DNA of 64,000 bases from an uncultured Actinomycetota bacterium (GTDB lineage: Bacteria > Actinomycetota > Actinomycetes > Actinomycetales > Microbacteriaceae): contig CAWADY010000013.1 of NCBI GenBank assembly GCA_963781135.1, positions 75-64,074 on the forward strand, read 5' to 3'. Below, piece by piece: positions 1 through 64,000 of this stretch (position 1 is the first letter of the stretch; the number at the start of each line of letters is the position of its first letter). The position numbers and the translations under genes are program-made. Under the pieces are notes generated by a model. That model did not search any database. It had not been told where the DNA came from and worked only from the letters and a program-made list of their open reading frames with translations.

Positions 1-3000
1 ATCCCCCGCACGATCAGCGCCGGTGCGTCGCGCACGACCCGGCGGTACTTGTTCCACACCCCGACCGAGCAGATCACGTTGACCAGTCCGTGCTCGTCTT
101 CGAGGTTGATGAACGTGATTCCGGATGCCGTCGCCGGCCGTTGCCGGTGCGTCACGAGCCCCGCGACCTCGACGCGGCGGTCGGACTCGTGCTCGCGCAG
201 CTCGTTCGAGGTGAGCACACCCCGCGCATCCAGCCCGGCCCGATAGTGGAGCATCGGGTGGTCGTCGGTGGAGATGCCGGTCGCCCACAGGTCGCTCGCG
301 AGCTTCTCGTAGCTCGTCGGGTCGCTGAACAGCGGCGGCTGCACGAACGCGAGCGAATCGGGCAGGAACTCGATGCGGTCCTGCGCGGCCGACCCGGCGA
401 GCCAGATCGCCTCGCGGCGGGTGACGCCGAGGCACTCGAACGCCCCCGCGGTCGCGAGCGCCTCGAGGTGCGCCTGGGTGACCCCGGCGCGGCGCACCAG
501 ATCGCGCAGGTCGCGGTAGTCGCCTGCCCGCTCGCGCTCGGCGACGATGCGGTCGGCGACGGTGGATCCGATGCCCTTGACCGCGGCGAGCCCCAGCCGC
601 ACCGCGAACCGCCCGTCGCGGCGGTGGGCCGCGGACTCGTCGGGTTCGGCGCGGTCGAAGATGCCGACCGGGGGCTGCTTGCGGTGGGTGCAGGAGTCCA
701 TGCCCGGTCGCGGCACTCCATCCCGCTCGCCGACCGGCTCGAGCACCGCCTCCGACCCCGAGCGCATCAGGTCGGGGCGCAGCACCTCGACCCCGTGCCG
801 GCGGGCATCGCCGGTGAGGGTCGCGGGCGAGTAGAAGCCCATCGGCTGCGCGCGCAGCAGCCCCGCGAGGAAGGCGGCGGGGTAGTGCAGCTTGATCCAC
901 GAGCTCGCATAGACGAGCAGCCCGAACGACAGCGAGTGCGACTCGGCGAAGCCGAAGTTCGCGAACGCCTGGATCCGCGCGTAGATGTCATCGGCCGCCT
1001 CGCCCACCAGCCCGTTCGTGGCCATGCCGGCATAGAGCTTCTCGCGCAGCGACTCGATGCGCTCCACCCCGCGCTTGGACCCCATCGCGCGGCGCAGCAG
1101 GTCGGCATCCTCCCCCGTGCACTCCCCCACGGCCATCGCCATCTGCATGAGCTGCTCTTGGAACACCGGAATGCCGAGCGTGCGCTCGAGCACGGGCTCG
1201 AGCTTGGGGTGCGGGTAGGTGATCTCCTCGTAGCCGAGCTTGCGCCGCACGAACGGATGCACCGCGCCGCCCTGGATCGGGCCGGGGCGGATCAGGGCGA
1301 TCTCGATCACGAGGTCGTAGAACTGCCGGGGCTGCAGCCGGGGCAGCAGACCCATCTGCGCGCGCGATTCGACCTGGAACACGCCGATCGAATCCGCCCG
1401 GCAGAGCATGTCGTAGACGGCCTTCTCCTCCTTGGGGATCGTCGCGAGCTCCCACTCCTCCCCCGTCGCCGCGCGGATCATGTCGAAGCAGTACTGCAGC
1501 GCCGCCAGCATCCCGAGGCCGAGCAGGTCGAACTTCACCAGCCCCATCCAGGCGGCGTCGTCTTTGTCCCACTGGATCACCGTGCGGTTCTCCATGCGCG
1601 CGTGCTCGATCGGCACGACCTCGCCGACGGGCCGGTCGGTGAGCACCATGCCGCCGGAGTGGATGCCGAGGTGCCGGGGCGCCTTCAGCAGCTCGGACGC
1701 GTACTCGATCACCTGGTCGGGGATGTCGTGCTCGGGTCCGGTCGAGAGGGTCGCGCCCCACTGCTCGACCTGCTTCGACCAGGCATCCTGCTGGCCCGGC
1801 GAGTGCCCGAGCGCCTTCGCCATGTCGCGCACGGCGTTCTTCGGCCGGTACTGGATCACGTTCGCGACCTGCGCCGCCCGCTCGCGCCCGTACTGCCCGT
1901 AGACCCACTGGATGATCTCTTCGCGCCGGTCGGAGTCGAAGTCCACGTCGATGTCGGGCTCCTCGTCGCGCAGTGAGGAGAGAAACCGCTCGAACGGCAG
2001 CTTGTAGGCGATCGAGTCGACCGCGGTGATGTCGAGCAGGAAGCAGATGGCACTGTTGGCCGCCGACCCGCGACCCTGGCACAGGATGCCGCGCCTCCGC
2101 GCCTCCTGCACGATCCCGTGCACGATCAGGAAGTACCCCGGAAAGTCCTTGAGCTCGATGACTCCGAGCTCCTTCTCGATGCGCGCCCTGTCTTCGTCGG
2201 TCGCATCGGGATACTTGCGCGGCACCGCCTCCCACACCAGGTGCCGCAGCCACGACATCGGCGTGTGCCCCTCGGGCACCTTCTGCTTCGGCAGCGCGGG
2301 CTTGGCGCGCCGCAGCGGGAAGGCGATCTCGTCGGCCAGGGTCACCGTGCGCGCGACCGCACCGGGGTAGCGCGCGAAGCGCTCCTGCATCTCGGCTCCC
2401 GAGCGCAGGTGCGCACCGGCGTGCGCGGGCAGCCATCCGTCGAGCTCATCGAGCCCACGGTTGGCCCGCACGGCGGCGACCGCCGCGGCGAGCTGCTCGC
2501 GCTGCGGCACGGCGTAGTGCACGTTGTTGCTCGCGAGCACCGGCAGCCCGCGCTCGGCGGCGAGCGCGGCGAGCAGGTCGTTCTCGCGCGTGTCGAGCGG
2601 GCTGCCGTGGTCGATCAGCTCGACGTGCACGGCATCCCTTCCGAACAGCGCCACGAGGCGATCGAGAGCGGATGCCGCCGCCTCGGCCCCGCCGTCGGCG
2701 AGCGCACGCCGCACGGCGCCCTTGCGGCAGCCGGTCAGGATCGCCCAGTGACCTTCGGCCTGCGCGGAGAGCTCGTCGAGGTCGTAGACCGGGCGACCCT
2801 TCTCGGCACCCTGCAGCTGCGCGTGCGTGATCGCGGCGGCCAGCCGGTGGTAGCCCTCTTCGCCGCGCGCGAGCACGAGCAGGTGCGCGCCGGCCGGATC
2901 GGGCTCGCCCTTCTGCGGCTTGGGCAGCTCGAGCGAGAGCTCGGCGCCGAACACCGTCTTGACCTGCAGGGTCTCGGCCGCCTCGGCGAAGCGCACGATG

Positions 3001-3305
3001 CCGTAGAACCCGTCGTGGTCGGTGATCGCGAGGGCGTGCAGGCCCAGCCGCTCGGCCTCTTCGGCGAGCTCTTCGGGCGAGGAGGCGCCGTCGAGGAACG
3101 AGTAGGTCGAGTGGGCGTGCAGCTCGGCATACGGAACAGGGTCGTCGGGCCGGGTGATCGCCTGCGACACGTACGGCCCGCGCTTGCGCGACCAGGCCGG
3201 GCTGTCGCCGCCGTCGGCGTTCGCGGGAACATGACCGGGGCGCCGCTTGTCGCTGAGCAGCCGCTCCATCTCCGACCACGGGACGGACGGGTTGTGGAAG
3301 CCCAT
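1..3305 (-). CDS. dnaE2: Error-prone DNA polymerase III alpha subunit DnaE2 (3' end runs off the window)
   Basis: Manual translation from ATG 3305: MGFHNPSVPWSEMER..., PHP motifs YAELHAHSTYSFLDG and AITDHDG; frame still open at position 1 (FINLEDEHGLVNVICS, OB-fold). Absent from the ORF track because no stop lies in the window. Confidence 0.95.
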   Translation of the reverse strand, partial: MGFHNPSVPWSEMERLLSDKRRPGHVPANADGGDSPAWSRKRGPYVSQAITRPDDPVPYAELHAHSTYSFLDGASSPEELAEEAERLGLHALAITDHDGFYGIVRFAEAAETLQVKTVFGAELSLELPKPQKGEPDPAGAHLLVLARGEEGYHRLAAAITHAQLQGAEKGRPVYDLDELSAQAEGHWAILTGCRKGAVRRALADGGAEAAASALDRLVALFGRDAVHVELIDHGSPLDTRENDLLAALAAERGLPVLASNNVHYAVPQREQLAAAVAAVRANRGLDELDGWLPAHAGAHLRSGAEMQERFARYPGAVARTVTLADEIAFPLRRAKPALPKQKVPEGHTPMSWLRHLVWEAVPRKYPDATDEDRARIEKELGVIELKDFPGYFLIVHGIVQEARRRGILCQGRGSAANSAICFLLDITAVDSIAYKLPFERFLSSLRDEEPDIDVDFDSDRREEIIQWVYGQYGRERAAQVANVIQYRPKNAVRDMAKALGHSPGQQDAWSKQVEQWGATLSTGPEHDIPDQVIEYASELLKAPRHLGIHSGGMVLTDRPVGEVVPIEHARMENRTVIQWDKDDAAWMGLVKFDLLGLGMLAALQYCFDMIRAATGEEWELATIPKEEKAVYDMLCRADSIGVFQVESRAQMGLLPRLQPRQFYDLVIEIALIRPGPIQGGAVHPFVRRKLGYEEITYPHPKLEPVLERTLGIPVFQEQLMQMAMAVGECTGEDADLLRRAMGSKRGVERIESLREKLYAGMATNGLVGEAADDIYARIQAFANFGFAESHSLSFGLLVYASSWIKLHYPAAFLAGLLRAQPMGFYSPATLTGDARRHGVEVLRPDLMRSGSEAVLEPVGERDGVPRPGMDSCTHRKQPPVGIFDRAEPDESAAHRRDGRFAVRLGLAAVKGIGSTVADRIVAERERAGDYRDLRDLVRRAGVTQAHLEALATAGAFECLGVTRREAIWLAGSAAQDRIEFLPDSLAFVQPPLFSDPTSYEKLASDLWATGISTDDHPMLHYRAGLDARGVLTSNELREHESDRRVEVAGLVTHRQRPATASGITFINLEDEHGLVNVICSVGVWNKYRRVVRDAPALIVRG

Positions 3306-3383
3306 CAGCGGGCCGATCCATCGGTTGCCGAGACGGGTCGGGTCTCGATACGCGCTGGCGCGCTACTCGACCACCGGGGAAGC

Positions 3384-4940
3384 TCAGTCATAGCGGGCCT
3401 CCGCGGTCCAGCCGTCGTCTTCGCAGACCAGCAGCCACGCGGTCTGATCGGCGTCGACCACCTGAAACCGGTGCGCGTGACGGGAGCGTGCGGCATCCCA
3501 CCCCCGCTCGATCACCGGCCACGGACCCGCCCACGCCTCGATCCCCCGCCGTCGTCCGCTCTCGGTGAGCACCGCGGGCGTCTCGGTCACCCGTCCGCGG
3601 TCATCGACGCCCACCGCGGCTCCCGTGTCGGCGGTCACCTGCACCGGCACCGGATCGGCGAAGACCGTGCCCGGCAGCGGATCGGGCATGCTTCCCGGCC
3701 ACGGCCGCGCGCGCTCTTTCGCGAGCACCGCCCGGTCACCCCACGGCACGAGCACCTGCCGTTCGGCCAGCCAGCGCCCGCCGCCGATCGCCGGAGTCAC
3801 CACGCCCCGATGACCGAGCATCGCCTGCACGCGCGAGAGCGCATGGTGCACGCGTTCGTCGGTGCCCGCGCCGAAGATCGCCGGAGCGTGGTGGCGCGCC
3901 GCATCGACCGCCGCCGGTTCGATCCGCACTTTGGCGACACCGCTGGCCAGCCCCTCGGCATCCTCCCCCAACTGCCAGCGCACGCGATCGACGACGGATG
4001 CCGCATCGAACGACCCGGGATGCAGCCACACCCGCTCGCTGCGCTCACCCCGGTCTCCGGTCAGCTGCACCCGCAGCTCGGTGCAGACCAGATCGAGGGC
4101 GCCGAGCCCGGCGATGAACGCGTCGGCCGCCATCCGCATGCCGAACGCCACCTGGTCGGCGATCTCGAGCGGCGGCTCGAACCCGACCTCGCGGTGCAGT
4201 TCGGGCGGCGGCACGCGGGGCTCGACGGCGCGCGAATCGCGACCCGCCGAGAGCGCGTGCAGACGGATGCCGCGCTCTCCGAACCGCTCGCGCACGCGGT
4301 CTGCCTCCATCGCCGCGAACTGCCCGAGGGTCTGCACGCCGAGCCGCGCGAGGAGTCCGGCGAGCTCGGCGTCTTCGAGCGAGGCGATGGGCAGCGGCGC
4401 GAGAAAGCCGGCGGCACCACCGTTCGGCACGAGGAACACGGGTTCGGCCGCGGTCGCCCCGATGCGCGCCGCCTGCTCGGCGGTGAACGGACCGTCGGCG
4501 ATGCCCGCCCGCACGCCCTCGAGACCGAGTTCGCGCAGCGCGCCGAGCAGCACGTGCGCCGCCTCGGCCTCGCCCCCGTAGTACCGCGCGGGGCCGCGGG
4601 CGCGCAGGGCGCAGAGCCCGGGTCGCACGATCTGCACCCCGGGCGCGCGATCTTCGATGCCGGCGACGATCGGCGCGAAGACGCGGTGATCGCGCACCGG
4701 GTCGGCCGCGATCACGATCAGGCTCGGGCACCGGGCCTGCGCGTCACGGCGGCGCTGCCCGCGCCGCACGCCCTCGGCCCGGGCCGCCGCGGAGCAGGCG
4801 ACGACGGCGTTCGCGGCCATCACCGCGATCGGCAGCGACGCGTCCAGCGGCACGCTGCGGGAGGCATCGCGGGTCAGCGCCGTGACCGGCCAGTCCGGAA
4901 ACCACAGCACGAGGCTGCGTACCGGAGCATCCGCGCGCAT
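3384..4940 (-). CDS. imuB: ImuB-like Y-family DNA polymerase homolog
   Basis: 518 aa, SLVLWFPDWP start and GPWPVIERGWD / WLLVCEDDGWTAEARYD end; lies between an imuA-like gene and dnaE2. Confidence 0.9.
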   Translation of the reverse strand: MRADAPVRSLVLWFPDWPVTALTRDASRSVPLDASLPIAVMAANAVVACSAAARAEGVRRGQRRRDAQARCPSLIVIAADPVRDHRVFAPIVAGIEDRAPGVQIVRPGLCALRARGPARYYGGEAEAAHVLLGALRELGLEGVRAGIADGPFTAEQAARIGATAAEPVFLVPNGGAAGFLAPLPIASLEDAELAGLLARLGVQTLGQFAAMEADRVRERFGERGIRLHALSAGRDSRAVEPRVPPPELHREVGFEPPLEIADQVAFGMRMAADAFIAGLGALDLVCTELRVQLTGDRGERSERVWLHPGSFDAASVVDRVRWQLGEDAEGLASGVAKVRIEPAAVDAARHHAPAIFGAGTDERVHHALSRVQAMLGHRGVVTPAIGGGRWLAERQVLVPWGDRAVLAKERARPWPGSMPDPLPGTVFADPVPVQVTADTGAAVGVDDRGRVTETPAVLTESGRRRGIEAWAGPWPVIERGWDAARSRHAHRFQVVDADQTAWLLVCEDDGWTAEARYD

Positions 4941-4941
4941 G

Positions 4942-5662
4942 TCAGCCCACCGCCTCGAGCGGCACGTAGGGGGCGACAGCCGGGGAATGCGTCGGCACCA
5001 GAGCGCCGTCTTCGGCGGGAAGCAGCACGCGCCCGCGGCGCGGCACGGGCGTGCGGCGGCTGGTCACGGTCACGGTGAGCTCGCGCGCGGAGAGATAGCC
5101 GTGGCCGCGCCCCAGCCCCGACCAGTCGGGGTCGGCCACGTCGATGATCGCCTCGGCCTGCGCCCACGGCCCCTGCACGAGCAGCACCGCACCCCGGTCG
5201 CGCAGGCGAGCCGCAAGGCGCGAGACATCGCCGTCGGTCGCTCGCCCGCCCGGACGCACGGCGACCACCGGAAGCACCTCGGCGATGGTCGCCGTCACCG
5301 CCAGCCAGCGGGAACCGGGGTCGGGGATCAGCACGAGCCGCGACAGATCCACCCCCAGCCCCTCGGCCGCTTCGGCGCCGAACTGCGGCATGCCCACCAC
5401 ACCGCACCACGATCCGGCCTGCGACGGTGCGGCCAGCAGCGCGGACAAGCAGCGATGCCGACGAGGCGATCGAGTACGCCGAGCCGGCGCGAAGGCCGCC
5501 CCCCGGCAGCAGTGCGGCGAGGGCGGGAAGCGCCGGCAGCACGGGGGCGTCGAGGCGCCGGCCCTGCATGCGGTCGACCTGGGCGCGCAGGCGGTGCACA
5601 TCACCCGATGCCGGGGAAGTACCGGGATGCACCTCGGTCTGCACAGCTGCCCTCACTCCCAC
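4942..5662 (-). CDS. imuA: ImuA/RecA-like mutagenesis accessory protein, one apparent frameshift near 5447
   Basis: N-part (LLPGGGLRAGSAYS, ORF 4874..5662) joins C-part (SWCGVVGMPQFG...GLGRGHGYL, ORF 4942..5604) if one extra A at 5447-5448 is removed. Start codon uncertain. Confidence 0.8.
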
Positions 5663-5665
5663 AGG

Positions 5666-5683
5666 CTAGAACAGATGTTCTAG
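5666..5683. promoter_or_regulatory. LexA (SOS) box
   Basis: Perfect palindrome CTAGAAC-AGAT-GTTCTAG; fits the Gram-positive/actinobacterial GAAC-N4-GTTC consensus; immediately upstream of imuA. Confidence 0.85.
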
Positions 5684-5746
5684 TGGGTCAACGCCATGAG
5701 GAACGCTATCGCCGCCTTCCGACATCGCAGAGGGCGAATCCGTGCA

Positions 5747-6319
5747 TTATGTTCGATTCTCACCGATCAGCTCGGCGGTGGTCGCGATCTGCGCGAACCC
5801 GCCCGCCTGCAGGTCGAGAGCCGTCGTCGCCATGAGCTCCGACGCCGTGCGGGTCACGATACCCAGACCCGCGACATCCGCCGTCAGATCGAACGTGCGC
5901 GTCGCATCGAGCGCCACCGTGACGTCGTATCCGAGGTTGCCCGCCATGCGCGCGGTGGTCTCGACGCACATGTTGGTCTGGATGCCGCAGATCACGAGCT
6001 CGCGGATGTTCTGCGCGCCGAGCCACGCCTGCAGATCGGGGTCGCCGTAGAAGGCGGAGTTGACGTTCTTGGTCACGAACAGCGCCGGACTCGCTGCGGC
6101 GACGGCATCCACCAGCTCGTTGCCCGCGTTGTCGGGATGCAGCGGCGAATGCGGCGACGTCGAGTCGTGGCGCACCACGACGATCGGCTCGTCAGCGGCC
6201 GCCCAGGCGTCGATCAGCGCCGCGACGTTGCGCTCGCAGTCGGGGTTGGTCGTGGCGCCCCAGAAGTCCAGGTCGTCGAAGGCGCGCTGCATGTCGATCA
6301 CGATGAGAGCTCGGGTCAT
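5747..6319 (-). CDS. Cysteine hydrolase / isochorismatase family protein
   Basis: ALIVIDMQ, FVTKNVNSAF and GIQTNMCVETTAR motifs (Asp-Lys-Cys triad). Confidence 0.92.
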   Translation of the reverse strand: MTRALIVIDMQRAFDDLDFWGATTNPDCERNVAALIDAWAAADEPIVVVRHDSTSPHSPLHPDNAGNELVDAVAAASPALFVTKNVNSAFYGDPDLQAWLGAQNIRELVICGIQTNMCVETTARMAGNLGYDVTVALDATRTFDLTADVAGLGIVTRTASELMATTALDLQAGGFAQIATTAELIGENRT

Positions 6320-6368
6320 GAGCCCATCCCATCACGCGCGCAGCGCCCCTGTCGTGGCGGCACCGGCT

Positions 6369-6426
6369 GATTCTGAGGGGATCGCGGATGCTGAGGCCCT
6401 CGGCATCCGGAATCGTCCTCAGAATC
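6369..6426. repeat. Long imperfect intergenic inverted repeat (REP-like or terminator)
   Basis: GATTCTGAGG...CCTCAGAATC outer arms and CGGATGCTGAG / CTCGGCATCCG inner arms. Confidence 0.6.
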
Positions 6427-6445
6427 GCGGATCTCCTCAGCAACG

Positions 6446-7375
6446 TCAGCGTCGCGGGCCGGCCAGGGCGAACTGCCCTGTGATCGGCTGCGACACCCGA
6501 GTCGGCTGCAGCCGCTTGCGCAGCGGCGGCAGCGACCCGAGCGCGACACCGCCGAGCACGAGGGCGAGCCCGACGCCCTGCGCCAGACCGAACGCTTCGC
6601 CGGCCAGGGCGACACCGAGCACGACTCCGGCGACCGGGTTGAGCAGCCCCACGACGCCGACCACGCCCGCGGGCAGACGTCGCAGACCTGTGAACCAGGC
6701 GACGTAGGCGATCGCGGTGGCGACGACCGAGAGGTAGACGAAGCCCAGCGCGGAGACGGGCGTGAGCGCGGGCGGTGCGCCCTCGACGAAGATCGCGACG
6801 GGGATCAGCAGCACCGAGCCGCCGAGCAGCTGCCACGACGACATCGTGACCGCCGGGATGTCGGAACCCCATCGCGAGGTGAGGATGTAGCCGAACGACG
6901 AGGCGACCATGGCCCCGAGGGCCACCGCGACGCCCCACAGGTCGACCGGCCCGCCGCCGAGACCGAGCATGACCGCGACACCCGCCAGGCCGACGAGCGC
7001 TCCCACCACGGCGACCAGCCGCGGCTTCTGGCGCAGCATCCCCCATGCGAAGAGCATCATCACCAGAGCCGAGGTCGACATCAGCGTCGCCGCAAGGCTC
7101 GACGGCAGCCGCTGGCCGGCGATGTAGATGAGCACGAAGAACCCGCCGACGTTGAGCGCCCCCAGCAGGAGCGAGCGCCACCACCACGAGCCGGTCGGCA
7201 GACGGCGCGAGATCGCGAGCAGGATCAGCCCCGCCGGCAGCGCCCGCAGCAGCCCGCCCCACAGCGGCGCGTCGGCCGGCAGCAGCTGGCGCGTGACCAC
7301 GTAGCTGCTCCCCCACGCGATCGGGGCGATCGCGGTGATGAGGATCCACCAGAGTCGACGCGACTTATCTTCCAT
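6446..7375 (-). CDS. pecM: EamA/DMT family transporter, PecM-like
   Basis: About 10 hydrophobic segments, IAPIAWGSSYVV and LRALPAGLILL; divergent from a PecS-like MarR. Start ATG 7375 chosen because TAAAGT lies 7 nt upstream. Confidence 0.8.
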   Translation of the reverse strand: MEDKSRRLWWILITAIAPIAWGSSYVVTRQLLPADAPLWGGLLRALPAGLILLAISRRLPTGSWWWRSLLLGALNVGGFFVLIYIAGQRLPSSLAATLMSTSALVMMLFAWGMLRQKPRLVAVVGALVGLAGVAVMLGLGGGPVDLWGVAVALGAMVASSFGYILTSRWGSDIPAVTMSSWQLLGGSVLLIPVAIFVEGAPPALTPVSALGFVYLSVVATAIAYVAWFTGLRRLPAGVVGVVGLLNPVAGVVLGVALAGEAFGLAQGVGLALVLGGVALGSLPPLRKRLQPTRVSQPITGQFALAGPRR

Positions 7376-7405
7376 GGAAGACACTTTATCTTACCGGCAA
7401 GATAA
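7365..7405. promoter_or_regulatory. Two tandem MarR/PecS-type operator palindromes
   Basis: TTATCTT-CCATGG-AAGACAC (7365-7384) and perfect TTATCTT-ACCGGC-AAGATAA (7386-7405) overlapping both divergent promoters. Confidence 0.75.
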
Positions 7406-7414
7406 TATCGAGTC

Positions 7415-7915
7415 ATGGATGCCTCCCCCGACCGCGTTGCGCGGATCCAGGCCGAGTGGCGACGCGAGCGTCCGGAGCTGGACCCGTCGCCGCAGGGAGT
7501 GATCGGCCGACTGCACCGCGTGGCCGCGCTGCTGACCGAGGAACTGGTCGCGGTGTACGGCCGCTACGGCCTGAACGAGGGCGACTTCGACGTGCTCGCG
7601 GCCCTCCGCCGCTCGGGTGCGCCCTATGCGCGCGCCGCCGGCGACCTCGCCGACCACACCATGATCACGACCGGCGGGCTGACCAAGCGGGTGGACCGGC
7701 TCGTCGCGAAGGGTCTGGTCGAGCGCCGCCCGAGCTCAGCCGACGCACGCCAGCGCATCATCGCGCTGACACCGGCCGGCCTCGAGTTGATCGATGCCGC
7801 GTACACCGCGCACATCGAGAACGAGCACCGCCTGATCGCCGAGATCGGCCGCGCCGACGCCGCACGGCTCGAACTGCTGCTCGAGCGGTGGCTGCGCGTG
7901 CTGGGCGACGAGTGA
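7415..7915 (+). CDS. pecS: MarR family regulator, PecS/UrtR-like
   Basis: N-terminal AEW, GDFDVLAALRR and TGGLTKRVDRL winged helix; divergent from the EamA gene. Confidence 0.75.
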   Translation: MDASPDRVARIQAEWRRERPELDPSPQGVIGRLHRVAALLTEELVAVYGRYGLNEGDFDVLAALRRSGAPYARAAGDLADHTMITTGGLTKRVDRLVAKGLVERRPSSADARQRIIALTPAGLELIDAAYTAHIENEHRLIAEIGRADAARLELLLERWLRVLGDE

Positions 7916-7936
7916 GGCGCTGCCGCGCGACGCACT

Positions 7937-8001
7937 GAGACAGGGGAAATCGGCCGAGACAGGGGGCAGGACCTCCCGCCTCGACGAGACGCCCTGCGTC
8001 G
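7937..8001. repeat. Degenerate REP-like element between convergent genes
   Basis: GAGACAGGGG twice (7937, 7956) followed by degenerate complements CCCGCCTCG and CCCTGCGTCG. Confidence 0.45.
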
Positions 8002-8011
8002 ACGCGGCGGC

Positions 8012-8509
8012 CTACGCCGCGAGGGCCAGGTAGGGCTCCCAGCACGGGTCTGTGCGGTCGGTGCCCCGCACCGTCCATTGCACGCCCCGGGGCGGCCGCG
8101 GAATCATCCGAAGCTCCCACGACATCTCCTGCGGCGTGCGATCGCCCTTCACGTTGTTGCAGCGCAGGCAGCAGGCGACGAGGTTCTCCCACGAGTCCGC
8201 ACCACCGCGCGAGCGCGGCAGGATGTGGTCGATCGTCGAGGCCGCCTTGCCGCAGTATCCGCAACGGTGGGCATCCCGCCGCAGCACCCCGCGTCGGGTC
8301 ACCGGAATGTGCCGGCCTCCCGGAACGCGCACGTACCGTGTCAGCAGAATGACCGCGGGGCGGTCGTACGACCCCCGCGCCGCCCAGACAGGTTCGCCGT
8401 CGACGTGTTCCACCACGACGGCCTTCTCGTTCATCACGAGCACGATGGCCCGCTTGAACGACACGACGGCGAGCGGCTCATAGCCCGCGTTGAGCACCAG
8501 AGTGCGCAT
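8012..8509 (-). CDS. HNH endonuclease (McrA-like, Zn-binding)
   Basis: TLVLNAGYEPL, RRDAHRCGYCG, TIDHILPRSRGG and WENLVACCLRCNNVKG motifs. Confidence 0.93.
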   Translation of the reverse strand: MRTLVLNAGYEPLAVVSFKRAIVLVMNEKAVVVEHVDGEPVWAARGSYDRPAVILLTRYVRVPGGRHIPVTRRGVLRRDAHRCGYCGKAASTIDHILPRSRGGADSWENLVACCLRCNNVKGDRTPQEMSWELRMIPRPPRGVQWTVRGTDRTDPCWEPYLALAA

Positions 8510-8583
8510 TCCTCATCCTCTCGAACGGCCGGGACGGCTTCCCGGTGATTCGACTACGACGATTCGAGGCGCGCAGGGGCATG

Positions 8584-8612
8584 AAAAAAGGCGCTGTCTA
8601 CAGACAGCGCCT
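8584..8612 (-). terminator. Intrinsic terminator upstream of the HNH gene
   Basis: Minus strand AGGCGCTGTC-TGTA-GACAGCGCCT followed by a T run. Confidence 0.85.
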
Positions 8613-8708
8613 CGGCGCCACGGCAATGCCGCGGCTGTCGTTCGTGCAATGCCGAAGGACGTGGCGTCCAAGCGCATCCATGGTTCGGATGCGTGGTGTG
8701 CGGTCCAT
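8598..8708 (-). CDS. Putative 36-aa leader peptide (uORF)
   Basis: RBS GGAGG 7 nt before ATG; MDRTPRIRTMDALGRHVLRHCTNDSRGIAVAPRRCL; the stop TAG spans the terminator loop and the first base of its 3' arm; -10 TAGCCT at 8743-8748. Confidence 0.5.
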   Translation of the reverse strand: MDRTPRIRTMDALGRHVLRHCTNDSRGIAVAPRRCL

Positions 8709-8802
8709 CGGCTTCCCTCCGCTACTTTCAGCGTCGGGATTCAGGCTAACGCACGCGCGGACGAGCAGGGTCGCAGAGGAGGGTGAACGGCACGTGGCGT
8801 GT

Positions 8803-8834
8803 CGAAGGACGGATGCCGCAGCATCCGTCCTTCG
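8803..8834. terminator. Hairpin terminator after the M23 gene
   Basis: Perfect 14-bp stem CGAAGGACGGATGC-CGCA-GCATCCGTCCTTCG. Confidence 0.7.
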
Positions 8835-8852
8835 GAGGTGATGAGGTCAGAC

Positions 8853-9773
8853 TCAGCCGGCGTTGGACTGGAGCCACGCCCACGGGTCGACGACGCCACC
8901 GTTGATGTGGATCTCGAAGTGCACGTGGCAAGCCGTAGAGCTGCCCGTCGAGCCGACGAAGCCGATGAGCTGACCGGCCGAGACGTATTGACCTGCCGAG
9001 ACCTGACGGCTGCCGTAGGTCATGTGACCGTAGAGGCTGTTGACCGACTGGCCGCCGAGCACGTGATCGATCGAGACGGCGACGCCGTAGCCGCCGTAGC
9101 TCTCCTGCGACACGCTGACGACACCGGCCGCCGTGGCGTAGAGCGGCTCGCCGCACGAGGAGAGCAGGTCGACGCCCTGGTGGTAGCCGGAGTCCCAGAG
9201 GCCGCGGCCGAGGGTGAAGTTGATGATGGGCCAGCGCACCTCGCCGCTGCCGGGCGAGACCATGCTGATGTTGAGCGGGACGGAGGATGAGCTGCTCGAG
9301 GCGACGCGCGCTCGGGCCGCGGCGGCTTCGGCGGCGGCTTGAGCTGCTGCGGCCGCGGCTTCTTCGTCCTTCTTCTTCTGGATCTCTTCGGGGGTCGTGG
9401 CGGAGTAGCTGCCGCGGCTGAGCTCTGAAGCTGATGAGTCGGAAGCGACGACGAGTGACTGCGCATCGTCTGCGGCGACCTGCTGCAGGGTGAGGGCATC
9501 GGCTGCCGGACGCCACGCGCCGTAGGCCGGGAGCGCGACGGTCGCGACGAGCCCGCCGACCATGGTCAAGATGACCAGACTGCGCAGCGGGCGGTTCTTG
9601 CGGATGGACGGGCGGGGAGCGGATGCGGCGGGCTCGCTCTTCACCTTCTTGGGGCGGGGGGATGCGGCTCGGCCGAGCGGCCGCACCGGTGAGATTCGAC
9701 CGCGGGCACGGCGCGTGACACTCGTCTCGTCGCTCTGGGGCTCATTCGCGGGCGAATTTATATCTTCAGCCAA
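8853..9773 (-). CDS. Membrane-anchored M23 family peptidoglycan endopeptidase
   Basis: One TM segment, Ala/Ser linker, HQGVD, YGHM and HVHFE Zn motifs. Confidence 0.92.
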   Translation of the reverse strand: MAEDINSPANEPQSDETSVTRRARGRISPVRPLGRAASPRPKKVKSEPAASAPRPSIRKNRPLRSLVILTMVGGLVATVALPAYGAWRPAADALTLQQVAADDAQSLVVASDSSASELSRGSYSATTPEEIQKKKDEEAAAAAAQAAAEAAAARARVASSSSSSVPLNISMVSPGSGEVRWPIINFTLGRGLWDSGYHQGVDLLSSCGEPLYATAAGVVSVSQESYGGYGVAVSIDHVLGGQSVNSLYGHMTYGSRQVSAGQYVSAGQLIGFVGSTGSSTACHVHFEIHINGGVVDPWAWLQSNAG

Positions 9774-9938
9774 TAGTTCCTCCGGCGCCTCTGCGCCGGG
9801 GTGGGCGCTGGCTCGTCAGCATTCGATGTCGGGGCACGATATGCGGGCGTAACCACGCGGACGACGAGCCGGGGAGGCAAACCACGTGGCGTCCGACGGC
9901 GGGCTTCTCGCCTGTGGACTCTTTCACGCTACCCGAAG

Positions 9939-9955
9939 GTAACGAATATGTCACG
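9939..9955. promoter_or_regulatory. Possible MtrA/GlnR-type direct repeat
   Basis: GTAACG-N5-GTCACG (11-bp period), about 170 nt upstream of the M23 start. Confidence 0.4.
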
Positions 9956-10038
9956 TTGAGGGGCTGGCAGATGGCTGGACGTCTTGTCGTCACCGTGCTG
10001 AAGCGCGGAATTCCGGCGGAAATCGACGCCGATCACCG

Positions 10039-10740
10039 TCAGCGTCGGTCGTCGACCAGGAAAATGTGCGACGCGACCTCGACGGGCAGTTCGAGCCCCT
10101 CGTCGTTGCCGTCCATCTGCACGAGGACATAGCCCTCGCTGTAGCGGTAGTCACCTGAAGCGCCCGGCATCACGCCGGCGCCCTTGAGCTGCTGGAGCAG
10201 TTCGGGGTCGACCTGCACGGGCTCGGCGAGACGACGCACGGTACCGGTGATCGGGCCGCCCGCTTCGTTCAGCCGCCGGACGAGACCCACGACGCCCTGC
10301 TCGAAGCCCTTCGCCGGCATGTCGCCGAGCTGGGCGAGGCCCGGGATCGGGTTGCCGTAGGGAGACTCGGTGGGGTGGCCGAGGAGTTCGACGAGTCGGC
10401 GCTCGACCTGCTCGCTCATCACGTGCTCCCACCGGCACGCCTCTTCGTGGACGTAGGCCCAGTCGAGGCCGATGACATCCGAGAGCAGGCGCTCGGCGAG
10501 GCGGTGCTTGCGCATGACGTCGACGGCCTTCTGGCGGCCGCTGTCGGTGAGTTCGAGGGTGCGGTCGTCCGAGACCACGACGAGTCCGTCGCGCTCCATG
10601 CGCCCCACGGTCTGCGAGACCGTGGGCCCGGAGTGACCGAGCCGCTCGGAGATGCGGGCGCGCAGAGGCACGATCGCCTCTTCCTCGAGCTCGAGGATCG
10701 TGCGCAGATACATCTCTGTCGTATCGATCAGGTCGGTCAT
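10039..10740 (-). CDS. ideR: DtxR/IdeR family metal-dependent repressor
   Basis: MTDLIDTTEMYLRTILELEEE, HSGPTVSQTVGRMERDGL and VHEEACRWEHVMS. Confidence 0.93.
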   Translation of the reverse strand: MTDLIDTTEMYLRTILELEEEAIVPLRARISERLGHSGPTVSQTVGRMERDGLVVVSDDRTLELTDSGRQKAVDVMRKHRLAERLLSDVIGLDWAYVHEEACRWEHVMSEQVERRLVELLGHPTESPYGNPIPGLAQLGDMPAKGFEQGVVGLVRRLNEAGGPITGTVRRLAEPVQVDPELLQQLKGAGVMPGASGDYRYSEGYVLVQMDGNDEGLELPVEVASHIFLVDDRR

Positions 10741-10810
10741 GACGCCTCGCAGACGGGAAGTTTGAGCAAGGACAGCCTATCCAATCCCGCCGACCTCCCG
10801 GCCGGAGGGC

Positions 10811-11761
10811 TCAGGGGCCGAACCGCTCTCTCAGCCACTGCAGCGTCGCGACCGCCTGGTCGCGCTGAAAGGCGCGCAGGGTCGGCATCCCAGGCTTGTC
10901 GGGACGCATCGAGCCCTCGAGGAAGAATCCCGCGAGGCCGACCAGCACGCGTGTTGCGGCATCCGCTCGCATGCCTTCGAACACGGGATGCTCGCCGATC
11001 ACGGCCTCGACGTCGTAGTCCGGGTCGTAGAGCCGCACATTGATGAGCAGGGCAAGGGCATCGAACCATCCGGCGCCCCGCGCGGCCCACGGCCAGTCGA
11101 CGACGACCACGGTTCCATCCGGTCGGATGAGGAGGTTGTCTGCGCGCGCGTCCAGATGCACGAGACGATCGCCCCGCAGGTCATCGAGCGCCGAGGCACT
11201 CATCCGAACGAACTCCGCATGGTGATACGCCGTCCATGCGGCCAGGTCGCCATCGAGCGGCGCCGCTGCCAGATCGGCGATGCGGCTCCAGCCCTCGAAC
11301 AGCTCGGACAGCTCCGTCTCGAGCGGGGGTATCGCGCCAGCATCCGGCAGATGTGGTGCCGCAATCTCGGCGAGCGCATCGAGCACGCTGAAGAGTTCGT
11401 CGGTGCGCCAGGGCGTGAGCGGATGCCGCCCCTCGATGTCGTCGAAAACGACGGCCACCCAATCCCCGCGGTCGACGATGCCGAGCATGCGCGGCGCGGG
11501 AATGCCGGCGGGCAGGCTCTCGCTCTTGCGCGCCTCGAGCCGATGGATCTCGGTCGCTTCAGCGTTCACCGCCCGCGAGGCCGTCTTCACGAATGCACGC
11601 CGGCCCGTGGCGGTGACGACGCGATCCGCCGATCCCGGCGAGAAGCCGCCTGTCTGGGTCCGCGCGGTCACGACCGGCGCGCCGAGGATCTCTCCGACGG
11701 ACGCCCGGATCGATTCCGGCACCTCGTCCCACGGCATCCGCCCGGGCGCTTCGATCACCAC
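10811..11761 (-). CDS. Aminoglycoside phosphotransferase (APH)-like kinase
   Basis: GGFSPG, FVKT, LVHLDARADN and VVDWPW motifs. Confidence 0.85.
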   Translation of the reverse strand: MVIEAPGRMPWDEVPESIRASVGEILGAPVVTARTQTGGFSPGSADRVVTATGRRAFVKTASRAVNAEATEIHRLEARKSESLPAGIPAPRMLGIVDRGDWVAVVFDDIEGRHPLTPWRTDELFSVLDALAEIAAPHLPDAGAIPPLETELSELFEGWSRIADLAAAPLDGDLAAWTAYHHAEFVRMSASALDDLRGDRLVHLDARADNLLIRPDGTVVVVDWPWAARGAGWFDALALLINVRLYDPDYDVEAVIGEHPVFEGMRADAATRVLVGLAGFFLEGSMRPDKPGMPTLRAFQRDQAVATLQWLRERFGP

Positions 11762-11806
11762 CCCATCGTTCCAGACGGTCCGTGGGGATGGACGAGCGGG
11801 TGGGTG

Positions 11807-11944
11807 CTACTTGCGGTGAGTGGCTTCGCTCACGTCGTTGCCGGCGCGGTGTTCGACCTTCGCCTTCTTGGCCGCGCGCTTCTCCTTGAGGGTGCTCGAC
11901 GCGGCGGTCTTGCTCGATGATTTCTTGGGGGACTTATCTGACAC
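11807..11944 (-). CDS. Small Lys-rich hypothetical protein (45 aa)
   Basis: GTG start with GAGG RBS; MSDKSPKKSSSKTAASSTLKEKRAAKKAKVEHRAGNDVSEATHRK. Confidence 0.65.
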   Translation of the reverse strand: MSDKSPKKSSSKTAASSTLKEKRAAKKAKVEHRAGNDVSEATHRK

Positions 11945-12061
11945 GATGACGCCCTCTGTTCGGGAGCCCGACCGGGCCCCGTGCCGCAACCCTAACCCGC
12001 CGACCGCGCGCCGGGTCACGGCATGTCACACGAAACGGTCGCCCGAGCTCCGAAACCGTAG

Positions 12062-13224
<1,163 letters not shown>

Positions 13225-13262
13225 TTGCGAGCACAGGTCGTGCGTCGAAGCGAGGGACCCTG

Positions 13263-13937
13263 ATGACATCGGACACCCCCACACCCGCACCTCGACCGTC
13301 GGCCGCTGACCGCGTGCGCAACCCGCGTGCGGGCACGGAGGACCGTCGTGAGGCGGTGCTGCGCGCGGCGATGACGGTGTTCGGCCAGCGTGGCTACAAC
13401 AAGGGCGGTCTCGTCGAGGTCGCCGAGCAGGCCGGAATGACCCACGCCGGGGTGCTTCACCACTTCGGCAGCAAGGAAGCCCTGCTGATCGCGATGCTGC
13501 AGTATCGCGACGGCGAAGAAGCCGCCGGCGTGCCCGGCCGGGCGCAGACCGAGGGGCCCGCGTTTCTGGGGCACCTTCTCGACACGGTCGCCGAGAACGC
13601 CGGCCGCCCCGGCGTGGTGCAGACCTACACGGTGCTCTCCGCCGAGTCGGTGACCGAGGGCCACCCCGCGCAGACCTACTTCCGCACGCGCCTCGCACGG
13701 CTGCGCGACAAGATCGCCGAGGTGCTGGCCGAGGTGACCGGGCGCGAAGCCGACGACATCGACGTGCGCGACGATGCGTCCGCGCTCATCGCGCTGATGG
13801 ACGGCCTTCAGGTGCAGTGGCTGCTGGATCCGGATGCGGTCGACATGCCGCGCATCGTCCAGAAGGTCATGGATGAACTCGTCGACCGGCTGAGCACCCG
13901 CACCCCGGCGCCGTCGTTTCCGCGGCCGTCTGAGTAG
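13263..13937 (+). CDS. TetR/AcrR family regulator
   Basis: RREAVLRAAMTVFGQRGY...AGMTHAGVLHHFGSKEALL helix-turn-helix. Confidence 0.9.
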   Translation: MTSDTPTPAPRPSAADRVRNPRAGTEDRREAVLRAAMTVFGQRGYNKGGLVEVAEQAGMTHAGVLHHFGSKEALLIAMLQYRDGEEAAGVPGRAQTEGPAFLGHLLDTVAENAGRPGVVQTYTVLSAESVTEGHPAQTYFRTRLARLRDKIAEVLAEVTGREADDIDVRDDASALIALMDGLQVQWLLDPDAVDMPRIVQKVMDELVDRLSTRTPAPSFPRPSE

Positions 13938-13943
13938 GTCGCG

Positions 13944-14696
13944 TCAGGACGCGGGGTCTTCGTCCTCGTCGTCGTCCGCGTCGGAGTCGTCGTCCGACTC
14001 GTCGTCGTCAGACTCGTCCTCGTCGGAGTCGTCATCGTCAAAATCGTCGTCGTCGGAGTCTTCGTCGTCCGATTCGTCTTCGGCGTCGTCCTCGATGATC
14101 GGCTCGTCGATCGCATCGGCCGCGTCGTCGGACAGCTCGTCGATGTCGACGCCGTCCACGTCGCCGGAGTGCAGGATCGGCGATCCGTCGTTGTCGAAGT
14201 CGACCGCGTCGAGGTCGTCGACATCGTCGAGATCCTCGTCCTCGTCCTCATCGATGACGAGGTCGTCGGTCTCGAGCCCCTCTGCGGCGAGCGCCGCCTG
14301 AGCGGCTTGGTACTCGGCCAGACGCTCCGCCCACGGCAGCCAGTCGGGCGCGGTGAGCGCGCCGTCGCCCGGCATCAGCTCGGCTTCGAGCACGGTCGGG
14401 GCGGACCCTTCGACTTGCGCAAGCCCTACCGTCCAGTACCAGCCGGGATAGCCGGGCATGCGGTTCTCGAACCGGATCGTGAGCACGCCGTCGGCATCCA
14501 CCGCCGAATCCCGCGGTTCGCCGACCGTCGTGGCCGGAGTGATCTCATGCAGTGCCGCGAGGGCGAGCCCGCGGGCCACCTGCTCGTCGATCGGCTCGCG
14601 CGCCGCCGCGATCTCAGGTGCCGCTGCGGTGTCGGGCGTCGGCTCAGGGGACTCTGCGGTCTCGGACGTCGGTTCTGCCTCAGGCGTCGAAGTCAT
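13944..14696 (-). CDS. DUF3027-like protein with a very acidic C-terminal tail
   Basis: PGYPGWYWTVG, LMPGDGALTAPDWLPWAERL; last ~110 aa are Asp/Glu-rich. Confidence 0.8.
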   Translation of the reverse strand: MTSTPEAEPTSETAESPEPTPDTAAAPEIAAAREPIDEQVARGLALAALHEITPATTVGEPRDSAVDADGVLTIRFENRMPGYPGWYWTVGLAQVEGSAPTVLEAELMPGDGALTAPDWLPWAERLAEYQAAQAALAAEGLETDDLVIDEDEDEDLDDVDDLDAVDFDNDGSPILHSGDVDGVDIDELSDDAADAIDEPIIEDDAEDESDDEDSDDDDFDDDDSDEDESDDDESDDDSDADDDEDEDPAS

Positions 14697-15063
14697 CGGC
14701 GACCTTGCGCAGCACGGCGGCGACCTTCTTGCCGTGCGCTCCGCTGGGGTAACGACCCCGGCGGAGGTCTCCGCCGATGCCGTCGAGCAGCTTCACGAGG
14801 TCTTCGACGATGATCGCCATGTCATCGGCCGGCTTGCGCTGCGCCTTCGACAGGCTCGGCGGGGCCTCCAGCACGCGCACCGACAGCGCCTGCAGACCCT
14901 TCTTGCCGTCGGCGACGCCGAACTCGAGGCGAGCGCCTGCCTTCAGCGATGTGGTTCCCGCAGGCAGGGCTGTGGCGTGCAGGAAGACGTCCTGGCCGTC
15001 ATCGGAGGCGATGAAGCCGAACCCCTTCTCCTCGTCGTAGAACCTGACCTTGCCGGTGGGCAT
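14680..15063 (-). CDS. Cold-shock domain protein with C-terminal extension
   Basis: MPTGKVRFYDEEKGFGFI...DVFLH RNP motifs, at the 3' end of the long track ORF 14680..17751. Confidence 0.92.
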   Translation of the reverse strand: MPTGKVRFYDEEKGFGFIASDDGQDVFLHATALPAGTTSLKAGARLEFGVADGKKGLQALSVRVLEAPPSLSKAQRKPADDMAIIVEDLVKLLDGIGGDLRRGRYPSGAHGKKVAAVLRKVADDFDA

Positions 15064-15174
15064 GGAAACCTCGCTGGATTGTGCGCCTCGCATCGCGGGC
15101 ACGGTGAAACGGGGACCGATCGATCCCGACACCCCAAGCCTACGGCACACCCGACACCCGATAGGCTGAGCCCG

Positions 15175-15444
15175 ATGAGCACGCGCACCCCCGGTGGGGA
15201 CGTCCCGGTACGACGTCTTGACCGCATCCTGGCCTTCATGTCGCTGGGTCTGGCGGTCGTCTCCATCGGATGCTTCCTCGCGATCATCATCGCGAGGCCC
15301 GCAGGTGTCACCGACTTCACCGAAGGCATCTGGCCCATCGTCGCGGTGCTGCCGCTCATCGCGCTTCCCATCGCGTTCCTCATGATCCTGGCGCTGCTGA
15401 TCATGACTTTCGTGCGGAGGGCGCGAGCCAACCGAGGGGGCTGA
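15175..15444 (+). CDS. Small two-TM membrane protein
   Basis: MSTRTPGGDVPVRRLDRILAFMSLGL...; TAGGCT 7 nt upstream; stop abuts the next ATG. Confidence 0.8.
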   Translation: MSTRTPGGDVPVRRLDRILAFMSLGLAVVSIGCFLAIIIARPAGVTDFTEGIWPIVAVLPLIALPIAFLMILALLIMTFVRRARANRGG

Positions 15445-17181
15445 ATGGTCTCCGACGAGCGCGCACTCGCCGTACGACTGGCATCGACCGAAGACGACGC
15501 CCTCGCCCGGACGTTCGCGGACCGCGGTGTCGCCGCTTCCGCCCCCTGGCACGACTTCTTCGACGCTGCTGCCGGGATGCTGGATCCGGCGTCCGTGGAA
15601 CGCGCGGTCGCACGGCTCCCCCGCACGTCGCTCGTCGCCCTGTTCGCCGCCCTCGACGGCGCTTCCCTGCCCGCATCCGAACTCGCGGTATTGCGGCCAC
15701 TCGCGCTCGTCGGCGACGACGGCGCACCGTTCGGCGCGGTCGCGGCACGCGTGCGGACGGCATCCATCGCCCGTCCCGACGCATTCGTCACCGAACCGCC
15801 CGCTCCGCCCGTCGTCGCGGCGAACGACTCCGACGCCGCCGCTGCGGCCGAGCGCGCCTTCACGACCGTCGGCGCATTGGCCGACGTGCTGCTCGCGGGC
15901 CTGCACACGCCGCTGTCGCGCACGGGCACCGGTGCGGTCAGCGCCATCGATCGGCGTCGACTCACGGATGCCGGAGCCCTGGGGTCGGTGGACGACATCG
16001 ACGACCTGGTCGCCGCCGCCGCCGCCGCCGACCTCGTGACACCGCTGGGTCGCGAGTGGATCGTGACCGACGCGGGCACGCAGTGGCTCGAAGCGACCAC
16101 CACCCGACGCTGGGCGGTCATCGCGGAGGGGCTGCGCAGCGCCGTGCCGGCGGGTCTGCGAACCGACGACGGCGGCTTCCGGCCGCTCTCGAGCTGGGCA
16201 GGCGCTTACCCGCTTCATGCCGAGTGGACCGAACGCTCCGCCCGGCTGCGCCGCATCGCCGAAGCCTGGGGACTGATCACCGCGGTGGGCACCGAGCCGC
16301 GGTGGACCGAGACGCTCCGGGTCGGCGCCTCCCCCGACACCGAGAGCCTGGCGGCGCACATGCCCGCCGAGATCGACCGCGTGTACCTGCAGGCCGACCT
16401 GACCGCGATCGCCCCCGGGCCGCTCGCGCCCGCCCTCGATCTGCGCCTGCGCACGATCGCGACGCGCGAGTCGCGCGCGCAGGCCTCGACGTACCGGTTC
16501 AGCACCGAATCGCTCGGCACGGGCATGACCGAAGGCGAGACCGCGGATTCGATCCGCGAGTTCCTGCGCGGAATCTCGCTGACCGGCATCCCGCAGCCGT
16601 TGGACTACCTGGTCGAGAGCACCGCCGCACGGCACGGTCTCATCCGGGTGCGCGCCGACGAGGCCACGGGACGCACGCGTCTCGAGGCGACCGACCTTGC
16701 TCTGCGCGACACGATCCTCGTCGACCAGGCGCTGCGCCCGCTGGGATTCGTCCGCGACGGCCACGAGCTGGCCTCGCGGGTGGAGCGTGACGCGGTGTAC
16801 TGGTCGCTCGCAGACGCGCGCTACCCGGTCGTCGCCCTCGACGCGTCCGGCGCTCCGGAGTCTCTGCACCGCCGCACGAGGGCCGCGGATTCGACGGCCC
16901 TCATCGAACCGCGCGACACGTATGCGCGGCTGATCGCCGCCCTGCGCGCGGGACACGAGACGGATGCCGACGCGGCCTGGCTCGGCCGCGAGCTCGAGCA
17001 GGCGGTGCGCACGAAGTCCGTGATCGTGGTCGTCGTGCGGATGCCCGACGGCTCCGAGCGCGCGCTGACCCTCGAAGCCTCCGGGCTCGGCGGCGGCCGC
17101 CTGCGCGGGCGCGACCGGGGCGCCGACGTCGAGCGCACCCTGCCGGTGTCGAGCATCGTCAGCGTGCGGCCGGCATCCTGA
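15445..17181 (+). CDS. Helicase-associated domain protein (XPB partner, Rv0862c-like)
   Basis: VYLQADLTAIAPGPL, ESRAQASTYRF and IPQPLDYLV; directly upstream of the XPB helicase. Confidence 0.85.
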   Translation: MVSDERALAVRLASTEDDALARTFADRGVAASAPWHDFFDAAAGMLDPASVERAVARLPRTSLVALFAALDGASLPASELAVLRPLALVGDDGAPFGAVAARVRTASIARPDAFVTEPPAPPVVAANDSDAAAAAERAFTTVGALADVLLAGLHTPLSRTGTGAVSAIDRRRLTDAGALGSVDDIDDLVAAAAAADLVTPLGREWIVTDAGTQWLEATTTRRWAVIAEGLRSAVPAGLRTDDGGFRPLSSWAGAYPLHAEWTERSARLRRIAEAWGLITAVGTEPRWTETLRVGASPDTESLAAHMPAEIDRVYLQADLTAIAPGPLAPALDLRLRTIATRESRAQASTYRFSTESLGTGMTEGETADSIREFLRGISLTGIPQPLDYLVESTAARHGLIRVRADEATGRTRLEATDLALRDTILVDQALRPLGFVRDGHELASRVERDAVYWSLADARYPVVALDASGAPESLHRRTRAADSTALIEPRDTYARLIAALRAGHETDADAAWLGRELEQAVRTKSVIVVVVRMPDGSERALTLEASGLGGGRLRGRDRGADVERTLPVSSIVSVRPAS

Positions 17182-17238
17182 TTCCGCCTCCGGCGCACCG
17201 CGATCCCGGCATCCACCCGCCGAGTAGGATTGACCCTT

Positions 17239-18879
17239 ATGGCTGACGGTCCTCTCATCGTGCAGAGCGACCGGACTGTGCTGCTCGAAGTCGCACACCC
17301 GGACGCCGAGTCGGCGCGCCACGAGCTCGCGATCTTCGCCGAGCTCGAGCGCGCGCCCGAGCACATCCACACGTACCGCATCACCCGCCTGGGGCTGTGG
17401 AACGCGCGCGCCGCCGGCCACGACGCCGACGACATGCTCACCACGCTCGAACGCTGGTCGCGGTTTCCCGTGCCGCCGTCGGTGTCGATCGACATCCGCG
17501 AGACCGTCGGGCGCTACGGACGTCTCACGATCGAGCGCAACGGCGACGGCGAACTGCTGCTGACCGCGACCGACACCGCGGTGCTGACCGAGGTCTCGCG
17601 CAACAAGCGCATCCAGCCGCTGCTGGTCGGCCACCCCACGCCGCAGTCGTTCGTGATCGACGCGTGGGCCCGCGGGCACATCAAGCAGGAGCTGCTCAAG
17701 ATCGGCTGGCCGGCCGAAGACCTCGCCGGATACACACCGGGGACGCCGCATCCGATCGAACTCGACGAGTCGAACTGGACGCTGCGTCCGTACCAGCGCA
17801 AGGCCGTCGACATCTTCACCGAGGGCGGCTCAGGCGTCGTGGTCCTCCCCTGCGGCGCGGGCAAGACCCTCGTCGGCGCTGCCGCGATGGCCGACACGAA
17901 GACGACCACGCTGATCCTCGTGACCAACACCGTCAGCGCCCGCCAGTGGCGCGACGAGCTGCTCAAGCGCACCTCCCTGACCGCCGAGGAGATCGGCGAG
18001 TACTCGGGGCAGATGAAGGAGATCAAGCCCGTCACGATCGCGACGTACCAGATCCTGACGGCCAAGCGCGGCGGACAGTACGCGCACCTGGCGCTCCTCG
18101 ATGCCCTCGACTGGGGACTCATCGTCTACGACGAGGTGCACCTGCTGCCCGCCCCGGTCTTCAAGCTGACCGCCGACCTGCAGGCCCGTCGCCGGCTCGG
18201 CCTGACCGCCACGCTCGTGCGCGAGGACGGTCGTGAGGGCGACGTGTTCAGCCTGATCGGGCCCAAGCGGTTCGACGCGCCGTGGAAGGAGATCGAGGCC
18301 CAGGGCTTCATCTCCCCCGCGGCCTGCTACGAGGTGCGCGTCGATCTCCCGGCCGGCGATCGCCTCGAATACGCCGCGGCCGCAGACGACGAGCGCTACC
18401 GCCTCGCTGCCACGGCGCACGCCAAGATCGGCGTCGTCCGCCAGCTCGTCGAGCGGCACGCCGGCGAGCGCATCCTCGTGATCGGGCAGTACCTCGACCA
18501 GATCGACATCCTCGCCGAGGCACTCGACGCCCCTCAGATCACCGGCGCGACGCCCGTGGACGAGCGCGAGAAGCTGTACCAGGCCTTCCGCGTCGGCGAG
18601 ATCTCGCTGCTCGTCGTCTCGAAGGTGGCGAACTTCTCGATCGACCTGCCCGAGGCATCCGTCGCCATCCAGGTCTCTGGATCGTTCGGCTCCCGCCAGG
18701 AGGAGGCGCAGCGGCTCGGACGCCTGCTGCGGCCCAAGGAGTCGGGTCGCACCGCGAGCTTCTACACGCTCATCGCCCGCGACACGGTCGACCAGGACTT
18801 CGCGCAGAACCGTCAGCGGTTCCTGGCCGAGCAGGGCTACAGCTACACGATCCTGGACGCCCACGCGATCGCTGCGTAA
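17239..18879 (+). CDS. xpb: XPB/Rad25-family DNA repair helicase
   Basis: GPLIVQSDRTVLLEV, LPCGAGKT, DEVH and QEEAQRLGRLLRPK. Confidence 0.95.
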   Translation: MADGPLIVQSDRTVLLEVAHPDAESARHELAIFAELERAPEHIHTYRITRLGLWNARAAGHDADDMLTTLERWSRFPVPPSVSIDIRETVGRYGRLTIERNGDGELLLTATDTAVLTEVSRNKRIQPLLVGHPTPQSFVIDAWARGHIKQELLKIGWPAEDLAGYTPGTPHPIELDESNWTLRPYQRKAVDIFTEGGSGVVVLPCGAGKTLVGAAAMADTKTTTLILVTNTVSARQWRDELLKRTSLTAEEIGEYSGQMKEIKPVTIATYQILTAKRGGQYAHLALLDALDWGLIVYDEVHLLPAPVFKLTADLQARRRLGLTATLVREDGREGDVFSLIGPKRFDAPWKEIEAQGFISPAACYEVRVDLPAGDRLEYAAAADDERYRLAATAHAKIGVVRQLVERHAGERILVIGQYLDQIDILAEALDAPQITGATPVDEREKLYQAFRVGEISLLVVSKVANFSIDLPEASVAIQVSGSFGSRQEEAQRLGRLLRPKESGRTASFYTLIARDTVDQDFAQNRQRFLAEQGYSYTILDAHAIAA

Positions 18880-18915
18880 CCGATTCGAGTGGCCGGCACC
18901 GCGGGCCAGTGCTGA

Positions 18916-19338
18916 TCAGCCCGCGGCTGACACCGTCGCACCGATGCACACCGCCAGGCACGAGAAGTACAGCACGACGCCCCCGAACACGATGTGCAGG
19001 GTGACGGCCCAGTGCAGCTTCCCGCGCACGACGGCCGAGACCGCCGCGACGAATTCCCTGCGGCGCCCCTCCACGACTCCAGAGACCCGACGGTGGTGCC
19101 GCACCATGAGGGCGTCGCCGAGCACCTGCCCGACATTGATCACGACGAAGGCACTCCACGCGAGGAACAGCGCATCGAGAATCACGTAAGCGGTCCACGC
19201 CGCGAGCCCGAGGGTGCCGACTGCGGCGTGGCTGAGGACAATCGAGGATGACCGGCGACCGTGCCGCGCCCAACCGGCGAGAAGAGACACCCCGAGTGCG
19301 GCCTGAACGGCCCAGGCGATGAGTACGGCCAGCGCCAT
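18916..19338 (-). CDS. Hypothetical 4-TM membrane protein (paralog B)
   Basis: 140 aa, hydrophobic; aligns by eye with 19355..19771. Confidence 0.8.
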   Translation of the reverse strand: MALAVLIAWAVQAALGVSLLAGWARHGRRSSSIVLSHAAVGTLGLAAWTAYVILDALFLAWSAFVVINVGQVLGDALMVRHHRRVSGVVEGRRREFVAAVSAVVRGKLHWAVTLHIVFGGVVLYFSCLAVCIGATVSAAG

Positions 19339-19354
19339 GGCGGTCCTCGCAGCC

Positions 19355-19771
19355 TCATCCCGCGACCGTGGCGCCGATGCTCACGCCCACGCTGGAGAAG
19401 AACACCACGCCGCTGAAGACTCCGTGGAACCGGACGCTCGCGGGAACACCGCCGCGGATGACGTCGACGATGAAGTGCCAGTACTCGACACCGAGCGGGC
19501 GCTTCTCCCCACCTCGAAGACGGCGTCCGCGACGGCGCATCATGCTGTCGCCGAAGGGAATGCCGACGCAGTAGACGAGGACATTCGCCCACGCGAAGGC
19601 CACCGCGTCGGTGATGATGAAGGCGATCCACAGTGCAAGCGCGACGATCATGAGCGCCACGTGCGTGAGGATCGAGCCGGCATGCGCCCGGCCGTGGCGC
19701 GCCCATCCGACGAGCATCCACAGCCCCACCGCGGCCTGCACGGTCCACGCCACCAGCACGAAGTACTCCAC
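19355..19771 (-). CDS. Hypothetical 4-TM membrane protein (paralog A)
   Basis: 138 aa, hydrophobic; GTG start 7 nt after a TAAAAT -10. Confidence 0.8.
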   Translation of the reverse strand: MEYFVLVAWTVQAAVGLWMLVGWARHGRAHAGSILTHVALMIVALALWIAFIITDAVAFAWANVLVYCVGIPFGDSMMRRRGRRLRGGEKRPLGVEYWHFIVDVIRGGVPASVRFHGVFSGVVFFSSVGVSIGATVAG

Positions 19772-19782
19772 GCGCGTGATTT

Positions 19783-19821
19783 TACTACATTTATAGTAGA
19801 GATTGCACTACTTTCGTAGTG
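19783..19821. promoter_or_regulatory. Two copies of operator YACTAC-N4-GTAGTR
   Basis: TACTAC-ATTT-ATAGTA (19783-19798) and CACTAC-TTTC-GTAGTG (19806-19821). Confidence 0.8.
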
Positions 19822-19847
19822 AGGCCCCGATCAGGCGGAGTCCGTCA

Positions 19848-20201
19848 TCAAGAGGGCTGCGCTCGTTCCTTGACCACCTGCCGAGAAGCCATCAGGTGGG
19901 CCACCGCCATAACGACACCCCCGATGAGATAGATCACCGCGATGGGGTCGAGGCCGAACACGAACGGGCCGATGAACATGGCGGCGATGGGGATCCATGT
20001 GGCCCACCATGCCCACCGCTCGCGGGCACGGTAAGGCACGAGCAACACGGCCAGCGCCAGGAGATTCAGAGCGGCGAAGATCATGAACATCACGCGCTCG
20101 TCGTCGGTGGTGGCGAAAGTCGCGGCGCCGACGATGTGATTGAGAGCGAACAGCGAAGTGGAGACGAGAAGGATCCACCAGGCGACTCTGAACAGCACCA
20201 T
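19848..20201 (-). CDS. Hypothetical 4-TM membrane protein
   Basis: RBS GAGGAG; MVLFRVAWWILL...PYRARERWAWWATW... Confidence 0.8.
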   Translation of the reverse strand: MVLFRVAWWILLVSTSLFALNHIVGAATFATTDDERVMFMIFAALNLLALAVLLVPYRARERWAWWATWIPIAAMFIGPFVFGLDPIAVIYLIGGVVMAVAHLMASRQVVKERAQPS

Positions 20202-20214
20202 CACGCTTCTCCTC

Positions 20215-20685
20215 TCATGCAAGGCACGCGTCCAGGCGAGCGAGCCCGCCGGGCCAAGCGACGTTCGCGAAGAAGTCGCGCATCTCGGTCGCAGGATACC
20301 CGGTCTGCTCGACCGTGACCAGGGTGCCCGCGGCTATCGGCTCGAACGTCATGACGATGCGCGTCTCCAACTGCGGCATCGGCTCTCCGCCGATGGTCGA
20401 GTCTGAAACGAGGTCCGTCACGAGGCGGTGCGGCCGGTCGATTTCGACGTACGTCTGCACATCGTGGACCTCGGTTGCGGGGTTCGGACGGAACCGCGCT
20501 TCCCACGCGCCGCCGACGCGCAGGTTGACGGACGTCTGCACGGCGCCCTCGTTGGGGCCGAGCGCGGAGAGCCAGCTGAGTTGCTTCTCGGGATCCGTGT
20601 AGGCGTCGAAGACCTCCTCCGGGGTGGCGTGCAGTTCCCGCTGCACGCGCAGCCCGATTGACTCCGTCGAATCGATCTGACTCAT
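20215..20685 (-). CDS. SRPBCC/AHSA1 (START-like) domain protein
   Basis: RELHATPEEVFDAYTDPE, VNLRVGGAW, YVEIDRPHRLV and TLVTVEQTG. Confidence 0.9.
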   Translation of the reverse strand: MSQIDSTESIGLRVQRELHATPEEVFDAYTDPEKQLSWLSALGPNEGAVQTSVNLRVGGAWEARFRPNPATEVHDVQTYVEIDRPHRLVTDLVSDSTIGGEPMPQLETRIVMTFEPIAAGTLVTVEQTGYPATEMRDFFANVAWPGGLARLDACLA

Positions 20686-20748
20686 GGCACTGCTCCTTGT
20701 CTGGTGAGATCGTTCTCGCTCTTCCGCAGCCGACCTTGCCGCACATAG

Positions 20749-20807
20749 TACTACGTTCGTAGTGGAATGTCACTACGGAAGTAGTACTCAGTGCTACGTT
20801 CGTTGCA
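20749..20807. promoter_or_regulatory. Three copies of operator YACTAC-N4-GTAGTR in a divergent promoter
   Basis: TACTAC-GTTC-GTAGTG (20749), CACTAC-GGAA-GTAGTA (20771) and degenerate TGCTAC-GTTC-GTTGCA (20792). Confidence 0.8.
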
Positions 20808-21355
20808 TGGCCATCACCCGCGAACGGGCTCTCGAAGCCGCGCTCGAACTCCTCGGCGAGCAGGGCATCCGGGCACTGACCCACGCCCGGGTCGACGAGC
20901 GGGCGGGCCTGCCCAGAGGCTCGACGTCGAACTGGTTCCGCACCCGGGATGCGCTCGTCGCGGGGGTCATCACTTGGCTGGCCGAAGTCGAGCGCTCCGA
21001 ATTCGCCGCAGGTGGCGCCCCGCAGATCACGACGCCCGACGAGCTGGTCGACGCCCTCTCAGGATTCATCGCTGTACAGACCGGACCGCTCGCCGGCCGC
21101 ACTCGAGCCCGCTATGCGCTCTTTCTGGAGGGCAACAGCGACCCGGAACTGCTGGCACCGCTCCTGCAGCAGCGCGCCCTCTATGTGGACTGGACCGCAG
21201 CGCTGCTCGTGGGCATCGGCGCCGCGCATCCTGCGGAGGCCGCGCGCACCCTGATGGCCACGGGCGAGGGCCTCGTGCTGCACCGTCTGACTATCGATCC
21301 GGATGCCGAGATCAGGCCCGTGATCGAGCGCGCGGTGCGCGCGTGCCTCGATTGA
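20807..21355 (+). CDS. TetR family regulator
   Basis: RERALEAALELLGEQGIRALTHARVDERAGLPRGSTSNWFRTRDAL; leaderless (TACGTT-N6-ATG). Confidence 0.9.
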   Translation: MAITRERALEAALELLGEQGIRALTHARVDERAGLPRGSTSNWFRTRDALVAGVITWLAEVERSEFAAGGAPQITTPDELVDALSGFIAVQTGPLAGRTRARYALFLEGNSDPELLAPLLQQRALYVDWTAALLVGIGAAHPAEAARTLMATGEGLVLHRLTIDPDAEIRPVIERAVRACLD

Positions 21356-21361
21356 ATCCAC

Positions 21362-22579
21362 TTAGACCAGGATCCTGTCCAAGGGCGTGTCGGTGTCGAC
21401 CAGCCGATCCGGGTTTACGCGGTCGCCGCTACTGATCAGGGCCTTGATGTGCTTCTGCACGTCCCACACATTCACGTTCATTCCCCCGACCACGCGGCCG
21501 TGGTCCACCCAGAACGCGATGAACTCGCGCGCGTCGAGGTCGCCACGGATGATCAGGTCAGCGTCCGTCATGAGCGGGGGAAAGCCCGACAGCTCCATGC
21601 CGAGATCGAACTGGTCGGTGTAGAAGTACGGAATGCCGTCGTGTCTCGCCGAGCCGCCCATCATGACGCGAGCGGCGACAGGTCCTGCCTTGCGCGCGTT
21701 GTCCCAGTGCTCGCTGCGCAGATGCCGTTGGATGACCGGGTGGTAAGCGTTGGCCACGTCGCCGGCCGCGTACACGTCGGGCGCGGAGGTCCTGAGCGAC
21801 GCATCGGTGAGGATGCCGTTGCCCAGCGCGATCCCGGCGCCTTCGGCCAACGCGGTGTTCGGCACCGCTCCGACCCCGATCAGCACGAGGTCCGCCGGCA
21901 CGGTTTCGCCGTCGACGACGACTCCCTCCGCGCTCCCGCGCCCCACGATCCGCTCGACCTGCACGCCGGTGCGCAGATCCACGCCGTTCTCGGTGTGGAG
22001 GCCACGGAACACCTCACCCATCACCGGGCCGACCGCGAGAGCGAGTGGCACGGGGTCGCGCTCGAGGATCGTCACTGTGTTTCCGAGGGTCCGCGCCGTC
22101 GCGGCCACCTCCATCCCGATCCACCCCGAGCCGATCAGCACGAGTCGCCTGCCGCCGTCGCGCAGTCCGCGGGCCAGCGCGTCTGAATCCTCGAGACGTC
22201 GGAGCGTCTGCACACCGTCGAGGTCGTGCCCCTCGAGGGGGAGCGATCGGGGCGACGCGCCCATCGCGAGCAGCACGGCGTCGTACGCCAGATCGCCCCC
22301 GTCGGTTTCGATTCGATGTGCGCCGGGATCCAGGCGCGTCGCCCTCGTGGACGTGCGCAACTCGATATCCCGCTCGGTGTACCACGAAACGGGATGCAGC
22401 ACCGCGGCATCCAGTCCCTCTTTGCCCGCGAGATAACCCTTCGACAGCGGTGGGCGCTGGTAGGGCGGGTGGGGCTCGGCCGCCACAATCGTCACATCGC
22501 CGGCGTACCCGTCGTTGCGCAGGGTCTCGGCGGCTTTGCCGGCGGCGACTCCCCCGCCGACGATCACGAAGTGAGCCAT
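21362..22579 (-). CDS. FAD-dependent ferredoxin reductase-like oxidoreductase
   Basis: GGGVAAG, PYQRPPLSKGYL, GSGWIGME, YAAGDVA and PYFYTDQFD. Confidence 0.92.
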   Translation of the reverse strand: MAHFVIVGGGVAAGKAAETLRNDGYAGDVTIVAAEPHPPYQRPPLSKGYLAGKEGLDAAVLHPVSWYTERDIELRTSTRATRLDPGAHRIETDGGDLAYDAVLLAMGASPRSLPLEGHDLDGVQTLRRLEDSDALARGLRDGGRRLVLIGSGWIGMEVAATARTLGNTVTILERDPVPLALAVGPVMGEVFRGLHTENGVDLRTGVQVERIVGRGSAEGVVVDGETVPADLVLIGVGAVPNTALAEGAGIALGNGILTDASLRTSAPDVYAAGDVANAYHPVIQRHLRSEHWDNARKAGPVAARVMMGGSARHDGIPYFYTDQFDLGMELSGFPPLMTDADLIIRGDLDAREFIAFWVDHGRVVGGMNVNVWDVQKHIKALISSGDRVNPDRLVDTDTPLDRILV

Positions 22580-22769
22580 GACTCCTCCTCAAGCGGCCTG
22601 CCGCATCCTTGAGGTGCTCGGGGAGGGCGGCCGTTGCTCTCGGCGGCTCCATCATAGATCTGCGCGAACCTGCGCGCAGGGCGCGGTGCTGGTCCCCTGA
22701 GGTGCCCGATCGGATGCCGCTCCGGGCGATATCCAGACAGCGCATCGATTACCTCGCCATAATGAGGGC

Positions 22770-23462
22770 ATGACCGCACCGCGCATCCTGGTCGTCGACG
22801 ACGAACCGAACATCCGCGACCTGCTCATCACGAGCCTCAGATTCGCCGGCTTCCAGGTCCGGGCCGTCTCGAACGGCGCCCAGACGATCTCGGCCGTCCT
22901 CGAAGAGGAACCCGACCTCATCATCCTCGACGTGATGCTTCCCGACATGAACGGGTTCAGTGTCACGAAGCGGCTGCGGGGCGCCGGCTACACCGCGCCG
23001 ATCCTCTTCCTCACGGCCAAGGACGAGACCGAAGACAAGATCGCCGGCCTCAACGCCGGCGGTGACGACTACGTCACCAAGCCGTTCAGCCTCGACGAGA
23101 TCGTCGCCCGCATCCAGGCGATCCTCCGCCGCACGATGCAGGCCGACGAGGAGTCGGTCATCCGGGCCGGCGAGCTCACGATGGACCAGGACACCCACGA
23201 CGTGCTCGTCGGCGACGCGTCGATCGACCTCAGCCCGACCGAGTTCAAACTGCTCAGGTACCTGATGCTCAACCCGAATCGCGTGCTGTCGAAGGCGCAG
23301 ATCCTCGACCACGTCTGGGAGTACGACTTCAACGGCGACGCGGGCATCGTCGAGAGCTACATCTCCTACCTCCGCCGCAAGATCGATCCGCACTCGACCG
23401 AGCCGCTCATCCAGACCAAGCGCGGTTTCGGCTACATGCTCAAGGCCGGCAAGACCGCCTGA
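22770..23462 (+). CDS. OmpR-family response regulator (M. tuberculosis PhoP-like)
   Basis: ILVVDDEPNI, LDVMLPD, FLTAKD, DYVTKPFSL and IQTKRGFGY. Confidence 0.93.
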   Translation: MTAPRILVVDDEPNIRDLLITSLRFAGFQVRAVSNGAQTISAVLEEEPDLIILDVMLPDMNGFSVTKRLRGAGYTAPILFLTAKDETEDKIAGLNAGGDDYVTKPFSLDEIVARIQAILRRTMQADEESVIRAGELTMDQDTHDVLVGDASIDLSPTEFKLLRYLMLNPNRVLSKAQILDHVWEYDFNGDAGIVESYISYLRRKIDPHSTEPLIQTKRGFGYMLKAGKTA

Positions 23463-23491
23463 CGCGGTCCCTGACCCAAGGGGCCGCCGCT

Positions 23492-25282
23492 CTGCACGCA
23501 AGGCACGCGAAGAAGACTGATGCGGTCACCCGATGGTGGCGTGGCATCAGCCTGCGCGCGAAGGTCACCGGCGTCACCGTCATCCTGCTCGCCGTCGGGC
23601 TGATCGCGGCCGGCTTCGGCACGGCATACTTCCTCCGCAACACCCTGATCGCAAGCGTCGAGACACAGCTCGACGCGCTCGCCCGCACGGACGTCGCCGC
23701 GCCGCTGCTGAACCTCACGGGCAATGAGGGTCAGCTGCAGATCACCGCGGTAGAGAATGCTGCGCCGACGGAGTACCGCGTCGCCATCTACGGTCCCACC
23801 GATGGCGCACTGCTCGCCACGGCGGGTGGTCGCGGCGGTCCTGAGCCCGTCTTCCCGGAGAGCATCCCCTTGGACATCGCCCAGTCCAAAGAGCTCCAAC
23901 CCTTCTCGCTCTACTCCGCAGACGGCGAGTACGAGTTCCGGGCGACCATCGCCCTGCAGGAGGTCTCGGGCGCCGGCATCCTCTACACGCAGCTCGTCGC
24001 GCTGCCCCTGGCATCGACGTATCAGGTCGTCGCGCAGTACATCGGCATCTACAGTCTGCTGGCGGTGATCATCCTCATCGCCAGCGCCTTCCTGACCCGG
24101 TGGCTGGTCACCTTGACGTTCCGCAGCCTCGGTCAGGTCGAATCGACCGCGATGGCGATCTCGGCGGGTGACTTCAGCCAGCGTCTCACCGATATCGAAC
24201 CGATGACGACCGAGGTCGGCCGCTTGAAATCGGCGATCAACGCGATGCTCGGTCGGGTTGATGCCGCTCTCTCGCAGCGCGATTCGTCCGTGCGGCAGAT
24301 GCGCCGGTTCATCGGCGATGCGAGTCACGAGCTGCGCACCCCGCTCGTCACGGTCCGCGGATACGCAGAGCTCTACCGGATGGGCGCGATCTCGGGCGAG
24401 GACGATGTCGCGCAGGCGATGGACCGCATCGAGAAGGAGGCGATGCGCATGGGCGTGCTCGTCGAAGACCTCCTCGCCCTGGCCCGACTCGACGAGCGTC
24501 GCGACGTGGTCATCGGCCCCGTCGATCTGCGGCCGATCGCCCGGGATGCCGCGCTCGACGTGCGCGCGACATCGCCACAGCGCTCGGTCACCGTGATCGA
24601 CACCACGATCGGCCAGGCGCCCGAGCCCGAGCCGGCACCCGAGTTCGAACCCGAGCCCGACCCAGACGCCACCGCGCGTCGACGGGGCGGACCCCCGACG
24701 TCGGTCATCGCCCGCGCGGGCGGCGGGGCGCTCTCGCGGCTGCGGCGCAAACCTCGGCCCGTCTCGGCCGCGCAGGCTTCCGGAACGAACGAGACGCCCC
24801 AGGTTGCGCCCGTGGCCCTGGCAGCACCGGCTGCGATCGGCGAGACGACTCCCCCGATCGTGCTCGGCGACGAGAACCGTGTGCGCCAGGTGGTCGCGAA
24901 TCTCCTCGGCAACGCGCGCAGGTTCACTGCCGAGGACTCGCCGATCGATCTGCGCATCGGCGTGGACGCCGCTGCGGGAATGGGCTGGATCGAGGTCGCC
25001 GACCACGGTGACGGCATCCCGGAGCAGATCCGCGACAAGATCTTCCAGCGGTTCTGGCGTGCCGACACGTCGCGAGCCCGAGAGACCGGCGGCACCGGCC
25101 TCGGCCTGTCGATCGTGGCGTCGATCGTCGATGCGCTCCACGGGTCCGTCTCGGTCGATGAGACCCCCGGCGGCGGCGCCACCTTCCGCGTCGCTTTCCC
25201 CCTGGCGCAGGCCCGTGATGGCTTCGAGCACCTGCAGATCGAGACTCAGCCGATCGAGCGCCTGCCGCGCTCGCAGGAGTAG
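23492..25282 (+). CDS. Sensor histidine kinase; true start uncertain, frame open well upstream of the track TTG 23870
   Basis: Same frame gives ...WWRGISLRAKVTGVTVILLAVGLIAAGFG (TM1); HAMP, DASHELRTP, NLLGNA and TGGTGLGL motifs. Confidence 0.88.
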   Translation: MHARHAKKTDAVTRWWRGISLRAKVTGVTVILLAVGLIAAGFGTAYFLRNTLIASVETQLDALARTDVAAPLLNLTGNEGQLQITAVENAAPTEYRVAIYGPTDGALLATAGGRGGPEPVFPESIPLDIAQSKELQPFSLYSADGEYEFRATIALQEVSGAGILYTQLVALPLASTYQVVAQYIGIYSLLAVIILIASAFLTRWLVTLTFRSLGQVESTAMAISAGDFSQRLTDIEPMTTEVGRLKSAINAMLGRVDAALSQRDSSVRQMRRFIGDASHELRTPLVTVRGYAELYRMGAISGEDDVAQAMDRIEKEAMRMGVLVEDLLALARLDERRDVVIGPVDLRPIARDAALDVRATSPQRSVTVIDTTIGQAPEPEPAPEFEPEPDPDATARRRGGPPTSVIARAGGGALSRLRRKPRPVSAAQASGTNETPQVAPVALAAPAAIGETTPPIVLGDENRVRQVVANLLGNARRFTAEDSPIDLRIGVDAAAGMGWIEVADHGDGIPEQIRDKIFQRFWRADTSRARETGGTGLGLSIVASIVDALHGSVSVDETPGGGATFRVAFPLAQARDGFEHLQIETQPIERLPRSQE

Positions 25283-25402
25283 CGTCCGTTCCTCCCCAGT
25301 CCGCCGGCCGCCGCGTGGGTGCACAGCGCACCTGTGCGGCACGGTGGCGTGCCGTGCGCACTCCTAGCGTGGAGCTCCCACCCCACCGATCAAGGAGTTT
25401 CC

Positions 25403-25690
25403 ATGGCCGTCTTCTCCGTCGACAGCGACGCCGTCATCGCCACCACCGCCGCCGTACGCGGCACGATCGATCGCCTGCAGGGCGAGACGCAGGCCATGCT
25501 CACGCAGTTGACGCAGCTGCAGGCGTCATGGACGGGCAGCGCCGCCGTCGCGTTCCAGACCGTGGTCGACCAGTGGCGCGCCACCCAGCGCCAGGTCGAG
25601 GACTCGCTCGCCGGCATCAACGCGGCCCTCGCGACCGCCGGACAGCAGTACGCGGATGCCGAGCACGCCACGACGAGCCTGTTCCGGTAG
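25403..25690 (+). CDS. WXG100 (ESAT-6-like) protein
   Basis: 95 aa, central WTG, RBS AAGGAG. Confidence 0.9.
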   Translation: MAVFSVDSDAVIATTAAVRGTIDRLQGETQAMLTQLTQLQASWTGSAAVAFQTVVDQWRATQRQVEDSLAGINAALATAGQQYADAEHATTSLFR

Positions 25691-25702
25691 ATGCCCGAAA
25701 CG

Positions 25703-25736
25703 CAGAACAGCCCCTCCCGAAGGAGGGGCTGTTCTG
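25703..25736. terminator. Bidirectional terminator between the WXG100 gene and groEL
   Basis: CAGAACAGCCCCTCC-CGAA-GGAGGGGCTGTTCTG. Confidence 0.8.
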
Positions 25737-25764
25737 TGCGTTCTGTCGAACGGACTTCAGTGGA

Positions 25765-27426
<1,662 letters not shown>

Positions 27427-27453
27427 TTAGCACTCAGATGAGTCGAGTGCTAA
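27427..27453. promoter_or_regulatory. CIRCE element 1 (HrcA)
   Basis: Perfect TTAGCACTC-N9-GAGTGCTAA. Confidence 0.97.
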
Positions 27454-27459
27454 TCCATT

Positions 27460-27486
27460 CTGGCACTCGCCCCTACCGAGTGCAAG
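27460..27486. promoter_or_regulatory. CIRCE element 2 (HrcA)
   Basis: CTGGCACTC-N9-GAGTGCAAG. Confidence 0.9.
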
Positions 27487-27527
27487 CCGCGGGGACGGAT
27501 GCGGCGCCGCAATGCGTCATAGAACGC

Positions 27528-27560
27528 CGATACCCCGCCGCGAAACGCGGCGGGGTATCG
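27528..27560 (-). terminator. Terminator after cspA
   Basis: CGATACCCCGCCGCG-AAA-CGCGGCGGGGTATCG. Confidence 0.75.
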
Positions 27561-27582
27561 AACGAGCGGGGTGGGATCGGGC

Positions 27583-27783
27583 TCAGACGACGCGAACGGA
27601 CTCGGCCTGCGGACCCTTCTGCCCGGCGCCGACCGTGAACTCGACGGTCTGACCCTCCTCGAGCACGCGGAATCCGCTCATGTCGATATTGGAGTAATGG
27701 ACGAAGACGTCCTGCCCATCAGCCACGGTGATGAAGCCGAAGCCCTTCTCGGCGTTGAACCACTTGACGGTGCCCTGGGTCAT
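27583..27783 (-). CDS. cspA: Cold-shock protein (66 aa)
   Basis: [18 protein letters not shown]...DVFVHYS. Confidence 0.96.
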
Positions 27784-27915
27784 CTGAATCTCCTGTAATG
27801 CGGGGAACAGGGCCATCGTATGCACGCGAATCGCGTCGAAATCGCCGCAATGGCAAGTGTTGACACGCATGCATCGAAGTGTTTACCGGCCTGAAACACT
27901 CGACCGCAGATGCGG

Positions 27916-28491
27916 TCAGGGAGCGGGCGTCGCGGTCGGGGGGTTCGCGGTGCGATCGAGCCCGATCACGATCGTGAGCTGCTTGGCATCAGGGTTGTCG
28001 ACCGGCTGATAGACATCGCTCTGCTCGATGTTCGCCCCGCCGATCACCTGGGCGAGTCCGGCCGCGGCCGCCTCGTCGGTGGGCAGGTAATAGTAGATCG
28101 TCGTCTCGGCGAAGTCTGTCGAGCCGGCCTCGCTGGCCAGCACGGTGTCCTCCGCCCATCCGGCGGCGACGACGACGTCTTTCATCTGGGTCGCGAGACC
28201 CTGCTCGGGCGTCGCATTGAGCACGAGGACGTCATAGGTCGTGTCGACGACGGGTGTGACGACAGGCAGCGGAGTGGCGGTCGGTGAGGGCGTGGGGAAG
28301 AGAACGACACGTCCCGTGACCAGCAGCGTGCCGAAGATGCCGACCGCGACGAGCACGACCGTGGCAAGGATCGCCCACAGCAGCACGACCCATCCGCGCA
28401 TGCGGGGGTTCTCTGCGCGATGGGCACCGACCCGGCCCGCATCCGGGGGAAGGTCGTCGAATCGATCCCGCGGGAAGGTCGTTCTCGGCAC
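27916..28491 (-). CDS. LytR C-terminal domain membrane protein
   Basis: DRFDD...RVGAHR, one TM segment, VLVLNAT...GLA. Confidence 0.85.
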   Translation of the reverse strand: MPRTTFPRDRFDDLPPDAGRVGAHRAENPRMRGWVVLLWAILATVVLVAVGIFGTLLVTGRVVLFPTPSPTATPLPVVTPVVDTTYDVLVLNATPEQGLATQMKDVVVAAGWAEDTVLASEAGSTDFAETTIYYYLPTDEAAAAGLAQVIGGANIEQSDVYQPVDNPDAKQLTIVIGLDRTANPPTATPAP

Positions 28492-28555
28492 CTCACGATG
28501 GTACCGGTACCCGGCGGGTGGCCACGTCCGCGCCGTCCTCGGCCGGACGCAGGCG

Positions 28556-28807
28556 TCAGTGGGGTGCGCCGGCGGCGCGGGCGATCCTCGCCTGCTCGCG
28601 CGCATCGCGGATGCGACGCAGACGCTTGACCAGCATCGGATCGTGCTCCTGCGCGTCGGTGGTGTCGATCAGACGACCGAGCAGCTGGTAATACCGTGCC
28701 GGGGAGAGCCCGAGGTCGGCGCGGATCGCCTCCTCCTTCGCGCCCGCATGCCGACGCCATTCCGCCTCGAATTCGAGGATGGCGCGGTCGCGGTCGGTCA
28801 AGGGCAC
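28556..28807 (-). CDS. DUF3263 family protein
   Basis: LTDRDRAILEFEAEW...GAKEEAIRADLGLSPARYYQLL...DPMLVKRLRR. Confidence 0.88.
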   Translation of the reverse strand: MPLTDRDRAILEFEAEWRRHAGAKEEAIRADLGLSPARYYQLLGRLIDTTDAQEHDPMLVKRLRRIRDAREQARIARAAGAPH

Positions 28808-28816
28808 GGGGCCACG

Positions 28817-29811
28817 CTAACCCGCGTCGTTCGCCCTGCCGCCGCGCCACTCCACGAATGCTCCGAGTGGGTCCACCGCGGCGAGCGGAACGCCATCGCG
28901 GCGCAGGACGAAGCCTCCCCACGTCATGGGATCGACCGGGGCCGCGCCGTCGACGGGAAGCCCGGGTGGATCGATCGACACCCAGACGGCGTCCAGCAGC
29001 GCGATGTTCGCGCTCAGGCGCTCTCGGCCCACCCGGGCGATGTGGGGCAGCACGCCCGGGGTCGTGATCACGAGCGTCGCGTCGCGCGGCGCGAGCGCGG
29101 CGAGCTCGGCGAGCGCGTCCTGCTCGGTGGCATCACCGCGCACGAGGATCGGCGGGTCGGCGGCCGCGATGTCGAGCGCGGCATCGATCCTCGCCGCGCG
29201 ACCCTCCTCCCCCGGCCACACCAGACTCATGAGGAAGCGCCGGTCGTCCGCATCCGCGGCATCGAGCGGAGCGAGGTCGATGCCCGCACGCCACACGACG
29301 TCCGGCATCCGCAGCGGCGGATCGCCGGTGACCGTGCACTGCAGGACGACCGTCGACGTGCCCTCCCCCGGGTCGAGGTCTCCTCCTCCGCCGTACCGAT
29401 ACGAATATCGGTCGGGGTAAAGGCACAGGCCGGCGCTCGCGCCGACCTCGAGCAGGGCGATCGGCCCGTCGATCCCGCTCAGTGCGGGCAGCAGCGCAGC
29501 GCACCGCAGCGGTTCATTCGTCTGCAGGCTGCGGACAGAGCACTCCGCGACCACGGCATCGGCGTGAGCCGCAACCCACTCCGCCCATTCGCGGTACGGG
29601 CCTTCCGGAGCACCCAGCATGCGCGTGACGGCGAACACGAGCGGCGGCTGCCGGTGCGTCGCCGGGATGCGGCCGAGGATCGCGGTCATCGCGCGATCGG
29701 CGGCCACTCCCGCGGCCCACTCGGCGTACAGCTCCGATCTGCCCGGAGCCTCGTCGCGCGCGAAGCGTCCGTAGCGGTCGGCGACCTCGGCGAGGCGGAG
29801 GCGGCATCCAT
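28817..29811 (-). CDS. DUF2332 family protein, apparent frameshift near 29793
   Basis: LQTNEPLRCA and LLEVGASAGLCLYPDRY; the frame extends upstream as LAEVADRYGRFARDEA and joins ATG 29811 only if one C is added. Confidence 0.8.
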
Positions 29812-29900
29812 CGTCCTATTCTCGCGGTGAACCCGCAGGCGACCGGGAGCCCGGCGGCGACCAGTGGGGTTGAATGGACTCTGGCTGAAGGAGGACCCCC

Positions 29901-30308
29901 ATGACGTACAGCGTTCACAAGAGCGACGAGGAGTGGCGCGCCGAGCTGGACCCCGAGCGGTACCAGGTGCTGCGCGAGGCCGCGACCGAGCGCCCGTGGA
30001 CCGGCGAGCTTCTCGACGAGAGCCGTGCGGGGCTCTATGCGTGCGCCGCCTGCGGTGCCGAGCTGTTCCAGAGCGGCACGAAGTTCGACTCGCACTGCGG
30101 ATGGCCGAGCTTCTACGAGTCCGTGCGCCCTGAGGCCGTCGAGCTGCTCGAGGACAACGCGCACGGCATGCTGCGCACCGAGGTGCGGTGCGCCGCGTGC
30201 GGCTCACACCTCGGTCACGTCTTTCCGGACGGCGTGGGCACGCCCACCGGCGACCGGTACTGCATGAACTCGATCGCGCTCGAGTTCACCCCCGAAGCCG
30301 ACTCGTGA
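29901..30308 (+). CDS. msrB: Peptide-methionine (R)-S-oxide reductase
   Basis: ATERPWTG, CGWPSF, CGSHLGHVF and RYCMNS. Confidence 0.97.
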   Translation: MTYSVHKSDEEWRAELDPERYQVLREAATERPWTGELLDESRAGLYACAACGAELFQSGTKFDSHCGWPSFYESVRPEAVELLEDNAHGMLRTEVRCAACGSHLGHVFPDGVGTPTGDRYCMNSIALEFTPEADS

Positions 30309-30880
30309 CCGGCGCTCTCGAGGCGGTGCGCAACCGCCGCTCGTGGTCGAAGGTGACGGATGCCGCGCCCACGCGCGCCGAGCTGCTGACGCTGCTCTCG
30401 GCCGCCGGGCGCGTCGCAGACCACTCGTCGATGCGGCCCTGGCGTGTCATCGAGCTGCGCGGAAGCGACCGCGAGCGCCTGGGTCGCGCGATCAACAAGG
30501 CCGAGGGTCACAAGGGCTCGTCGTCCAAGCCGCTGCGCGCCCCGATGCTGCTCGCGGTCGTCGCCACCTACCGCAAGAGCGACAAGGTGCCGCGCTGGGA
30601 GCAGGAGGCGGTCGCCTCGGGCGTCGCGCACGTGCTGAGTCTGCTGCTGGACGAAGCCGGCTGGGGCGTCATCTGGCGCACGGGCCACTACACCCGCAGC
30701 AAGGCCGTCGCCAAGCTGCACGGCCTGGGCAAGAACGAGGAGCTGCTCGGCTGGCTGTACGTCGGCGGCAAGCCCCCGAAAGCGCGCCCCGGCAGGCGTA
30801 AGGCCGTCGACGCGCGGCACCACTTCTCGCGCCTGCCCTCCGCCAATCGGGACTTCTCACACCTCGAGGTGCAGTCCTAG
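30305..30880 (+). CDS. Nitroreductase family protein
   Basis: RRSWSKV, ADHSSMRPWR and WGVIWRTG; GTGA overlap with msrB. Confidence 0.9.
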   Translation: MTGALEAVRNRRSWSKVTDAAPTRAELLTLLSAAGRVADHSSMRPWRVIELRGSDRERLGRAINKAEGHKGSSSKPLRAPMLLAVVATYRKSDKVPRWEQEAVASGVAHVLSLLLDEAGWGVIWRTGHYTRSKAVAKLHGLGKNEELLGWLYVGGKPPKARPGRRKAVDARHHFSRLPSANRDFSHLEVQS

Positions 30881-31821
30881 CGGCGCAGCCGCCCCCACGG
30901 CACGGTCGCGACGACGACCGACAGCAGGGCGACGAGCACCATCGCGAGCTCTTGGACCGGCCCCGGGCTCGCCGGCGCCGGCCACAGGGCGTCGAGGGCG
31001 AAGGACATGCCGAGCTGGCCGACGACCGCGCCGAGCCCGAGCAGCAGCACACCGGTGTGCGCGACCAGCGCCGCCGACATGAAGATGTAGACCACCCCGA
31101 TCGCGCCGCCGAAATACAGCCACGCCTCGGCCGGGAAGGACGCGGGCATGCCGACGATGCCGACGTGGATCGCGGCGGCCATCACGAGGAGGATCGTCCC
31201 CCCGGCGAAGTTGACGAGCGTCGCGGTCAGCGGCGTGCCGACGCGTTGGCGCAGTCGGCCGTTCGTGGCCTGCTGCCACGCGATGCCGATGCCCGTCAGC
31301 AGCGGGAGCACCAGCATCCACAGCGGGATGCCGCTCAGCCCGTCGCCGGTCAGCGCGATGCCGACCGCGACCAGGGCAAGCGCCCCACCGATCAGTCGCG
31401 GCACCGTGACCGCGACCACGCCCGCGGGACCGTAACCCACCCGGTCGAGGATGAGCCCGCAGAGCGCTTGACCCGCGACCACGCCGACCGTGAAGAGCGA
31501 AACGCCGATGATCCCCACGGCGATCCCCTGCGTGGCGACCGTGAGCGCTCCCGCGGCGCCGCCGGCCAGCATCCACCACGGGATGCCGCGCGAGCGCACC
31601 CCGTCGACCAGGGCCGCATAGCCGCGGCGGCCTGCGGGGAGTGCCGCGGACAGCACGATGAGGATCACCAGCCCCGAGCCGAACGAGACCGCGGCCGCGA
31701 CGAGCCCGTCGTCGAGTCGCGCGCCGAGCTGACCGTTCACACGCGCCTGGAGTGCGGTGAACACGCCGACCAGCACCGCCCCGCCGAGCGCGATCCAGGC
31801 GGGCATGCGGGCGCGGGTCAC
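30877..31821 (-). CDS. DMT family transporter (YdcZ/DUF606-like, two repeats)
   Basis: LQARVNGQL, VSFGSG and WQQATNGRL; many TM segments. Confidence 0.85.
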   Translation of the reverse strand: MTRARMPAWIALGGAVLVGVFTALQARVNGQLGARLDDGLVAAAVSFGSGLVILIVLSAALPAGRRGYAALVDGVRSRGIPWWMLAGGAAGALTVATQGIAVGIIGVSLFTVGVVAGQALCGLILDRVGYGPAGVVAVTVPRLIGGALALVAVGIALTGDGLSGIPLWMLVLPLLTGIGIAWQQATNGRLRQRVGTPLTATLVNFAGGTILLVMAAAIHVGIVGMPASFPAEAWLYFGGAIGVVYIFMSAALVAHTGVLLLGLGAVVGQLGMSFALDALWPAPASPGPVQELAMVLVALLSVVVATVPWGRLRR

Positions 31822-31874
31822 TCCCCCATCATGCCGGGCCGGGACCACGTCGCCGGCCGCGGTTACCCTGGAGT

Positions 31875-32536
31875 GTGCCCACTTCCGCGCGCACGCGCTC
31901 CCTCCTCACCTGGCTTCCGGCCACGATTCTGCTCGTGGTCATCGGACTCGTGGTGCTGGCGACTTTCGCGGTGCAGGGGTCGTGGTGGGCCGAGGAGAAA
32001 CCCTCCGCTTCGGCCGATCAGAAGGCCTCGGACGGGTCGAGCATTCTGACCGACGCAGGGTTCGACTACGTGAACGTCGAGGGCATCGTGCGCGTGCGCA
32101 TCGGCGAGGGCGCGCTTCCGGCCGAAGAGCTGGGCATGGGTGCGAACGCCGAGAAGTCGGCTGAGTTCCGCGGACCCGTGCGCGCTGTCGTCGCGGGGGG
32201 TGAAGACGTCTACGTCGTCGACGACGTCGGTGGCCTCACGGCTGTCAGCCGGAACGGCGAACTCGCATCGGTGACGCTCATGTTCGACAGCCCCGGCACG
32301 TGGTCGGATTCCGTCGAGCAGGTGCAGGCGCTGGCGCCGACGTTCGGCTGGGACGAGAGCCCAGATCACCAGCCTCGACGAGCAGCTCGCGGAGTTCAAC
32401 CAGAGCGGCACCGCCGATACCTTCACCGCGGTCGTCGGTCCGTCGCAGGGCGGCGCCCAGGTGACCGCGACCCTGACGTTCGACCCCGGCAGCGGCACAA
32501 CCCCGGTGGCGCTGACCTTCGAACCCGGCAGCCTGA
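31875..32536 (+). CDS. Hypothetical membrane-anchored exported protein with apparent frameshift(s)
   Basis: N-terminal TM segment; the sensible frame switches at CCC 32360-32362. The end is uncertain: TGA at 32534 applies only if another extra C is assumed. Confidence 0.55.
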
Positions 32537-32691
32537 TTCGGCCGTCGACCTCGCGGCGCGAGGCGGCATATGCGCGCCAGCCTCCATGCGTGCTGACATC
32601 CGATGCTCGCTCGGTCGCGATCGAGGGAACACGGACGCCAGAAGCGGCCCCCCGCCCGAAGACGAGGGACCGCTCGTGGAGTGCTTCGCCG

Positions 32692-34219
32692 CTACTTCAG
32701 CGCCTTGCTGCCCTTGAACTGCATGTCGTCGGCTCCGCCACCCTGGCCCTTGCCGGTTCCGGGAACCGCGGAGTTGGTCATCGCGAACGTCAGAGTGGCG
32801 TGGGCGATGGCGTCCGCCATCTGCTCGAGCACCGCCGAGTCGATGTTCGTGATGTCATCGCAGGCCGCGTGGTAGCACTTGTCGTACGCCACGCCGGCGG
32901 TTCCACCATAGATGGCCGCTTCTTCGGCGGTCTTCTTGTCTTCGGCTCCGGTGAACAGGCCTCCCGCAGGGATGCCGTTCTCGATGAAGCCGAAGTAGTC
33001 GGAGCGTCCGTCGAACGCCGTCGGCTTGGTTGCGAGTCCCTGTGACGCGAAGTACTCGAGGAACACCTCTTCGACAGTGCTCGACCCGGTCGGGCCCTTG
33101 GTTCCGAAAGCGTCGCCGTCACCGTCGTAGACGAAGCGCACGGGGTTCGGCGAGCCGACCATGTCGAAGTTCAGGTTCACCGCGTGATCCTTGATCTCCT
33201 TCTTGGTCAGCTTCGAGATGTAGTAGTCGGACCCGATGAGCCCGTCTTCTTCACCGCTCCAGAATGCGAAGCGAACGCGGTTGACCGGCTTGACTCCCAA
33301 TTCGGCCATCTTCACGGCCGTCTCCAGGATGGCGGCGGTGCCGGATCCGTTGTCGTTGATGCCGGGGCCCTCCCGCACGCTGTCGAGGTGTCCGCCGACG
33401 ACCACGGTGCGGTCTGTGCGTCCCCCGGTGTCTGCGAGCACGTTGAAGGTCTTCACCGTTTCGACGTGCGCGTCGAATGCAAGGCGCATGGTGAGTCCTG
33501 CGCTCTTGACGAGCGCTTCACCGAGTGCGAACGTCGTGCCCACCACCGGCAGCGTGAAGATCGGCGGGTCGAGCGTGCCGAAGAGCAGCGCTTCGCGGTC
33601 TTCCGTGTGGAGACGTTGCCCTGGTTGAAGATGATCACGGCGGCCGCTCCGGCCTCAAGCGCGTTATCGGCCTTCTCGCGGAACGTGCAGGTACCCCGCT
33701 GAATCAGGGCGATGTTCCCGGCCTTGAACCTGCGAAGTCGGCGTCCTCGCATCCACTCGTCGACGCGCGGTCACCCACGATGTTGACGTCGACGGCGGTC
33801 ACCGCGGCGGTCACGTCTCCCTCGGAGGCGTAGGACATCTCGGTGTAGTCGACGTTGTACTCGTAGGTCGCGGGCGTCGGGGTGATCTGAGCGAGCACGG
33901 CGGTGTCGACGATGGTCTTGTCGTAGGTGAAATACTGACGCTGGGGCTTGTAACCCGCGGCGATCAGCTCTTTTTCCACATATGCGGCGGATGCCTCGTG
34001 ACCGGCTAGTCCGGCGGCCCGGTTGCCTCCGTTGGCGGTGGCGATTTTCTGGAACTCCGCGAGATGCTCGGTGATCCCCGCGGCGGTGACCGCGGTGCGT
34101 AGCGCTTGCGTGTCGGTCCCGTTGCCGGCCTGCGCGGGCGCCGCGACGCTGACGGCGATCATCGCTCCAGCAGCGATCGTGGCGCCGATGCCGATGCGTA
34201 GCCTTCGTCTTTCGAACAT
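32692..34219 (-). CDS. Secreted M28 aminopeptidase with PA domain, two apparent frameshifts (near 33729 and 33608)
   Basis: Signal peptide, [23 protein letters not shown]...[19 protein letters not shown] and CYHAACD, spread over three frames. Confidence 0.88.
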
Positions 34220-34426
34220 GTACTGCTCCTTATCGGGGGGATATGGCGAGCCCGTCTTCTGGCTCGCCCGATTTCCCAGACACTACCTTCGGGGGCGCGG
34301 CGACGACAGGGCGTCGCGGGATTGACACACCGGAAAGCGCGTTGGCAGTGGCGCCGCATTAGCTCGCGCGCGTCCCAGCTCGCACAGGTGTGCGGTGTGG
34401 AGCCACACGGTCGTGTCGACGCATGT

Positions 34427-34502
34427 TGGAGCCGACTACGGGACTTGAACCCGTAACCCCCTAATTACAAGTTAGGTGCGCTACCAATTGCGCCAAGTCG
34501 GC
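34427..34502 (-). tRNA. tRNA-Thr(TGT)
   Basis: 76 nt GCCGACTTGGCGCAATTGGTAGCGCACCTAACTTGTAATTAGGGGGTTACGGGTTCAAGTCCCGTAGTCGGCTCCA; anticodon TGT, encoded CCA. Confidence 0.97.
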
Positions 34503-34543
34503 AGGTACAGAAGTCTACCGAAGCCGCGGGAGCGGCATCCGCT

Positions 34544-35548
34544 CTACGGAGTGGGCGTCGGCGTCGCGCTTCCGGACGGTGTCGGCGTCGCGCTTCCGGA
34601 CGGCGTCGCGGTCGGCGTGGGGGTGCTGTAGTACGCGTCACTCGCGCTCGTGAGCACGAACTGCGCGAACTCCTTGGGGTCATCGAGGGCGCCGACGTAC
34701 TGCTCGCCGTTCACGAAGACCATCGGGGTGCCGGTGAGGGCGCCTTCCTGGGTGTCGGGAAGACCCTGCAGCGCGCGCTCGGTGGCCGACTTGGCCCACG
34801 ACGCGAACGCCTGCTTCTCGATGCACGAGCGCACGACCTTCGGTGACTCCACGCCGGAGGCCTGCGCCATGTTGGCGAGCTCGATGTCGGTGAAGCCGTC
34901 GGAGTCGACCTCGGGCTGACCGGTGAGGAGGGCGTTGTTGAAGGCGAAGAACGCGTCGGGCGAGTGGGTGGCCACGCACGCGGCCGCGCTCGCGGCGCGC
35001 AACGAGTATTTGGTGCCGTTCGACTTCGCGGTCAGCATCGCGACCGGGTAGTAGGTCAGTGTCGCGGCTTCCTCGCTCACCCACTTGGAGAGCTGCTGAA
35101 CGTTCGCGACCTGGAAGTCGTGGGAGCCGGTGGAGAGGTAGTCCACATAGACGCGGATGTCGACGACGGGCTGCTCGGTCGCCTCCGGAGTCGCGGTGGG
35201 GGTCGGCGTGGCCGTCTCGGCGGGCACGGCCTCGAGCGACTGCGCGGCTGATTCATCGTCGACCGCACCGGAGTCGGTCGCTGAGCCGACGCCGGTGACC
35301 GTGGTCACGACGAATCCGTCATCGGTGACGTTGGTCGGGCTCAGCACTGGCTGCGAGGCGGACGAGGTGACGACCCAGGTGACCACGACGGCCGCGACGG
35401 CGACGACCGCGACGATGACCGCGGCGAGCGAGGTCGTGCGGATCAGGCGCGCTCGCGACTGCTGTGCCTGAACCTGCTGCGCCTTCTCGCGGACCGCGTG
35501 ACGGCGGTGCCGCTCGGCGGGCACGTTCGGGGACTCGTCGCTCGACAT
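34544..35548 (-). CDS. DsbA/thioredoxin-like membrane-anchored protein lacking an intact CxxC
   Basis: TM segment, VYVDYLSTGS where YxDYxCPxC is typical, GTPMVFVNG, and a PT-rich tail. Confidence 0.75.
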   Translation of the reverse strand: MSSDESPNVPAERHRRHAVREKAQQVQAQQSRARLIRTTSLAAVIVAVVAVAAVVVTWVVTSSASQPVLSPTNVTDDGFVVTTVTGVGSATDSGAVDDESAAQSLEAVPAETATPTPTATPEATEQPVVDIRVYVDYLSTGSHDFQVANVQQLSKWVSEEAATLTYYPVAMLTAKSNGTKYSLRAASAAACVATHSPDAFFAFNNALLTGQPEVDSDGFTDIELANMAQASGVESPKVVRSCIEKQAFASWAKSATERALQGLPDTQEGALTGTPMVFVNGEQYVGALDDPKEFAQFVLTSASDAYYSTPTPTATPSGSATPTPSGSATPTPTP

Positions 35549-35772
35549 GGGACCTCTCGGGGCGGGCTGCGGACCTGGTGGCCCTGCATGGGTCGCACGG
35601 GGAGGCGACCGATGACGATGCTAACCAGGCAGGCTGGGAAATACCCAGACGGCTCCTGCGCACGGCCCGTGTCATACTGGACGAACGCCCAAAGACGGGC
35701 GTGCGGTTCGCCCCGCAAATTCCATCACTACGGATCGTCCGGCACGTACCTGCCGGTGAAGGAGAAGAATCA

Positions 35773-36879
<1,107 letters not shown>

Positions 36880-36886
36880 TATCCAG

Positions 36887-36933
36887 ACCGCGGCGCGGAG
36901 GGTCTCTGACCCCCCGCGCCGCGGTTTTCTTTT
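36887..36933 (+). terminator. Intrinsic terminator after msiK
   Basis: ACCGCGGCGCGG...CCGCGCCGCGGT followed by a T-rich tail. Confidence 0.8.
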
Positions 36934-36957
36934 CCCGCGCCATCCTTGGGGAGCAAG

Positions 36958-38265
36958 ATGCCCGACGCACTCCGCATCACCGCGAGCTCGGTAGACCCGG
37001 GTCTGCTGACCCTCCCCTGGTCGACGCCGCTCGCGGAGTGGCCGAGCAGCACGATCGTGTTCCTGCCGAAGGGCCTTTCGCGTCACCTGGTGCGCTTCGC
37101 GAACCTCTCCGGTCGCGTCGTCGCGATCAAGGAGACGACCGAGGAGATGGCGCGCCGCGAGTACGACATGCTCGGCAACCTCGACCGCCTCGATGCACCC
37201 TGCGTCGATCGCGTCGCCGTGATCGCCGGGCGGACCGATGCCGCGGGCAGGCCGCTTCCCGCGGCCCTGGTCACCGCACATCTCAAGTTCTCGCTGCCGT
37301 ACCGTGCCCTGTTCACGCAGGTGCTGCGGCCCGACACCGCCAATCGCCTGGTCGACGCACTCGCGGTGCTCCTGGTGCGCCTGCACAACGTCGGCTTCTT
37401 CTGGGGCGACGTGTCACTGTCGAACACCCTCTTCCGACGCGATGCGGGCGCGTTCGCGGCGTACCTCGTGGATGCCGAGACCGGCGAGCTGCACGAGAGC
37501 GGGCTGACCGCCGGTCAGCGCGCACACGACCTCGACGTCGCGCGCACCAACATCGCCGGCGAGATCATGGACCTCGAGGCCGGCGGACGCCTCGAGGGCG
37601 GGGTGGACGCGATCGCGATCGCCGACGGCATCATGTCGTCGTACCGATCGCTGTGGACCGCCCTCACCGACGAAGAGGCGTTCACGCCGAACGAGTCCTG
37701 GCGCATCACCGAGCGTGTGCAGCGGCTGAACGACCTGGGCTTCGACATCGGCGAGATGTCGATCCAGGCGATGGCGGACGGCACGAAGGTCTCGATCCAG
37801 CCGAAGGTCGTGGATGCCGGACACCACCAGCGTCGCCTGCTGCGACTGACCGGACTCGATGTCGAGGAGAATCAGGCGCGCCGCCTGCTGAACGACCTCG
37901 ACGAGTTCCGGGCCCGCATCTCACGACTCGGCGATGACGAGGAGATGGTCGCGCACGAGTGGCTCACGCGCGTGTTCGAACCGGTCGTCAAGGCGATCCC
38001 GTTCGAGTTCCGCGCGAAGCTGGAGCCCGCCGAGGTGTTCCACCAGGTTCTCGAACACCGCTGGTACATGTCGCAGGCGCGCGGCAAGGCCGTCCCGCTC
38101 GCCGAGGTGCTCTCGAGCTACATCGACGACGTGCTCAGTCACCGGCGCGACGAAGCCACCCTGATGGGTCCCGTCACCGAGACGATGGCACTCCCGGTCA
38201 TCACCGCCGACATCCCCGTGCAGGACGACGAAGCCGACAGTGTCGACTGGCGGGATCTGGTCTAG
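36958..38265 (+). CDS. DUF4032 domain protein (kinase-like fold)
   Basis: GLSRHLVRF, VVAIKE, FFWGDVSLSNTLF and EVFHQVLEHRWYMS. Confidence 0.88.
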   Translation: MPDALRITASSVDPGLLTLPWSTPLAEWPSSTIVFLPKGLSRHLVRFANLSGRVVAIKETTEEMARREYDMLGNLDRLDAPCVDRVAVIAGRTDAAGRPLPAALVTAHLKFSLPYRALFTQVLRPDTANRLVDALAVLLVRLHNVGFFWGDVSLSNTLFRRDAGAFAAYLVDAETGELHESGLTAGQRAHDLDVARTNIAGEIMDLEAGGRLEGGVDAIAIADGIMSSYRSLWTALTDEEAFTPNESWRITERVQRLNDLGFDIGEMSIQAMADGTKVSIQPKVVDAGHHQRRLLRLTGLDVEENQARRLLNDLDEFRARISRLGDDEEMVAHEWLTRVFEPVVKAIPFEFRAKLEPAEVFHQVLEHRWYMSQARGKAVPLAEVLSSYIDDVLSHRRDEATLMGPVTETMALPVITADIPVQDDEADSVDWRDLV

Positions 38266-38277
38266 TACCCGAGGTGC

Positions 38278-38919
38278 CTAATAGCCGACGGTGAAGCGCT
38301 CGCGCGAGTGCTTCGGGTTCTCGATCTCGTCGACGACCGCGACGCCCAGGTCCGGGCCCGAGATGTACGACTCGCCATCGGCATCCGTCACGACGACGTC
38401 GCCGCCGTCGCGGTAGGTCCCGGTGCGCTCACCGGGGTTCCAGGCGCCGAAGCCACCCGCGGGGTGCACGTAGAACCAGTCACGCGACGTGTCGGTCTCT
38501 TCGAGGTCCTCGAGGATGCCGATCGCCTCGAGCGCTTCGGGCTTGTACTCCTCGGTGAACGAGTCCAGATCGACCAGCCGCGGTCCGCCTTCGGCGGTGA
38601 GGCTGCCACCGGCGCCGCCGATCACGCCGATGCGCACATCGAGCGGAAGCGAAGCAACCAGCTGAGACACGCCCGGCCGGACGCTGCCGACCATGTCGCC
38701 GCGCGCGGGCACGGTCGAGACGACCACGTCGACGCCCTGCAGCTCGGTGGCGAGGCTGGGCGAATCGAGCAGCGTGCCCTCGATGTAGGTGGCGCCCTCG
38801 ACCCGCTCGGCGGCAACCGTCCGTGCGACGGAGACGACCGTGTGGCCTCGGCTCACCGCCTCAGCGACGATGTTGCGGCCGGCGTAGCCGGTTCCTCCGA
38901 TGACGGCGATGCGTGCCAT
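38278..38919 (-). CDS. NAD(P)-binding oxidoreductase
   Basis: IAVIGGTGYAG, IGVIGGAGGSL, GERTGTYR and RERFTVGY. Confidence 0.9.
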   Translation of the reverse strand: MARIAVIGGTGYAGRNIVAEAVSRGHTVVSVARTVAAERVEGATYIEGTLLDSPSLATELQGVDVVVSTVPARGDMVGSVRPGVSQLVASLPLDVRIGVIGGAGGSLTAEGGPRLVDLDSFTEEYKPEALEAIGILEDLEETDTSRDWFYVHPAGGFGAWNPGERTGTYRDGGDVVVTDADGESYISGPDLGVAVVDEIENPKHSRERFTVGY

Positions 38920-38998
38920 GGTGTTGTTCCTTTCGACGGGGTCGTCGGTAGCAAGGCACATGCGCGGTGATTCATTCCCGCGCATGAACCAGATGACG

Positions 38999-39994
38999 TC
39001 AGGAGTCTTTCTGAACCCGCAGCGTCGAGACCTGGTACAGGGCGACGGATGCCGCGATCCCGGCGTTCAGGGACTCGGTGGCCGCGTCGATCGGGATCGA
39101 GACGATCTGATCGCACGTCTCGCTCACCAGCCGTGACAGGCCCTTGCCCTCGGACCCGACGACGATCACGACGGGGCGATCGGCGAGCTCCAGCGCGGGC
39201 AGCGACACGTCGCCGCCGCCGTCGAGTCCGAGCACGAACACGCCCTGCTTCTTGAACTCTTTGAGAGTCGAAGTGAGGTTGGGGGCGATCGCGACCGGGA
39301 TGCGGGCGGCGGCCCCCGCGCTCGTCTTCCAGGCCGCGCTGTTCACGCTCGCCGACCGCCGCTGCGGGAGGATCACGCCGTGACCGCCGAACGCGCCTGT
39401 GGAGCGGATGATCGCGCCGAGGTTGCGCGGGTCGGTGATGCCGTCCAGCGCGACGAACAGCGGCGTCTGACCCTTGTCGATCACGCTCTCCAGCAGGTCC
39501 TGCGGGTGCGCGTACTCGTACGGCGGCACCTTGAGGGCGACGCCCTGGTGAACGCCGTCGAAACCGGCCATGCGGTCGAGTTCGGGGCGCGTGACCTCCA
39601 TGACCGGGATCTGGCGGTGCGTGGCGATCGACAGCATCTCTTTGACGCGGTCGTCCATCTCCACGCGCTGCGCGATGTAGAACGCGGTCGCGGGGATCTT
39701 GGCGCGCAGCGCCTCCAGCACGGAGTTGCGCCCGGTCACCACCTCGGTGTCATCGTCCTTCTTGGCCGCGCGAGGGCGCGACTGCGCCTGCCCTGCCGGC
39801 TTGCCCTTGCCGCCTGCGGCGGCGTAGCGCTCGGCCGCGGCCTTGCGCTTGCCTGCGGGGTGCCAGGCGCGGTCCTCGGCTTTGGGCGTCGGCCCGCGAC
39901 CCTCGAGCGAACGCTTGTTCTTTCCGCCCGTGCCCTTGGTGGGGCCCTTCTTGCCCTTGCTGGCGCCTGGGCGCCCCGGCTTGCTACCGGCCAT
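38999..39994 (-). CDS. rlmB: 23S rRNA Gm2251 methyltransferase (TrmH family)
   Basis: VTGRNSVLEAL, LDGITDPRNLGAI, VGSEGKG and ESLNAGIA. Confidence 0.95.
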   Translation of the reverse strand: MAGSKPGRPGASKGKKGPTKGTGGKNKRSLEGRGPTPKAEDRAWHPAGKRKAAAERYAAAGGKGKPAGQAQSRPRAAKKDDDTEVVTGRNSVLEALRAKIPATAFYIAQRVEMDDRVKEMLSIATHRQIPVMEVTRPELDRMAGFDGVHQGVALKVPPYEYAHPQDLLESVIDKGQTPLFVALDGITDPRNLGAIIRSTGAFGGHGVILPQRRSASVNSAAWKTSAGAAARIPVAIAPNLTSTLKEFKKQGVFVLGLDGGGDVSLPALELADRPVVIVVGSEGKGLSRLVSETCDQIVSIPIDAATESLNAGIAASVALYQVSTLRVQKDS

Positions 39995-41408
39995 GAATAC
40001 TCCAATGTGTTGCGTCGTTCGTGTCTTCGAGCGTGATGCCCGCGGCAGCGATGGCGTCGCGGATGCGATCGGCCCCTGCCCAGTCTTTTGCGGCGCGCGC
40101 ATCGGCGCGCTGGGTGATGAGGCTCTGGACGAGGGCGTCGAGCGCGGCTGCCTCGGCACCGGTCGGCGCGGACTGCCAGACCGGGTCGAGCGGGTCGATG
40201 CCGAGCACGCCGGTCATGATCGCGACGTCGGCGAACGCCTTCGTGGTCGCCGTGCGATCGCCCTCGTCCAGCGCGGTGTTGCCGGCGCGCACGGTCTCGT
40301 GCAGCACCGCGAGGGCCTGGGGCACGCCGAGGTCGTCGTCCATCGCGGCGGCGAAGCGGTCGGGCACGGTGGCGGCGATGCGCAGGTCGTCCGAGTCGTC
40401 CTGCAGCGTGCGCACGGCGCGCTCGAGGAAGGAGCGGATGCGCTCCAGTGCCGCCTCGGCCTCGTCGAAGGATGATGCCGTGATGTCGAGGCTCGAGCGG
40501 TAGTGAGCGGCCGCGAGCGCGTAGCGGATCACGAGCGGGGCGCGCTCGCGCAGCACGTCTTCGGCGAGCAGGAAGTTGCCGAGCGACTTCGACATCTTCT
40601 GGTCTCCCACGGTCACGAGGCCGTTGTGCACCCAGTACCGGGCGAACGCATCACCGGCGGCGGTCGACTGCGCCAGCTCGTTCTCGTGGTGCGGGAAACG
40701 CAGGTCGAGTCCTCCGCCGTGGATGTCGAATTCGGGTCCGAGGTATCGCCGAGACATCGCGGAGCACTCGATGTGCCAGCCGGGCCGGCCGGGTCCCCAC
40801 GGCGACGCCCACCGCGCGCTCTCGGGCTCGTCGGGCTTCGCGCCCTTCCAGAGGGCGAAGTCGCGCGGGTCGCGCTTGCCTCGAGGATCGGCATCCTGTG
40901 CCGGCTCCATGGCGTCGAGCGACTGGCGCGTGAGGGTGCCGTATTCGCCCCATGAACGCACGTCGAAGTACACGTCGCCGTTCGCGGCGTAGGCGTGCCC
41001 CGCGTCGACGAGCCTCTCGATGAGCTCCTGCATCTGCGGAATGGACGCGGTGGCGCGGGGCTCATAGGTCGGCGGTGCGATTCCGATCGCGGCATACGCG
41101 TTCGTGAACTCCAGTTCCATCCGATACGCGAGGGCCCACCACGGCTCGGTGTCGGTCGCGTTCGCGAGCACTTTGTCGTCGATGTCGGTGACGTTGCGCA
41201 CGAACGTGACGCGACCGTACCGGTGCGCGAGCCAGCGGCGCAGGATGTCGAAGCTCAGCGCGCCGCGGAGGTGGCCGATGTGCGGACCGGACTGCACGGT
41301 GGGACCGCAGACGTACACCGTCACGTCGGAGGGGTCGAGCGGCACGAACTCGCGCAGAGCCTGCGCTTTGGTGTCGTAGAGCCTCACGGGCGGGGTACCG
41401 GGTGTCAC
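39984..41408 (-). CDS. cysS: Cysteine--tRNA ligase
   Basis: YVCGPTVQ, HIGH, PGWHIECSAM and KMSKS. Confidence 0.98.
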   Translation of the reverse strand: MTPGTPPVRLYDTKAQALREFVPLDPSDVTVYVCGPTVQSGPHIGHLRGALSFDILRRWLAHRYGRVTFVRNVTDIDDKVLANATDTEPWWALAYRMELEFTNAYAAIGIAPPTYEPRATASIPQMQELIERLVDAGHAYAANGDVYFDVRSWGEYGTLTRQSLDAMEPAQDADPRGKRDPRDFALWKGAKPDEPESARWASPWGPGRPGWHIECSAMSRRYLGPEFDIHGGGLDLRFPHHENELAQSTAAGDAFARYWVHNGLVTVGDQKMSKSLGNFLLAEDVLRERAPLVIRYALAAAHYRSSLDITASSFDEAEAALERIRSFLERAVRTLQDDSDDLRIAATVPDRFAAAMDDDLGVPQALAVLHETVRAGNTALDEGDRTATTKAFADVAIMTGVLGIDPLDPVWQSAPTGAEAAALDALVQSLITQRADARAAKDWAGADRIRDAIAAAGITLEDTNDATHWSIHGR

Positions 41409-41512
41409 CGCACCAGCCTACCGGCGGGGCATCAGCCGAACCTGGCCGTGACTCAGGTGGACCGGCCCGGTCCGGTTCGTCGCAGGCGCGAGGGTGCCTG
41501 TAGAACTGGAGG

Positions 41513-42448
41513 GTGCTTCACGTCTTCGCCGTCCTCGCCGCGGCGCTGCTGTTCGGGACGACCGGCACGTCGATGGCGCTGGGGCCCGACGACACCACTC
41601 CCCTGTCGGTGGGCGCCGTCCGCCTCGTGATCGGCGGCACCGGCCTCGCGGTGATCGCGTTCGTGCTCGCGCGTCGGCATGCGCGCGGCGCGGTCGGGCC
41701 GGCGCCGCGCCTCGGCATCCGACCGCTCGCCCTCATGGTGCTGACCGGGTTCTGCCTCGCGCTCTACCAGCCGCTGTTCTTCCTCGGCACCGAGCGCAAC
41801 GGCGTCGCCGTCGGCACCGTGGTGGCGCTGGGCTCGGCGCCGATCCTCGCCGGGCTGCTCGAGTGGGTTCTGACGAGGCGGGTTCCCACCACGACATGGA
41901 TGCTGGCGACCGCGCTTGCGACGGTCGGAGTGGTGATGCTCGGCTTCGGCGGCGAGGCCCCGACCGCCGGCGGTGGCGGCGGCACCGATCCGATCGGACT
42001 GCTCGCGAGCGTCGGGGCGGGCGCCACGTTCGCCGTGATCGCCAACACGCAGCGCCGACTGCTCGACGAGGGCTGGGATCCGTTCACCGTCGTGGGTGCG
42101 ATGGGTGCGAGTTCGGCGGTGCTCTCGGCCTTCGTGCTCCCGTTCGTCGACCTCAGCTGGCTCGGCACGACCGCCGGGCTCGTGATGGCGCTGTGGCTCG
42201 GCCTGGCGACGATCTCGATCGCGTACGTGATGTTCACGTGGGGTCTGGGCGGTCTGACCGCCGCGACGGCCGCGACCCTCACCCTCGGCGAACCGCTGAC
42301 GGCCAGCATCCTCGGCATCGTGGTTCTCGGCGAACGGCTGTCGGTGCTCGCGATCGTCGGTCTCGTGATCCTCGCCGCGGGGCTCGCCCTGCTCGCGTGG
42401 GGGTCGCGCGCTCCTCGCGACCCGGTGCCGTTCGCGGTGGAGGGCTGA
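41513..42448 (+). CDS. EamA/DMT family transporter
   Basis: LFGTTGT, YQPLFF and TLTLGEPLTA; about 10 TM segments. Confidence 0.88.
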   Translation: MLHVFAVLAAALLFGTTGTSMALGPDDTTPLSVGAVRLVIGGTGLAVIAFVLARRHARGAVGPAPRLGIRPLALMVLTGFCLALYQPLFFLGTERNGVAVGTVVALGSAPILAGLLEWVLTRRVPTTTWMLATALATVGVVMLGFGGEAPTAGGGGGTDPIGLLASVGAGATFAVIANTQRRLLDEGWDPFTVVGAMGASSAVLSAFVLPFVDLSWLGTTAGLVMALWLGLATISIAYVMFTWGLGGLTAATAATLTLGEPLTASILGIVVLGERLSVLAIVGLVILAAGLALLAWGSRAPRDPVPFAVEG

Positions 42449-42450
42449 CG

Positions 42451-42915
42451 ATGCCGCACATCGAGATCCGAATGGACGACCTGGCCGGCGAGGCCACCCG
42501 CGCGCTGATCGCGTTCCACCTGGACGGCATGCACGACACTTCGCCGCCCGAGAGCGTGCACGCCCTCGACATCGACGGGCTGCGGCATCCGTCCGTCACG
42601 TTCTGGTCGGCGTGGATCGACGGCGAGCTCGCGGGCATCGCCGCGCTGAAGTCGATCGATGCCGAGCGCGGCGAGCTCAAGTCGATGCGCGTGGACGACC
42701 GCTTCCGCGGCAGCGGCGTGGGCCGAGCGCTGCTGCGTCACCTCATCGCCGAGGCGCGCCGGCGTGGCATGACGAGCCTGTGGCTCGAGACCGGAAGCCC
42801 CGACGACTTCGTACCCGCTCAGCGACTCTACGAGAGCGAGGGCTTCACGCGCTGCGGCCCGTTCGACGGATACACCGACGACCCGTTCTCGGTGTTCATG
42901 ACCCGCACGCTCTGA
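42451..42915 (+). CDS. GNAT family N-acetyltransferase
   Basis: SPPESVHALD, GELKSMR, RGSGVG and LYESEGF. Confidence 0.92.
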   Translation: MPHIEIRMDDLAGEATRALIAFHLDGMHDTSPPESVHALDIDGLRHPSVTFWSAWIDGELAGIAALKSIDAERGELKSMRVDDRFRGSGVGRALLRHLIAEARRRGMTSLWLETGSPDDFVPAQRLYESEGFTRCGPFDGYTDDPFSVFMTRTL

Positions 42916-42921
42916 GCGCGC

Positions 42922-44128
42922 TCAGGCGGGGACGACGAGCGCCATCGCGAAGGCGGAGACTCCTTCACCGCGCCCGGTGAAACCCGAGGCCGTCGGTCGT
43001 CGTCGCAGAGACAGACACCGGCGCACCGCCCAACGCCGCCGAGAGCGCTGCCTCGGCCTCGGCGCGACGCGCGCTGAATCGCGGACGGTTTGCCTGCACC
43101 TGCACGGCCACATTGCCGACGCGCCAGCCCGCCTCGCCGAGCAAGCCCAGCGTGCGCGAGAGGAACGCGTCGGCGTGCGCGCCCGCGTATTCGGGATGAT
43201 CGGTGCCGAAGTGCGTTCCGATGTCCGCGAGCCCGGCGGCAGACAGCAGGGCGTCGACGATCGCATGCGCGACGGCATCGCCGTCCGAGTGCCCCGACAG
43301 CGCAGGTTCGCCGGGCCATTCGAGCCCGGCGAGCCACAGCGTCCCTGTGCCACCGAACGCGTGCACGTCGGTCCCGACGCCGACCCGCGGAATCGGCATC
43401 GGGTTCTCGAGGTGCGCCATCGACGGTGCGAGCGGATGCCGCGCCACCAGTGACCGGGCACGCTCGAGATCGGCCGGGGTCGTGATCTTGAACGCGCGCG
43501 CGTCGCCGCCCACCACCGCGACGCGGTGACCGGCCGCCGCCACCAGGGCCGCATCGTCGGTGAAGTCCTGATCGGCGACCGCGTACGCGGCATCCAGGAC
43601 ATCACGCCGGAAACCCTGCGGCGTCTGGGCGGCCGAGAGCTCGGAGCGGTCCACGGCAGCGACGATCAGCGCGTCCTCGACGCGCTTGATGGTGTCGATG
43701 ACAGGCAGGACGGGGATGGCCCCGGCGTTGCCCGCGTCGATCGCTGCGATCACGCGCTCGAACACGACGGCCGGCGTCAGGGCGCGGGCGGCGTCGTGCA
43801 CCAGCACGATCTCGACATCACCCCACAGGGCAGCCAATCCCGCAGCCACCGACGCCTGCCGCGAGTCCCCGCCCGTGACGACGGACACCAGCTCGCGCCG
43901 GTCACCGGCCGCGGCGAGCGCGTCGGTCAGCGCGTCGCCCTCGCGCCCCGCGGGCGCGACGATCACGATCTGCGCGTGCGGTGCGGCCAGCACGCCGGCG
44001 AGGGCATGCCGGAGCATCGTGTGCCCGTCGATGCCGACGAACGCTTTCGGGATGCCCGCGGCCAGACGGGTTCCCGACCCGGCCGCGACGACGATGACCG
44101 CGATGCGCGGCACAGGCGTGATGCTCAC
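42922..44128 (-). CDS. ispDF: Bifunctional IspD/IspF, apparent frameshift near 42981
   Basis: AAGSGTRL...PKAF, VHDAAR, QTPQGF, then GTDVHAF, HSDGD and TTDGLGF; the tail TGRGEG is restored by removing one A from AAA at 42980-42982. Confidence 0.92.
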
Positions 44129-44137
44129 GCCCTAAAC

Positions 44138-44620
44138 CTAACTGGCGAGAACCTCGTCGAGGATCGCGCCGGCCTGCTCTTCGTCGGTCTTCTCAGCGAG
44201 CGCGAGCTCGGAGATGAGGATCTGCTTCGCCTTCGCGAGCATGCGCTTCTCACCGGCCGACAGACCGCGGTCCTGATCGCGGCGCCAGAGGTCGCGGACG
44301 ACCTCGCTCACCTTGATGACGTCGCCGGAAGCGAGCTTCTCGAGGTTGGCCTTGTACCGGCGAGACCAGTTCGTGGGCTCCTCGGTGAAGGGTGCACGAA
44401 GCACCTCGAAGACCTTGTCGAGGCCTTCCTTGCCGATGACGTCGCGAACGCCGACGAGGTCGACATTCTCCGCAGGAACCTCGATGATCAGATCACCTTG
44501 AGTGACGTTGAGCTTCAGATATCTTTTGGTCTCGCCCTTGATGACCCGGTCTTTGACTTCGATGATCGTCGCGGCCCCGTGATGGGGGTAGACGACCGTT
44601 TCGCCAACCTCAAAAAGCAT
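44138..44620 (-). CDS. carD: CarD transcription factor
   Basis: [15 protein letters not shown] and [13 protein letters not shown]. Confidence 0.97.
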
Positions 44621-44765
44621 GGAGTTATGTCCTTTCGGCAACCTCCAGGATACCACAGGCCCAGATGCGGTAAGGTTCGCCGCCCACCCCTGGCGCGCTA
44701 CTGCGCACTGCCGACGGCGCACCCCTAGAATGCTAGAGATGTCGTCATCCGTCCCGGGAGGATCC

Positions 44766-45238
44766 GTGAAATCGCGCCTTATCGCGTCGCTCGCCCTAGG
44801 CGCCCTCGTGGTCCTTGGAACCAGTGGCTGCGCCATGCTTTCGACGCAGGCAACGACCATCCCGTACTCGCCGTCTGACGGCGTGAACATCCCGGACTCC
44901 GGGCCCCTGCAGGTTCGCAACGTGCTGATCGTCTCCGACGAGACGGGCGTCGACGGCAACCTCGTCGCCGCGATCGTCAACGCGACGACCGAATCGCACA
45001 CGCTCAACATCGAGTACGGCGAGGGTTCGTCGAAGTCGTCCGAGACGATCCGCGTCCCCGCCAACACGACGGTCAGCCTCGGCACCGCCGAGACCGACCC
45101 GCTGCTGCTCGAGGGCATCGATACAAGCCGGGTGCCAACCTGCCGATGTTCTTCCAGTCGGGAGACAGCGACGGCGTCCTGTTCGACGTCCCCGTCCTGG
45201 ACGGCGCGCTCGACTACTACGGCGACCTTCTGCCCTGA
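44766..45238 (+). CDS. Hypothetical lipoprotein, apparent frameshift near 45125
   Basis: Lipobox LGTSGC, YSPSDG and VRNVLIV; the C-terminus VPVLDG..YYGDLLP appears after adding one A. Confidence 0.75.
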
Positions 45239-45272
45239 CGCGCGCCGCCTGACCCTGCCGCGCAGGGCGGCG

Positions 45273-45956
45273 TCAGCCCTCGAAGCGGTAGCCGAGTCCC
45301 CGCACGGTCATGAGCATGGACGGATCGCTCGGGTGCTTCTCGATGCGTGACCGGATGCGCTTGATGTGCACGTCGAGCGTCTTCGTGTCACCGAAGTAGT
45401 CCGTTCCCCACACGCGGTCGATCAGCTGTCCGCGCGTGAGCACGCGGCCGGCGTTTCGCATGAGCACCTCGAGCAGCTCGAATTCCTTGAGCGGCATGTT
45501 GATCTCCCGCCCGTCGACGGCGACCGTGTGACGATCGATGTCGAGCACGACCCGCCCGCCATCCAGAACGTGATCCTCGAGATCGGCCTCGTTCTGCGAC
45601 AGCCTCCGCAGCACGGCGCGCATCCGCGCGAGCAGCTCCCTCGCCGAATACGGCTTGGTGACGTAGTCGTCGGCGCCGAGCTCGAGCCCGACGACGATGT
45701 CCACCTCGGAGTCCTTCGCCGTGAGCATGATGATCGGCACCCTCGAGGCCGCGCGGATCTGGCGGCAGACCTCGGTCCCCGACATTCCGGGGAGCATCAG
45801 GTCGAGCAGCACGATGTCGGCACCGCGATCGCGGAACGCGGTGAGCGCCGAGGGGCCGTCTTCGGCGATCTCGACGTCGTAGCCCTCACGACGCAGCAGG
45901 TAGGCGAGCGGATCGGCCAGATCCGGCTCGTCCTCGACGATCAGGACGCGGGTCAT
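45273..45956 (-). CDS. regX3: Response regulator RegX3
   Basis: [30 protein letters not shown] and [10 protein letters not shown]; coupled to senX3. Confidence 0.92.
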
Positions 45957-47170
45957 GCGGGTGCTCCGTTCGTGGGGTGGGATGCCGAAGCCGGCGTCGC
46001 CTTCTTCTTCTTCGGGCGACGGCGCTTGGGCTGCACTTGGTCGGCGGGGGGATCGATCAGCGGAAGACGGATGGTGAAGGTCGAGCCGCGACCGGGTCGC
46101 GACCAGAGCCGTACCTCTCCCCCGTGCCGCTGCACCGCGTGTTTGACGATCGCGAGGCCGAGGCCGGTGCCGCCTGTGCGGCGGGAGCGCGCCTGGTCGG
46201 CGCGGTAGAACCGTTCGAACACGCGCTCCTGGTCGCCTTCCGCGATTCCGATGCCACGATCGGTGACAGCGATCTCGACGATGTCGTCGACGGCCTTCAC
46301 TCCGACGCCGACATTCGAGCCTTTCGGCGAGTAGGCGATCGCGTTCGCGACCAGATTGCCGACGGCCTCGCCGAGCACCTGCGCATCTCCTCGCACGAAC
46401 AGACCGCGATCGCCTCCGCGCACGATCTCGACGCCGGCTGATCCGGCCTGGATCGCGTGCGCCTCCACGGCCGAGGTCACGATCTCGTCGACGGCCACCT
46501 CGCGCTCATCGGTGAACTCGTCCGCGGCCTGCAGGCGTGAGAGGTTCATGATGCGGGAGGTGAGCTGTGCGAGGCGCGCGGCCTCGGCGGTCAGCCGTCC
46601 GGCGAAGTTGCGCACCTGATCGGGATCGTCGGCAGCGGATTCGATCGCCTCCGCGAGCAGGCTGACCGCGCCGACCGGCGTCTTGAGCTCATGGCTCGTG
46701 TTGGCCACGAAGTCGCGCCGCATCTGCTCGACCCGCTCCCGCTCGGTGATGTCGCGCAAGACGAGCAGCGTGAGGCGCGGCGAGATGCGCGTCGCTCGAA
46801 CGACCACCAGGCGCGGCTCCGCGGGTGGGGCACCGCGGCGCAGCCGCAGTGTCGCCGTCGCGGCCGACTCGGCCGACCGCACCCGGCGGGCGAGGCCGCG
46901 CAGCTCGTCGGAGGGCAGAACGCCCCCTTCCTCGAGATGGAAGGGAACGGCAGCCGTCGAAGCGGCGAGGACCGTCGAGGACGCGTCGACCACGACGGCG
47001 GCGTCGTCCATTCCGTGCAGCACTTCGCGGACACCGTCGGGGATCACCGATGACGTCTCGGCCTGGGCGCGATCCCGCGCGCGCATCGCCAGAACGATCA
47101 CCATCGATACGGAGCCCCCGATGATCACCCCCAGGATCAGGGCGAGCAGCGCCAGCTGCGTCGTATCCAT
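45953..47170 (-). CDS. senX3: Sensor histidine kinase SenX3
   Basis: FVANTSHELKTPVGA, NAIAYS and ARSRRTGGTGLGL. Confidence 0.92.
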   Translation of the reverse strand: MDTTQLALLALILGVIIGGSVSMVIVLAMRARDRAQAETSSVIPDGVREVLHGMDDAAVVVDASSTVLAASTAAVPFHLEEGGVLPSDELRGLARRVRSAESAATATLRLRRGAPPAEPRLVVVRATRISPRLTLLVLRDITERERVEQMRRDFVANTSHELKTPVGAVSLLAEAIESAADDPDQVRNFAGRLTAEAARLAQLTSRIMNLSRLQAADEFTDEREVAVDEIVTSAVEAHAIQAGSAGVEIVRGGDRGLFVRGDAQVLGEAVGNLVANAIAYSPKGSNVGVGVKAVDDIVEIAVTDRGIGIAEGDQERVFERFYRADQARSRRTGGTGLGLAIVKHAVQRHGGEVRLWSRPGRGSTFTIRLPLIDPPADQVQPKRRRPKKKKATPASASHPTNGAPA

Positions 47171-47242
47171 GGCTCAACAGTAGAGGGCGAGCGGATGCCG
47201 GTCCCGCCCGCATGGCGCTCCCGGTCGGGGCGGCCCGTTACT

Positions 47243-47270
47243 ATTCACTCTCGCGGCACCGTTCGTTAAC
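47243..47270 (+). promoter_or_regulatory. Degenerate PHO-box-like repeats upstream of phoU
   Basis: ATTCAC, CGGCAC and GTTAAC at exact 11-bp spacing. Confidence 0.45.
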
Positions 47271-47335
47271 CTTCGGTGGCGACAATCGCCGGGTCGCCAG
47301 GCTCCTGCCTGCTGCGGAACACGAAAGGTGCTGCA

Positions 47336-48010
47336 ATGCGCGAGGTCTTCCATCAGTCCCTCGAGGACGTCCAAGGGCGTCTGGTCGAGATCGCCGAGCT
47401 CGTCACGATCGCGATCGATAAAGCCACTCGGGCCTTCAGTTCGAGCGACGTCGCCCTGGCCGAAGAGGTCATCGAGGCCGACGCGGTCATCGACGAGAAG
47501 TCGGTCGCACTCGACGAGCTCGCGATCGAGATCCTGGCGCGCCAGCAGCCCGTCGCCCGCGATCTGCGCATCGTCGTGAGCGCCCTGCGCATCAGCGCGT
47601 CACTCGAGCGCATGGGCGACATCGCCGAGCACATCGCCCAGCTGACGCGCATGCGCTTCCCCGAGCGGGCCATTCCGCGCGGGCTGAAGTCGACCTTCAC
47701 CAAGATGGGCGAGCTCGACGTGAACGTCGCGCGCAAGCTCACCGAGCTGCTGCGCACCGAGGACCAGGCTCTGGCCGAAGAGATCCGCAACGACGACGAC
47801 ATGCTCGACGACCTGCACATCAGCGTGTTCGAGAAGGTCCTCAGCGACAGCTGGAAGGGCGAAGCGTCGGCCACCGTCGATGCGACGCTCGCGAGCCGCT
47901 ATCACGAGCGCTTCGCCGACCACGCCGTCTCGGTCGCGAAGAAGGTCGTCTACCTCTCCACGGGCGACTGGACGGTCGAGACCGACGCGATCGACGTCGT
48001 CCGCCCGTAG
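47336..48010 (+). CDS. phoU: Phosphate signalling protein PhoU
   Basis: LARQQPVARDLR, LERMGDIAEHIA and YHERFADHAV. Confidence 0.95.
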   Translation: MREVFHQSLEDVQGRLVEIAELVTIAIDKATRAFSSSDVALAEEVIEADAVIDEKSVALDELAIEILARQQPVARDLRIVVSALRISASLERMGDIAEHIAQLTRMRFPERAIPRGLKSTFTKMGELDVNVARKLTELLRTEDQALAEEIRNDDDMLDDLHISVFEKVLSDSWKGEASATVDATLASRYHERFADHAVSVAKKVVYLSTGDWTVETDAIDVVRP

Positions 48011-48022
48011 CCCGGAAACGCG

Positions 48023-48060
48023 AAGAGAGCGGATGCCGACGTGTCGGCATCCGCTCTCTT
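48023..48060. terminator. Bidirectional terminator between phoU and gpmA
   Basis: AAGAGAGCGGATGCCGAC-GT-GTCGGCATCCGCTCTCTT. Confidence 0.85.
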
Positions 48061-48075
48061 CTGCGTGTAAGAGGG

Positions 48076-48825
48076 CTACTTCTTCCCTTGACTGGCGACC
48101 GCAGCGGCCCCCGCGGCGGCGGCCTCCGGGTCGAGGTACTCGCCCGGGCCGAGCGGCTCGAGGTTCTCGTCGAGCCGGTAGACGAGGGGGATGCCGGTCG
48201 GGATGTTGAGCTCGGCGATGTCGGCGTCGCTGATGCCGTCGAGGTGCTTCACGAGCCCCCGCAGCGAGTTGCCGTGAGCGGTGACGAGCACGGTCTTGCC
48301 GGCGCGCAGGTCGGGGACGATGTCGCTCTCCCAGTACGGCAGGAAGCGGTCGATCACGAGCTTGAGCGACTCGGTGCGCGGAACCTCGCCGTCGATGCCG
48401 ACGTAGCGCGGGTCGCCCACCTGGCTGAACTCGGAGTCGTCCGCGAGGGGCGGGGGCGGCACGTCGAACGAGCGGCGCCAGAGCATGAACTGCTCGGGCC
48501 CGAACTCCTCGAGCGTCTGCGCCTTGTCTTTGCCCTGCAGGGCGCCGTAGTGGCGTTCGTTGAGTCGCCACGTGCGCTTGACGGGGATCCAGAGCCGGTC
48601 GGCGGCGTCCAGGGCGAGGTCCGCGGTCTGGATCGCGCGGCTGAGCACGGAGGTGTGCAGCACGTCGGGCAGGAGGCCGGCTTCGGCGAGCAGTTCGCCG
48701 CCGCGGATGGCTTCGGCCTCGCCCTGATCGGAGAGGCGCACATCGACCCATCCGGTGAAGAGGTTGAGCTCGTTCCAGACGCTCTGGCCGTGGCGGAGGA
48801 GGATCAGCGTGTAGGGCGCGGTCAT
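48076..48825 (-). CDS. gpmA: 2,3-bisphosphoglycerate-dependent phosphoglycerate mutase
   Basis: [18 protein letters not shown] and AHGNSLR. Confidence 0.97.
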
Positions 48826-48897
48826 TGCCCCATGATAGCGACGAGCACGCACCGCCCCCGGCGTCGGAGGGCGGGGCGCGACTGGCATCATGGGCAC

Positions 48898-49716
48898 ATG
48901 AGCTCGGGCCGCTCCCCCGTCGGGCAGATCACGCGCGGCACGACGGGCACGAACCGGCTGCGTCGCGTCGACCGGTGGATCGCGCGGCATCCGGCGCTGC
49001 GCCGCGCCGCCGACCCGCTCGTGGTCGATCTCGGCTTCGGCGCCAGCGCGGTCACCGCGCTGGAGCTGTATGCCCGACTGGCGCGTGCCCGGCCGGACGT
49101 CGAGGTCGTCGGACTCGAGATCGACCCGAGCCGCGTCGCACGGGCGCGCCTTCAGCTCGCCGAGGTGGCGGCGGGTGCAACGTCGTTCTCGGCGGATTCA
49201 CGCGTGTCGTTCTCGCTCGGCGGGTTCGAGGTGCCGACACCGCGTGCTCCGTCGGTGATCCGCGCGATGAACGTGCTGCGGCAATACGACGAAGCGGACG
49301 TGCGCGACGCCTGGCGACGCATGTCCGCGCGGCTCGCGCCGGACGGTCTGCTCGTCGAGGGGACGTGCGACGAACTCGGCCGCATCTGCACGTGGGTCTC
49401 GATCGGGACGGATGCCGTCCCCCAGACGCTCACGATCTCGCTGCGGCTCTCGGGCCTGGAGCATCCCTCGATCGCGGCGGAGCGACTTCCGAAGGCCCTC
49501 ATCCATCGGAACGTTCCCGGCGAGGGCGTGCACGCGCTCCTGGTCGCCCTCGAGGACGAATGGGAGCGGGCGGCCGGTCTGTCGACGTTCGGTCCCGTGC
49601 AGCGGTGGGAGGGCGCGCTCACAGCGCTGCGAACGGCCGGCTGGCCGGTGCAGGAGCGATCCCGGTGGCGGCTCGGCGAACTCACCGTGCCGTGGAGCGC
49701 CGTCGCGCCGCTGTGA
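48898..49716 (+). CDS. Class I SAM-dependent methyltransferase-like protein
   Basis: [31 protein letters not shown] and EGTCDELGR. Confidence 0.82.
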
Positions 49717-49732
49717 CGGGACGGCGTCAGCT

Positions 49733-50839
49733 TCAGATCCGCGGAACGCAGGCTCGCGCTTCGGCGCTCGTCATTCCCGTCGCCGTCAGCAGGTCGACCG
49801 CAAGCGGCCGCAGGGCGGCGATGAGGTTCTGATCGCCCAGCGACGCATCGGGCAGCAGCTGGGCCGGGTCAAGGCGACCCGCCACGCTGCGCACCGCTTC
49901 GCGCGCGATGGGCTCGATCGAGATGTCGGTCAGCGACTGGGCGACGAGCTGAGCCGCCCGCGCCAGGTCGGCGAGGGTGTCTGCCGCGACCGGCCTGGCC
50001 ACCCCGTCGTCGCAGAGGTAGACCACCCGGCGGCCGATGACCCGGAGGTTGCGCGTCGCGAGGTCGGTGTACTGACGGATGCGCTCGTGCCGTTGCAGCT
50101 CCGAACGGTGCCGGTGCAGGAACGGCGAGATGCGGGCGATCGCGATGCCGGAGTCGAGGGAGGTCGACCAGCCGTCCACCAGCGGCTGCAGTGCCCGCGC
50201 CTTCTCGAGACCCCGCTCGGCCCGCATCCGGTCACCGCGGCGCAGCGCCTGCGCCATCGTGCTCATGGCCGAGTCCATCGCGCGGTACACCGCCGCGCCC
50301 GTCCGCACCTCTTCGCGCTGCAGAGTGCGCGGGATGAGCGCGGTCACCAGCAGAGCGGCGATGCCGCCGACGATGCCGTCGACGAGACGCAGGAACGGGG
50401 CGTTGGCCGGGATCACCATCACGATGAGCGCCTGGATCGCCGCCGCGATCGCGAAGCTCGCCTGGGCCGAGAGGAACCGGGCGACGATGAGCGTGAGACC
50501 CAGCGCCAGCGCGATCTGCCACCACCCCGGACCCGCGGCGAGCAGGAGGAGTTCGGCGACGAGGATTCCCACCAGCATCCCGAGCACGGTCTCGAGAACT
50601 CGGCGCGGTCGCGCATCGCGGACGAGACCGAGGCTCGACACGCACACGGTCGCGGCCAGCAGCGGAGCCGGATGCCCGAGGACGTAGTGCGAGAAGGCGT
50701 ATGCGCCGGTCGTGGCGACCACGATCTGCAGGATCGCGATCGAGGACCCCTGCACGCGCCGCAACCCGCGTCGCGGGTCGATGCGCTTGCGCCAGCCGGT
50801 GACGACGGCCGTCGTGGTCGGCTCCGGGGTCTCGCCCAC
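49733..50839 (-). CDS. FUSC / aromatic acid exporter family membrane protein
   Basis: GHPAPLLAA, RRVLETVLG, AAIQALIV and RNLRVIGR. Confidence 0.85.
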   Translation of the reverse strand: MGETPEPTTTAVVTGWRKRIDPRRGLRRVQGSSIAILQIVVATTGAYAFSHYVLGHPAPLLAATVCVSSLGLVRDARPRRVLETVLGMLVGILVAELLLLAAGPGWWQIALALGLTLIVARFLSAQASFAIAAAIQALIVMVIPANAPFLRLVDGIVGGIAALLVTALIPRTLQREEVRTGAAVYRAMDSAMSTMAQALRRGDRMRAERGLEKARALQPLVDGWSTSLDSGIAIARISPFLHRHRSELQRHERIRQYTDLATRNLRVIGRRVVYLCDDGVARPVAADTLADLARAAQLVAQSLTDISIEPIAREAVRSVAGRLDPAQLLPDASLGDQNLIAALRPLAVDLLTATGMTSAEARACVPRI

Positions 50840-50846
50840 GGCGTCC

Positions 50847-51947
50847 TCAGCCGGCTCGTCGACCGAGGCGTGGCAGGCGGGGGATGTTCGCGGTCGCCCC
50901 TGCCTCCGGGGGGACGATCACTTCCTGCGCCGCGACGATATCGCCGTCCTGCGTGCGGACCACGAATGCGGCGTCGACGGCGGTGTTCCGGCGCACGACC
51001 GCGAGCGCGATCGGTCCCTCTTCGAAGTGGCGTGCCGCAGAGGTGACGACGCCGACGGCGTTCTCGCCGAGGAACACCTCGTCGCCGTGCGACGGGAGCA
51101 CGGAATCGCTGCCGTCGAGCTGCAGGGCGACGACGCGCCGCGGTGGGTGACCGAGGTTGTGCACCTTCGCGACGGTCTCCTGGCCGCGGTAGCAGCCCTT
51201 CTCGAGGTGGACCGCCGTGCGCAGCCAGTCGAGCTCGTGGGGCAGCGCGCGCTCATCGACCTCGTTCGCCCAGCGGGGGCGCCATGCCGCAATGCGCAGG
51301 GCGTCGGCGGCGACGAGGCCGGCCAGTGCGAGGCCGCCCGAGGCGGCGGCATCCGCGATCCGCTCCTCCTCAGCGCGCGGGACGATCGCCTCGACCCAAT
51401 CGCGATCGGTGCCCGGGTGCGGCTCCGCCGCCGCATACGCGTATCCACCGGGTGCCACACCTGGCCACGGATCCACCCAGACCAACGGCAGACCAGCGGG
51501 CGCTGCAGAGGTGAGACCGTCGATCGCGGCGCGCGTGCCGCCGATGACCGCGAACTCCTCGCTCGCGTCGCGGGGGTCCACCCGAAGCCGGAAGCGCATC
51601 TTGCGCAGCCACGAGAGCAGACCCTCGGCGTCGCCGCGATCGGTGATGAGCCAGGTCGTCTCGCCGTCGTCGAGGACGGATGCCGCATGCTCGACGTGTC
51701 CGTGCGGATCGAGGACCAGAAGCTCGGTGCTCTCACCCGGCGCGAGGCGCGTGAGCGACTGCGACGTGAGCGAGTCGAGCCACGACAGCCGATCTTCACC
51801 GGGCACGGCGAGCACCGTGCGATCGCCCAGGGGCGCGACCGCTCGCCCGGAGGCGAGTGCGCGCTGCTCTCCGAGCGGGTTGCCGAGGTGCCGGAGACCC
51901 GTCTCATCGGTGACGGCGCCCGGAACCCGTGCGAACGGTCCCGGCAT
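50847..51947 (-). CDS. ygfZ: Folate-binding protein YgfZ/GcvT family
   Basis: RLSWLDSLTSQ, LDPHGHVE and HLEKGCYRGQETVAK. Confidence 0.93.
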   Translation of the reverse strand: MPGPFARVPGAVTDETGLRHLGNPLGEQRALASGRAVAPLGDRTVLAVPGEDRLSWLDSLTSQSLTRLAPGESTELLVLDPHGHVEHAASVLDDGETTWLITDRGDAEGLLSWLRKMRFRLRVDPRDASEEFAVIGGTRAAIDGLTSAAPAGLPLVWVDPWPGVAPGGYAYAAAEPHPGTDRDWVEAIVPRAEEERIADAAASGGLALAGLVAADALRIAAWRPRWANEVDERALPHELDWLRTAVHLEKGCYRGQETVAKVHNLGHPPRRVVALQLDGSDSVLPSHGDEVFLGENAVGVVTSAARHFEEGPIALAVVRRNTAVDAAFVVRTQDGDIVAAQEVIVPPEAGATANIPRLPRLGRRAG

Positions 51948-52570
51948 CAGTCGACCCTCGCAAGGCGTGCGGAGGCGTGCGACGAGAGTTCGCGCCCGAG
52001 CGCGGCGATGTCCCAGGCCCACAGCAGGTGACCGTCGACGAGGCCGTACATGCGCGTCGCGGCCGCATAGACCTTCGCACCGGCGGTGCGCACGACCGCA
52101 TCGGTCGCCACGTCGATCCGCGGTCCGCGGATCGCACCGAGATACAGCTCGCTGACTCCGTCGGAGTGGACGATCGACACCTCGATGTCGAAACCGCCCT
52201 CGGCGTTGCGCAGCAGCTCGACATCGTCGGCGGTCCGGGCGACCGGCGCACCGAGCGGAGGGAGCAGGCCGGGGCCGGCCTCCGCGTCCGTCGCGGTACG
52301 GGACAGCCGCCAGTAGCCCATCTCGGAGACGAGCGGTGTGCGGGCACGCTCGCCCGCTTCGGAAACGGGTGAGTCATCGAGCAGCCACGCGCTCGCGGCA
52401 TAGTTCAGGTACGTGCCGCCGTCATGGCTGAAGCTCACGCGGTGGATGAATTCTCCGGCGAAGCGGTGGTCGTCGACCTCGTAGTCGATGACTCCGCTGC
52501 CCTCCCAGACGCCGATGAGCCACGAGAGAGGCGCGAGATCCGCGGGCAGGTCGGTGGGCAGGTCGAACAC
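51947..52570 (-). CDS. FABP-like / nitrobindin family protein
   Basis: LAPLSWLIGVWEG, SEMGYWR and LSSHASARL. Confidence 0.88.
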   Translation of the reverse strand: MFDLPTDLPADLAPLSWLIGVWEGSGVIDYEVDDHRFAGEFIHRVSFSHDGGTYLNYAASAWLLDDSPVSEAGERARTPLVSEMGYWRLSRTATDAEAGPGLLPPLGAPVARTADDVELLRNAEGGFDIEVSIVHSDGVSELYLGAIRGPRIDVATDAVVRTAGAKVYAAATRMYGLVDGHLLWAWDIAALGRELSSHASARLARVD

Positions 52571-52583
52571 GACGCGACCGCCG

Positions 52584-52697
52584 TCAGCGCTGGCCGCGAT
52601 AGAGGTTCTTGATGACGACGCCGGAGACGAAGAAGATCGCGAGCGACGCAAGTGCGAGAAGCCCAACGAAGAACAGTTCCAGCGCGACGAGATCCAT
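52584..52697 (-). CDS. 37-aa single-TM microprotein (not in the ORF track)
   Basis: MDLVALELFFVGLLALASLAIFFVSGVVIKNLYRGQR; -10 TAGACT 6 nt before ATG. Confidence 0.75.
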   Translation of the reverse strand: MDLVALELFFVGLLALASLAIFFVSGVVIKNLYRGQR

Positions 52698-52706
52698 GGC
52701 TCGAGT

Positions 52707-53003
52707 CTAGCCGGGAACGATCGATGACAAGCCGAAGCCCAGACTGATGACGCCCATCGTCAGCAGCGCGCCCAGCCCGCTCGCCGCGACGCGCTCGGTG
52801 AACCCCTGGGAACGGCCGAACCAGAGCTGGATCGCGAACGCCAGCACGAGGCAGCCACCGAGACCGACGGTCAGCCATGCCGCCCGCCACGCCTGGGCCT
52901 CGGGCACGAACAGCCCGATCGAGATGCCGATCACGGCGGCGACCACCCAGACGGCGATCACGCCGCCGAACGTGCGACGGGGGGCGAGTTCCGGGGTGGT
53001 CAC
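52707..53003 (-). CDS. Small 3-TM membrane protein
   Basis: MTTPELAPRRTFGGVIAVW...; GACAAT 6 nt before GTG. Confidence 0.8.
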   Translation of the reverse strand: MTTPELAPRRTFGGVIAVWVVAAVIGISIGLFVPEAQAWRAAWLTVGLGGCLVLAFAIQLWFGRSQGFTERVAASGLGALLTMGVISLGFGLSSIVPG

Positions 53004-53154
53004 GAATCCATTGTCGCGCAACTCGCGGTCGGGCGCACCGTCGCCTTCGGCGGTCCTGAGCCATCCCTGATGACATCCGAATCGAATCGATCGCGTCCCA
53101 AGCCCTAAACTGGACCAAACGGCGCTTTCCTCCTGCGCCGAGAGGACGGCGTTT

Positions 53155-53853
53155 TTGGCACAGCTTCTCGTTCTGAGCTCCGCCCCTGGTGGCGGCCCGG
53201 TCCTGCCCTCGCTCGAGCTCCTCAGCCACCGGGTCCGGCAGATTCCCGCCGAGCCCGCGCAGCTCGTCAACGCGCCGAGCGCCGACATCATCTTCGTCGA
53301 CGCGCGTCTGGACCTGGTCGGCGCGAAGTCGCTGTGCAAGATCCTCAACACCACAGGGCTCGACGCCCCCCTTCTGCTCGTGGTCACCGAGGGTGGCCTG
53401 ACGGCCGTCTCGACCGACTGGGGCGTCGACGACGTGATCCTGGTCACGGCCGGTCCCGCCGAGGTCGATGCCCGCATCCGCCTGGCGATCGGCCGGATGA
53501 CCAAGGACGCGATCTCGACCCGCATCCAGACCTCGGGCATCACGATCGACGAGTCCTCGTACTCCGCGAAGGTGCACGGAAAGCCGCTCGACCTGACGTA
53601 CAAGGAGTTCCAGCTCCTGCACTTCTTCGCCACGCACCCCTCGCGCGTGTTCACCCGTGAGCAGCTGCTGAGCGAGGTGTGGGGCTACGACTACTTCGGC
53701 GGCACCCGCACCGTCGATGTCCACGTGCGGCGTCTGCGCGCGAAGCTCGGCGACCTCGAGCAGCTGATCGGCACCGTCCGCAACGTCGGCTACCGCTTCA
53801 ACGTGTACGAGGACGACCAGCTCCCCGCCCCCCGCGAGCGCACCGGAGCATAG
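53155..53853 (+). CDS. glnR: GlnR, orphan atypical OmpR-family nitrogen regulator
   Basis: [32 protein letters not shown] and [20 protein letters not shown]. Confidence 0.88.
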
Positions 53854-53925
53854 CGCCGAAGCGCGCCGCGCACGCATCCCGCTTCTGTTCACACGCACGT
53901 CACCTCACCCTGCAATGATGAGGGG

Positions 53926-56091
53926 ATGATCGAACACGACGTGCTCGACGCGGGCCTCGGAGACGCGGATGACGACGACTTCGACCTGTCCGAGGTCTTC
54001 GACTCGCAGCTGCCCGACAACCGGTACCTCGACCGCGAACTGAGCTGGCTGGCGTTCAACCAGCGTGTGCTCGAGCTCGCCGAGGATGCCGCGCTCCCGG
54101 TGCTGGAGCGCGCCAACTTCCTGGCGATCTTCGCGAGCAATCTCGACGAGTTCTTCATGGTGCGCGTCGCGGGGCTGAAGCGCCGCATCATCACGGGGCT
54201 CGCCGTTCCCACGAACGTCGGCCGCTCGCCGCAGGAGGTGCTCGCCGACATCTCCGCCGATGCGCACGCTCTTCAACTGCGTCACGCGGACGCGTGGACG
54301 TCGCAGGTGCGCCCGGCGCTCGCGGATGCCGGCATCGAGGTCATCTCGTGGGACCAGCTCGAGGACGACGAGCGCACCCGCGTGTCGGAGTACTTCCAGG
54401 GCCAGGTGTTCCCGGTTCTGATGCCGCTCGCCGTCGACCCCGCGCACCCCTTCCCGTACATCTCGGGGCTGTCGCTGAACCTCGCGATCCGCATCCGCAA
54501 CGCGAAGACCGGGCGGCAGGAGTTCGCGAGGCTCAAGGTCCCGCCGATGCTGCCGCGCTTCGTGGACGTCTCCCGCCACGGCGACACCGTGCGGTACCTG
54601 CCGCTCGAGGAGCTCATCGCGAATCACCTCGAAGACCTGTTCCCCGGCATGGAGATCCTCGACCACCACGCGTTCCGCCTCACGCGCAACGAGGACGTCG
54701 TGATCGAGGAGGACGAGACCGAGAACCTCATCCAGGCACTCGAGGCGGAGCTCCTGCGGCGCCGGTTCGGCCCGCCGATCCGTCTCGAGGTCGGCGATGA
54801 CATGGACGACCTCACGCTCGACCTGCTGATCAGCGAGCTCGACATCACCGCGCAGGAGGTCTATCGCCTGCCCGGTTCGCTCGATCTGCGCGGCCTGTTC
54901 GACCTCGCCAAGATCGATCGGCCCGAGCTGCACTACCCCGCGCACGTTCCCACGACGGCGCTGGCCTTCCAGCCGCGCGAGCAGAACGGACGCTCCGACA
55001 TCTTCGCGGCGATCCGTCGGGCGGACGTGCTCGTCCACCACCCGTACGAGTCGTTCGCCACGAGCGTCCAGGCGTTCCTCGAGCAGGCGGCGAAAGACCC
55101 GCACGTGCTCGCGATCAAGCAGACGCTGTATCGCACCTCGGGCGACAGCCCCATCGTGCAGGCGCTCATCGACGCCGCCGAGTCGGGCAAGCAGGTGCTC
55201 GCGCTGGTCGAGGTGAAGGCCAGATTCGACGAGGCCGCGAACATCGTCTGGGCACGCAAGCTCGAGAAGGCCGGCGTGCACGTCGTGTACGGACTGGTCG
55301 GGCTCAAGACGCACTGCAAGCTCGCCCTCGTGATCCGCGAAGAGGACGGCCGGCTGCGCCACTACAGCCACGTCGGCACCGGCAACTACAACCCCAAGAC
55401 CAGCCGCATCTACGAGGACTTCGGCCTGTTCACCGTCGACGACCAGGTAGGGCGCGACCTCACTCGCCTCTTCAACGAGCTCTCCGGCTACGCGATCGAG
55501 AAGAAGTTCAAGCGACTGCTGGTGGCCCCGCTGCACCTGCGCAAGGGTCTCCTCCGGCTCATCGAGAAGGAGCGCCGTAACGCCCTCGACGGCAAGCCGT
55601 CCAGCATCCGCATCAAGGTCAACTCGATGGTCGACGAGCAGATCATCGATGCGCTCTATCGAGCCGGTCAGGCGGGGGTTCCCGTCGAGGTGTGGGTGCG
55701 CGGCATCTGCTCGCTCAAGCCGGGCGTTGCCGGGGTGAGCGAGAACATCAAGGTCCGCAGCATCCTCGGACGGTACCTGGAGCACTCGCGCATCTTCATG
55801 TTCCACAACGACGGCGACCCGCAGGTCTACATCGGCAGCGCCGACATGATGCACCGCAACCTCGACCGACGCGTCGAGGCGCTGGTCCGGGTGATCGCTC
55901 CGGCGCACCTGAAGGAGCTCACCGACCTGTTCGAACTGGCGATGAGCGACACGACGAGCTCGTGGTGGCTCGGATCAGAGGGCGACTGGACGCGACACAG
56001 CCTGGATGCCGACGGCAAACCGCTGGTCGACATCCAGGACCGGACCATGACGGGCGTGCAGCGCCGGCGTCGATCGCGGACGGCGCGATGA
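53926..56091 (+). CDS. ppk1: Polyphosphate kinase 1
   Basis: [29 protein letters not shown] and [15 protein letters not shown]. Confidence 0.97.
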
Positions 56092-57026
56092 CCGAGACCG
56101 CCGTCTATGCGGCGGGCGGTGTGCTGTGGCGCATCGTCGACGAGAAGCTCCTCGTGCTGCTCATCCACCGAACGCGGTACCGCGACGTCACGCTGCCCAA
56201 GGGCAAGGTGGACCCCGGCGAGATGCTCGCCGAGACGGCCAGCCGCGAGATCTTCGAAGAGACCGGCATCCGGGTGAGCCTGGGCGTGCCGGTGGGTGTC
56301 TCGCGCTATCACATGCCCAACAAGCGGCAGAAGATCGTGCACTACTGGGCCGCCGAGGCGACGGATGCCGCCATCCGGGCGTCGGCCTTCGTCCCGAACA
56401 AGGAGATCGCGGCCCTGGAATGGGTCGCGCTCAAGAAGGCGTTCGGCCGGCTGAGCTACCCGGTGGACGTCGAGATCCTCGAGCACTTCGCCAAGCTCGT
56501 CGACGAAGGCGTGCTGCGCACCTTCCCGATCATCGCGCTGCGCCACGCGAAAGCGCTGCCGCGCGAGGAGTGGGACGGCAAGGACGCCTCCCGTCCCCTC
56601 GCCCCCCGGGGCAAGAAGCAGGCGAACTCGATCGTGGGTCCGCTCCTCGCGTTCGGTGCGCGCAAGATCATCTCCAGCCCCGCCACACGCTGTGTCAAGA
56701 CCGTCGCCCCTCTGTCGGCGGCACTCGGCCGCAAGATCGACAAGACCGCGCTGATCAGTCAGGACGCGTGGGAGGACGGCAAGTCGGATGCCCGCACGAT
56801 CGTCGGCGAGCGCGTGCGGACGCGCAAACCTGCCGTCCTGTGCACCCACGGCCCGGTGCTCCCCGAGATCCTGACCGAGATCGCCCTGGCGACCGGCACG
56901 CTCCGAGGGTCATACCTGGGCAGCGCTTCGGCGCTCGAAGCGGGCGCTTTCTCGGTGGTGCACCTCTCGATCGACAACCCCGGTTCCGGGATCGTCGCGA
57001 TCGAAACACACGCTCCGAAGATCTGA
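56088..57026 (+). CDS. mutT1: NUDIX hydrolase with C-terminal histidine-phosphatase domain (MutT1-like)
   Basis: [22 protein letters not shown] and LRHAKA; ATGA overlap with ppk1. Confidence 0.85.
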
Positions 57027-57060
57027 CGCGATCCGGCTGAACAGAGGCGGGTGACCTTGC

Positions 57061-57082
57061 GCCGTTCACCTGCCGTTCACCA
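57061..57082 (+). promoter_or_regulatory. PHO box upstream of pstS
   Basis: GCCGTTCACCT-GCCGTTCACCA: two GTTCACC units at 11-bp spacing. Confidence 0.85.
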
Positions 57083-57171
57083 TTCGAGCCCAACTGCTTA
57101 AGAGTCGCTGTCTACGTTTCAGAACGAGTCCTGCACCGGACTCGTACCCTGACCCGTGAAGGATTCACACA

Positions 57172-58275
57172 GTGAAGATCTCCCGCATCGCCCAGCTGGG
57201 CGCTGTCGCCGCAATCGCGGCTCTCACACTCTCCGCCTGCGCCTCCAACGAGGGCACCGGCGGCGAGTCCAGCGCCACCTCGGAGGGCCCCACTCTCTCG
57301 GGTGAGCTCGCCGGCATCGGCTCGTCCGCTCAGGAGGTCGGCGTCCAGGCGTGGGCCGCCGGGTTCCAGACCGCCAACCCCGACGTCACCGTCACCTACG
57401 ACCCCGCCGGCTCCGGCGCGGGACGCGAGTCGTTCCAGGCTGGCGCCGTGGGCTACGCCGGCTCCGACCGCGCGTTCACGGCCGAGGAGATCGCCGAAGG
57501 GCCGTTCGACGGCTGCGTCGAAGGCACCGGCATCCTCCAGCTCCCCGCCTACATCTCCCCGATCGCGGTGATCTTCAACATCGAGGGCGTCGACTCCCTG
57601 AACATGGATGCCGCCACCATCGCGGGCCTGTTCGCGGGCACGATCACGAACTGGAACGACCCCGCGATCGCCGCTCTCAACGAGGACGTCACCCTGCCCG
57701 ACCTGGCGGTCACGCCGGTGCACCGCGCCGACGACTCGGGCACGACCGAGAACTTCACCGACTACCTCGCGCAGGCCGCCCCCGAGGTGTGGACCTACGA
57801 GGCCGACGGCGAATGGCCGCTGCAGTCCGGTGAGGCCGCACAGGGCACCTCCGGTGTCGTCGCCGCCGTCGAGGGCGGCCAGGGCACGATCGGCTACGCC
57901 GACGCGTCGCGCGCCGAGGGCTTCGGCACAGTCGCAGTGCAGATCGGCGACGAGTTCGTGACGTTCTCTCCCGAGGCCGCTGCGGCGATCGTCGACGCCT
58001 CCCCGCTCGAAGAAGGCCGCACCGAGGGTGACCTCGCCGTCGCTCTGGACCGCACGCCCGACGAAGCCGCGTACCCGATCGTCCTCGTTGCCTACAGCAT
58101 CGCGTGCGAAGAGTACGTCAACGCCGAGCTCGCGCCGCTCGTCAAGGGCTTCCTGAACTACGCGATCAGCGCCGAGGGCCAGGAGGCATCGGCCGCTGCA
58201 GCAGGCAGCGCGCCGATCTCCGACACCCAGCGCGAGGCCATGCAGGCCGCCGTGGACCTGATCGTCGTCCCGTAG
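57172..58275 (+). CDS. pstS: Phosphate ABC transporter substrate-binding lipoprotein
   Basis: Lipobox LSAC, GSGAG, AGSD and HRADDSGTT. Confidence 0.95.
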   Translation: MKISRIAQLGAVAAIAALTLSACASNEGTGGESSATSEGPTLSGELAGIGSSAQEVGVQAWAAGFQTANPDVTVTYDPAGSGAGRESFQAGAVGYAGSDRAFTAEEIAEGPFDGCVEGTGILQLPAYISPIAVIFNIEGVDSLNMDAATIAGLFAGTITNWNDPAIAALNEDVTLPDLAVTPVHRADDSGTTENFTDYLAQAAPEVWTYEADGEWPLQSGEAAQGTSGVVAAVEGGQGTIGYADASRAEGFGTVAVQIGDEFVTFSPEAAAAIVDASPLEEGRTEGDLAVALDRTPDEAAYPIVLVAYSIACEEYVNAELAPLVKGFLNYAISAEGQEASAAAAGSAPISDTQREAMQAAVDLIVVP

Positions 58276-58280
58276 TACCC

Positions 58281-58314
58281 GTGCCCGGCCCGCAGGCGAC
58301 TGCGGGCCGGGCAC
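58281..58314 (+). terminator. Hairpin between pstS and pstC (attenuating or mRNA-stabilising)
   Basis: GTGCCCGGCCCGCAG-GCGA-CTGCGGGCCGGGCAC. Confidence 0.7.
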
Positions 58315-58350
58315 TCACTGCACTACTCGCTCTACCCGAGACAGGATGAG

Positions 58351-59292
58351 ATGACCACCACCGCTCCCCCGACCGTCAAGGTCAAGCAGCGGCCCGGCGA
58401 CCGCTGGTTCTCGGGCACCGCCCTGGCCGCGGGATCGATGATCCTCGTGACGCTCGCCGCGGTGGCGATCTTCCTGATCATCCAGTCGATCCCCGGCCTC
58501 AGCGCCACCAGTGAGGATGCCTCCATCCTCACCACCAACTTCTGGGACTACGTCTGGCCGCTCGCGTTCGGCACGATCTGGGCGTCGCTTCTCGCGCTCC
58601 TGATGGCCGTGCCCCTCTCCGTCGCCGTCGCTCTGTTCATCTCGCACTACGCTCCACGCCGTCTCGCGCAGAGCCTGGGTTATGTCGTCGATCTGCTGGC
58701 CGCCGTCCCGTCGGTCGTCTTCGGCCTCTGGGGAATCATGGTGCTCGCGCCGGCGGTGCAGCCTGTCTATGCCTGGTTCACCGAGAACATGGGCTGGTTC
58801 CCGCTCTTCTCCGGGGAGGTGTCCGCCACCGGTCGGACGATCTTCACCGCAGCCATCGTGCTCGCCGTCATGGTCGTGCCGATCATCACCGCGATCTGCC
58901 GCGAGATCTTCCTGCAGACGCCCGTGCTGCACGAAGAGGCCGCGCTCGCGCTGGGAGCGACACGCTGGGAGATGATCACGATGGCGGTGTTCCCCTTCGG
59001 TCGCAGCGGCATCGTCTCCGCGGCGATGCTCGGTCTCGGCCGCGCCCTCGGCGAGACGATGGCCGTCGCGCTCGTGCTGTCGGCGAGCGGTGTGATCACT
59101 TTCCAGCTGTTCACCTCGACGAACCCCAGCACGATCCCGGCGAACATCGCGCTGACGTTCCCCGAGGCCTACGGCACGAACATCAACGTGCTGATCGCCA
59201 CGGGCCTCATCCTCTTCATCGTCACGTTCGCCGTCAACGCGCTGGCCCGCTGGATCGTCAGCCGCCGCAAGGAATTCTCGGGAGCCAACTGA
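58351..59292 (+). CDS. pstC: Phosphate ABC transporter permease PstC
   Basis: LAAVPSVVFGLWG, EEAALALGAT and GRALGETMA. Confidence 0.96.
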   Translation: MTTTAPPTVKVKQRPGDRWFSGTALAAGSMILVTLAAVAIFLIIQSIPGLSATSEDASILTTNFWDYVWPLAFGTIWASLLALLMAVPLSVAVALFISHYAPRRLAQSLGYVVDLLAAVPSVVFGLWGIMVLAPAVQPVYAWFTENMGWFPLFSGEVSATGRTIFTAAIVLAVMVVPIITAICREIFLQTPVLHEEAALALGATRWEMITMAVFPFGRSGIVSAAMLGLGRALGETMAVALVLSASGVITFQLFTSTNPSTIPANIALTFPEAYGTNINVLIATGLILFIVTFAVNALARWIVSRRKEFSGAN

Positions 59293-59293
59293 C

Positions 59294-60397
59294 ATGACAA
59301 TCACCGCAGCTCCCCCGAGCACCTCACCACCGTCGGTTTCCCCGGCGCTGAGGATCACGAACGGCCGCCTTCCCAAGTGGGCGCCCTGGGCGATCCTGGT
59401 CGGCAGTCTCGCCGTCAGCCTGGTCTTCTTCGGCGTCATGGCCGCGGCCTCCGGCTCGGAGCTGAGCTTGGCCGGTATCGGAATCGTCACGGTCCTGACC
59501 TATCTGGTGCTCATCACGGTGATCTCCAGCGTCGTCGAGGGGCGCCGCAAGGGCGTCGACCGCCTCGTCACCGGGGTCGTCGCGTCCGCGTTCCTCTTGG
59601 CGATGGTGCCCCTGATCTCTGTCGCGTGGACCGTCCTGGTCAACGGCATCGCCGGCCTCTCGGCCGAGTTCTTCACCTCATCGATGCGCAACGTCGTCGG
59701 CGAGGGCGGCGGCGCGCTGCACGCGATCGTCGGCACCCTGCTGATCACCCTGGCCGCCGCGGTGATCTCGATCCCGATCGGCCTGTTCACCGCGATCTAC
59801 CTGGTCGAATACGGCGCGGGCAAGCGTCTGGCTCAGGGCATCACCTTCCTCGTGGACGTGATGACCGGCATCCCGTCGATCGTCGCCGGCCTGTTCGCAT
59901 ACGCCCTGTTCGCGCTGTTCCTCGGCCCCGGCATCCGCATGGGCATCATGGGCTCGGTCGCACTCGCGGTCCTGATGATCCCCGTGGTCGTCCGCTCCAG
60001 CGAGGAGATGCTGCGACTGGTGCCGAACGAGCTGCGCGAGGCCGCATACGCGCTGGGCGTGCCGAAGTGGCTGACGATCGTGAAGGTGGTGCTTCCGACT
60101 TCGATTGCCGGCATCACGACGGGCATCATGCTGTCGATCTCACGAGTCATCGGAGAGACCGCCCCGCTGCTGTTGACCGCAGGCGTGACGGCATCCATGA
60201 ACTACAACCTGTTCGAGGGCCGCATGATGACCCTGCCGGTGTTCGCGTACTCGCAGTATATGAATCAAGGCATACCTGCGCAGGCCTACATCGACCGTGC
60301 GTGGGCGGCGGCGTTCGTTCTGATCGTCATCGTGATGGTCCTGAACTTGGTGGCACGCCTGGTCGCCAAGATCTTCGCCCCCAAACTCGCGCGCTGA
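59294..60397 (+). CDS. pstA: Phosphate ABC transporter permease PstA
   Basis: [19 protein letters not shown] and RVIGETAPL. Confidence 0.96.
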
Positions 60398-60435
60398 CTC
60401 AGCGGCAACCCGAATCCGAATCTCAGAGGAACGCA

Positions 60436-61215
60436 GTGTCGAAGAGCATCGAAGTCAAAGATCTGAACGTCTACTACGACGAATTCCTGGCCGTCGAGGG
60501 CGTATCGCTCTCGATCGAGCCGCGCACGGTGACCGCCTTCATCGGCCCGTCCGGCTGCGGCAAGTCGACGTTCCTGCGCACGCTCAACCGCATGCACGAG
60601 GTCATCCCGAAGGCGCGCGTCGAGGGCGAGGTCCTCCTGGACGGCGACAACCTGTACGGATCCACTGTGGATCCCGTGCTCGTGCGCCGTCAGGTGGGCA
60701 TGGTGTTCCAGCGGCCGAACCCCTTCCCGACGATGTCGATCCGGGAGAACGTGCTGGCCGGCGTCAAACTCAACAACAAGCGCATCTCGAGGTCGGACTC
60801 CGATGCCCTCGTCGAGAGGTCGCTCACCGGAGCGAACCTCTGGAATGAGGTCAAGGACCGCCTGGACAGGCCGGGCTCGGGCCTGTCCGGCGGACAGCAG
60901 CAGCGCCTCTGCATCGCCCGGGCGATCGCGGTCTCGCCGCAGGTCCTGCTGATGGACGAGCCGTGCTCGGCCCTCGACCCGATCTCGACCTATGCGATCG
61001 AGGAGCTGATCGGCGAGCTGAAGAACGAGTACACGATCGTGATCGTGACGCACAACATGCAGCAGGCGTCGCGCGTCTCCGACCGCACCGCGTTCTTCAA
61101 CATCGCGGGCACCGGCAAGCCCGGCAAGCTCATCGAGTACGACGACACGCGGTCGATCTTCACGACCCCGACCGTGCAGGCCACCGAGGACTACGTCTCA
61201 GGTCGCTTCGGGTAG
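60436..61215 (+). CDS. pstB: Phosphate ABC transporter ATPase PstB
   Basis: [33 protein letters not shown] and THNMQQA. Confidence 0.97.
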
Positions 61216-61782
61216 TACCCGCACAACCGCGTGATCCGCGGTCACCGCGGCGAACAGCGTCTCGATGAGGGCGCGCGGCTCGGCTTCACCACCCGGATCC
61301 CATCCGCCCGCCACCAGCTGCTGATAGCCGACGACCGCGGCGACCACGATCACCGCGCGTCGCCGCGCGTCGGCCGGCTCGATGCCCACAGCCTCGAGCA
61401 GCCGAGCCGTGTACGACACGCGACGTTCGGTCGCACGCGCGACGACGTCGGTGATGCCGAGCGCCGCCGCTTCGGCGAAGAGCGTGCGCTCACCGCTGCG
61501 CTCAGTGGTGCGGTGGGCGATCACCTCGAGCAGCTTCGCGAGTCGCTCGGCAGGGTCTTCCACCCGCTCGACGAGATCGATGAGGCGCTCGGTCTCGAGC
61601 TCTTCCCAGCGCGTGAGCACGTCGTCGATCAGAGCGCCGCGGTCGGTGAAGTGCCAGTAGAAGGAGCCCTTCGTGGCGCCCAGATCTCTTGCGACCGCCT
61701 CGACACTGACGGCGCCGATTCCGCCATCGCTGAATCGCGCATACGCAGCGTCGACCCAGTCCTCACGCGCAAGCCTTGCCAT
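61198..61782 (-). CDS. TetR family regulator
   Basis: REDWVDAA...[19 protein letters not shown]; leaderless TACCGT-N6-ATG. Confidence 0.9.
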
Positions 61783-61785
61783 GAA

Positions 61786-61833
61786 CATACGGTAGCGTAT
61801 AGTCTCTGTTCCATCACCGTACGGTGGCGTATG
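61786..61833. promoter_or_regulatory. Two TetR-type operators
   Basis: CATACG-GTAG-CGTATA (61786-61801) and CGTACG-GTGG-CGTATG (61818-61833). Confidence 0.7.
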
Positions 61834-61858
61834 TCACCGAACAATCGGAGGAACGACG

Positions 61859-62322
61859 ATGAGGCAGCCCGTGTTCTGGTCACTCGCCCTGGCTGAGATC
61901 ACCGATCCCGACTACACGCACATCGCGGTGGACGTGCTGCCTGCCCACGCGACCGCTGACCCGTCGGCGTGGGCGCGCCACCTCTTCTCACTGAAGTCTC
62001 TCCCCCGTACGCTCGGTGGGCGCTGAAGGCGCGGCTCCTCCTGAATGCCCGCCTCGGTCCACCGCGCTGGTGCGAGGCGTTCCAGGTCGGTCAGGTCGCC
62101 GGCGACGAAGCACTCGTCGCGATGGACGGGCGGCTCCTCGACCTGCGGGTGGGCATCGGGGTGGACGAGGACGCAGCGCTGGTCCGAGTCGTCACCGCGG
62201 TGCGCTTCAAGGGCGCACACGTACAGCGCTGGTCGTGGCCGGTCCGCGCGGCGCTGCCCTTCGTGATGCGAGGGATGATCGGGCGCTCTCGACGCACGCT
62301 GTCCGGCGTGACGCGGGCATAG
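61859..62322 (+). CDS. DUF2867-like protein, apparent frameshift in C5 at 62002-62006
   Basis: RBS GGAGG; MRQPVFWSLALAEITDPDY...DPSAWARHLF joins ...LLDLRVGIG..VTAVRFK...MIGR after adding one C. Confidence 0.65.
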
Positions 62323-62328
62323 CGGCGG

Positions 62329-63213
62329 TCAGTCGCGCGGACTCAGCAGGTAGCCGTTCAGACGCGCCGTGAAGTCGGCGTCGACGGGAATCGGGATGCC
62401 GTCGATCTCGCTGATCGGCGCGGCCAGGCGCACCGAAGACACCAGCCAGGCGGCATCCGCTCGCACCAGTTCCGCGGTCGCGATCTCGCGATACGCGGTG
62501 GAGAGGCCCGCACCTTCGAACCACGTGAAAGCGCTCACCTGGGTCGTTCCCTGCAGGATGCCGCCGGTGGGGGCCGGCGTGACGTAGGTGTCGCCGAGGC
62601 GGAGGATGAGCGAGGCGGTCGGCGCCTCGAGCACGAAGCCGTCCGTCGTGACGAAGATGGCGTCGTCCGCGCCGCGCCTCTTCGCCTCGCGGATCGCGGC
62701 CATGTTCACCGCGTACGAGAGGGTCTTCGCGCCGAGGAGCAGCCAGGGTGCGCGGGCCGGAACGCCGCTGTCGTAACCGCGGTCGAGCGTGACGACTCGC
62801 ACGCCCTCGGTCCGCGGACGCGTGAAATCTGCAGCGGGGGCGGCGGTGACCCACGCGGTCGGCGCCGGCCCGTGCTCGACACCGCGGCTGAGGATGAGCT
62901 TGATGACGTTCTCGCCCGGCCCGCAGTGCTCGGCGGCGCGCGAGACGGCCTCGCGCCACTGGTCGAGGTTCGGGATCGGCAGATCGCAGATCTCGGCCGA
63001 GTGCACGAGCCGATCGAGGTGCGCCTGCACCTCTTGCGCATGGCCGTCGACGACCCCGACGGACTCGAAGATGCCGTCGCCGCGTTGGGTGCTCAACTCG
63101 CCGACGCTGAGGGCGGGAGCGGCGGGGTCGACGGCCGTGAACGTATCGGAGAAGTCGGTGCGAGGGTCATCGGATGCTGCCGGATCGATCATGAGGGCGA
63201 AGCGCCAAGCCAT
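62329..63213 (-). CDS. pabC: Class IV aminotransferase / aminodeoxychorismate lyase
   Basis: RGDGIFES, GAKTLSYAVNM, LEAPTAS, ILQGTT and SSVRL. Confidence 0.8.
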   Translation of the reverse strand: MAWRFALMIDPAASDDPRTDFSDTFTAVDPAAPALSVGELSTQRGDGIFESVGVVDGHAQEVQAHLDRLVHSAEICDLPIPNLDQWREAVSRAAEHCGPGENVIKLILSRGVEHGPAPTAWVTAAPAADFTRPRTEGVRVVTLDRGYDSGVPARAPWLLLGAKTLSYAVNMAAIREAKRRGADDAIFVTTDGFVLEAPTASLILRLGDTYVTPAPTGGILQGTTQVSAFTWFEGAGLSTAYREIATAELVRADAAWLVSSVRLAAPISEIDGIPIPVDADFTARLNGYLLSPRD

Positions 63214-63278
63214 GCACCGAGCCTACCGACGGCTGATCACGGGAATGCCCGCGCCGAGCCCTCGGTTACACTGGAACA

Positions 63279-63360
63279 GCCGGGCCGCAGTAACCCCGGG
63301 CTCCATCTTCTGCCGCTGCGAGCGGCTCCGCGCCGAGAGGCGTTCTGCGGCCCGGCACCA
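63279..63360 (+). ncRNA. Candidate unannotated structured small RNA (~82 nt)
   Basis: -10 TACACT 6 nt before a perfect 12-bp closing stem; two internal hairpins (one with a GAGA tetraloop); ends ACCA. Confidence 0.6.
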
Positions 63361-63382
63361 CTTTCCGCCCCTTGGTGCGGAC

Positions 63383-64000
63383 TCAGGTCAGCGACTCGCG
63401 CCGCCACAGCGCCGCGCAGGCAGTGAGGTCGGACGCGTAGTCCGCGAGCCGCAGCGCGCGGGTCGTGAGCGCCGAGGCGCGGTCGGGCTCTGTCGCCTCG
63501 TAGTCATCGGCGAGATGACTGGCACCCGATGCCTCCACGCGACAGAAGGCGGCTGCACGGTCGAGCGCAACCGCGAAATCACCCTGGAAGAGCCCGCGCA
63601 GAATCGTGTCGACGAGGTCGACCAGCTCGTCCGGTCCGGCGGGGGTCGGCGCGCCGGCGACGACGGGGTCTGCTGAGGCGATCTCGACTCTGCCGCGCTC
63701 GTACAGCAGCGCAGCGGTGTGCGGATCGTCGTGGATCATGAGCTGGATCAGGTACAGCCGCCACAGTGTCCCCGGCAGCGATCGGGACGGAGAACGCGAC
63801 CAGAGTTCAGCGATGTCGTCGATTCCGTGCTCGGCAGTGAAGGCGACCAGCCGTTCGACGACCTCGCCATCCGGGTCCTCCCGAGCGCGAGCGAGCAGAG
63901 CGTGTGCGGTCGAGTGGGCGACACGCGAGACTTCGGCGGGATCTTCCGCCGCGAAGCGCCGGTCGAAGAGCTCGGCGGGCCGGCGGACAGGTTTGTGGAA
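63383..64000 (-). CDS. Conserved actinobacterial hypothetical protein (5' end outside the window)
   Basis: Open frame FHKPVRRP...EDPAEVSRVAH...IAELWSRSPSRSLPGTLWRLY...GDFAVALDRAAAFCR. Confidence 0.85.
   Translation of the reverse strand, partial: FHKPVRRPAELFDRRFAAEDPAEVSRVAHSTAHALLARAREDPDGEVVERLVAFTAEHGIDDIAELWSRSPSRSLPGTLWRLYLIQLMIHDDPHTAALLYERGRVEIASADPVVAGAPTPAGPDELVDLVDTILRGLFQGDFAVALDRAAAFCRVEASGASHLADDYEATEPDRASALTTRALRLADYASDLTACAALWRRESLT

What the first reader, a model, noticed from the sequence alone, without database searches (positions are those of the whole stretch)
8510..8750. Leader ORF plus terminator gating an HNH nuclease (candidate attenuator)
On the minus strand the order is: -10 TAGCCT, RBS GGAGG, a 36-codon ORF, a 10-bp hairpin with T run whose 5' arm is formed by the last codons (stop in the loop), then 75 nt to the HNH start. 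A ribosome at the end of the ORF would cover the 5' arm, as in translation-coupled attenuators. An extra hairpin (CGCATCC-N7-GGATGCG) lies inside the ORF. I know of no described attenuator for this conserved HNH family. The signal sensed is unknown; translation stress or antibiotics is a guess.
Basis: partly seen in the sequence, partly recalled or inferred. Interest (0 to 1): 0.7.

Follow-up and report, generated by a model that had tools for sequence, protein, structure and literature searches.

The report
Translated leader gating a conserved HNH nuclease
A short translated reading frame that ends inside a transcription terminator sits directly upstream of a conserved small HNH nuclease gene in Microbacterium and related genera, and most likely acts as an undescribed translation-sensitive switch on that gene.

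Summary
On the minus strand lie a -10 box (8748-8743), SD GGAGGG, a 36-codon ORF (8708-8598), an 11-bp terminator with T6 (8613-8584) holding the stop codon in its loop, then 74 nt to the HNH start (8509).

The unit is single-copy. A covariance model finds it in 105 of 301 Microbacteriaceae genomes (44 of 101 genera), and all 99 loci examined have the HNH ortholog just downstream.

- **Translation:** the ATG and SD are kept; indels in the first 20 codons are multiples of three; codons 12-20 show excess synonymous change.
- **RNA structure:** four helices covary.
- **Stop placement:** the ORF never stops more than 15 nt before the terminator; loop stops are in frame 44 versus 7 and 6.
- **Promoter:** TANNNT precedes the sORF in 99/99 loci but occurs in the terminator-HNH spacer in only 7/99.
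- **RNA:** soil metatranscriptome contigs both end in the T-run and span into HNH.

Best reading (about 0.5): a pyrBI-like translation-coupled attenuator. The signal is unknown.

The HNH protein has a PLMP-like domain plus an IscB-type HNH domain (IshB-like). A conserved hairpin abuts its SD, so control by protein binding is a live rival. Rfam has no match. I rate it a new variant of a known kind.

The parts
8743..8748 (-). -10 hexamer TAGCCT (TANNNT type, G at -14) of the leader promoter. The predicted start site is about 8737-8735.
   Evidence: One search gives the sequence. A TANNNT lies 37-46 nt upstream of the sORF ATG in 99/99 loci.
8715..8720 (-). Shine-Dalgarno GGAGGG of the sORF, 6 nt before the ATG.
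   Evidence: a purine-rich GGAG/GGGAG is kept 6-9 nt upstream of the start in all loci.
8598..8708 (-). Leader sORF of 36 codons plus stop. The N-terminal ~20 aa are conserved and the C-terminal half is free to vary.
   Evidence: One search lists the ORF. The start is ATG in 96/99 loci and GTG in 2. Codon-position entropy within the genus is 0.29/0.46/0.82 for codons 2-20. The synonymous fraction for codons 12-20 is 0.52 against 0.23 and 0.33 in the other frames. Indels in the N-terminal part are 9, 15, 18 and 18 nt.
8651..8712 (-). Helix P1: GCCGAUGGAC (8712-8703, holding the sORF AUG) pairs with GUCCUUCGGC (8660-8651, codons 17-20) and encloses hairpin H1.
   Evidence: 10 pairs, 5 with compensatory changes, 74% of cells paired across 32 family-level sequences.
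8673..8693 (-). Hairpin H1, CGCAUCC-GAACCAU-GGAUGCG, with a conserved ACCA in its loop.
   Evidence: 7 pairs, 5 with changes on both sides, 83% paired. ATTC/GAAT double changes occur in L017, L025 and L030.
8618..8634 (-). Hairpin H2, CCGCGGC-AUU-GCCGUGG.
   Evidence: 7 pairs, 6 with changes on both sides.
8584..8613 (-). Intrinsic terminator: stem GAGGCGCUGUC/GACAGCGCCUU, loop UGUA and U6. The sORF stop UAG (8600-8598) lies in the loop and 3'-arm start.
   Evidence: One search found it. One search gives 99.4% paired, with the top three pairs invariant. One search finds stop triplets in the loop in the sORF frame in 44 of 81 distinct hairpins, against 7 and 6 in the other frames. Metatranscriptome contigs end at 8583 (twice) and 8585.
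8521..8553 (-). 5'-UTR hairpin of HNH: outer stem UCGAA/UUCGA, inner stem CCGGG/CCCGG and a near-invariant loop AAGCCGU (8540-8534). It ends at the SD.
   Evidence: the stem covaries (CCGGG, CCGAG, CCUGG, CCUGC, CCCGC and others) and the loop is kept across 89 distinct sequences at -33 of the HNH ATG. The hairpin is also present in 4 other families.
8516..8522 (-). Shine-Dalgarno GAGAGGA of HNH.
   Evidence: UCGAGAGG is nearly invariant.
8012..8509 (-). HNH nuclease gene of 165 aa: an N-terminal beta-beta-alpha-beta-beta domain (PLMP-like) plus an IscB/Cas9-type HNH domain.
   Evidence: Pfam gives HNH_5/HNH. The PDB profile search puts IscB/Cas9d HNH on top at 1.7e-15. The AF2 model has pLDDT 92.9. 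Foldseek also matches IsrB 8dmb_P, which has no HNH domain, over 69 columns at prob 0.98.
8804..8833 (-). Context: a 15-bp hairpin after the upstream M23 peptidase gene (9773-8853), without a U-tract. It is probably that gene's terminator.
   Evidence: picked up as a spurious miRNA-like hairpin; one search gives Peptidase_M23.

Best explanation
The region is a cis-acting leader of the HNH gene. A sigma-A-type promoter starts a transcript whose first ~150 nt carry an SD, a translated 36-codon ORF and a strong intrinsic terminator. The HNH gene has no recognisable promoter of its own, so it is made only when RNA polymerase reads through that terminator. The sORF always runs up to, into or through the terminator hairpin. 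A ribosome following the polymerase closely would therefore hold the 5' arm and stop the hairpin from forming, giving read-through and HNH on. If sORF translation starts late or lags, the hairpin forms, and the result is a ~150-nt terminated RNA with HNH off. Helix P1 buries the sORF AUG once about 60 nt have been made. That leaves a short co-transcriptional window for initiation and makes the decision kinetic. Shown here: the anatomy, conservation, coding signature, RNA helices, in-frame stop placement and lack of a spacer promoter. Inferred: that termination is actually modulated, its polarity, and the signal (translation capacity, polymerase pausing, or a nascent-peptide effect of the conserved residues ~7-20).
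For: The element is single-copy and lies immediately upstream of the HNH ortholog in all 99 loci examined, while the upstream neighbour varies. Translation is supported in four ways: ATG 96/99 with an SD; 3n indels only in the first 20 codons; triplet periodicity; and a synonymous excess in codons 12-20 of 0.52 against 0.23 and 0.33. C-terminal codons show no peptide constraint and shift frame, yet the ORF never ends more than 15 nt before the stem (0/99, against 9 and 12 of 99 in the other frames). Loop stops are in frame 44:7:6. The terminator is canonical and 99% paired. TANNNT is upstream of the sORF in 99/99 loci and in the terminator-HNH spacer in 7/99, at no fixed place. Metatranscriptome contigs end in the U-tract (8583 twice, 8585) and others span sORF, terminator and HNH. 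Experimental precedent from E. coli: a stop codon 5 bp before a terminator lowers termination from ~90% to under 10%, and this depends on translation; terminators within the first 100 nt of an ORF work unless pausing lets the ribosome catch up, as in pyrBI (PMC4824070).
Against: There is no direct transcript mapping in a cultured strain. The RNA evidence is low-depth metatranscriptome contigs that may contain DNA, and some extend upstream of the proposed promoter. No conserved antiterminator or pause element was found. The leader has no run of regulatory codons. Open frames are common in 65-70% GC DNA, so 'ORF reaches the terminator' alone is weak (about 10% of control frames stop early). The terminator stem and the UTR hairpin loop are conserved in sequence beyond what a ribosome-only mechanism needs, which hints at a trans factor. 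A non-sigma-A promoter in the spacer cannot be excluded.
Confidence: 0.5

Rival explanations
1. The leader is a protein-controlled regulatory RNA. The conserved hairpins (the terminator with its family-invariant stem sequence, and the AAGCCGU-loop hairpin abutting the HNH SD) are bound by a trans factor, most plausibly the PLMP-HNH protein itself. That factor sets termination and/or HNH translation (autoregulation). sORF translation is secondary.
For: The N-terminal domain has the PLMP topology and matches IsrB, which lacks an HNH domain. In IsrB the PLMP domain contacts the terminal omega-RNA hairpins, including the one that holds the SD just upstream of the protein's own ORF (PMC9581776). 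Here a hairpin with a near-invariant 7-nt loop sits at -33 of the HNH ATG in 89 distinct sequences and in other families. The terminator stem base AGGCGyyG...CrrCGCCU is kept across families although it is read in different frames.
Against: A profile search with the N-terminal domain finds no PLMP-containing PDB chain, so the homology rests on one Foldseek hit at E 0.04. There is no binding data. This reading does not explain the coding signature or the in-frame stop placement. Orthologs in other orders lack these hairpins.
Confidence: 0.2
2. The sORF unit is an independent gene for a small protein and/or a ~150-nt sRNA, with its own promoter and terminator. HNH is transcribed separately from an unrecognised promoter, and the linkage reflects a functional partnership (for example a peptide partner or inhibitor of the nuclease) rather than attenuation.
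For: The unit has its own promoter, SD and strong terminator. Residues ~12-20 are under amino-acid-level selection. Contigs ending in the U-tract and higher summed depth over the leader than over HNH in X32 (25-33 against 15.6) fit an abundant short RNA.
Against: No conserved -10 lies in the spacer (7/99). The stop codon overlaps the 3' hairpin, so each translation event would melt the structure that should protect a stand-alone mRNA or sRNA. The C-terminal half is unconstrained and frame-shifted between lineages. Several RNA contigs run from the sORF across the terminator into HNH. Pfam and NCBIfam do not know the peptide.
Confidence: 0.15
3. The leader is a nascent-peptide-dependent, drug- or metabolite-sensing element like the erm, cat or tnaC leaders. 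The ribosome stalls on the conserved I-x-T-x-D-A-x-G-x-x-V-L-R-H motif and remodels the RNA.
For: There is a conserved peptide core with synonymous substitutions. P1 links the codons of V-L-R-H to the start region.
Against: A ribosome stalled at codon ~20 would free, not block, H2 and the terminator. That predicts the opposite polarity and no obvious way to induce HNH. No resistance or transport gene lies downstream. Nothing here tests stalling.
Confidence: 0.1

Closest known systems
E. coli pyrBI / pyrE transcription-translation coupling attenuators
   Same: A leader ORF is translated up to or through an intrinsic terminator, no antiterminator hairpin is needed, and a ribosome close behind the polymerase blocks hairpin folding. 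The spread of stop positions seen here (just before, inside or beyond the hairpin) is tolerated in that mechanism (PMC4824070; PMC5021804 abstract; details of pyrBI and pyrE from my own knowledge).
   Different: No U-rich or NTP-sensitive pause region is evident. The regulated gene is a nuclease, not a nucleotide-synthesis gene. The peptide core is conserved. A helix (P1) hides the start codon.
Classical amino-acid leader-peptide attenuators (trp, his, ilv, leu; actinobacterial examples in PMC1262725 and PMC10272879)
   Same: Both have a short translated leader ORF, a terminator before the structural gene, and a decision made by the ribosome.
   Different: There are no runs of regulatory codons and no conserved 1:2/2:3/3:4 alternative pairing. 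The stop lies in the terminator itself.
HEARO / omega-RNA of IscB and IsrB (OMEGA systems)
   Same: A structured RNA is encoded directly upstream, on the same strand, of a small nuclease with a PLMP-type N-terminal domain. A terminal hairpin lies next to the protein's SD (PMC9581776).
   Different: There is no Rfam HEARO match. The element is single-copy, syntenic and chromosomal with its own promoter, with no transposon ends or variable guide. It carries a translated ORF and a terminator. The protein lacks RuvC.
IshB (PLMP + HNH, ~180 aa; Altae-Tran 2021 as summarised in PMC10734217 and PMC11610941)
   Same: The protein has the same size class and domain order: a PLMP-like domain followed by an IscB-type HNH domain, with no RuvC.
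   Different: Here the gene is a near-universal, mostly single-copy chromosomal gene of the class (165 of 201 genomes), not an insertion-sequence passenger. PLMP homology is supported only at fold level.
Attenuator-derived small RNAs such as rnTrpL (PMC6614838)
   Same: The terminated leader would be a stable ~150-nt RNA ending in a hairpin and could have a second role in trans.
   Different: No target is known and none was sought here.

Membership tests
Ribosome-mediated (leader-ORF) transcription attenuator | Short translated ORF with SD and start codon in the 5' leader of the regulated gene | tested here: met
   ATG 96/99 plus GTG 2 with an SD, 3n indels, codon periodicity and a synonymous excess of 0.52 against 0.23 and 0.33. 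This is comparative evidence only; there is no Ribo-seq.
Ribosome-mediated (leader-ORF) transcription attenuator | Intrinsic terminator between the leader ORF and the structural gene | tested here: met
   An 11-bp GC-rich stem plus U6, 99.4% paired across the family, and contig ends at 8583 and 8585.
Ribosome-mediated (leader-ORF) transcription attenuator | Structural gene depends on the leader promoter (no promoter of its own) | tested here: inconclusive
   TANNNT occurs in the spacer in 7/99 loci against 99/99 upstream of the sORF, and contigs span the terminator. ECF-type promoters and DNA contamination are not excluded.
Ribosome-mediated (leader-ORF) transcription attenuator | Ribosome position decides terminator folding | tested here: inconclusive
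   The geometry fits. The stop is never more than 15 nt before the stem and loop stops are in frame 44:7:6. There is no functional test.
Classical trp/his-type attenuator | Mutually exclusive antiterminator/terminator hairpins and tandem regulatory codons | tested here: not met
   RNAalifold and manual inspection find only P1, H1, H2 and T. The GACAGC antiterminator-like repeat in the window is not conserved. There are no codon runs.
HEARO / omega-RNA | Match to the Rfam HEARO covariance model | tested here: not met
   cmscan at E up to 10 over 7900-9000 gives only chance hits.
HEARO / omega-RNA | Association with IS200/605-type mobile elements; multiple copies with variable 5' guides | tested here: not met
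   There is one copy per genome, always at the HNH locus, with a promoter directly upstream.
IshB-type protein | IscB/Cas9-type HNH domain without RuvC, about 165-185 aa | tested here: met
   (TbaIscB 1.7e-15; Cas9d), and the 165-aa model.
IshB-type protein | N-terminal PLMP domain | tested here: inconclusive
   The topology is beta-beta-alpha-beta-beta in residues 1-56, as described for the IsrB PLMP domain. Foldseek matches IsrB 8dmb_P at prob 0.98 and E 0.04. The profile search of the N-terminal domain against PDB finds no PLMP protein.
Nascent-peptide arrest leaders (erm/cat/tnaC/secM type) | Sequence-specific ribosome stalling on the leader peptide | not testable with these tools
   Only conservation of residues ~7-20 is seen.

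The most novel reading that the evidence does not exclude
The whole ~230-nt leader is the cognate RNA of a domesticated, chromosomal IshB-like (PLMP-HNH) protein. It comprises P1/H1 with its ACCA loop, H2, the sequence-conserved terminator hairpin and the AAGCCGU hairpin abutting the SD. The PLMP domain would bind the tandem 3' hairpins, as it does in IsrB/IscB omega-RNA complexes. The RNA would then be both the autoregulatory operator and possibly a functional partner of the nuclease: a non-mobile relative of the OMEGA ribonucleoproteins that also encodes a translated sORF.
Probability: 0.15. Interest if true: 0.85.

Novelty: new variant of a known kind. Interest (0 to 1): 0.6.

Why it matters
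The regulated gene is a nearly universal but uncharacterised small nuclease of the class (165 of 201 genomes). Its HNH domain is closest to those of IscB and Cas9, and its N-terminal domain looks like the PLMP domain of the OMEGA nucleases. A dedicated, deeply conserved leader implies that its expression must be tightly gated, which gives an experimental handle on what the nuclease does and when. The leader is also a compact natural case in which a stop codon is held inside a terminator hairpin and the start codon is held in a helix. That makes it a good model for transcription-translation coupling in high-GC Actinobacteria, where such coupling is debated. If the protein binds this RNA, it would link a housekeeping actinobacterial gene to the ancestry of RNA-guided nucleases.

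Tried and rejected
- **Rfam:** a scan at E up to 10 gave nothing.
- **Antiterminator:** GACAGC at 8639-8634 can pair with the terminator 5' arm in this genome, but it is not conserved, so I rejected it.
- **H1 as a coding by-product:** rejected. Double compensatory changes alter the amino acid (D to N).
- **Non-coding sRNA only:** rejected on the 3n indels and the synonymous excess.
- **Structure prediction:** the first AlphaFold run, on a shallow Microbacterium-only alignment, was unusable (pLDDT 52.8). The run with 53 diverse homologs worked.
- **PLMP homology by sequence:** HMM searches of the whole protein and of the N-terminal domain against PDB found no PLMP match.
- **Distribution beyond the family:** models R1 and R2 gave no credible hit outside the family in 300 genomes of the order. 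Manual inspection still showed a related hairpin layout in about 10 of 14 sister families and none in other orders.
- **RNA data:** no isolate RNA-seq or TSS data for Microbacterium were found, and only soil DNA runs hold the 2-kb region. Extra runs of unknown type (X31, X38, X43, X45) added little and may be DNA.
- **Other look-ups:** earlier scan notes held nothing for this stretch. Cluster look-ups gave only generic 'HNH/McrA' names. The Altae-Tran 2021 paper itself is not held.

Full report
**1. Observation**

Reading the minus strand gives the following order.
- The M23 peptidase gene runs 9773-8853 (Pfam Peptidase_M23) and is followed by a 15-bp hairpin (8833-8804) without a U-tract.
- A conserved GTGCGTTAGCCTG block holds the -10 hexamer TAGCCT (8748-8743).
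- The SD GGAGGG lies at 8720-8715.
- A 36-codon ORF runs 8708-8598.
- A canonical intrinsic terminator has stem 8613-8588, loop TGTA and T6 at 8589-8584.
- After 74 nt comes the start of a 165-aa HNH gene, 8509-8012 (Pfam HNH_5/HNH).

The sORF stop TAG (8600-8598) sits in the terminator loop. The extra hairpin CGCATCC-N7-GGATGCG lies at 8693-8673. The region folds far better than shuffles (z = -4.76).

**2. Conservation and linkage**

The organism is a Microbacterium, judging from the record titles.
- The 221-nt leader is found by BLAST in 32 of 36 same-genus genomes at 69-90% identity.
- In 30 Microbacterium loci it always lies between the M23 and HNH genes.
- A covariance model built from 28 copies finds one full-length copy in 105 of 301 Microbacteriaceae genomes, covering 44 of 101 genera.
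- In all 99 loci I fetched, the HNH ortholog starts 76-172 nt downstream on the same strand. The upstream neighbour is not conserved outside Microbacterium.
- A second model built from family-level diversity finds nothing credible outside the family in the order.
- Even so, HNH orthologs of about 10 of 14 sister families have a strong upstream hairpin with the same stem base (AGGCGyCGyC...GrCGrCGCCU). Four of them also carry the same CCCGGAAGCCGUCCGGG hairpin at -33 of the HNH start.
- Orthologs in other orders of the class lack this leader.

**3. Is the sORF translated?**

Four lines of comparative evidence say yes.
- The start is ATG in 96 and GTG in 2 of 99 loci, with GGAG/GGGAG 6-9 nt upstream. 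The A and U of the AUG are mostly unpaired in helix P1 yet invariant.
- The four independent indels inside the first ~20 codons are 9, 15, 18 and 18 nt. Indels further downstream are not multiples of three.
- Within the genus, column entropy at codon positions 1/2/3 is 0.29/0.46/0.82 for codons 2-20 and flat (0.82/0.77/0.70) for codons 21-36.
- Over 85 distinct leaders, 52% of single-base codon differences in codons 12-20 are synonymous in the sORF frame, against 23% and 33% in the other two frames.

The family consensus peptide is M-x5-I-[RHQ]-T-[MTV]-D-A-[RL]-G-[LR]-[FLY]-V-[LI]-R-H-[SC]-S-Q-x-C. Pfam and NCBIfam do not know it.

**4. RNA structure**

Four helices are supported by covariation on a 32-sequence family alignment. 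Overall 82.8% of cells are paired, against 34-52% with slid partners; 21 of 34 pairs have changes on both sides; and 0 of 500 shuffles reach the observed values.
- P1: GCCGAUGGAC pairs with GUCCUUCGGC. It encloses H1 and contains the sORF AUG.
- H1: its loop keeps an ACCA.
- H2.
- The terminator: 99.4% paired, with its top three pairs invariant.

Some compensatory changes alter the peptide, for example GAT to AAT paired with ATC to ATT. RNA and peptide constraints therefore overlap.

A fifth element lies in the HNH 5' UTR. It has a 5-6-bp covarying stem, a near-invariant loop AAGCCGU, and a flanking UCGAA/UUCGA stem that ends at the SD UCGAGAGG. It is present in 89 distinct sequences.

**5. 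Relation between the ORF end and the terminator**

The C-terminal half of the peptide is unconstrained, and two different reading frames enter the terminator in different lineages (...RRCL* versus ...KALSx*).
- The ORF never stops more than 15 nt before the stem in any of 99 loci. The control frames do so in 9 and 12 loci.
- Stops fall in the loop or 3'-arm start in 48 loci, within 15 nt before the stem in 25 (mostly overlapping its first base), and beyond the terminator in 25 (20 stop past it, and 5 run on to the HNH start without a stop).
- Among 81 distinct hairpins, a stop triplet in the loop is in the sORF frame in 44 and in the other frames in 7 and 6.

Selection thus acts on where translation ends relative to the hairpin, not on the C-terminal residues. 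In every arrangement a translating or terminating ribosome would occupy the 5' arm.

**6. Promoters and transcripts**

A TANNNT hexamer lies 37-46 nt upstream of the sORF ATG in 99/99 loci. Only 7/99 loci have one anywhere between the terminator and the HNH ATG, and at no consistent position.

No isolate RNA-seq was available, but soil metatranscriptomes hold the region.
- Contigs from four runs in three studies run from the sORF across the terminator into HNH or its 5' UTR: X26 8367-8671, X27 8450-8701, X32 8405-8635 and X33 8526-8712. X29 (8415-8593) and a further X32 contig (8383-8612) run up from HNH and end within the terminator.
- Three contigs end in the U-tract: X28 at 8585 and X32 twice at 8583.
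- Summed depth in X32 is higher over the leader (25-33) than over HNH (15.6).

These data are thin, may include DNA, and some contigs extend upstream of the proposed promoter. They fit partial termination but do not prove it.

**7. The regulated protein**

The HNH domain is closest to those of IscB and type II-D Cas9.
- With 53 diverse homologs, AlphaFold gives a confident model (pLDDT 92.9): an N-terminal beta-beta-alpha-beta-beta domain (residues 1-56) followed by the HNH domain.
- Foldseek against the PDB returns IscB/Cas9 HNH domains. It also returns IsrB (8dmb_P), which has no HNH domain, over 69 columns at probability 0.98 and E 0.04.
- The IsrB paper describes its PLMP domain as a four-stranded antiparallel sheet plus a helix. 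That domain contacts the terminal omega-RNA hairpins, including the one carrying the SD immediately upstream of the protein's own ORF (PMC9581776).
- PLMP plus HNH without RuvC is the architecture named IshB (PMC10734217, PMC11610941).
- Sequence profiles of the N-terminal domain do not detect PLMP proteins in the PDB, so this homology is only tentative.

The gene is present, mostly single-copy, in 165 of 201 genomes of the class, which makes it a core chromosomal gene rather than a transposon passenger.

**8. Mechanism**

The best-supported model is a translation-coupled attenuator of the pyrBI/pyrE kind. Transcription starts at about 8736, and the sORF is translated co-transcriptionally. If the leading ribosome is close behind the polymerase when the terminator is made, the 5' arm is held in the ribosome and the polymerase reads on into HNH. 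Otherwise the hairpin forms and a ~150-nt RNA is released.

E. coli experiments support the geometry (PMC4824070).
- Moving a stop codon from 28 to 5 bp before a terminator lowered termination from ~90% to under 10%.
- That effect was lost when translation was uncoupled.
- Full termination needed a stop-terminator distance of more than 27 nt.
- Terminators within the first 100 nt of an ORF work unless pausing lets the ribosome catch up.

Here the terminator begins 96 nt after the AUG, and P1 occludes the AUG once ~60 nt are made. The outcome should therefore depend steeply on how fast initiation and early elongation are relative to the polymerase. What physiological variable this reads is unknown. 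The conserved peptide core suggests an added nascent-chain or small-protein role.

**9. Rivals**

- A trans factor, most attractively the PLMP-HNH protein itself, binds the sequence-conserved terminator stem and the AAGCCGU hairpin and sets termination or translation.
- The unit is an independent small-protein or sRNA gene.
- It is an erm/tnaC-type stalling leader.

The first rival is compatible with the attenuator and explains the sequence conservation of the hairpins, but it has no direct support. The second is disfavoured by the missing spacer promoter, the stop-in-hairpin design and the spanning contigs. For the third, the polarity does not fit.

**10. Comparison with known systems and novelty**

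No Rfam family matches, and full-text searches found no description of a leader for this HNH family. The element works like the pyrBI/pyrE coupling attenuators. It differs from them in its start-codon helix, its conserved peptide core, its lack of an evident NTP-sensitive pause and its target gene. It fails the tests for trp-type attenuators (no antiterminator, no regulatory codons) and for HEARO/omega-RNA (no model match, not mobile, single copy). I classify it as a new variant of a known kind, with interest 0.6. A 0.15-probability reading would be much more notable: that this RNA is the partner of a domesticated IshB-like nuclease.

Noticed in passing
window 8012-8509 (-): The 'HNH endonuclease/McrA' here has an N-terminal beta-beta-alpha-beta-beta domain that resembles the PLMP domain of IsrB/IscB, followed by an IscB-type HNH domain (IshB-like architecture). 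Orthologs occur in 165 of 201 genomes of the class, mostly single-copy.
   Followed up: partly
window 8521-8553 (-): A hairpin with a covarying stem and near-invariant loop AAGCCGU lies at -33 of the HNH start and abuts the SD UCGAGAGG. It is also present in four sister families. It is a candidate protein-binding site.
   Followed up: partly
window 8680-8686 (-), loop of hairpin H1: The H1 loop keeps an ACCA (GAACCAU or ACACCAC) across genera. It looks like a tRNA 3' end, but its meaning is unknown.
   Followed up: no
L225, L230, L237, L223, L224, L217 (orthologous HNH loci of other orders): Orthologs outside the order lack the sORF-terminator leader. They often have a different lineage-specific hairpin immediately upstream of the SD (for example GGACCCGGyGCGAGCCACGCGyCGGGCC before GAGGAGG).
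   Followed up: no
L198 (sister family), about -144 of the HNH start: The leader ORF there is His-rich (MGVTPPHHHPVVHRHQ...) and reads through the hairpin in frame into the HNH start. His/Arg-rich stretches also occur in several Microbacteriaceae leaders (for example HSHRHVHH in L120).
   Followed up: no
window 8804-8833 (-): A perfect 15-bp hairpin (GAAGGACGGAUGCUG/CGGCAUCCGUCCUUC) without a U-tract lies 20 nt after the M23 peptidase stop. It is probably an I-shaped terminator. Two RNA or unknown-type contigs run from it into the leader, so some read-through from the M23 gene is possible.
   Followed up: partly
window 10039-10740 (-): A DtxR/IdeR-family iron-dependent repressor gene lies upstream of the M23 gene. 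A MarR-family gene (7415-7915, +) converges on the HNH 3' end.
   Followed up: no

What the first reader, a model, noticed from the sequence alone, without database searches (positions are those of the whole stretch)
63267..63360. Candidate new small RNA: 12-bp closing helix, multibranch core and 3' ACCA
Seen directly: -10 TACACT (63267-63272), then 6 nt later GCCGGGCCGCAG (63279-63290), which pairs perfectly with CTGCGGCCCGGC (63345-63356), followed by ACCA. Inside are a 21-nt pyrimidine-rich strand containing a self-complementary CCCGGG, hairpin GCCGC-TGCGA-GCGGC and hairpin GCGCC-GAGA-GGCGT. The GNRA loop and G-U pair work only on the + strand. The divergent pabC has its own leaderless promoter (TAGGCT-N6-ATG), so this is unlikely to be its leader, and it is too complex for a terminator. 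It lacks the tRNA cloverleaf, the SRP helix-8 motif and 6C loops. Inference: 12 bp plus NCCA equals an acceptor-plus-T-stem minihelix, so it could be a tRNA-mimic RNA that is aminoacylated or binds a synthetase, nuclease or ribosome factor.
Basis: partly seen in the sequence, partly recalled or inferred. Interest (0 to 1): 0.85.

Follow-up and report, generated by a model that had tools for sequence, protein, structure and literature searches.

The report
Actinomycete-wide structured small RNA gene
The flagged stretch is a real gene for a roughly 86-nt folded small RNA with its own stress-type promoter; it occurs in more than half of sampled Actinomycetes, has no Rfam family, is probably the relative of the uncharacterised Streptomyces sRNA scr2952, and is not a tRNA mimic.

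Summary
A perfect 12-bp helix (63279-63290 with 63345-63356) closes a three-way junction with two short hairpins and a 21-nt single strand.

- **Conservation:** the element is single-copy in its Microbacterium genome. It is 80-99% identical across the order, and a covariance model finds it in 165 of 301 genomes of the class Actinomycetes. It finds none among the roughly 230 sampled genomes of the phylum's other classes.
- **Structure:** 16 of 23 pairs show compensatory changes.
- **Strand:** G·U pairs outnumber A·C 99 to 1, which fixes the + strand.
- **Promoter:** It is present in 51 of 87 homologues against a 0.5% background.
- **Transcript:** an 87-nt metatranscriptome contig equals 63273-63358 exactly.
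- **Known families:** Rfam, ARAGORN and the SRP model give nothing here.

The 3' ACCA is not conserved, so the tRNA-mimic idea fails. Streptomycetaceae homologues lie between a UvrD-like helicase gene and a malic-enzyme gene. They match S. coelicolor scr2952 in position and size (84-138 nt, function unknown).

Best reading: an independent, stress-driven, trans-acting sRNA that presents the invariant strand CCCCGGGCUCCA. What that strand binds is unknown.

The parts
63242..63272 (+). Promoter. It has an ECF SigH/SigR-type motif: GGAAT (63242-63246), an 18-nt spacer, then GTT (63265-63267). This overlaps a sigma-A-like -10 box, TACACT (63267-63272).
   Evidence: Read from the sequence. The motif is conserved with a variable spacer across the genus, other families and other orders. 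A strict GGAA[TC]-N17-19-GTT is present in 51 of 87 distinct homologues against 0.5% of control windows. The consensus GGAAT-N18-19-GTT for SigR is quoted in PMC9205884. Sigma-factor dependence is inferred, not shown.
63273..63358 (+). Predicted primary transcript of the small RNA, about 86 nt.
   Evidence: An 87-nt contig from a peat metatranscriptome (X27) matches 63273-63358 with 0 mismatches. A second RNA-run contig (X32) also ends at 63358. Contigs carry no direction; the strand comes from the covariation and G·U analysis.
63279..63290 (+). P1, 5' strand of the closing helix (GCCGGGCCGCAG).
   Evidence: It pairs perfectly with 63345-63356. 8 of 12 pairs show compensatory changes within the order, and 12 of 12 do across the class.
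63345..63356 (+). P1, 3' strand (CTGCGGCCCGGC).
   Evidence: As for the 5' strand. G·U wobbles such as GGUCCGGC in relatives work only on the + strand.
63292..63293 (+). Two-base-pair extension of P1 (AA), pairing with UU at 63343-63344 and closing the three-way junction.
   Evidence: RNAalifold predicted it independently. In the order-level alignment the better-covarying of the two pairs shows AU 29, GC 17 and 1 unpaired. Further pair types appear across the class.
63294..63305 (+). Nearly invariant single strand of the junction, CCCCGGGCUCCA. Candidate binding surface.
   Evidence: It is invariant or nearly so in 47 sequences of the order. The class-wide consensus is CCCC(G/C)GGnnCCA. No pairing partner was found inside the RNA.
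63312..63326 (+). Hairpin 1: a 5-bp stem GCCGC/GCGGC with a pentaloop UGCGA (consensus YNNGA; the G and A are invariant).
   Evidence: The stem is invariant in the order. Across the class it covaries as GCCGC/GCGGC, GUCGC/GCGAC, GUGGC/GCCAC and GGCGC/GCGCC. One pair reads CG 57, UA 28, GC 3.
63331..63342 (+). Hairpin 2: a 4-bp stem CGCC/GGCG with the tetraloop GAGA (class-wide GNGA, or GACA, GUCA, GACU).
   Evidence: The stem is invariant in the order. In Streptomycetaceae and others the first pair is U·G (CG 67, UG 20), which is compatible only with the + strand.
63357..63360 (+). 3' tail ACCA. It is not a conserved feature.
   Evidence: Relatives have ACTT, GCCC, TTCA or TCTT, or helix-extending GCAC.
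62329..63213 (-). Neighbour: aminodeoxychorismate lyase (pabC), divergent from the sRNA. Its own -10 box TAGGCT lies at 63220-63225, 6 nt before the ATG.
   Evidence: Pfam Aminotran_4, E = 6.9e-44. NCBIfam NF005888, 278.7 bits against a cut-off of 273. The promoter was read from the sequence.
63383..64000 (-). Neighbour: a conserved hypothetical protein of about 213 aa ('geneX'), convergent with the sRNA here. In most other lineages that have it, it lies directly upstream of the sRNA on the same strand.
   Evidence: No Pfam or NCBIfam hit. Some NCBI records name it 'DNA-directed RNA polymerase subunit beta'. Adjacency comes, and from comparing.

Best explanation
Positions 63273-63358 (+) encode an independently transcribed, highly structured small RNA of about 86 nt. 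It is the Microbacterium member of an RNA family confined to the class Actinomycetes and absent from Rfam.

**Architecture**
- A 12+2-bp closing helix.
- A three-way junction.
- A 5-bp hairpin with a YNNGA loop.
- A 4-bp hairpin with a GNGA loop.
- A nearly invariant 12-nt single strand, CCCCGGGCUCCA.

**Transcription.** It starts from a promoter that combines an ECF SigH/SigR-type motif (GGAAT-N18-GTT) with a sigma-A-like -10 box. The RNA is therefore probably induced by thiol-oxidative or heat stress. This step is inferred from the sequence motif.

**Termination.** In this genus transcription ends just after the closing helix. In Streptomycetaceae, Mycobacteriaceae and others a separate intrinsic terminator follows.

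**Relation to scr2952.** The Streptomycetaceae member is very probably the experimentally detected sRNA scr2952. This rests on position and size.

**Mechanism (inferred).** The RNA acts in trans. The rigid junction displays the C-rich strand to bind either G-rich sequences such as ribosome-binding sites of target mRNAs, or a protein.

Shown here: sequence, structure, strand, distribution, promoter motif, and presence in RNA runs. Inferred: sigma-factor dependence, identity with scr2952, and mode of action.
For: **Conservation**
- 55 of 61 related genomes hold it, and the conserved block coincides exactly with 63279-63356.
- The model finds it in 165 of 301 genomes of the class, usually as one copy.
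- It finds none among the roughly 230 sampled genomes of other classes of the phylum.

**Structure**
- On a MAFFT alignment made without structural input, 99.3% of cells pair, against 33-48% when partners are slid; 10 of 23 pairs have compensatory changes.
- RNAalifold recovers P1, hairpin 1 and the 2-bp extension on its own.
- Across the class, 98.4% of cells pair and 16 of 23 pairs are compensatory.

**Strand**
- G·U 99 against A·C 1.

**Independent gene**
- The promoter motif is conserved while its spacer varies: 51 of 87 against a 0.5% background.
- Canonical terminators follow the RNA in distant lineages.
- The whole cassette is found in both orientations at the same site.

**Transcript**
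- The 87-nt contig equals 63273-63358. The element's words turn up in many small RNA data sets.

**Not a known family**
- No Rfam hit up to E = 10 in the window, and none up to E = 0.1 in Streptomyces-like and other loci.
- The SRP RNA is elsewhere in the genome, and ARAGORN finds no tRNA here.

**Link to scr2952**
- scr2952 lies between sco2951 and sco2952 and is 84, 92 or 138 nt long. It is conserved and expressed in three Streptomyces species, with no conserved ORF.
- The Streptomycetaceae homologues lie between a UvrD-like helicase and a malic enzyme. An 89-nt domain plus a terminator gives about 140 nt.
Against: - No strand-specific read data, and no 5' or 3' end mapping, exist for this organism. 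Assembled contigs have no direction, and some (X25, X26, X38) extend beyond the predicted ends.
- Sigma-factor dependence rests on a sequence motif only. About 40% of homologues have only a sigma-A-like -10 box.
- Identity with scr2952 was not checked base by base, because the S. coelicolor sequence was not at hand.
- scr2952 is reported on the + strand. The common Streptomycetaceae orientation would predict the - strand if gene order is as I recall it. The flipped orientation, seen in 12 of 80 species, would reconcile this.
- No target or partner was identified. Conservation of loops and junction nucleotides over a whole class resembles protein- or ligand-binding RNAs as much as base-pairing sRNAs.
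Confidence: 0.6

Rival explanations
1. The RNA is a protein-binding or small-molecule-binding RNA (a ribonucleoprotein component, a sequestering RNA or a trans-acting aptamer), not a base-pairing regulator. The invariant junction strand and loops would form a three-dimensional binding site.
For: - Unpaired nucleotides (CCCCGGGnnCCA, the GA of loop 1, the GNGA loop 2) are invariant over a whole class while the helices covary. That pattern is typical of aptamers and ribonucleoprotein RNAs.
- The RNA is tightly linked to the conserved hypothetical geneX in about 55 genomes (one search compared).
- In Streptomycetaceae it is linked to a UvrD/HelD-like helicase.
Against: - No partner was identified.
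- geneX is absent from many lineages that keep the RNA, including Streptomycetaceae and Mycobacteriaceae.
- The structure prediction for geneX was unusable, with mean pLDDT 49.
- The linkage may be plain synteny.
Confidence: 0.28
2. One reading: a tRNA-like minihelix (acceptor plus T stem, with NCCA) that is aminoacylated or binds a synthetase, CCA-adding enzyme, nuclease or ribosome factor.
For: - In this genome a 12-bp helix is followed by ACCA.
- Loop 1 often reads UUCGA or UACGA, which recalls a T-loop. The resemblance comes from my own knowledge and was not tested.
Against: - ACCA is not conserved even within the genus: ACTT, GCCC, TTCA, TCTT.
- In other families the helix continues through the 'discriminator' position as GCAC/GTGC.
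- In Streptomycetaceae and others 10 nt and a terminator follow.
- Neither ARAGORN nor the Rfam tRNA model gives a hit.
- Loop 1 has 5 nt, not 7, and its first three positions vary.
Confidence: 0.03
3. It is a cis-acting leader or riboswitch controlling the gene downstream: the DUF47-Pit phosphate transporter operon in some Micrococcales-type families, or malic enzyme in Streptomyces.
For: - In six families the element lies 100-130 nt upstream of a DUF47-Pit operon on the same strand.
- In 68 of 80 Streptomycetaceae it lies upstream of malic enzyme.
- The compact junction with invariant nucleotides looks like an aptamer.
Against: - In this genus, and in many families, no gene follows on the same strand.
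- The cassette is flipped in 12 of 80 Streptomycetaceae and in L014 without being lost.
- It carries its own terminator.
- The Pit operons show their own -10 boxes after the element (by eye).
- The downstream genes differ between lineages: thiL, accD, malic enzyme.
Confidence: 0.06
4. It is a DNA-level or passive element: a recombination or inversion site, a REP-like palindrome, or merely the bidirectional terminator of geneX. A small peptide ORF on the - strand is a further possibility.
For: - A perfect 12-bp inverted repeat lies 26 nt after the geneX stop codon.
- The cassette is recurrently inverted in place.
- A 30-codon frame from GTG 63359 to TAA lies on the - strand (read).
Against: - It is single-copy in the genome.
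- The 99 to 1 asymmetry of G·U over A·C shows selection on one RNA strand.
- The internal hairpins are conserved and covary.
- The promoter is conserved.
- It is retained in lineages without geneX.
- The scan found no terminator-like site.
- One-base insertions and deletions in the alignment break any reading frame. Moody et al. list no conserved ORF for scr2952.
Confidence: 0.03

Closest known systems
scr2952 of Streptomyces coelicolor (with sar5126 of S. avermitilis and svr2719 of S. venezuelae); Vockenhuber et al. 2011, Moody et al. 2013 (PMC3765725), Romero et al. 2014 (PMC4681348)
   Same: - It is an intergenic sRNA between sco2951 and sco2952, 84-92 nt long and extending to 138 nt.
- It is conserved and expressed in three Streptomyces species, with no ORF.
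- My Streptomycetaceae homologues occupy the helicase/malic-enzyme intergenic region. An 89-nt structured domain plus a terminator gives about 140 nt.
- This is probably the same family.
   Different: - No structure, promoter type, function or distribution outside Streptomyces is given for scr2952 in the texts I could read.
- Sequence identity was not verified.
- The reported strand fits only the less common, flipped cassette orientation.
- The Microbacterium member lacks the separate terminator and has different neighbours (pabC and geneX).
6C RNA (Rfam RF01066)
   Same: It is a small structured RNA conserved across Actinomycetes, and it displays C-rich single-stranded segments. It is thought to pair with G-rich target sequences; that function is from my own knowledge and from the abstract of PMC5014011.
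   Different: - No Rfam match here at E up to 10.
- 6C has two hairpins with C-rich loops. This RNA is a three-way junction whose C-rich segment sits in the junction.
- 6C of C. glutamicum is driven by SigA/SigB (abstract of PMC5014011). This RNA mostly has an ECF-type promoter.
Members of the SigR/SigH (ECF) thiol-oxidative stress regulon of actinomycetes
   Same: The promoter matches the published consensus GGAAT-N18-19-GTT (PMC9205884) at the correct distance from the RNA start, across many lineages.
   Different: - Regulon membership is predicted from sequence only.
- The RNA was not found in the SigR target tables I could search.
- Related ECF sigma factors recognise similar motifs.
tRNA and tRNA-like RNAs (tmRNA tRNA-like domain, YrlA-type Y RNAs)
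   Same: A long terminal helix formed by the 5' and 3' ends, plus a short hairpin with a UUCGA-like loop.
   Different: There is no cloverleaf, no conserved CCA and no ARAGORN or Rfam hit. The terminal helix varies in length, and other sequence follows it in relatives.

Membership tests
scr2952 sRNA family (Streptomyces) | Located in the intergenic region between sco2951 and sco2952. | tested here: inconclusive
   Streptomycetaceae homologues lie between a UvrD-like helicase and a malic enzyme, with HU and MurA beyond. Moody et al. place scr2952 between sco2951 and sco2952. That these locus numbers correspond to malic enzyme and helicase rests on my memory, not on a tool.
scr2952 sRNA family (Streptomyces) | Transcript of 84-92 nt, with a longer 138-nt form. 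| tested here: met
   The model match is 88-89 nt in Streptomycetaceae. A roughly 10-nt linker and a roughly 40-nt terminator hairpin follow, giving about 140 nt.
scr2952 sRNA family (Streptomyces) | Sequence identity with S. coelicolor coordinates 3208719-3208857, + strand. | not testable with these tools
   The S. coelicolor chromosome was not retrievable by name. The strand would fit the flipped cassette orientation seen in 12 of 80 Streptomycetaceae.
tRNA / tRNA-like minihelix | Conserved single-stranded 3' NCCA after the acceptor helix. | tested here: not met
   ACCA occurs in the window and a few relatives only. Others have ACTT, GCCC, TTCA or TCTT, or a paired GCAC.
tRNA / tRNA-like minihelix | Cloverleaf, or a T-arm with a 7-nt T-loop, recognised by tRNA models. 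| tested here: not met
   ARAGORN finds only tRNA-Thr at 34427-34502. There is no Rfam tRNA or tmRNA hit on the element at E up to 10. Loop 1 has 5 nt.
Bacterial small SRP RNA (RF00169) | Match to the SRP covariance model. | tested here: not met
   The genome's SRP RNA is at C13:145700-145796, scoring 54.8 bits. The element gives no hit.
6C RNA (RF01066) and all other Rfam 15 families | Match to the family covariance model. | tested here: not met
   No hit on the element at E up to 10. No hit up to E = 0.1 in four homologous loci from other orders. The window's only gathering-level hits are tRNA and msiK, both elsewhere.
SigR/SigH (ECF) regulon | Promoter GGAAT-N18-19-GTT a few bases upstream of the transcription start. 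| tested here: met
   In the window: GGAAT at 63242-63246, an 18-nt spacer, GTT at 63265-63267, with the contig starting at 63273. 51 of 87 homologues match against a 0.5% background. The consensus is from PMC9205884.
SigR/SigH (ECF) regulon | Transcription depends on the sigma factor and is induced by diamide or heat. | not testable with these tools
   No strand-specific or stress RNA-seq of a carrier organism was available. The element is not in the RIViT-seq supplementary text that is held.
Riboswitch / cis-regulatory leader | Constant position upstream of, and on the same strand as, a functionally coherent set of genes. | tested here: not met
   The downstream genes differ between lineages. 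In this genus there is none on the same strand. The cassette is found in both orientations.
Intrinsic terminator | A short GC-rich hairpin followed by a U run. | tested here: not met
   No terminator-like site lies in 63100-63500 on either strand. The structure is a 78-nt three-way junction.

The most novel reading that the evidence does not exclude
This may be a previously undefined class of functional RNA, specific to Actinomycetes and wired into the SigH/SigR thiol-oxidative stress response. On this reading its invariant junction is a binding pocket for a protein or small molecule, for example a redox-related or RNA-polymerase-associated factor. It would then be an RNA comparable in rank to 6C, 6S or Ms1, and not an ordinary base-pairing sRNA. 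A second unusual property is that the promoter-RNA-terminator cassette has repeatedly been inverted in place during evolution.
Probability: 0.3. Interest if true: 0.8.

Novelty: new member of a known kind. Interest (0 to 1): 0.62.

Why it matters
Few small RNAs are conserved across a whole bacterial class. In Actinomycetes the short list is essentially 6C, Ms1/6S, SRP, tmRNA and RNase P.

This work defines another such family:
- a covariation-supported three-way-junction structure;
- an invariant 12-nt strand;
- a distribution covering more than half of sampled Actinomycetes, including Streptomyces, Mycolicibacterium and Microbacterium, with no hits in the rest of the phylum;
- a conserved ECF stress promoter.

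None of this is in Rfam. I found none of it in the literature I could read, where the probable Streptomyces member (scr2952) is only a name with coordinates.

The work gives a testable entry point into post-transcriptional control of the thiol-oxidative or heat stress response in antibiotic producers and in relatives of mycobacteria. It also yields a ready covariance model for annotation.

Tried and rejected
- **Rfam.** I scanned the element at E up to 10, four distant homologous loci at E up to 0.1, and the whole window at gathering scores. Nothing matched the element.
- **tRNA, tmRNA and SRP.** ARAGORN and RF00169 exclude them.
- **Repeat or mobile element.** The element is single-copy in the genome.
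- **Small ORF.** A 30-codon frame lies on the - strand. I rejected it because of 1-nt insertions and deletions in the alignment and the RNA-type covariation.
- **Phosphate riboswitch idea.** It was prompted by the DUF47-Pit operons downstream in six families. I rejected it because orientation and neighbours vary and the Pit operons have their own -10 boxes.
- **Target search in the window's own genome.** A search for complements of CCCCGGGCUCCA gave 223 sites with a 9-mer or longer match. Without comparative filtering this is uninformative in a 70% G+C genome.
- **geneX.**
  - No Pfam, NCBIfam or PDB relative was found.
  - The AlphaFold model had mean pLDDT 49, so I ran no fold search.
- **Earlier findings of this scan.** Nothing was on record.
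- **SigR/SigH literature.** I found no mention of this RNA.
- **The Vockenhuber 2011 paper.** It is not held in the library.
- **S. coelicolor locus.** I tried to reach it through an exact HU protein look-up. That returned other Streptomyces genomes only.
- **RNA runs.** They are held only as undirected contigs, so they gave no strand information.
Full report
**1. The observation**

- TACACT at 63267-63272.
- The perfectly complementary 12-mers at 63279-63290 and 63345-63356, followed by ACCA.
- A 21-nt pyrimidine-rich strand containing CCCGGG.
- Two short hairpins.

The 12-mer has no other exact copy in the window. The + strand folds with z = -3.35. The - strand folds nearly as well, z = -2.45, so folding energy alone does not decide the strand.

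The element lies in a 169-nt gap. On one side is pabC: 62329-63213 on the - strand, Pfam Aminotran_4, NCBIfam NF005888. On the other is a conserved hypothetical gene that I call geneX. It runs from 63383 to beyond 64000 on the - strand and has no Pfam or NCBIfam hit.

**2. It is conserved far beyond chance**

- The intergenic DNA is single-copy in its own genome.
- BLAST against 61 related genomes hits 55 of them. The block shared between different families is query positions 66-143, which is window 79-356 of the 63xxx range and so exactly the helix-closed element.
- Within the genus the core is 87-99% identical while the flanks diverge. Protein names show the genus is Microbacterium.
- A covariance model built from 47 sequences finds the element in 165 of 301 genomes sampled across the class. 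That is 143 of 236 high-quality genomes and 89 of 150 genera, and it is nearly always one copy.
- The same model finds the element in none of the roughly 230 genomes sampled from the other classes of the phylum.
- Exact-pattern scans name some carriers: Mycolicibacterium and Mycobacterium species, and more than 120 Streptomyces, Kitasatospora, Streptacidiphilus and Actinacidiphila species.

**3. It is an RNA, on the + strand, with a defined structure**

I tested the structure first on the MAFFT alignment A1, which was made without any structural input.
- The closing helix has compensatory changes at 8 of 12 pairs. Examples are GUCGGG/CCCGAC, GCCGGAUCG/CGGUCCGGC, AUCGGACUG/CAGUCCGAU and GCCGAACCG/CGGUUCGGC.
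- 99.3% of cells pair, against 33-48% when the 3' partners are slid by 1-3 columns.
- RNAalifold independently returned P1, hairpin 1 and two further pairs joining A63292 and A63293 to U63344 and U63343. These covary between AA/UU and AG/CU.

With class-level sequences hairpin 1 also covaries: GCCGC/GCGGC, GUCGC/GCGAC, GUGGC/GCCAC and GGCGC/GCGCC. The 2-bp element adds GA/UC, UG/CA, GG/CC and GC/GC. Overall 16 of 23 pairs are compensatory. One caveat applies: that alignment was fitted to the model, so it leans towards the model's structure.

The strand is settled by wobble pairs. Over 87 distinct sequences there are 99 G·U cells and 1 A·C cell. On the opposite strand these numbers would be reversed.

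The unpaired positions are strikingly constant:
- CCCCGGGCUCCA in the order, and CCCC(G/C)GGnnCCA across the class.
- The G and A of the YNNGA loop.
- A GNGA-type tetraloop.

One-base insertions and deletions rule out a coding frame.

**4. It is an independent gene**

*Promoter.* Upstream of the helix the genus conserves GGGAAT, an 18-nt variable spacer, then GTTACACT. The same GGAA(T/C)-N17-19-GTT recurs in other families and orders, including Streptomycetaceae, Mycobacteriaceae and the family coded f71.
- A strict match is present in 51 of 87 distinct homologues, against 0.5% of random windows from the same loci.
- Several more homologues are one base off.
- The rest show a TAnnnT box 7-14 nt upstream.
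- The motif equals the published SigR consensus GGAAT-N18-19-GTT (PMC9205884). From my own knowledge it also fits the SigH consensus of mycobacteria and corynebacteria.

*Terminator.* In distant lineages a canonical hairpin-plus-U terminator follows about 10 nt after the domain. In Microbacterium a short U-rich stretch usually follows the closing helix directly.

*Orientation.* The cassette's orientation relative to its neighbours varies while its site does not.
- It is convergent with geneX in Microbacterium, except in L014.
- It is co-directional in other Microbacteriaceae genera and in most other families (and one search compared with 83).
- It is flipped in 12 of 80 Streptomycetaceae, promoter and terminator included.

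Only a self-contained transcription unit tolerates this.

**5. RNA evidence**

The element's words occur in many RNA data sets, some very small.
- A peat metatranscriptome contains an 87-nt contig identical to 63273-63358.
- Another run has a contig that ends at 63358.
- Other contigs are longer: 63277-63462, 63223-63393 and 63157-63455.

Contigs have no direction, so this supports an abundant transcript with roughly the predicted ends but does not prove the strand.

**6. What it is not**

- It matches no Rfam 15 family, either in the window or in homologous loci of other orders.
- It is not a tRNA or tmRNA.
- It is not the SRP RNA, which lies at C13:145700.
- The tRNA-mimic proposal depends on the ACCA tail. 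That tail varies within the genus, is replaced by further base pairs (GUGC/GCAC) in other families, and is followed by more RNA in others.
- A cis-regulatory role is unlikely for three reasons. The downstream genes differ between lineages: none on the same strand here, DUF47-Pit, malic enzyme, thiL, accD. The cassette flips. It also carries its own terminator.

**7. Relation to the literature**

In Streptomycetaceae the element sits between a UvrD/HelD-like helicase of about 790-800 aa and an NAD-malic enzyme, followed by HU and MurA.

S. coelicolor scr2952 is recorded as follows:
- It lies between sco2951 and sco2952.
- It is on the + strand at 3208719-3208802 (84 nt; Moody et al.).
- Vockenhuber et al. 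gave 92 nt, and Romero et al. extended it to 3208857, giving 138 nt.
- It is conserved and expressed as sar5126 and svr2719, without a conserved ORF.
- I found no function, structure or promoter for it in the papers I could read.

The size fits: an 89-nt domain plus linker plus terminator is about 140 nt. The intergenic region fits too. My assignment of sco2951 to malic enzyme and sco2950 to hupA comes from memory.

One discrepancy remains. With the common cassette orientation the RNA would lie on the - strand in S. coelicolor numbering. The reported + strand requires the flipped orientation, which does exist in 15% of the family. I put the identity at about 0.8. One paper states that scr2952 is in Rfam (PMC8388888), but the Rfam copy used here has no model that matches these loci.

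**8. Mechanism**

*Shown:* a compact three-way junction; an invariant C-rich single strand; a stress-type promoter motif; an independent transcription unit; a class-wide single-copy distribution.

*Inferred:* the RNA is made mainly under SigH/SigR-activating conditions (thiol oxidation, heat). It acts in trans through the exposed strand CCCCGGGCUCCA, either on G-rich mRNA segments, as proposed for 6C RNA, or on a protein.

I give base pairing about 0.4 and a protein or ligand partner about 0.3. A naive complementarity search in the window's own genome was uninformative.

The recurrent adjacency to geneX may hint at a partner, or may be synteny. geneX is present in 75 of 301 class genomes, and in about 55 of them the RNA lies within about 250 nt (one search compared with 31). 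geneX resisted annotation.

**9. Verdict**

- The tRNA-mimic mechanism does not stand.
- Novelty is tempered by scr2952. Even so, the family definition, structure, promoter and phylogenetic range appear to be undescribed and are absent from Rfam.

Noticed in passing
L014:1480-1760; L123, L129, L130, L132, L139, L145, L155, L160, L177, L178, L180, L193; window 63240-63360: The whole sRNA cassette (promoter, RNA, terminator) has been inverted in place several times. This is seen in one Microbacterium species relative to its genus, in the genus relative to other Microbacteriaceae, and in 12 of 80 Streptomycetaceae. In L014 a GGGAATGC box stands at one end of the inverted segment and its inverse, GCATTCCC, at the other end next to the pabC promoter.
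   Followed up: partly
L010:1621-1770, L013:1359-1500 (-), L014:1623-1695, L019:1430-1498 (-): In four Microbacterium species the sRNA is followed by one or two tandem units of about 70 nt. These are degenerate copies. They keep the P1 strands and the 3' 22 nt (GGCGTTCTGCGGCCCGGCAC) but lack the invariant CCCCGGGCUCCA strand. They score only 14-20 bits with the model.
   Followed up: partly
window 63383-64000 (-) and beyond (G000:C13:63460-64098): geneX is an all-helical protein of about 213 aa without any Pfam or NCBIfam family. Several NCBI Microbacterium records name it 'DNA-directed RNA polymerase subunit beta', which is probably a misnomer. In about 55 genomes of several orders it lies directly upstream of the sRNA.
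   Followed up: partly
L092, L106, L078, L084 (family coded f34); L071, L095, L069 (family coded f39): In these lineages the ECF-type promoter lies 36-45 nt upstream of P1, and an extra short GC-rich hairpin (for example GGCCCUUCGGGGCU) sits between it and P1. The RNA there therefore has a 5' extension.
   Followed up: no
L103:3001-3104 (-): One homologue carries a 15-nt internal duplication inside hairpin 1 (GCCGCTACGAGTATTGCCGCTACGAGCG). This lengthens the RNA to 104 nt.
   Followed up: no
L040, L045, L050, L051, L052, L056 (element at about 2500; the ORFs that follow): In six families of the order the sRNA lies 100-130 nt upstream of a DUF47 (PhoU-like) plus Pit phosphate transporter operon on the same strand. 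These homologues have a sigma-A-like -10 box in place of the ECF motif, and GACA, GUCA or GACU in loop 2. The protein identities were read by eye from the translations.
   Followed up: partly
window 35713-35771 (+); 34427-34502 (-): An msiK RNA motif (RF01747, 62.6 bits) and a tRNA-Thr(UGU) are the only Rfam or ARAGORN hits in the window.
   Followed up: no
window about 60430-61215 (+); 61198-61788 (-): A PstB-like phosphate ABC transporter ATPase lies about 2 kb from the sRNA. I read it by eye from the translation, including the Walker A motif [10 protein letters not shown] TetR-family regulator (Pfam TetR_N) lies beside it.
   Followed up: no
window 63211-63225 (-): pabC appears to be leaderless: TAGGCT, then 6 nt, then ATG. 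The GAGCCTA box is conserved upstream of pabC throughout the genus.
   Followed up: partly
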